Positions 1 through 24,035 of a stretch of DNA of 24,035 bases are shown here, in pieces. This DNA comes from a virus (lineage: Duplodnaviria; Caudoviricetes). Made by a program: the position numbers and the translations under genes. Location of the stretch: the IMG/VR virus record IMGVR_UViG_3300043452_000034, positions 1-24,035 of that record; one strand, written 5' to 3'. Position 1 is the first letter of the stretch. Each line of letters opens with the position of its first letter. The notes below the pieces were generated by a model that worked only from the letters and a program-made list of their open reading frames with translations, was not told the origin of the DNA and made no database searches.

Positions 1-135
1 GCGCTAGCCTCCTCTGCAGCGGGTATACTTAGTTTCACTAAGCCTTTAGCGCAAATATATCCAGCAGCAACAAGCCGTCCCCGGCTTGGTTCGCTAGAAC
101 CCGTGTTGAAACCAGAGGTTTTTCGCTCACAAGAG
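1..135 (-). mobile_element. Partial non-autonomous IS200/IS605-family mini-element (copy B), truncated by window start
   Basis: Minus strand reads TTAC|CTCTTGTGAGCGAAAAACCTCTGGTTTCAACACGGGTTCTAGCGAAC (139..89), matching the left end of copy A at 6059-6104. Positions 1-27 are 25/27 identical to 5857-5883, the start of the omegaRNA-like module. Confidence 0.75.
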
Positions 136-322
136 GTAAAAGCACTTGTTCATCACTGGTGATGGCATGTTCGGCACTGTGCCCTAATTCTCCACAAGGT
201 TCCCAGCATTGCGCAGCATTAGTACAAGCGTACTGTCCCATGGCACTGTTCTGGCAGATATTCGCTGTAAGTTCCTGATTACTACCATCGTCTTTAAACT
301 CGTCTATGTTAACTGTTGTCAT
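38..322 (-). CDS. Hypothetical Cys/His-containing protein (QCWEPCGELGH motif); C-terminus reads into the IS left end
   Basis: ATG with RBS AAAAGGAAAC. The tail SEKPLVSTRVLAN is encoded by the IS left-end hairpin. Confidence 0.7.
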   Translation of the reverse strand: MTTVNIDEFKDDGSNQELTANICQNSAMGQYACTNAAQCWEPCGELGHSAEHAITSDEQVLLPLVSEKPLVSTRVLANQAGDGLLLLDIFALKA

Positions 323-782
323 TGGTTTCCTTTTCTATGCATTCGTCAGCAGATTCTCGTAGTAATGCATCTATTGCACTTTGCGGTACATTATACCCTA
401 TCTTCCTAAGATACTCTAACTTTTCTATGCATTCGTCAGTTGTGTTGCACTCGAAGACTTCTCCAGCATGGGGTAATTCTATGTTAACCAGTGGTATCAA
501 ATTGAGTGTAAATGCATTAAACCAGTTGATTCTTGAGATAAACCAGAATGCAACCATATCCACAATCTTCTTAAACTTAGATTCGAATTCCAGCTCTTGT
601 TTATTGTTGTTCCACTTAGCACCACAGTACTCTAGTACTGGAAAAACAAATCTAATAGGCAACTCCGGAATTGGCTGTATCAGTCTTTTCCTACTTGCTA
701 CATGAATTATTTTGGCGTAGCCTGCATCGTAGACATATACATTCGATTTCCAGTTGTCTGAACTAAAGAGACAATAACTCAT
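309..782 (-). CDS. Hypothetical phage protein (157 aa)
   Basis: ATG overlaps the upstream stop (ATGA). Packed tightly in the minus-strand operon. Confidence 0.8.
   Translation of the reverse strand: MSYCLFSSDNWKSNVYVYDAGYAKIIHVASRKRLIQPIPELPIRFVFPVLEYCGAKWNNNKQELEFESKFKKIVDMVAFWFISRINWFNAFTLNLIPLVNIELPHAGEVFECNTTDECIEKLEYLRKIGYNVPQSAIDALLRESADECIEKETNDNS
330..439. repeat. Perfect 20-bp direct repeat CTTTTCTATGCATTCGTCAG (330-349 and 420-439)
   Basis: Seen directly. Encodes DECIEK twice in the 309..782 protein. Confidence 0.9.
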
Positions 783-979
783 GCTGAGACTTCCACCCCC
801 TTATGTACAGGTACACAGCTCGCATATATTTGACTGAACTTATCTTTCTCTTCAACGAACAGATCGTACCGTTGTTTTAGGTTTTGATTGCAAAACTGCA
901 ACGACTCTGTAGCTGGTAGCGTATGGAATGAGCAGTTCCCTGCCATTGTACAGAAGAAGATGATCGGCATAAATAACAT
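779..979 (-). CDS. Small hypothetical protein with hydrophobic N-terminus (66 aa)
   Basis: ATG at 979 preceded by AAAGGAAAC, a better start than the TTG at 1030. Confidence 0.65.
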   Translation of the reverse strand: MLFMPIIFFCTMAGNCSFHTLPATESLQFCNQNLKQRYDLFVEEKDKFSQIYASCVPVHKGVEVSA

Positions 980-1157
980 TTGTTTCCTTTCATTTACTGA
1001 TAATTGATTGTAGTGTGTTTCTGCTTCCAAAACGAGGTCTCATTTCCCAGTTGTATTCTAGCAAAGAATTATGAGCATTCCCAAATAAATCAAACTTATC
1101 TCTTGAAAATACAACTTTCGGAGAATGTTTGTGAATCTTCAAATACCAGACTATACA

Positions 1158-1295
1158 CTACTTAAAAGTGTTTTCGAACCTAGCGTCAAAATCGTATAAT
1201 ACCTGATTTGCATATTTTGCAGCGGTTGTAGTAGTTACGCAGTTAGATGACCCCGCTGCAGCAATTGCCACTTGCATCCACAAAGTTCTTCTCAT
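1158..1295 (-). CDS. Small hypothetical protein MRRTLWMQVAIAAAGSSNCV...FDARFENTFK (45 aa), not in ORF track
   Basis: ATG at 1295 with GGAGAGG upstream. Fills the operon gap. TAG stop at 1160..1158. Confidence 0.55.
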   Translation of the reverse strand: MRRTLWMQVAIAAAGSSNCVTTTTAAKYANQVLYDFDARFENTFK

Positions 1296-1363
1296 CTGAT
1301 TGTACCTCTCCGTTCCTAATTTCTTACCAAGAACCTGCCTCTATTTCAATGTGTGAATGCACT

Positions 1364-1777
1364 TCATACTGACTCCCTTACTTTGTTAGTGGACTCAAAC
1401 TGCTTTTTAAACTGTTTAATTAACAATGGGTGCATGTGCGGATATTGGTCAGGGATGCCCAAAACTTTACATTTATAATCAAATTCTTGCTGATTGAAGT
1501 TCGCACAAGCAGTGTTGTAATTCTCCCTGTTAACAAAAACTACCAAGTCAGCCCAGTCAATCAGTAGTTGTGTAAGAGGAATAAGCGCCATGCTGTTTGT
1601 ACCTGCACAACGAGTATTGTATTTCTTGGCGTACATCCGTGCCCCTGTAGCACTACGAAGAATACCAATGGAGCAAACAAACAATACTTTTTTGTCTGTA
1701 CCTTGATAGGGGTTACTGACTACGCCGCCACTAAATCTTTTTATTTTAGCTGTAAGTGTTGTCTCTTCATTCTGCAT
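1364..1777 (-). CDS. Low-molecular-weight protein tyrosine phosphatase / ArsC-like protein
   Basis: P-loop motif VLFVCSIGILRS (CX5R), plus WAD and IPD motifs typical of the LMW-PTP fold. RBS AAAGGA. Confidence 0.8.
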   Translation of the reverse strand: MQNEETTLTAKIKRFSGGVVSNPYQGTDKKVLFVCSIGILRSATGARMYAKKYNTRCAGTNSMALIPLTQLLIDWADLVVFVNRENYNTACANFNQQEFDYKCKVLGIPDQYPHMHPLLIKQFKKQFESTNKVRESV

Positions 1778-1781
1778 AGTA

Positions 1782-2201
1782 TTATTTATCCTTTACCGCG
1801 TATCGAATTAAAAATTGCTTGAAATCTTTTGCATTTAACCCATGCAGAGCTTTATCAACTGCAGCGGCAATCTCGGTGCTTCTTGTAGAAACACAATCAG
1901 CAAATACCCTTGCTACAGTACATTGGTTAGTGTCAAAATGATTGGGTTGCTTAAATAGTGCATAGTTAATTGATGACTTATCGGTCAGTAGTCTACTTAC
2001 CTCAGATTTAAGAAAATCTAGGTGCTGTGATTTAATACTGTCTTCGACACATTGGCTTAAGATTTCGTATGCGCCGTTTGAGAAAATACGTTTCATTGTA
2101 TTCTCTGTTTGCTTGTTTGTGAATTGACGAATTTCGCTAAGTATTACTTCTTTAATTTCATCTTTAGAAACATAATCTTCAAGGTTAATCTCAAAATTCA
2201 T
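1782..2201 (-). CDS. Hypothetical protein (139 aa)
   Basis: ATG at 2201 overlaps the upstream TAA (TAATG), with AGGTGG upstream. Confidence 0.75.
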   Translation of the reverse strand: MNFEINLEDYVSKDEIKEVILSEIRQFTNKQTENTMKRIFSNGAYEILSQCVEDSIKSQHLDFLKSEVSRLLTDKSSINYALFKQPNHFDTNQCTVARVFADCVSTRSTEIAAAVDKALHGLNAKDFKQFLIRYAVKDK

Positions 2202-2884
2202 TAAACACCACCTGCCAAAAAGTAGCACAGCTTGTTAGCCATGAGCTGGCAATGTTTCGCTGGAACACAAGCAGTGTAAGCAGCAGCAGCACCAGCAGCG
2301 TAAGCACCAGCGTAAGCAGCGTAAGCAGAGTAAGCAGCAGCGTAAGCAGCATCAGCGTAAGCAGCATCAGCGTAAGCGTAAACATCAGGAGCAGTTTTCC
2401 ACTCCTCTTGACTAACTTCTGCACCTGTAGAAGCTTTGCGGAACAGCTCTGCTACTGTAATAACAGCAGGGTTTTGACTGTGCCCGCAAACCCTATGCTC
2501 CGCATCGGCTAGCATCCAATAGGTAAACCGATACCAAACCTGGCTGGTATCTATACCCTCCTGCACAGAGCCGAAAAGCTTCACTGTCCAGTCCTTATAA
2601 CCTGGTGAGGGTAACCTCTCAAAGATAACATCAGACAGGTATGCAATTCTCGCATCGATACCGAATAGCGCAGGGTATTCGGTATGTTTACCCTGAGCCA
2701 TGCAGCCTACGCTGCAACCTCTCCAACCTTTAGGGGTATCTTTACCATAGGTGCCCTTCAGATAGTGGTCTTGCTGTCTGTGCCATTTTGCAAATGCTAC
2801 AGCTTCAGTTTTGTTCAGTTTCGAGTTGGTGAATGCTAATAAAGATGGCATCCGTGTAGCGGATAAATTGCTTTGTAATTGCAT
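2201..2884 (-). CDS. Ala-rich repeat protein, paralog 1 (GTYG..GCSVGCM domain)
   Basis: RBS AAAGGAATCAT-ATG. Shares the N-terminal domain and the KLCYFL(A/S)GGV C-terminus with 4242..4895 and 4951..5676. Confidence 0.85.
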   Translation of the reverse strand: MQLQSNLSATRMPSLLAFTNSKLNKTEAVAFAKWHRQQDHYLKGTYGKDTPKGWRGCSVGCMAQGKHTEYPALFGIDARIAYLSDVIFERLPSPGYKDWTVKLFGSVQEGIDTSQVWYRFTYWMLADAEHRVCGHSQNPAVITVAELFRKASTGAEVSQEEWKTAPDVYAYADAAYADAAYAAAYSAYAAYAGAYAAGAAAAYTACVPAKHCQLMANKLCYFLAGGV

Positions 2885-2922
2885 ATGATTCCTTTGAAAG
2901 CTAAGATGATTGGATTATACAC
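2885..2922 (-). promoter_or_regulatory. Early-gene promoter/leader cassette (-10 TATAAT, CATCT, RBS)
   Basis: GTGTATAAT-CCAAT-CATCT-TAGCTTTCAAAGGAATCATATG. Similar cassettes at 5677-5716 and 6308-6351. Confidence 0.6.
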
Positions 2923-2978
2923 CCGTTTTAAGAGCCTGACCTAAATATTATAAAATATTTAAACCACCCTGCAGGTGT

Positions 2979-3015
2979 AAAAAATCCCTATGTAGAATTA
3001 ACTACACAAGGATTT
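2979..3015 (-). terminator. Intrinsic terminator after the ClpP-like gene
   Basis: AAATCCTTGTGTAG-TTAATT-CTACATAGGGATTT stem (two G-U pairs) ending in a T6 run. Confidence 0.7.
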
Positions 3016-3018
3016 GAC

Positions 3019-3699
3019 TTACCGCTTCACCGTTCCTGATAAGGAGCGAGAAACTTGCTCTTTATTTATCTTTTTCTGCAAGTCTGCTCTACGCTTCAAC
3101 CGCTTCATTATTTCAGGAGATTCAAAATAGAAATCTTTACCGAGAAACAAATCTCGCATTTCATCATCGGATAAAAATCCTGTGTAGAACTCCTTAAACA
3201 GGTCATGGCAAATTTTTACACTAGCGTCAACTGAGCTGATTACTTCCTGTAATTTTCCATAACTACCGAGAGACGCATTGTGGATCATAAGCCTTGCCCG
3301 TCCGCACACTTGTAACGTTGGCATGGCAAGAGCTAAAATACTATGTGCGCTGGCTGCCATTCCTGTTAGTATTCCTACTACAGCGGCATCTGTACAACTG
3401 ATTGCATTAATGATTTCAAGGCTGGTATCAGTGTCCCCACCGGGGCCACCAATAAAGAATCTTACGGTGTCGTTAGCATCAGCGTTATACAACAACTGTA
3501 GCAATTGCCTATGCTCAGATTTTGCACCAATCGGTTGATCTAGGTGGTAGTCATAACAAAGACTTTTCTTGACGTTGACAAAAAGATTTTTTCCAATTTG
3601 CCTGCTTGTACTCAAATCTTCTTGATCCTGATTTTCATCCTCTTCGTTATTTCTTAAGGAGTATCTTCCGTGGAGCTGTGCACTTCGTTTTAATTTCAA
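3019..3699 (-). CDS. ClpP-like (Clp protease/crotonase fold) serine protease
   Basis: Motifs FIGGPGG, GMAASA (catalytic Ser), LMIH (catalytic His), KDFYF. TTG start with AAGGGG RBS. Confidence 0.8.
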   Translation of the reverse strand: MKLKRSAQLHGRYSLRNNEEDENQDQEDLSTSRQIGKNLFVNVKKSLCYDYHLDQPIGAKSEHRQLLQLLYNADANDTVRFFIGGPGGDTDTSLEIINAISCTDAAVVGILTGMAASAHSILALAMPTLQVCGRARLMIHNASLGSYGKLQEVISSVDASVKICHDLFKEFYTGFLSDDEMRDLFLGKDFYFESPEIMKRLKRRADLQKKINKEQVSRSLSGTVKR

Positions 3700-3811
3700 G
3701 TTGACCCCTTTGATTTGTTACAAAACCTACGTGCTTCTATGGCTACAAACAAACACAGCGCGATAAATTTTCTTTTTAAGGAAAGAGTTAAATATTCTAG
3801 GCCTTGAATCA

Positions 3812-4159
3812 TTAAATTGTACTCGCTCTAGGACGGCCAGCTTTTCTAGGCTCAGAAATGGGTTTATCGGTCGTGAACATTACAGTCGGTGTAAAGGGTT
3901 CGCGGTGTTCTGAGAAGCCTTCTGGTGCAGTTAAGTTTGCAACTAGCTCGAACGATTTACTCGGTTCAGTTTGGGGGGCTAAAAACAAAACAGGAATTTG
4001 CTTACCTTGCCCTCTACCAACCATGCAACTGTAAAACCCCATTCCACCGTGTGGAATTGAGTCATTGTCTCCAAAGTCGATTTCCCAACCAGACTTAACT
4101 TCAGCCTGAATTTTTTGCACAAACTCTGACAGTGAGTAAGCTTCAATAGTTTTTTTCAT
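3812..4159 (-). CDS. Hypothetical protein (115 aa) with basic RKAGRPR tail
   Basis: RBS AAAGGAA, with TATAAT upstream at about 4188-4193. Confidence 0.75.
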   Translation of the reverse strand: MKKTIEAYSLSEFVQKIQAEVKSGWEIDFGDNDSIPHGGMGFYSCMVGRGQGKQIPVLFLAPQTEPSKSFELVANLTAPEGFSEHREPFTPTVMFTTDKPISEPRKAGRPRASTI

Positions 4160-4241
4160 TCAATTCCTTTTTAAAATATTGCAACAAATTATAATACACT
4201 AAACTGCATTTTCACCGCGAATGTCCATTCAGCTACTGTCA

Positions 4242-4895
4242 TCAAACACCGCCCGAAAGAAAGTAGCAAAGCTTATCGGACATTAGTTGATAATGCTTTG
4301 TCCTAGCACTACTATAATAAGAAACAGCAGCAGCACGAGCAGCAGCATCAACAGCATCAGCAGAACGAACAGCAGCATGAACAGCGTAAGCAGCATAAGC
4401 AGCAGCGTAAGCAGCAGCAGCGTAAGTATCATCAGCAGCAGTTTTCCACTCTGTTGGACTACCCTCTGCACCCTCAGCGGCTTTGCGGAACAGCTCTGCT
4501 ACTGCTGTTACTGCAGGGTTTTGGCTGTGCCCGCAAACCCTATGCTCCGCATCGGCTAGCATCCAATAGGTAAACCGATACCAAACCTGGCTGGTATCTA
4601 TACCCTCTTTTACAGACTCGAACAACTTTACTGTCCAGTCTTTGTAATCTGGCGAAGGTAAGCCTTCAAAAATTTGATCGGAGAGGTAAGCAATCCTTGG
4701 ATCAACGCCGAATAGCTCAGGATAATCATCATGTTTACCCTTCGCCATGCAGCCTACACTGCAGCCTTTCCACCCTGTAGAGGTTTCTTCACCATAGGTA
4801 CCCTTTAGATAGCTATCCTGCAGATAATGCTGCTCTGCGATGGCTACAGCCTCTGCTTTTGTGTAGGTTGAGTTTACGAAGGCTAGTGTTGTCAT
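4242..4895 (-). CDS. Ala-rich repeat protein, paralog 2
   Basis: Same domain architecture as paralogs 1 and 3. Confidence 0.85.
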   Translation of the reverse strand: MTTLAFVNSTYTKAEAVAIAEQHYLQDSYLKGTYGEETSTGWKGCSVGCMAKGKHDDYPELFGVDPRIAYLSDQIFEGLPSPDYKDWTVKLFESVKEGIDTSQVWYRFTYWMLADAEHRVCGHSQNPAVTAVAELFRKAAEGAEGSPTEWKTAADDTYAAAAYAAAYAAYAVHAAVRSADAVDAAARAAAVSYYSSARTKHYQLMSDKLCYFLSGGV

Positions 4896-4950
4896 AATTA
4901 ACTTTCAGTTTATTGCTTGCGGTATTGCTTGTGATTATTAGACTAGACTA

Positions 4951-5676
4951 TCAAACACCACCGGCAAGAAAGTAGCACAACTTATCAGCCATAATCGGGT
5001 AATGCTTTATACGAGCATCAATAGCAGCACCAGCAGCGTAAGCTGCATCAGCAGCATCAGCAGCAGCAGAAGCAATATAAGCAGAGTAAGCAGCAGCATA
5101 AGCTGCATCAGCGGCACGAGCACCAGCAGCACCAGCAGCACCAGCAGCGTAAGCAGAGTAAGCAGCAGCGTAAGCAGCATCAGCACCAGCAGCAGCAGCG
5201 TAAGCAGCATCAGCAGCAGCTTCCCATTCTATTGGGCTAACCTCTGCACCTGCAAAAGCTTTGCGAAACAGCTCTGCTACTACAATAATATTAGGGTGTT
5301 TGCTAGACTTACACGCCCCATGATCTGCATCAGCCAGTATCCAGTAGGTAAAACGATACCAAGCCAGCTTGGTATCTATACCCTCCTGCACAGACTCGAA
5401 CAACTTTACTGTCCAGTCCTTGTAATCTGGTGAGGGTAAACCCTCAAAAATTTGATCTGAGAGGTAAGCAATTCTCGCATCGATACCGAACAGTTTAGGG
5501 TAATCACAGTGATTACCCTTCGCCATGCAGCCTACACTGCAGCCTTTCCAGCCCTCAGGGGTATCTTTACCGTAGGTACCCTTTAAATAGCTATCCTGCA
5601 GACGGTGCTGCTTTGCGAGGGCTACAGCTTCGGCTTTGCTGTAGGTTGAGTTTACGAAGGCTAGTGAAACTGGCAT
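4951..5676 (-). CDS. Ala-rich repeat protein, paralog 3 (longest repeat tract)
   Basis: RBS AAAGGAATCAT-ATG. Same architecture. Confidence 0.85.
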   Translation of the reverse strand: MPVSLAFVNSTYSKAEAVALAKQHRLQDSYLKGTYGKDTPEGWKGCSVGCMAKGNHCDYPKLFGIDARIAYLSDQIFEGLPSPDYKDWTVKLFESVQEGIDTKLAWYRFTYWILADADHGACKSSKHPNIIVVAELFRKAFAGAEVSPIEWEAAADAAYAAAAGADAAYAAAYSAYAAGAAGAAGARAADAAYAAAYSAYIASAAADAADAAYAAGAAIDARIKHYPIMADKLCYFLAGGV

Positions 5677-5716
5677 ATGATTCCTTTAAAAGTTGAGATG
5701 ACAGAATTATAGCACA
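5677..5716 (-). promoter_or_regulatory. Extended -10 promoter and leader cassette
   Basis: TGTGCTATAAT-TCTGT-CATCT-CAACTTTTAAAGGAATCATATG (TGn-TATAAT). Confidence 0.65.
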
Positions 5717-5883
5717 AAACAGATTTGACACCGACCCATGGCTTTAGCCCGAGGATTCCCACTATTGGAAGGCCATGCCCGACCTCGGTGCCTTGCGGCA
5801 CCTCATTCACTACACCAGCTTTGCCGGTAAAACACTGCGTGTTTGCAGTCTCGACGGCGCTAGCCTCTTCTACAGCGGGTATA
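5705..5883 (-). ncRNA. Putative TnpB omegaRNA/reRNA scaffold (5883..5725) plus guide (5724..5705)
   Basis: Closing stem CCCGCTGT/ATAGTGGG. Hairpins ACTGC/GCAGT, TACCGGC/GCTGGTG, GGTGCC-GCAA-GGCACC and AGGTCG-GGCA-TGGCCT, whose loop can pair with TGTC just before the terminal AA. Overlapping frame resembles TnpB C-terminal tails (GHGLPIVGI...GVK). Confidence 0.6.
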
Positions 5884-6106
5884 TTTTCTCTCATCTGATT
5901 TCTCCAAGCTACTTTAAACAAAAGCCTTTCGGCTTTGACAATTTAAGAAAGCATGCGCCTAATGGCAAATGTGTTCATACTTTTTTGCACTGATTCTAGC
6001 ATGCTTTCCCGGCAGGAACTGATGGTTGACTGAATTACAGGGTCTTTACGTGAATTCAGTTCGCTAGACCCCTGGTTGAAACCCGAGGCTTTTCGCTCAA
6101 AGAGAA
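5725..6106 (-). mobile_element. Non-autonomous IS200/IS605-family mini-element (copy A, about 380 bp, no tnpA or tnpB)
   Basis: Left end TCAC|...GAGCGA-AAAG-CCTCGGGTTTCAACCAGGGG hairpin. Right end GG-GAAT-CCTCGGGCTAAAGCCATGGG-TCGGTG-TCAA. The AAAG guide and the GAAT/TCAA guide-cleavage pair are the IS608-type signatures. Confidence 0.75.
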
Positions 6107-6307
6107 GTGATTGATCATACACTCCTGTTTGTTGTAGCTGCATCTGTACCCGGTTCCATCAGTCTCGTAAAATCTCAGTACGCGGCCCTGCTTATCGAGA
6201 GTGCAATCCCACCCCGTGCCATCAACTCCCCGATAACTCAGTTGGCGCAACTGCTTGTCGATTGTGCAGCCCCGTGACCTGTTTAGCGGTGTGTATTCCT
6301 CCGGCAT
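6056..6307 (-). CDS. Small hypothetical protein (83 aa, two DGTG motifs); C-terminus reads into the IS left end
   Basis: ATG at 6307 with AAAGGAAA RBS. Ends SEKPRVSTRGLAN. Confidence 0.7.
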   Translation of the reverse strand: MPEEYTPLNRSRGCTIDKQLRQLSYRGVDGTGWDCTLDKQGRVLRFYETDGTGYRCSYNKQECMINHFSLSEKPRVSTRGLAN

Positions 6308-6351
6308 AATAAAATTTCCTTTAAAAATTAAGATGCTGCGATAATAGCACA
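6308..6351 (-). promoter_or_regulatory. Third copy of the early promoter/leader cassette
   Basis: TGTGCTATTAT-CGCAG-CATCT-TAATTTTTAAAGGAAATTTTATTATG. Confidence 0.55.
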
Positions 6352-6407
6352 CTTTCAAACCAGCATGCCAATACTTGACTGATCCGCATGGGTATTCCTT
6401 GCCGGGC

Positions 6408-6447
6408 AAAAAGAAACCCCGCTGCAACGTGATAGCTGGGCGGGGTT
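6408..6447 (-). terminator. Terminator-like hairpin
   Basis: AACCCCGC-17 nt-GCGGGGTT followed by TCTTTTT. Confidence 0.55.
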
Positions 6448-6872
6448 CAAATGCAAACAACCAGCATATTTTAGACGTAGCTATAGCGGGTGGCCGTGTC
6501 GTTCTCCCTGCAGGAAGGAAACTACGCCGTACACCGTATCTCTATTGCGGGGCTATTCATCATTGCAGCAATTAATATCTGAAATAATAAATATAAAACA
6601 ATAACTACAGGCTATTATTAAACTTCTGTCCGTATCCACAACTAAGCAACTCCATAAGAGAGAATGTTCATCGAGATCGCCTGCAACGCTTCCGCCACCA
6701 TATTCAAGCAATGTCTACGCTAGTCCCCGTTCCAAAGGCTAGCACCCACAAGTTGGTCTTTCATGCAGGGTTGTCTTTCTTAACATGCTACCCGATTTCA
6801 AGGTCAATAGCTGCTTGCTGAGTATCAGCGCTGCTGTTAGAGCAATAGCTTATATTTGTTGCTATATACCTT

Positions 6873-6901
6873 ATTGTATCACAATATTTTTGTAAAATCA
6901 A
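6873..6901 (-). promoter_or_regulatory. Leftward sigma70-like promoter
   Basis: TTGATT-17 nt-TACAAT with TGn extension. Confidence 0.7.
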
Positions 6902-6928
6902 GTGGTATTTGACAGTATTTAGATTTAT

Positions 6929-6957
6929 TTGCAAAACAGTAAGATTTATGCTATACT
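6929..6957 (+). promoter_or_regulatory. Rightward sigma70-like promoter
   Basis: TTGCAA-17 nt-TATACT with TGn extension. Divergent from 6873-6901. Confidence 0.7.
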
Positions 6958-6982
6958 TAACTTTTAGTTTTAAAAAGTAAAT

Positions 6983-7201
6983 ATGAATATTTCAAAAACC
7001 ATTGATCTAAAGTTTGAGTCTTGGCTTAAAGAAAAAGACACTAAAGGTGTATCTCGTTATGAGCAATGTACAGCATACCTTACAAGCTCTGAAAAAGAAT
7101 ATGCCTTTGCCTTGATGCGGCTAGCGTTTGTAGCCGGGTATGTTCGCGGCAAAGGTCTAGTTGGTGGAGAATCCGGAGACCAGTGTGCCAAAGCGTCTTA
7201 A
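6983..7201 (+). CDS. Small hypothetical protein (72 aa)
   Basis: First ORF after the rightward promoter. Confidence 0.65.
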   Translation: MNISKTIDLKFESWLKEKDTKGVSRYEQCTAYLTSSEKEYAFALMRLAFVAGYVRGKGLVGGESGDQCAKAS

Positions 7202-7700
7202 CCCCGAAATACCTGTAAAAAGGCTACAGGAGCTGTATAGCTATGATTTACAGCTTGGAGAGATTCGCAACAGGGTAAACAATCGCAGGATTCTTCCTGA
7301 CCCCGATAATGGCTCTGTCGTCTGCTACGATTCACTGACAGGTCTTCGCAAAAAGATGCTATACAGAAATTTAGCCTATGCCCTTGGTGGTGGAAAGTTT
7401 ATACCCACTCAACACAAGATTCTTCCGCTAGACCTAGATGATAAAAACATTAAGTTTAATAATCTCAAGTTAGTCAGCCAAGGTATCTACTGGGATATTA
7501 AGATTGCACTGCGAAACCTGCTAGGGGAACTGAAGATTACACAGCATCCAACGGATAAGAACGCGCACGTTGTGCAATGGGTAACTAGAAAACAACACCG
7601 TACTGTGGTCACATATGATATTGGTAACGCAGAGGCTTTAAAACATGAGAAAGCCTTGGAATTTTCTAAAGTAGTTAATCAACACATAAGAAGTGATTAA
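7185..7700 (+). CDS. Degenerate HNH-like protein, probably nuclease-dead
   Basis: GTG start with GGAG. YSYD..LG and YRNLAY...G...ILPLDLDDKNIKFNNLK align with YDP..G and AHRLAW...G.WP..VDHIDG..NNKIDNLR of the three HNH proteins in this window, but the His residues are absent. Confidence 0.6.
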   Translation: MPKRLNPEIPVKRLQELYSYDLQLGEIRNRVNNRRILPDPDNGSVVCYDSLTGLRKKMLYRNLAYALGGGKFIPTQHKILPLDLDDKNIKFNNLKLVSQGIYWDIKIALRNLLGELKITQHPTDKNAHVVQWVTRKQHRTVVTYDIGNAEALKHEKALEFSKVVNQHIRSD

Positions 7701-7747
7701 ACACTTAGTGCTTAAATTGCACTAGGCAAAGCATTCGTGTTTTTCCC

Positions 7748-7776
7748 TTGATTTTTTAGTAAATCTGTTATATAAT
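7748..7776 (+). promoter_or_regulatory. sigma70-like promoter
   Basis: TTGATT-17 nt-TATAAT preceded by TTTTCCC. Same motif at 18287-18315. Confidence 0.75.
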
Positions 7777-7996
7777 AGCTTGTCAAACAAGGAAAGCCAT
7801 AATAACAATAAATATACTGCAAAGAACTGTCTTGCGGAATTACTACAATAAAAGCGTTTGAGTTGTTTGATAACAACCGTCAGTATTTCGATCAATGCCT
7901 GTTATCTCTTTTAAATGCATTAAAATATCGACATGACTGAGTGAGAACCGTAACTCACCCCTTCGGGGCTCTATAAATAAATAAGAATAATAAGAA

Positions 7997-8194
7997 ATGA
8001 TCTGCATTAATTGCAATTCGTATTACAAGACAAGCTCTTGGAACAATACAAGATTCTGTAACAACTGCTGCCTGTGTGATAGTAGCAACTTGTCAGAAAT
8101 AGCTCCCACAGATGAAGACGTAACTGACGAGATTACACGGTTACAAGAACAACGTGGCACAGGGCGTACCAAGCCTTTGTTTTACAATGACTAA
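7997..8194 (+). CDS. Small Cys-rich putative zinc-binding protein (65 aa)
   Basis: CxxC...CxxC (CINC, CNNCCLC) followed by an acidic stretch. Confidence 0.65.
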   Translation: MICINCNSYYKTSSWNNTRFCNNCCLCDSSNLSEIAPTDEDVTDEITRLQEQRGTGRTKPLFYND

Positions 8195-8362
8195 ATTATC
8201 CTTTTTATACCACATTTTGAATTTTGTAGTATAATTGAATTTGCTGGGGTCATTCCCTAGATGAACTTGGAATAGCAGGATAAACAAGTGAAGTATAGTG
8301 TTTTGACTCTGTTTGCAATCCGTAGCAATCCGTAGTGTTTGTAGCGGCGTAAAAGAGGTATT

Positions 8363-8419
8363 TCCAATGTAGCTCAGTCGGTAGAGCCTTGGGTCGCTGG
8401 TTCAAGTCCAGCCATTGGT
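8363..8419 (+). pseudogene. tRNA-like element lacking the anticodon arm and CCA
   Basis: Acceptor CCAATG/CATTGG, D arm GCTC-AGTCGGTA-GAGC and T arm GCTGG-TTCAAGT-CCAGC are all intact, but only 8 nt separate the D and T stems. Confidence 0.75.
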
Positions 8420-8575
8420 TATTATTTCTCAGAATCTGCAAAAATGCCTAATCAGCAGCCCATCTTTGAGGGTAGAAAGCAAGGAACTTTTAGTAGCTTG
8501 CGCAAGCAAGGAAGCATTGTGATGATGTTGTCAAACAAAGTTTGCAAAAGAACGAAGAATCCTGAGAAATAATAA
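8419..8575 (+). ncRNA. Candidate structured small RNA inside the tRNA cluster
   Basis: Perfect 14-bp closing stem TTATTATTTCTCAG/CTGAGAAATAATAA. Nested TGCAAA/TTTGCA and AATGC/GCATT helices. CTTGC-GCAA-GCAAG GNRA hairpin. No ORF. Confidence 0.5.
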
Positions 8576-8586
8576 TTAAAAATTAC

Positions 8587-8663
8587 AGCAGGGTGGAGAA
8601 GTGGTCTATCTCGGAAGTCTCATAAGCTTCAGACCGTTGGTTCAAATCCAACCCCTGCTTCCA
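8587..8663 (+). tRNA. tRNA-Met(CAT), initiator-like D arm
   Basis: Acceptor AGCAGGG/CCCTGCT, anticodon arm GAAGT-CT-CAT-AA-GCTTC, T arm GTTGG-TTCAAAT-CCAAC, encoded CCA. Confidence 0.9.
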
Positions 8664-8670
8664 TAATAAC

Positions 8671-8715
8671 CTGAGTGTAGGGCAGCCCGGTTAGCCTACT
8701 TGCCTTGGAAGCAAA
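8671..8715 (+). pseudogene. 5' part of tRNA-Pro(TGG), truncated by HNH gene
   Basis: CTGAGTG-TA-GGGC..GCCT-A-CTTGC-CT-TGG-AA-GCAAA, then the HNH ATG at 8716. No matching T arm or acceptor 3' strand found. Confidence 0.75.
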
Positions 8716-9138
8716 ATGACAAAAGATATTAAAATTAGGACATGCAGTAAGTGCTCGCTCCAGTACAACCATTATAATCAGAAGTGCTCTTTTTGCAAAG
8801 TATGTAAGCGAGAATACGATAGAAATTATCACAAAGCTAGACCTGATGAAATTAAACAAAGAAAATTAAAGTTACAAAAAGACAGGTTAGTAGCTGCACG
8901 CAAATTCTTGTATGAATATTTATTAAACCATCCTTGTGAAGTCTGTTGTGAATCCGATCCTGTTGTTTTAGAGTTTGACCATTTAAATAGAACCTTAAAA
9001 GAAAATAATGTATCGAACATGGTTTGCTTTTCTATAGAAAATCTAATTAAAGAAATGGCAAAGTGCCGAGTATTGTGCGCTAATTGCCACAGAAGACATA
9101 CCGCTAAACAGATGAGTTGGTACAAATTTAAAACATAG
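8716..9138 (+). CDS. Zn-binding HNH endonuclease
   Basis: CxxC pairs, LEFDH...N and LCANCH motifs. Confidence 0.85.
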   Translation: MTKDIKIRTCSKCSLQYNHYNQKCSFCKVCKREYDRNYHKARPDEIKQRKLKLQKDRLVAARKFLYEYLLNHPCEVCCESDPVVLEFDHLNRTLKENNVSNMVCFSIENLIKEMAKCRVLCANCHRRHTAKQMSWYKFKT

Positions 9139-9167
9139 ATGCTAAAATAGTCAAGTAACCAAACAAA

Positions 9168-9243
9168 AAGTCCTTAGCTCAAATGGTAGAGCGTTAGTCT
9201 TTAAAACTAAAGGTTCACAGCTCGAAACTGTGAGGATTTGCCA
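9168..9243 (+). tRNA. tRNA with anticodon TTA (putative stop suppressor) on a tRNA-Trp-like body
   Basis: Acceptor AAGTCCT/AGGATTT, discriminator G, CCA. Anticodon arm TTAGT-CT-TTA-AA-ACTAA. T loop is the atypical CTCGAAA. Confidence 0.75.
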
Positions 9244-9249
9244 AAATAT

Positions 9250-9324
9250 TTCCCAATAGCTCAGTGGTAGAGCGCTTCGCTGTTAACGAAGATGTCGCAC
9301 GTTCGATCCGTGCTTGAGGAGCCA
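9250..9324 (+). tRNA. tRNA-Asn(GTT)
   Basis: CTTCG-CT-GTT-AA-CGAAG, T arm GCACG-TTCGATC-CGTGC, GCCA end. One acceptor mismatch. Confidence 0.9.
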
Positions 9325-9331
9325 ATATATA

Positions 9332-9405
9332 GCTCTTGTAGTATAGTGGCAGTACAGTTGCCTTGTAAGCATCAGGCTGTGGTTTGATTCCATGCTAGAG
9401 CACCA
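9332..9405 (+). tRNA. tRNA-Thr(TGT)
   Basis: GTTGC-CT-TGT-AA-GCATC, ACCA end. T loop TTTGATT is atypical. Confidence 0.8.
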
Positions 9406-9445
9406 GTTTTGCTTTTCCGTTCCCCGATAAATGGGCGGTGAGCTT

Positions 9446-9519
9446 GCAGCCTTAACTTAAAGGTAGAATCTCTTCCTTCCAAGTAGAGTGTAAGTGTTCG
9501 ATTCACTTAGGCTGCTCCA
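9446..9519 (+). tRNA. tRNA-Gly(TCC)
   Basis: Acceptor GCAGCCT/AGGCTGC, loop CT-TCC-AA, T arm AAGTG-TTCGATT-CACTT, TCCA end. Confidence 0.85.
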
Positions 9520-9546
9520 AGTTTGCATTCGTTACGCGAATAAATT

Positions 9547-9622
9547 GCACCCATCGTCTAATGGCTAGGACACCTGGTTTTCATCCGGGCAATCGCGAGT
9601 TCAATTCTCCGTGGGTGTACCA
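9547..9622 (+). tRNA. tRNA-Glu(TTC)
   Basis: Acceptor GCACCCA/TGGGTGT, CCTGG-TT-TTC-AT-CCGGG, ACCA end. Confidence 0.9.
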
Positions 9623-9676
9623 GTCTTATCTCTTCGCTTTTTCAGCGCGGGTTCTCCCGTTCCCATTGAGTCAATT

Positions 9677-10357
9677 ATGCCCTTTAATGCACAACTGCAA
9701 AAACCACTAAGTAAAAGAAAAGTTGTACCAGAAATCGGTACAGGCTTAACTACACGTGAGTTGCGTGAAAAAAACTTACTTTCAATGGTACGCCGAATTA
9801 AGCCTAACGTGCCAAAAGCCTTGAAAAAAATGGTAGGGCTGATGGCAAGGGAAAACCCCGATTCTACACTAAATCCGGACAGTATTAGATTACTTGCTTC
9901 CAAGTTTGTCATAGACTTCTACCTAGACCTTGTTAAATCACTCTACAAGCAAGAATATGATGATGAGCAAGGGGTAGATATACAACGTAGTGCTGCGTAC
10001 CGCGTAGAGGGTTCTAATGTAGTTCAGCTACAAGATAAAGTAGAAGCCCCTGAAGGTGATGTCCAGACTAACAAGCAACTACGGGCAAGACAACTATTGT
10101 TATTGACCAGAAAGTTTAAACCCAACCTTGCTGAAGCACTCAGAACACTCAATGAACTAATCGAAGCGGAGAAGTCTGCTCCTGTCGTAAGGTACAGCGC
10201 TAGTAAATTCTTGATTGAAACAAGTAAAAAGCTAACCACAGATATTTACAAAGATAAATACGACGAAGAAGAGGGTGAAGAGATTGAGCAAGATATTGCT
10301 CCAGTATTCTCCTTGACTATGCTTCGGACTGAGAATACCAATAAAAAAGATGAGTAA
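9677..10357 (+). CDS. Putative terminase small subunit with tandem-duplicated domain
   Basis: Immediately upstream of and overlapping the large terminase. The 9611 start lies inside tRNA-Glu, so ATG 9677 is preferred. Confidence 0.6.
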   Translation: MPFNAQLQKPLSKRKVVPEIGTGLTTRELREKNLLSMVRRIKPNVPKALKKMVGLMARENPDSTLNPDSIRLLASKFVIDFYLDLVKSLYKQEYDDEQGVDIQRSAAYRVEGSNVVQLQDKVEAPEGDVQTNKQLRARQLLLLTRKFKPNLAEALRTLNELIEAEKSAPVVRYSASKFLIETSKKLTTDIYKDKYDEEEGEEIEQDIAPVFSLTMLRTENTNKKDE

Positions 10358-11816
10358 CATTTTATTTGCTCCAGCTAGTGAAGCACAACAAGCATTCTTA
10401 CTGAGTAAGAGCTGGTTCACCATATATGGTGGTGCTGCTTTCGCTGGAAAGTCCATGTGCTTACTCGGCAGCATGTTACCGATAATCCATCATCCCGGTA
10501 CGAGGGCACTGATTATCCGTAAAACAACGAAGATGCTGACAGGTTCGGGGTCATTGTTTGACGCAGCAATCACTTTGTATTCTAAGATTGATCCTAAGTT
10601 GAAAGTCAAGTCAAGGGATTTGAAACTGGTGTTTTCTTCTGGTGCAGAGATACAGTTTACATACCTAGATAAACCTGCTGACAGAATGAATTTGCAGGGC
10701 AAAGAGTTTTCCCGTCTTTGTCTTGATGAGTGTCAACAGCTAGACGGTGATAACGTGTTTTACGCCCTGTCTCGCTTACGATCTACAATGGTAGATTACC
10801 CCCTACAAGTTCATGCAACTTGCAACCCTGATCCAGACTCGTTTCTAATGAAGTTTGTTGAGTTTAGTTTAGGGGATGATTTAATTCCTAGAAGTTCAGC
10901 AAGAGAGGAAGAACGTTATTTCGTAAGAGATTCTTTTGGATTGCACTTCTATAATAACTATGACGAAGCGTTCAGAAAGCACCCGCCCGACAGTAGAGGT
11001 GATTCACCAGTTAAATCTTATAGGTTTGTACCTGGGAAGATATTCGACAACCCAGTAGGGCTTGAGCAAAACAAGGGATATATTTCTACGTTAAAAGCAC
11101 TACCTCCAATCGAGTCCAGAAGACTTTTACATGGTGCTTGGGTCAGAGAAAGTAAATCAGGTTACTTCAAACGAGAGAATGTGGCTATCGTAGATAACAA
11201 GTGCCCTTATCCAGTAAAAAGTGTTCGTGCTTGGGATTTGGCATTTACTCCACCTAGTGAGTCAAGGCCTGATGTAGATGCTACATGTGGTGTGCTTGTA
11301 ACAAAGGACAAAGCCAGTGTGTACACAGTTGAAGACTTAACGATGGTTAGAGACAGAGTTCACGTTGTTGAAGAAGCAATTTTTAAGACAGCATCCAAGG
11401 ACGGAACAGAGGTACTAATATCGTTACCACTTGACCCCGGTGCTACAGCAGGGGCCTACTGTAAGGACTTGGCTAGAAGACTAGCGGAGTTAGGTTATAC
11501 GGTTAAGTTGACTAGACCAGAGAAGGGTAAATTGCAAAGATTTCTTCCTTTTGCAAGTGCAGTAGAAACAGGATATGTGCAGTTTGTTCGTGCAAATTGG
11601 ACTGATGACGCTTTTACTGAACTAGAGAAGATGGACTTCACCAACAACACACATGATGATGTTGCTGACACCCTTAGTGATGCGTTCTATCATCTGAACC
11701 AAGGTGGTGTGCAACTCCCAGACAGCTTCGTTCTACCAGACTTATCAAGTCGTGTATCAGCGTTTGGTTTTCAAGATGCAACTATTCCTAGAGAACTCGT
11801 AACAAAATTAAATTAA
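10350..11816 (+). CDS. terL: Terminase large subunit
   Basis: Walker A GGAAFAGKS, Walker B LCLDE, motif III ATCNP, nuclease motifs RAWDLA and HDDVAD. Confidence 0.95.
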   Translation: MSNILFAPASEAQQAFLLSKSWFTIYGGAAFAGKSMCLLGSMLPIIHHPGTRALIIRKTTKMLTGSGSLFDAAITLYSKIDPKLKVKSRDLKLVFSSGAEIQFTYLDKPADRMNLQGKEFSRLCLDECQQLDGDNVFYALSRLRSTMVDYPLQVHATCNPDPDSFLMKFVEFSLGDDLIPRSSAREEERYFVRDSFGLHFYNNYDEAFRKHPPDSRGDSPVKSYRFVPGKIFDNPVGLEQNKGYISTLKALPPIESRRLLHGAWVRESKSGYFKRENVAIVDNKCPYPVKSVRAWDLAFTPPSESRPDVDATCGVLVTKDKASVYTVEDLTMVRDRVHVVEEAIFKTASKDGTEVLISLPLDPGATAGAYCKDLARRLAELGYTVKLTRPEKGKLQRFLPFASAVETGYVQFVRANWTDDAFTELEKMDFTNNTHDDVADTLSDAFYHLNQGGVQLPDSFVLPDLSSRVSAFGFQDATIPRELVTKLN

Positions 11817-11826
11817 GGGAAGCCCT

Positions 11827-13311
11827 ATGGCTCGTACAAAAAAAGAAATAGTTGAAAAAGCGAGTCTATTAGATACTCCCGAAAGATTTAAGCTTGGGGC
11901 TATTGGTTACTCTGGTTTCAAGATGTTTGATGGTGTTGTCGAAACTGAAATGGTTTTGGACTTGAAGTATCCCAAGTCCAATGAGACTTACGATAAGATG
12001 ATGCTACATCCTGCCATCAATGCTTCTGTAGCGTTACATAAATCAATGGTAGGCAAGGCTACATATCGTTTCTTACCTCCAAAAGATGCTACTGACGATG
12101 AGCAAAACAAGACAGAATTAGTTGAGCAGATGTTTGGAGACATGGAGACTACTTTAGAGAACGTAATCTCCGAAGCCATGACAATGGTTGATTATGGTTT
12201 TGCACCGCTTGAAAAAATTTATCGTAAAAGAGCAAAAGACACGGGCAGTATTTACGATGATGGTTTAATCGGTATTAGAAAGATCAGCCTACGGCATCAG
12301 AAGTCAATCTCTAAGTTCGTTTTCGACGAAGCTGGTGAAAATATCAAGGGTATTAAGCAAGACATTTCTCTGCTTTCTGATCCTTATAACCGTTACAGCA
12401 GTATAGGGAAAACTTCTGCTGTTATTCCTCGTAATAAGTTTTTGTTGTTTACAGCAGGTAATACAAAGGCTAATCCCTTTGGTACAAGTCCTCTGCGCAA
12501 CGCCTATTTGCCATGGAAATATTTACAGGCAATAGAAGAATTGGAAGCATCTGGTGTGTCTAAAGACCTTCAAGGTCTACCAATGCTAAGTATCCCTGCA
12601 CAGTATATGTCCGAAGACGCTAGTCCTAGCCAAAAGCAGTTCTACCAGTACGCACAGAACCTTGTTCGCAATGTACAAATGAATAGTCAGTCAGGAATAG
12701 TCATGCCAATGATCTATGACCCTGAGACTAGACAACCTCTGTTTAAGCTAGAGTTGTTGTCTACTGAAGGTAAGAAGAACTACGACCTGAACAAGGTCAA
12801 GGAATATTACCGCATGATGATCTTCATTGCTTTGTCTTCTGATGTATTACTTCAAGGAGCAACCAGCGTAGGTAGTTTTGCACTAGGTGCATTGAAGAAC
12901 TCACTCACAGGACAAGCAGTTGAGAACTATGTAAAGCATATTGTTGAAGTTATCAATAACGACTTGATTCGTCAAATCTATGAATTAAACAACTGGGATG
13001 TTAGTCGCAGATGTAAGCTGGATTACGAAGGGTTTGAAGACTACGACTTGGACACTTTCTCGAAGATGATCCAACGTGCTGCTGCAACAGGTATGCTGCC
13101 TAAAACACTTGATGTAATCAATGCTGTACTTAGAAGTATTGGTGTTGATGAGCTGCCTCCTACAACTACTCAAGAAGAGCTAGAGAATCTGCTTACTCCC
13201 AAAACTTCCAAATCAGGACAGGGTATGCAAGAAGGTCTTAACTCCGGCACTGGTAGTGCTGACGGTAGTTCCGGTAATGCATCGGATATGAATGGAGATA
13301 ATGCAGCATGA
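11827..13311 (+). CDS. Portal protein
   Basis: 494 aa directly after terL. YGFAPLEKIY, NPFGTSPL and GSFALG motifs typical of portals. Confidence 0.85.
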   Translation: MARTKKEIVEKASLLDTPERFKLGAIGYSGFKMFDGVVETEMVLDLKYPKSNETYDKMMLHPAINASVALHKSMVGKATYRFLPPKDATDDEQNKTELVEQMFGDMETTLENVISEAMTMVDYGFAPLEKIYRKRAKDTGSIYDDGLIGIRKISLRHQKSISKFVFDEAGENIKGIKQDISLLSDPYNRYSSIGKTSAVIPRNKFLLFTAGNTKANPFGTSPLRNAYLPWKYLQAIEELEASGVSKDLQGLPMLSIPAQYMSEDASPSQKQFYQYAQNLVRNVQMNSQSGIVMPMIYDPETRQPLFKLELLSTEGKKNYDLNKVKEYYRMMIFIALSSDVLLQGATSVGSFALGALKNSLTGQAVENYVKHIVEVINNDLIRQIYELNNWDVSRRCKLDYEGFEDYDLDTFSKMIQRAAATGMLPKTLDVINAVLRSIGVDELPPTTTQEELENLLTPKTSKSGQGMQEGLNSGTGSADGSSGNASDMNGDNAA

Positions 13312-13673
13312 AACCCGCAATAGTAAACTTACTAATCTCACGAGGTGCTACTTTTCGTAAAGGCTTTAAGTGGGTTGATAAAGCCACTGGCCTTCCAAGA
13401 AACCTAACAGCCTGTACTTTCAAGATGCAAGTGCGTGCTGCTAAGTCGTATCCACCACAGCCTGTAATTGCAGAGTTTAGTACCCTGAACGGCAAGATAG
13501 TTTCCACAGACCTCCTAAACGGCACTTGGGAACTCTTCCTTCAGGACGAAGATACTCTGCTTCTGAACTTCCCAACAGCAGTTTACGACATTGATGTTGT
13601 TTTCCCCAGTGGTGATATTTTGACCCCTGTAGAAGGAACATTTGAGCCACGTATCAAGGTGACCCTACAATGA
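13308..13673 (+). CDS. Virion structural protein (BppU N-terminal-like adaptor domain)
   Basis: I.RGATF...NLT..TFKMQVR...AVYDI...EG pattern typical of fibre/baseplate adaptor domains. ATGA-coupled to the portal. Confidence 0.55.
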   Translation: MKPAIVNLLISRGATFRKGFKWVDKATGLPRNLTACTFKMQVRAAKSYPPQPVIAEFSTLNGKIVSTDLLNGTWELFLQDEDTLLLNFPTAVYDIDVVFPSGDILTPVEGTFEPRIKVTLQ

Positions 13674-14140
13674 GTAATTGCGAAATAATCATTGTCACGG
13701 AAGATGTTGTTTCGCAGATAGTAGCCAACGAGGATGTGTTTTCTGTAATCGAGGTTACTGGAGTAGGCCCAAAGGGTGATCCCGGTATTGCTGGTGGTGC
13801 TACCTTTCAGCTACTAGCGGCGGAAAACATCTCAGGCCTAAAAGCAGTATACGCAACTTCTACAGGTGCACGAACAGCAGATAAGTCTGCATTTGCCTCT
13901 TCTCAGGTTGTAGGTATTAGCAAGAACTCTACTTCAATTGGCGGTTTTGTAGAAGTTCAACCCTCTGGTGAAATGCAAGATACTAGCTGGAACTGGACAC
14001 CGGGACTGCCCCTGTATCTATCTACTTTTGGGAATATTAGCCATGTTGTGCCTACGATTGGTGAACATGTAGAAATTGGTGTAGCTATGACTAGCCAAAA
14101 AATTATTATCCGTATACAACCCCCCATCACTTTAAATTAA
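13670..14140 (+). CDS. Putative head fibre/decoration protein with short collagen-like stretch
   Basis: GVGPKGDPGIAG, then AENISG..AV, WTPG.PLYL..G and IGVA. Confidence 0.55.
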   Translation: MSNCEIIIVTEDVVSQIVANEDVFSVIEVTGVGPKGDPGIAGGATFQLLAAENISGLKAVYATSTGARTADKSAFASSQVVGISKNSTSIGGFVEVQPSGEMQDTSWNWTPGLPLYLSTFGNISHVVPTIGEHVEIGVAMTSQKIIIRIQPPITLN

Positions 14141-14152
14141 AAGAAGAACATT

Positions 14153-14665
14153 ATGGCGAAATTTATTAAACGCAACGCTACTAATGGGCGTTACGAAGAG
14201 GAATCTGGTGTCACTGTAAGCTCTGGTGCTGCAGATGTAGGCAAGTTCCCACAATTTGACGCAACGGGTAAATTGGACGCAAGCGTATTACCAAGTGGTA
14301 TTGGCGCTGAGACTGAAGCTGCTGTAGCGACTGAAGCGCTGGCAGCGGGTGATCTTGTCAATACTTTTGATAATGCAGGGACTAAAGGCGTACGCAAAGC
14401 TAACGGTTCGTCGCCGGGTTTAGAGGCCACAGGTTATGTACTGGCGGCGTTTGCAGCAGCGGCTACCGCTACGGTGTTCACTGACGGTGCGAATACAGCC
14501 CGCACAGGCTTGACAGCAGGCGCAACGTATTATCTTGGCGCAACAGCAGGTTCAATTACGCTGACACCGCTTAGCACTGCAGGGCAGGTTCACCAGCGCG
14601 TAGGCAAAGCTTCTAGCGCAACGTCGCTAGTATTCGAGCATTTTGACGCTATCACCTTAGCATAA
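14153..14665 (+). CDS. Putative head fibre/decoration protein
   Basis: DATGKLDASVLP, ATEALAAGDLV, GLTAGATYYL and VGKA.SAT. Similar fold pattern to the preceding gene. Confidence 0.55.
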   Translation: MAKFIKRNATNGRYEEESGVTVSSGAADVGKFPQFDATGKLDASVLPSGIGAETEAAVATEALAAGDLVNTFDNAGTKGVRKANGSSPGLEATGYVLAAFAAAATATVFTDGANTARTGLTAGATYYLGATAGSITLTPLSTAGQVHQRVGKASSATSLVFEHFDAITLA

Positions 14666-14680
14666 ATCGAGGAGCCGTCT

Positions 14681-14977
14681 ATGGCGTTAAAACGACCGCT
14701 TGTCAGATATGCTGACACTGGCAAAGTAGAAGAGCTCAGGCAGGTTGACAGCGTCGCAGGAGCAGCCCCTGCCGGGCCTGTAGCGGGCACTAAGGCGCTT
14801 GTTTATACGGATGGCGTGCTGACGGCAGTAAACGGGCCTGCAGGGGCCACAAAGGCGCTGACTTATACAGATGGCGTGCTGACGCAAGTGCAAGCTTTCA
14901 ACGGCGGCGTGACGACAACTAAAACACTGGCCTACACGAACGGCAGTCTAACCAGCGTTGAAACGGCAATTACATGA
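14681..14977 (+). CDS. Small structural protein with three TK.L.YT.G.LT.V repeats
   Basis: RBS GAGGAG. Repeats visible in both protein and DNA. Confidence 0.7.
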   Translation: MALKRPLVRYADTGKVEELRQVDSVAGAAPAGPVAGTKALVYTDGVLTAVNGPAGATKALTYTDGVLTQVQAFNGGVTTTKTLAYTNGSLTSVETAIT

Positions 14978-17694
14978 CATTCGCACTATCAGGCAGCACA
15001 ATTACACAATCAGGCACTGACACTAACTTGTCGGGTCTTGCTGGCATCGCAGGCGTTGTCACGCGAGTCGAAGGTGCAGGCACCTATGTAAAGACTCGTT
15101 ACTACTTACCTGCAGCTACCAACCTAACCTACAACAACCTGAGCTGGGATCCGCGCAGCGAATGTCTGATTTTTGGTGCGGGCGGCTCGTTGTTGCAAGC
15201 TGCCACCACAACGTCAATATTGACTATCGGCAATCAGATTACACAGTTTGGAGGTACGTACAGTCACCAGTCAGAGGCGATTATATTTACAGGCAACCAA
15301 GGTAACGCATACCAAGTTGTTCAAGGCTTTAGAGTCTTGCAAGGCACTTTTAACTGGTACTCGGGCATTATCCGCGCGCAAGAGGGCATGGGATTCGGGG
15401 CCACACAATATGACAACGGTGGTGCAGTCGGGACGCTAAAAGGATACATTGGCCCATATGCGGTGCTTGAGATTATGCGCACGCCGAGCGGGCAGACAAA
15501 CGAGTCTTGCCAGTTGCAATTTGCATGTGACCCGTCCTTTATCGTTGACGGCATGACCGTCCGTGGGTACGGCACCACACCACCTTCATACTTGATTTCG
15601 CTTGCCAGCACGACAGCCTACACAACCCCGTTTGCTTTTAACCTTGAAGGTGGTGGTGGCATTACTGCACAGGCAGCAGGCAGGACAACCAACTTTGCAA
15701 ACTTCTTTGGGCTGCAATCTAAGGCATCTCCAAAGGGCTTTAATATGTTCTTAGGCTCACTGATTCGCGGTGTAAATCAGATACTGGGTTCTGCGGTTGT
15801 CATTGTTGAGCACAACGTTGACCCAAGCCACCCGCAGGGGTATGTCGAACTGCGTAACGAGGTGGATTGCACCTTCAAAAACATTGCGGGCGCAACTCAG
15901 CAAGGTGTAGTGCTGTATTGCAAAGACACCAACAATGGAAAGCGCCAGACCTACAACCTTAACGGTGTAGTCATCAACAACACAGCGGATAAGGTTTACA
16001 TCGGCACCAGCGATGCATCTGGGAACGTAAAGTTTGCAGGGCTTGCAAACTCGATTCTCTTGGCTGCTGTGACGAGGAATACGTCCGGCACGGTCGTCGG
16101 GGTTGATGACACAGGCCTGAATGCAAAAGATTACAGGTCAATCACGGGCACTAAAGGTGCAGACGATTTCAGGTTTTACAGTTGGGGCTACGGCTTTCTA
16201 CCTGACACAAGCGTTGAGATTTTAAAGTCAGATAAAGTAGCAAAATTCTTACCTAAGACCTTACTGCCGGACACTGCTGTTACTTTGACTGAATCGCAAG
16301 CAGTTGCCAAGTTGGCGTCCTCATTCACTGTTGCGAGCAACGTATTGACAGTGACAGCTTCGAGCACGCTGGATAATCTTTACGACGCGATGAAAGCCTA
16401 CAAGACACGACCGGTGCAGACCCAGCTAGAGTTCCCCAGCATAGCTGTGCAGCCGGTCACAGCCACAGGTGATCAACTTACCACCTCGATGACCGTAACC
16501 ATAAACGCAGGTGTAACGCTGTCTGGCGGCACGAAATTTAAGAGCCTGTCTTCTGGCGTTATTACGCTGCTTGGCAGCATCACGGGGTTCGAGGTAGTCG
16601 GCAACGTCACGCAGTCTGCACCGACCAATTTGAGCAACGTCAGCATATCGGGCACTTTGACGTACAACACAAGCAGCGCCACGGCGGTGACTTTCACCAA
16701 CGTAACGGCAAATACGGTAAGCAACAGCGGTGTTGGTTTTGTCACTGTAAAGCGCATTAACTCCACGCTGACCGTTGGCACAAACGTCGTAGCATTTGCA
16801 CCGACAAGCCTTGCATTTACGCTAGGCGGCGGTCGCATCCGCGTTCTAGATAATCTAGGCGTAGAGCAATTTAACCAAGCTTCAGACGGTGCGTTTGAAT
16901 TGCCATCCGCTGCCACAGGTACATGGACATACACCATCCGCAAATACGCGCAGTTGCCGATTGTTGGCGCTGTCACAATCGATGGCACGACAAAAGCCAT
17001 AGTCGCTGCCTACATCCCCGACACGCAAGTGGTGGACACTGAGGCTAACGTCACGGCTTACACTGCACTAGACAGCAGCCAGCAAATATACGACTACCTA
17101 TCGTTGTACGGCGCTACCGCTACAGGCATTGTATTTGGTAGCGTTGCCAGCAAAGGCTTTGGCACGCTTACCGTACCTGCTGGTTTGACACTTAACCCGG
17201 CTGCTGTATCTATCGTGGCAATTTCTGCGGGTGTGGTCACCACCAAGACCAACGGCCTGTCTGAGTCAGTCACGCTGATCAGTACAGGCAACATTGTGCA
17301 GGGCGCGGCCACACTGTCATCTGATGTAGCAATACGTGCAACTAACCTTGATAGCGAAATCGTTTACACAGTTGATTCTGTAACTTTTTATCCTAGCATT
17401 GGTGATAGGAATGCAGGAACCAATCCCGGTGTTACAACGACTGGTGGTTTGTACCGTTTCAAACTAGGTAGCACGGTAAGCAGCGTACCTCTGTCAGGTG
17501 TAGTGGCACTAAGGGTAATTGCTGGCGGTGTGACCTTATTTAGTAATTTAACCTTGAGTGCAGGTAAGAACATACTAGATTTAGGTGTACAAGCACAACT
17601 TGCTGCTTTATCTGCAAAGACTTTGACCTTAGCGCAAATCGAAGCCAGTAAAGTACTGGCGCTTAAATCAGACGTTTGGGCTGCTGCAAATTAG
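14974..17694 (+). CDS. Large beta-rich fibre/adhesin-like virion protein (906 aa)
   Basis: Thr/Gly/Ser/Ala/Val-rich composition. ATGA-coupled and last gene of the inserted module. Confidence 0.6.
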   Translation: MTFALSGSTITQSGTDTNLSGLAGIAGVVTRVEGAGTYVKTRYYLPAATNLTYNNLSWDPRSECLIFGAGGSLLQAATTTSILTIGNQITQFGGTYSHQSEAIIFTGNQGNAYQVVQGFRVLQGTFNWYSGIIRAQEGMGFGATQYDNGGAVGTLKGYIGPYAVLEIMRTPSGQTNESCQLQFACDPSFIVDGMTVRGYGTTPPSYLISLASTTAYTTPFAFNLEGGGGITAQAAGRTTNFANFFGLQSKASPKGFNMFLGSLIRGVNQILGSAVVIVEHNVDPSHPQGYVELRNEVDCTFKNIAGATQQGVVLYCKDTNNGKRQTYNLNGVVINNTADKVYIGTSDASGNVKFAGLANSILLAAVTRNTSGTVVGVDDTGLNAKDYRSITGTKGADDFRFYSWGYGFLPDTSVEILKSDKVAKFLPKTLLPDTAVTLTESQAVAKLASSFTVASNVLTVTASSTLDNLYDAMKAYKTRPVQTQLEFPSIAVQPVTATGDQLTTSMTVTINAGVTLSGGTKFKSLSSGVITLLGSITGFEVVGNVTQSAPTNLSNVSISGTLTYNTSSATAVTFTNVTANTVSNSGVGFVTVKRINSTLTVGTNVVAFAPTSLAFTLGGGRIRVLDNLGVEQFNQASDGAFELPSAATGTWTYTIRKYAQLPIVGAVTIDGTTKAIVAAYIPDTQVVDTEANVTAYTALDSSQQIYDYLSLYGATATGIVFGSVASKGFGTLTVPAGLTLNPAAVSIVAISAGVVTTKTNGLSESVTLISTGNIVQGAATLSSDVAIRATNLDSEIVYTVDSVTFYPSIGDRNAGTNPGVTTTGGLYRFKLGSTVSSVPLSGVVALRVIAGGVTLFSNLTLSAGKNILDLGVQAQLAALSAKTLTLAQIEASKVLALKSDVWAAAN

Positions 17695-18224
17695 TTTCTA
17701 GCGCTAGCATAAAACTCGCAATCTTGCGAAATCTCGTGAGCGATGCGTGCAGCGTTAGCAGATTCAGAGGTAAGGAAATATCCTAGGTGCTTCAGCTTTC
17801 CATTGACGCTGGCGTGTGCGCGAAACTTGCCAGAGGCCTTATGCCAGCTTACACCTTTGAAGCCGGAATTGCTATCTACACGAAGACCAACATTGCGCTG
17901 ATTCTCGCTTTGAGAGCATTCGCGCAGGTTGCTGATTCTGTCATTGCTTCTATCCTGATCAACGTGATCAATGATATCCACAGGCCATGCGCCATGCTCG
18001 TAAAGCCAAGCAAGGCGGTGAGCTCGGTAAAGCTTGCCGTTGATCATGACTTGGGTGTAGCCGTCTAGACGCAGCGATCCTGCCTTACTGCCAGCCTTGC
18101 CACCACCCCGCACACCCACCAACCTCGTAAACTCGCCAATTGCAGGGCAATACGCAAGCATCTGCTTGAGCAGCGCCTGAGCTTCAGCAGCGTTGTCTGG
18201 CAAGCCTTTAAAAATCTTGGTCAT
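17691..18224 (-). CDS. HNH-AP2 homing endonuclease
   Basis: AHRLAW...IDH.D....ND...NLR and SGFKGVSW...HLG.F motifs. Start ATG 18224 with GGAGG. Confidence 0.9.
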   Translation of the reverse strand: MTKIFKGLPDNAAEAQALLKQMLAYCPAIGEFTRLVGVRGGGKAGSKAGSLRLDGYTQVMINGKLYRAHRLAWLYEHGAWPVDIIDHVDQDRSNDRISNLRECSQSENQRNVGLRVDSNSGFKGVSWHKASGKFRAHASVNGKLKHLGYFLTSESANAARIAHEISQDCEFYASARN

Positions 18225-18286
18225 TTTAATTTTCACCTCCTTCAAAAAATTAGATTTTACCATAAAGCCGGATATCCAGTTTTCCC

Positions 18287-18315
18287 TTGATATTTTATTA
18301 AATTCGTAGTATAAT
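18287..18315 (+). promoter_or_regulatory. sigma70-like promoter for head genes
   Basis: TTTTCCC-TTGATA-17 nt-TATAAT. Confidence 0.75.
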
Positions 18316-18347
18316 AACAACAAAGCAAATATGCTAAGAAATGCTGA

Positions 18348-18842
18348 TTAAATCGTACAACCTTCGTGGTACTTGCGTTTAGCTTTTAGATAAGCAGTAT
18401 GTGCCTCTTCTGCTGTTAGAAAAAGTCCAAGCCATATCAGTTTATTACCAATTTTAATTCTGGATTGAAATTTTCCCGCTTGCTTGTGCCACCCTACACC
18501 TAGCAGTCCTGTGTGATTGTTATTTTGTGACCCCTTCCTGTTCTGACCGTTGACAACAACGGATACGTCACGGAGGTTATCAATCTTATTATTCGACGGA
18601 TCACCATCAATGTGGTCAACAACTCCATCAGGCCACTTACCATGTGTGAACAACCATGCTAGTCGGTGTGCATAATAAGTCTTACCGTTATACGCTATTC
18701 TTATGCGATTTTGTGACGAAAGAGTACCTGCAATGCTCCCAGCGGGGACGCTTCTTGCAACGTCTACTTTCCAATGAAAGTACCCCGTATCAGGTGCGTA
18801 TTTTAGAACAAGAATTAAAATATCTAATATAGTTTTACACAT
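18348..18842 (-). CDS. HNH-AP2 homing endonuclease
   Basis: AHRLAW...VDHIDG..NN...NLR and LLGV.W...LG.F.TAEEA motifs. Start ATG 18842 with GGAGG and its own TGGTATAAT. Confidence 0.9.
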   Translation of the reverse strand: MCKTILDILILVLKYAPDTGYFHWKVDVARSVPAGSIAGTLSSQNRIRIAYNGKTYYAHRLAWLFTHGKWPDGVVDHIDGDPSNNKIDNLRDVSVVVNGQNRKGSQNNNHTGLLGVGWHKQAGKFQSRIKIGNKLIWLGLFLTAEEAHTAYLKAKRKYHEGCTI

Positions 18843-18872
18843 ATAACCTCCAAATAAGTGATTATACCATAA

Positions 18873-19250
18873 ATGAAAACAGTAATTAAGTCGCTGGATC
18901 AGGAGTTGCGGCAAGCAACATATGTTGTGATGAACCTTAAAGAAGATGCTCATGGTGAAATAACTAACGCAGATGAGATAAGGAAAGCATGTCACAATTT
19001 CAACCGCAGTCCAAAAAGAGCGAATCTCTTTCACCGAGTCATGACAGATTCGTTTGAGTTTGTTGAGTCTTATATTTTACCGAGTGATATACAAATTGAA
19101 GATATAAGCGGTGAAGTCAGAAATATTTCAAAAGGGAGTTGGTTAGTAGTAACCCAAACTCACTCTGATGAACTCTGGCAGGCTCAGAAAGACGGGAAAA
19201 TTACTGGTGTGAGTATCGGCGCGCTTGGGCAGGTAGTAGAGGAAAATTAA
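18873..19250 (+). CDS. Putative prohead protease (XkdF-like)
   Basis: DAHGE, NLFH, VESYI, KGSW and W...K.G.ITGVSIG motifs. Lies upstream of scaffold and capsid. Confidence 0.75.
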   Translation: MKTVIKSLDQELRQATYVVMNLKEDAHGEITNADEIRKACHNFNRSPKRANLFHRVMTDSFEFVESYILPSDIQIEDISGEVRNISKGSWLVVTQTHSDELWQAQKDGKITGVSIGALGQVVEEN

Positions 19251-20278
19251 TGGAAAAGAAAAAGAAAAAAGTGATTAAAGATATTACTTTCGATCATGAA
19301 AATGGTCACGTTGCCTTAGTCGGCCCTGCCGTTGGTGGGCCTGCTAATAAAGAAGAGACTATTTTACTGAAGGCAAACTCAGGTTTCACAAAAGAAATTA
19401 TTGAAAAAGCTACACAAATTCAAGTCACACTTTCAATTGAGGAATATCTTTATAAATTCTGGAACATGTACTACCCTGATGCGGAGGCTCTTGCCATAGC
19501 TCTCGGATTTACAGTAGAAGCCAGTGAAAAAGAACAATATGATTATGCTGAAGATTATAGAAAATATCTTGACGAAAAAATTGGTTCCATAGAGATCATT
19601 AAGTCGTTGAAAAACGGTAACACTGTTGAAATACTTTCCGAAATAACAGGCGATGAGTATTTATCACTTCTTACAGATCAAGAAATGATCGAAAAAGCAA
19701 TATTCGTAATCGAAGAGGCTGGAAAGCCTGCTCAAGTAAAAGTTAAAAAATCTGAATCAAAGGGTGAAACCGATGAGTCAAAACCTCAGCCGCAAAGTGT
19801 TGAGCAACCGAGAGAGTCGTTTGACTCAATTACTAATAAAAATAGGAAACAAACTATGACGACTAAAGAAGTCAAGACAGTTGTTGCTGACGTGGAAAAA
19901 GACCTCGTTGAGAAATCTGCTTACGACGCAATTCAAAAATCCTTGGACGAACAAAAGCTAGAGCTGACTAAAGCCCTAGAGCAAGTCGAATTGTTCAAGC
20001 AAGAGAAAAAACTAGTATTGGTTAAATCCCGCAAGGATAAACTAAGTGCTGTTGTAAAGAATAAAGAGCAGTCAGAAGTTTTGTTTAAAGCTTTAGGGTT
20101 GGTCGAGAGTGACGCAGAATTTGAAGAAGTCCTGAAAGCAATCAGCGATATTCAGAAACTTGCTGATCAATCTGAGTTGTTTAAATCTGTGGGTTCTGAT
20201 GGCAGCGTAGAAGATAAGTCTACTCCTAGCTTTGCAGACTCTCTCAAAGCACGCGCCCAAGCGCAATACAAGAAATAA
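19250..20278 (+). CDS. Head scaffolding protein
   Basis: HVALVG..VGGPAN N-terminus and an acidic/lysine-rich coiled-coil C-terminus. Synteny. Confidence 0.7.
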   Translation: MEKKKKKVIKDITFDHENGHVALVGPAVGGPANKEETILLKANSGFTKEIIEKATQIQVTLSIEEYLYKFWNMYYPDAEALAIALGFTVEASEKEQYDYAEDYRKYLDEKIGSIEIIKSLKNGNTVEILSEITGDEYLSLLTDQEMIEKAIFVIEEAGKPAQVKVKKSESKGETDESKPQPQSVEQPRESFDSITNKNRKQTMTTKEVKTVVADVEKDLVEKSAYDAIQKSLDEQKLELTKALEQVELFKQEKKLVLVKSRKDKLSAVVKNKEQSEVLFKALGLVESDAEFEEVLKAISDIQKLADQSELFKSVGSDGSVEDKSTPSFADSLKARAQAQYKK

Positions 20279-20290
20279 AGGAAATTTAAC

Positions 20291-20647
20291 ATGGCAATTA
20301 TCGCAACTGATGTATCGCGCTACGGCAACCTAGTTAAGCGTGAATTCTGGCCTGAAAAGGGCTGGGGTAAGGAAGTCGCTACTACGGCAATCCCTTTTGG
20401 TACCGTAGTTAAGTTTACTGGCGCTGCTGTAGCAGTGCTAACCGCACCCCCTATTGCTGGTGACAAAATCGGCGTAGTCTTGCTGGCAACTGAAGAGGAT
20501 GCTACCAAAAAGCTTGTTATGACTAAAGGCCCTTCGGTTTTGGCTAAGAGTCAACTAATTACTTTTGCAGGTGTTACCGCTCCTCAGCTAGTAACCATCT
20601 ACGCTGCACTAGAAGCAGTCAACATGCAAGTCAACGACCAAGCCTAA
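20291..20647 (+). CDS. Head decoration protein
   Basis: 118 aa, Ala/Val-rich, directly before the major capsid. RBS AAGGA. Confidence 0.7.
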   Translation: MAIIATDVSRYGNLVKREFWPEKGWGKEVATTAIPFGTVVKFTGAAVAVLTAPPIAGDKIGVVLLATEEDATKKLVMTKGPSVLAKSQLITFAGVTAPQLVTIYAALEAVNMQVNDQA

Positions 20648-20672
20648 GCATTTAAATTAAGGACATAAGAAC

Positions 20673-21689
20673 ATGACTACACAACGCAGTTTTACCGACC
20701 CGTTCAAGGCGGTTGACGTAACCGAAGCCCTACTGGTAATTCCTAATCGCTGGAACTTGACAGCAGAGCTGGGTATTTTTGAAGAGAAATCCGTAGCCCA
20801 GAACACTATCCAGTTCGAGCAAGTCGATCAAACTTTGGCTATCGTAACTGACCAAGTACGTGGTTCACGTAATCTGGTTAACAAAGACCGTACTCGCAAG
20901 ATTCACGCATTTGCTTTGACTCATCACCCACTTGATGATTATCTGACTGGTGCTGATATTGCAGGCGTTCGCGCATATGGTGACGCTAATGCAGCCGAAA
21001 CAGAGCAAGCTGCTGTTTTGCGCAAGCTAGAAGACATGGCTATGAAGCACGATGTCACCTTGGAGTTGGCCCGTATCAACACTATCGTCACTGGCAATCA
21101 GTGGGCACCTAACGGCACCGTGACTCAAGACTTCTATACTGCATTCGGCGTACCCCGTACTACTGTAGTTGCAGACTTAACTAACGTAGCTACTAACGTT
21201 GTTGAGAAGAACGAAGCTGGTATTGCACAAATTCAGGACTCTTTGACAACTGGCTTCGTACCCGGTCGTTTTGTCAAGCTGTGCAGCCCTGCATATTTTG
21301 CTAAGTATATCAAGAACGCCAGTGTTGTAGATGCCTACAAGTTCTACACCAGTGGTCAAGAAGTGCTGCGCAACCGCTTAGGTGGTGACGGTCAGTACCG
21401 CACCTTTGTCCACGGCGGCGTGACCTTGGTGGAGTATCGTGGTGCTTTCAACGGCGTGCCACTGATTCCAGCAGGCGAAGCATACATGCTGCCTACCAAT
21501 GTACCCGGCTTTGCGCAGACTTACTTTGGCCCAGCTTCCAAGCTGTCTGCTGTAAACAAGTTAGGTGAGCGCCGTTACGCATGGACTTACCGTGACCCTA
21601 AGGATGAGTTTGTAGAAATGCAATCTGAGCAAAACTTCTTAAACTTGCTACGTTACCCGCAAGCAGTTGTGAAGTACACCACGACCTAA
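20673..21689 (+). CDS. Major capsid protein (lambda gpE-like family)
   Basis: 338 aa, strongly biased codon use, DFYTAFGV, YFGPA and terminal P.AVVK motifs. Followed by a terminator. Confidence 0.85.
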   Translation: MTTQRSFTDPFKAVDVTEALLVIPNRWNLTAELGIFEEKSVAQNTIQFEQVDQTLAIVTDQVRGSRNLVNKDRTRKIHAFALTHHPLDDYLTGADIAGVRAYGDANAAETEQAAVLRKLEDMAMKHDVTLELARINTIVTGNQWAPNGTVTQDFYTAFGVPRTTVVADLTNVATNVVEKNEAGIAQIQDSLTTGFVPGRFVKLCSPAYFAKYIKNASVVDAYKFYTSGQEVLRNRLGGDGQYRTFVHGGVTLVEYRGAFNGVPLIPAGEAYMLPTNVPGFAQTYFGPASKLSAVNKLGERRYAWTYRDPKDEFVEMQSEQNFLNLLRYPQAVVKYTTT

Positions 21690-21702
21690 TCGTCGTACAG
21701 TT

Positions 21703-21738
21703 AGCCTAGTTTCTCAAAAGGAGGCTAGGCTTTCTTTC
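21703..21738 (+). terminator. Intrinsic terminator after the major capsid gene
   Basis: AGCCTAGTTTC/GAGGCTAGGCT stem followed by TTCTTTCT. Confidence 0.75.
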
Positions 21739-21772
21739 TAAGTATTTACAAAAGTATTTAGAAAGAAACAAT

Positions 21773-22270
21773 TTACAAAGTATTTGCCGGATGTATTTGT
21801 CTTTTTATCAAAAGATATGCTGCGTAAGCTTCCTCCGCAGATTTAAAAACACCAATGTGCTTTGTTTTATAGTTTAGCATTATTTTTGCAACATATCGAC
21901 CTCTTCTAGTGTCGTAGTGAACACCTAAATAATTTGTTTCACTTGTTTTGCAAGATGTTTTTTGATTTTGCGCGTTTTCTGATTTTGTAACTTCTCTCAA
22001 ATTCAAGATTCTGTTATCTGTTTTTACACCATTTACATGGTCTACAAGATTGGTAGGCCACTGCCCATAGTGCAATAACCACGCCACCCTGTGAGCGTAA
22101 AAATCCTTACCATCGAATCCAAGAACTAAGTAACCATTTTTGGACAAGTTACCTGCGTTTGTACCAGTTTTTGCGCGAGAACCTTTTGTTCTTTTCCAAG
22201 TAATGCTGCCAGTATTTGGATCATAGTATAGATAATCTTCAAACTTTACAGTGCTTATATTGTCTTTCAT
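21773..22270 (-). CDS. HNH-AP2 homing endonuclease
   Basis: YDPNTG, AHRVAW...VDHVNG..DN...NLR and YLGV...HIG.F.SAEEA motifs. ATG 22270 with GGAAGG and TGATATAAT upstream. Confidence 0.9.
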   Translation of the reverse strand: MKDNISTVKFEDYLYYDPNTGSITWKRTKGSRAKTGTNAGNLSKNGYLVLGFDGKDFYAHRVAWLLHYGQWPTNLVDHVNGVKTDNRILNLREVTKSENAQNQKTSCKTSETNYLGVHYDTRRGRYVAKIMLNYKTKHIGVFKSAEEAYAAYLLIKRQIHPANTL

Positions 22271-22322
22271 GTTTAAAACCTTCCAAACGTAAACAACCAT
22301 TATATCACTAAGGAGGCAAATT

Positions 22323-22784
22323 TTGCCTGTAACCCCTGAATTAATAAACGCTGTAAGAATTGAAATAGGTGATACAGAAATTTCTCTACCTATTCTTTCT
22401 GATGATGAAATAACATACGCCTTAGAAAAGTACAATTTGTCCGTCAACAAGGCTTGGCCTCATTGCGCTTCTTGGGTTTCACTGAAACTTGCGCAATCTG
22501 GGGATCACCAAGTAGGTATTTTAAGTATCAGGGGGTCAAGGGCTTCTACTGAATATAGACTGTCTCTACTGATGAAACTGAAAGACCCGTCATTGAACCC
22601 AATTCTAAGTGGTTTGGGTAGCTTTGTAGATACTGACGGTGTTACTCAAAATCCAGTGTACGCAGGTGGTATATCCAACAGCGACATGCTTGCAAACACA
22701 AGCAACACAGACAATAATTATATTCCGTCTCCTGTTTATCAGAAATCAGACCTAAAACCATTCCGTGGTGCTTTTGAAGTATAA
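22323..22784 (+). CDS. Head-tail adaptor/connector protein
   Basis: VRIEIGDT....ILSDDEI.Y.L motif. TTG start with AAGGAGG. Confidence 0.7.
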   Translation: MPVTPELINAVRIEIGDTEISLPILSDDEITYALEKYNLSVNKAWPHCASWVSLKLAQSGDHQVGILSIRGSRASTEYRLSLLMKLKDPSLNPILSGLGSFVDTDGVTQNPVYAGGISNSDMLANTSNTDNNYIPSPVYQKSDLKPFRGAFEV

Positions 22785-22792
22785 GGAATCAG

Positions 22793-23149
22793 ATGAATTT
22801 GTTTCTCAAGTCTACCAAACAACTGATAAATCAACACGGACTATTAGCTACGTTCACAGCCATTACTGAAGGGGTGTACAACCCCAACACACTGAGCACA
22901 TCTAATACAAGCACTGATTATGCTGTAACTGTGTTTAAAAATCACATCAAGACTTCACAATACAACTACCCAAACCTAATTGGCAAAGAAGTTGCTGAGT
23001 TCTACTTAGCAAACGACTCTCTAACTTTCGTTCCTAGCAACCGTGATCTTGTAACTTACTCCGGTACTGTATTCACAATAGAGAATATACAGGAACATCA
23101 CGCCATGGGTTCTGTTGCCCTGTACACAATCATTGCCAGCAAAGGCTAG
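22793..23149 (+). CDS. Head closure (stopper) protein
   Basis: Synteny. LI..HG, G.YNP and D.V...G..FTI motifs. Confidence 0.65.
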   Translation: MNLFLKSTKQLINQHGLLATFTAITEGVYNPNTLSTSNTSTDYAVTVFKNHIKTSQYNYPNLIGKEVAEFYLANDSLTFVPSNRDLVTYSGTVFTIENIQEHHAMGSVALYTIIASKG

Positions 23150-23150
23150 T

Positions 23151-23630
23151 ATGATTAGTAACAATGGTGAACAAATCGGTAATGAAATTGACCAATACGC
23201 AGTTGAACTTAAACGTAAACTAGAGAGTATGGTCGCAGGCTTTGCTGGTGATGTAGCTTACCAAGCCGCCATTAGCACCCCTCAAGCAACAAGTGAATAC
23301 GTTGCTACACACCAAAGTCTTTACGAAGCACGTTTCAACAAACACAATATCCCAAAAGAACCGGGATTTCACGCAGGTAGTTGGCAATACGGTGAAAATG
23401 GTTTGAGTGTTAAGCTTCAACCCGAGATTAACACTACACCAGAGGTTGAGTATCAGGCGCAGCAACAAGCGCAAGCAAGGTACAACCTAGGCGATACATT
23501 CGTCATTGGTAGCGAATCACCAAACATGCCCTATCTGAATCAGAGAGACGATATTGGAGATGCAGTCACAGACTCTGCTGCAAGGGCAGCTTATTCGTCT
23601 AATTTGGTTATGCACTTTAAGAGAGGTTGA
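23151..23630 (+). CDS. Neck/tail completion protein (HK97 gp10-like)
   Basis: TP...G.HAGSW and PYLN motifs. ATG at 23151. Confidence 0.6.
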   Translation: MISNNGEQIGNEIDQYAVELKRKLESMVAGFAGDVAYQAAISTPQATSEYVATHQSLYEARFNKHNIPKEPGFHAGSWQYGENGLSVKLQPEINTTPEVEYQAQQQAQARYNLGDTFVIGSESPNMPYLNQRDDIGDAVTDSAARAAYSSNLVMHFKRG

Positions 23631-23632
23631 CA

Positions 23633-24035
23633 ATGTCAGTACTAAAGACACAGACAGCGCTGATCAAGCATTTAAAGACAATGCTGCCTGCTATCCCCAC
23701 TGCTTACGAATCCGTGAGCTTTACAGCACCTTCAGGGCTGTACCAGAGGGTGCAGTTCAGGGTATCACCTCCAGATGATCCAGTGTTTGGAACAGGTTAT
23801 TATAGGGAGCGCGTTGAGCTTCAAATCTTTGTGTACGGGGAAAGCAACAGAGGTACTGGTGAAGTACTGGCACATGCTGAGCTAATCAGACAGCACTTTA
23901 AGAAAAGTACAACACTGGTAGAGCAAGGACTGTACGTCCATGTTCTGGAAACACCCAGGATCGCTGGCACACAGGTTATTGGCAGCAGAGTTGTTTGCCC
24001 TGTACTAATTCCAACGATTACAGAAGTTGCAAATT
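23633..24035 (+). CDS. Tail terminator protein, runs to window end, not in ORF track
   Basis: ATG 23633 with GAGG. MSVLKTQTALIKHL...PTAYESVSF.AP...LQIFV...GTGE....AE.I..HF is open to the end of the window. Confidence 0.7.
   Translation, partial: MSVLKTQTALIKHLKTMLPAIPTAYESVSFTAPSGLYQRVQFRVSPPDDPVFGTGYYRERVELQIFVYGESNRGTGEVLAHAELIRQHFKKSTTLVEQGLYVHVLETPRIAGTQVIGSRVVCPVLIPTITEVAN

Follow-up and report, generated by a model that had tools for sequence, protein, structure and literature searches.

What is the short protein-less element at positions 5725–6106 of this phage DNA, and does it carry a guide RNA that a TnpB nuclease encoded elsewhere could use? Its identity is settled: it is a PATE with a TnpB omegaRNA, and the nuclease is most likely encoded on the same phage.

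The element lies in a stretch of 24,035 nucleotides (G000), referred to here as the window; it covers 24 kb of a tailed phage and has genes for a terminase, a portal, a major head protein, tRNAs and several HNH proteins. The best terminase match is that of Limnohabitans phage DC31 (43%), followed by Pseudomonas myoviruses of 84–97 kb; given these terminase relatives, we take the phage to be virulent. From the DC31 match together with the closest tnpB genes we infer a host in the Burkholderiales. The locus is present in four sequencing runs, all freshwater or freshwater-sediment metagenomes; coverage in run X4 was too small for use. No RNA run appears among the sequencing runs listed, which says nothing for or against expression.

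A sequence-only reading of the window had described a ~380-bp minus-strand element with IS608-type ends and neither tnpA nor tnpB inside, plus a second copy at positions 1–135, both in the sense of the surrounding genes. Size, strand and gene content all hold up: the element (copy 2) spans ~382 bp, it and the second copy (copy 1) share the strand of the flanking genes, and no tnpA or tnpB gene is present in copy 2, tblastn finding only 18 C-terminal TnpB codons within the window. The features of the two copies are as follows.

5725–6106, minus strand: copy 2, a protein-less IS605-family derivative (PATE) of ~382 bp, from sequence comparison
6059–6106, minus strand: left end of copy 2, with the AAAG guide tetranucleotide at 6092–6089 and a subterminal hairpin at 6088–6069
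5992–6050, minus strand: promoter-like block (GTCAA ... TGCTAGAAT at 6001–5993), homologous to the DNA directly upstream of the phage tnpB start
5884–5991, minus strand: remaining 108 nt of the spacer, source unexplained, with TTTGCCATTAGGC at 5969–5957 and a GCC-GAAA-GGC hairpin plus T-tract at 5936–5916
5788–5883, minus strand: putative omegaRNA 5′ extension (stem-loops, GAAUGAG, GNRA hairpin), equivalent to the extended tnpB C-terminal codons
5725–5787, minus strand: putative omegaRNA core and right end (5-bp hairpin, 3-bp hairpin, GAAT, right-end hairpin with two mismatches, TCAA)
5705–5724, minus strand: predicted guide, i.e., the 3′ flank, overlapping the TGnTATAAT −10 box of the Ala-rich gene at 4951–5676
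1–135, minus strand: copy 1, cut by the contig end (TTAC junction, left end, second hairpin, tnpA tail, tnpB 3′ remnant)
53–97, plus strand: last 14 codons and stop of tnpA (KYIQQQQAVPGLVR); bacterial relatives finish QYIEQQQAVPA at the same place
1–59, minus strand: tnpB C-terminal coding remnant (YICAKGLVKLSIPAAEEAS...), overlapping the tnpA tail at a short shared sequence

Copy 2 runs from its left end (~6106–6059) through a 175-nt spacer to a 159-nt module that begins with TATACCC (5883) and closes with TCAA (5725). The left junction falls between 6104 and 6106 (a 2-nt uncertainty), with CACT rather than TTAC in register, and the left end is without the second hairpin that copy 1 and the bacterial relatives carry; at the right end, GAAT (5758–5755), a hairpin and TCAA (5728–5725) follow one another. 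The IS608-type motifs claimed for both ends (AAAG with a hairpin; GAAT, hairpin and TCAA) are thus present, but they are imperfect, copy 1 having AAAA and copy 2 having CACT and the two hairpin mismatches. As DNA, the ends of copy 2 fold no better than shuffled sequences (z = −0.3 and −1.3), so their assignment rests on comparison: the right end resembles that of a plasmid tnpB element and the left end those of tnpA/tnpB elements in G066, G083 and G260, giving near-terminal palindromes of the kind seen in PATEs. No inverted repeat links the two ends among the 25 longest of 75 pairs listed. Similarity to IS200/IS605 ends and similarity to tnpB 3′ regions, on which the sequence-only reading depended, are both found. 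Because the left junction and the right hairpin have decayed, copy 2 is probably immobile now.

Part of the spacer can be traced. The promoter-like block matches the DNA upstream of the phage tnpB at 71% over 59 nt, in a local alignment that beats 300 of 300 shuffles, and includes an extended −10-like motif by motif scan. TTTGCCATTAGGC is a 13-nt exact match to small protein-less elements (minis) of bacterial genomes (L098, L103), again beating 300/300 shuffles; apart from this 13-mer and the promoter block, the spacer aligns to tnpB or to window DNA no better than shuffles do. The spacer as a whole differs from that of another phage copy, copy B, at 11 of 165 nt. TTTGCCATTAGGC is able to form a 3–4 bp hairpin, and the interiors of the minis are otherwise unlike the phage spacer. 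A TTGCCA-17-TAAATT site at 5968–5940 was not counted as a promoter, the sigma-70 scan having returned 4 sites against 3.0 expected, and a reading frame in the tnpB frame (MRENIPAV...) was dropped, as it has no family match and varies in length between copies.

Copy 1 is where it had been reported. Its left-end guide is mutated to AAAA, it is 90.6% identical to a further phage copy, copy A, and it shares with copy 2 the left end and the beginning of the module. Its 60-nt “spacer” consists of the last 14 tnpA codons joined to tnpB coding DNA that begins ~30 nt upstream of TATACCC; in bacterial relatives, the tnpA terminus QYIEQQQAVPA* adjoins the same type of left end. With a tnpA tail on the plus strand and a TnpB tail on the minus strand, copy 1 is therefore, judged by its sequence, a single internal deletion that fused the tails of divergent tnpA and tnpB genes. 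Fusions of this sort are among the PATE forms described in PMC3119063. The sequence-only reading had homology between the copies resume at TATACCC, but only the copy-2 type breaks there, which is why the two appear to share that point; the copy 1 coding sequence starts ~30 nt farther upstream. Its proposal that two deletion derivatives kept the RNA module stands insofar as both are IS605 deletion derivatives with an omegaRNA scaffold, but the argument from coincident breakpoints fails.

A motif scan of viral contigs identified contig G001, which encodes a 383-aa TnpB (positions 10595–11746; PF07282 and PF01385); the copy 2 module corresponds to the last 35 codons plus right end of this gene, and the spacer and left-end patterns occur among viral contigs on G001 only. 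Divergent from tnpB there is a 25-codon stub, cut off by copy B, which by its motif is presumably a TnpA N-terminus; it has no Pfam match and is too short for one. Aligned to ISDra2 TnpB, the G001 protein has D179, E294 and D332, with G250 at the position of the canonical RuvC-II glutamate, a pattern that fits an active TnpB of the rearranged type (D179 / G250 / alternative E294 / D332), active TnpBs with rearranged catalytic residues having been reported (PMC10530073). The protein has matches in 360 phage records; phage-borne tnpB is common, and cases of it have been published.

Over its final 111 bp the window is identical to the end of contig G002, which in turn overlaps G001 over 3315 bp with 5 mismatches, a linkage by assembly overlap rather than by a single molecule. 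A 1336-nt tnpB contig that lies on G001 with 0 other letters has a depth of 36.1 in run X1 and 52.2 in X2, and a 612-nt piece has 4.7 in X3; the long window contigs have 32–41, 40–43 and 4–9 in the same runs, one of which may be the window's own source. Since contigs that chain to the window carry tnpB, a partner in trans is likely the phage's own, and this tnpB most likely belongs to the same phage as the window. The search for further copies and for a TnpB that the sequence-only reading had proposed thus yielded five more derivatives, an intact-looking tnpB and a truncated tnpA.

Chained 54 kb: eight elements, namely the tnpB element and copies 1, 2, A, B, D, C and E
Copy A: copy-1 type, complete
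Copy B: copy-2-type spacer, inverted beside tnpB, left hairpin deleted
Copy D: right end only, with a degraded scaffold
Copies C and E: 47-bp fusions of left and right ends, no scaffold

No intact tnpA occurs in the reading frames listed for the 54 kb, and loose contig ends suggest that the rest of the phage genome carries more copies. Copy B and the tnpB end agree at 125/125 nt, and 125-nt inverted repeats flank tnpB and the tnpA stub (L045:10133–11763). Spacers and module lengths are shuffled among the phage copies. The 47-bp copies C and E sit directly after truncated reading frames (L045:11809–11944; L062:14028–14237), which we take to resemble a phage adenine methyltransferase and a GIY-YIG endonuclease; Pfam gives no match for these frames at these lengths. 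Their placement suggests insertion with deletion.

Are such scaffold-bearing minis peculiar to the phage? Our bacterial survey covered 401 genomes, the family of a Burkholderiales assembly, and two of these, G066 and G247, contain protein-less elements of 282 bp in multiple copies (six and three near-full ones, respectively). These elements share the same type of left end, bear the extended scaffold and have differing flanks; both genomes also carry tnpB. Multiple bacterial copies mean that scaffold-bearing minis are, on this comparison, a mobile class of the IS group and not a phage invention. At these loci (L098–L108) the minis inserted after TGAC have the extended scaffold and the inspected tnpB copies mostly the short one, with one tnpB of extended type in G247 (L147).

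The same relatives illuminate the insertion rule. The four bases before the left end covary with the four-base guide 13 nt inside it: TGAC accompanies CAAG in 20 of 23 bacterial left ends, and TTAC accompanies AAAG in phage copies A, C and E. The exceptions are copy 1 (TTAC/AAAA), copy B (TGAC/AAAG) and copy 2, with CACT in register. In IS608 the left-end guide reads the target, and this covariation fits that rule.

Whether the module is an omegaRNA was judged by origin and by fold. It derives from the tnpB 3′ end and right end, with the predicted guide outside the element, as expected. The RNA of copy 2 is structured (z = −2.4), in line with the claim of a structured RNA at the right end; over its last 61 nt it matches the 3′ end of the plasmid tnpB element at 79%, and the 63-nt core proves to be the right-end RNA of a TnpB. 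Comparison with Rfam models, which had been suggested, found nothing for the element at E up to 1 over the whole window or up to 10 over 5650–6400, and in GenBank there was no DNA match among phages and only the 61-nt right end among plasmids. The guide RNA of TnpB has a conserved fold with a pseudoknot next to the guide, as seen in TnpB structures.

We aligned the last 63 nt of 28 right ends from the fetched loci, using a script filter that demanded the first hairpin and leaving out partial or false rows, one identical-type duplicate and two sequences with longer right ends. Three hairpins make up the resulting core: one of 5 bp, with a loop that pairs to the five nucleotides preceding the terminal AA, one of 3 bp, and the right-end hairpin; in copy 2, the GGGCAU loop (5780–5775) pairs with GUGUC (5731–5727). 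Across the 28 sequences, bases pair in 95.4% of 587 cells and both partners vary in 16 of 21 pairs, with 42–49% pairing in slid controls, although the filter and the reading of the structure from the same sequences favor the first hairpin (the pseudoknot and 3-bp hairpin are unfiltered). The covariance check proposed by the sequence-only reading thus came out in favor of both hairpins and pseudoknot. A scoring model built from 23 elements outside the phage gives 74.5 bits to the tnpB end and to copy B, 64.9 to A, 50.6 to copy 2, 47.7 to D, 26 to C and 21 to E. Among the full-length phage cores, copy 2 scores lowest. Its pseudoknot contains a second G-U and its right-end hairpin is partly mismatched; all pseudoknot and hairpin pairs upstream of that hairpin are retained. 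Relative to copy A, copy 2 has 4 differences in the 128 nt of the RNA body and 8 in the 31 nt that form the right-end hairpin and tail (Fisher p = 0.0003), and the four body changes lie in loops or preserve a pair as G-U. Gene conversion may account for this conservation; it could yield the same pattern, since copy B equals the tnpB end over 125 nt.

Upstream of the core, a tnpB subgroup has extra hairpins, which lengthen the protein by ~33 residues. In six relatives of this subgroup the 5′ extension forms a fold of its own next to the core; in copy 2 it is 33 nt longer than in the phage tnpB. The multibranch “closing stem” emphasized earlier is the minimum-energy fold of the phage sequences, but it uses up the same bases as the pseudoknot hairpin and the 3-bp hairpin, both of which covary in relatives, and therefore does not represent the conserved structure. 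With the conserved fold imposed as a constraint and pseudoknot energy excluded, stability drops by 8.7 kcal/mol for copy 2, by 7.6 for copy A, by 4.5 for the tnpB RNA and by 1.9–4.5 for seven relatives. In this model the 8.7 kcal/mol gap counts against copy 2 as a good guide, though the cis RNA shares the competing fold. The module of copy 2 may also be without some needed 5′ part of the omegaRNA. That the covarying core measures 63 nt, with the 5′ hairpins optional, hints at how short the scaffold of this TnpB group might be.

In ISDra2, the sequence flanking the element on its 3′ side serves as the guide and the insertion motif as the TAM (PMC8612924); by this rule we infer a guide role for 5705–5724. 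Seven guides were compared with 678 kb of fetched loci for a second near-match following TTAC or TGAC, and none had one; the chained 54 kb hold no convincing second site. The copy 2 guide has 0 matches with ≤2 mismatches in the 401 bacterial genomes, a set outside which the host may lie. The outside targets for regulation or competition that had been envisaged were not found; each element matches its own flank. An element-free allele was not found either: no joint skipping copy 2 is among the joints listed for the four runs, and searching for the empty site through the flanking proteins returned distant homologues or G001 itself only. No conserved orthologous cassette was found in other phages. 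The 11 matches of a metagenome scan with a 22-nt hairpin motif were set aside as chance, none extending past the 22–29 nt motif, as was a match in L048. The sole evident target would be the empty site, a choice in keeping with retention or homing; for multicopy plasmids, a drive powered by TnpB has been described (bioRxiv 10.1101/2025.02.20.638934). As a separate observation, a TATAAT-like hexamer occurs 5–13 nt after several right ends (5705–5724; L045:3306–3325; L045:11764–11783; a loose end in X2), and two different flanking sites share their first 10 flank bases.

The reading we favor, at somewhat better than even chances, is that copy 2 is a PATE supplying an extra guide in trans to the phage TnpB, which would cut element-free copies of the site, i.e., homing. 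The RNA would be transcribed from the captured tnpB-type promoter at ~6001 or by read-through; TnpB would bind it and trim it to ~175–180 nt, with a 3′ end 16–20 nt beyond TCAA; an allele lacking the element, such as that of a co-infecting relative, would be cut by the complex at TTAC plus the 3′ flank; and repair from the carrier would preserve or spread the element, as for a homing endonuclease. Transposition itself would have required TnpA in trans, from the host or from the unseen part of the phage. A broader version, in which an intact-looking TnpB and at least four dispersed cassettes (copies 1, 2, A and B) make up a multi-site RNA-guided homing system that cuts element-free relatives in co-infection, with insertions displacing homing-endonuclease and methyltransferase genes and the inverted repeat perhaps swapping the cis guide, strikes us as unlikely.

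The main competitor, to which we give a real chance though distinctly short of even, is that copy 2 is an inert relic: an ordinary decaying PATE with no working guide, its RNA-like sequence kept by the coincidence of right end and tnpB 3′ end and by recombination. Its decayed ends and the competing fold, lower by 8.7 kcal/mol, are what one would expect of such a relic, and the scaffold-less C and E and degraded D of the same phage indicate that deletion need not spare the RNA. Recombination would account for the identity of copy B to the tnpB end and for the shuffled spacers and module lengths, and PMC3119063 treats C-terminal remnants and 52-bp terminal-only forms as deletion products. What speaks for a functional guide instead is that the RNA body is better conserved than the DNA hairpin (4/128 versus 8/31), that the pairs upstream of the right-end hairpin and the promoter-like block are retained, and that a cognate TnpB is present.

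Two further readings carry far less weight. It is very doubtful that the phage has domesticated these elements, keeping them on purpose to direct TnpB against rival phages or genes of the host, or for promoter repression in the manner of TldR. Such a role would agree with the presence of eight derivatives within 54 kb of a phage that is likely virulent, with several right ends that adjoin −10 boxes or ribosome-binding sites (copy 2 included), and with a tnpB that looks intact while tnpA is truncated. But each guide is a mere flank, with no second match in the 54 kb or 678 kb and, for copy 2, none in the 401 genomes, and other phages yielded no conserved orthologous cassette. TldRs are nuclease-dead and some are phage-borne, whereas this TnpB retains its full rearranged catalytic triad, at odds with the TldR-type regulation suggested by the sequence-only reading. 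Least probable of all, and hardly to be expected, is that the copies matter mainly as portable homology for recombination, for instance inverting the tnpB segment between copy B and its own right end and so swapping guides. The 125-nt identical inverted repeats of copy B and the tnpB end, and the location of C and E at truncated methyltransferase-like and GIY-YIG-like frames, are compatible with it, but no inversion joint is among those listed (the assembly is interrupted at the repeat, where such a joint would escape notice), and it explains the conserved pairs of copy 2 no better than conversion alone.

Both PATEs and the idea of omegaRNAs acting in trans are already in print (Meers 2023; PMC10691335), so any surprise here is modest. 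The PATEs of Dyall-Smith et al. (2011; PMC3119063) share with ours the lack of terminal inverted repeats, the near-terminal palindromes and the lack of a transposase; the C-terminal remnants of divergent tnpA/tnpB described there parallel copies 1 and A, and the 52-bp terminal-only forms parallel the 47-bp C and E. Those elements reside in haloarchaeal chromosomes and were described with no RNA role, whereas ours are in a tailed phage with a cognate tnpB. Closer are the PATE-like elements of Geobacillus stearothermophilus (Meers 2023, bioRxiv 10.1101/2023.03.14.532601), which are protein-less and often encode omegaRNAs that need TnpB in trans; in that work TnpB cuts the empty donor joint, so that the element is retained. 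They differ from ours in belonging to a bacterial chromosome and other TnpB families, as opposed to a phage, a TnpB with rearranged RuvC and an extended scaffold. Stand-alone omegaRNAs (Altae-Tran 2023, PMC10691335) are effector-less mobilised loci that share a genome with an effector, as here, and are stated in that paper to act in trans, with a biological role which the text gives as unknown; the trans function of ours is putative, and their phage setting suggests homing between co-infecting genomes.

The phage TnpB shares with the rearranged-RuvC TnpBs (TnpB2, TvTnpB, TAM NTGAC; Jiang et al. 2023, PMC10530073) a glycine for the RuvC-II glutamate and an alternative glutamate ~45 residues on, and insertion of the bacterial relatives after TGAC recalls the NTGAC of TvTnpB. 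It differs from TnpB2 in using TTAC with an AAAG guide and in its ~33-residue C-terminal extension, and the likeness to TnpB2 rests on residues, not on a tree. With TldR (PMC10705468) the phage has in common a TnpB-derived protein with a guide RNA, and differs in its retained triad (D179, alternative E294, D332) and in guides that show no outside target. Among the top-ranked matches of our literature searches, whose scope was text other than subscription papers and bioRxiv supplements, there was no test of trans omegaRNA cassettes in a lytic phage.

For the role of stand-alone omegaRNAs, the phage offers a compact test case: one nuclease, a graded series of natural scaffolds and two 47-bp scaffold-less controls. 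Should guides prove to act in trans in co-infected cells, TnpB would stand beside the homing endonucleases of phages as their RNA-programmed equivalent.

The window has other features of interest. A Pfam match of the open reading frame at 137–322 was dismissed (E 0.03, below cut-off). On the minus strand, ~500 nt at 6400–6900 hold no convincing gene; there is a promoter-like site upstream (6901–6873), stem-forming segments and a terminator-like end, and the segment is possibly a non-coding RNA, without an Rfam match. Paralogous minus-strand genes at 2201–2884, 4242–4895 and 4951–5676 encode proteins of 217–241 aa with an Ala/Tyr-rich repeat (AAYAA...) and have similar leaders; none of the three has a PHROG match, nor has the one scanned a Pfam match. 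Further Ala/Tyr-rich paralogues occur elsewhere in the phage (on run contigs), with distant homologues on other viral contigs. On the plus strand, seven tRNA-like matches cluster at 8363–9619 with an HNH gene (8716–9138) within the cluster, and three HNH endonuclease genes of phrog_99 (17691–18323, 18348–19034 and 21773–22450, minus strand) lie antisense inside the structural operon.
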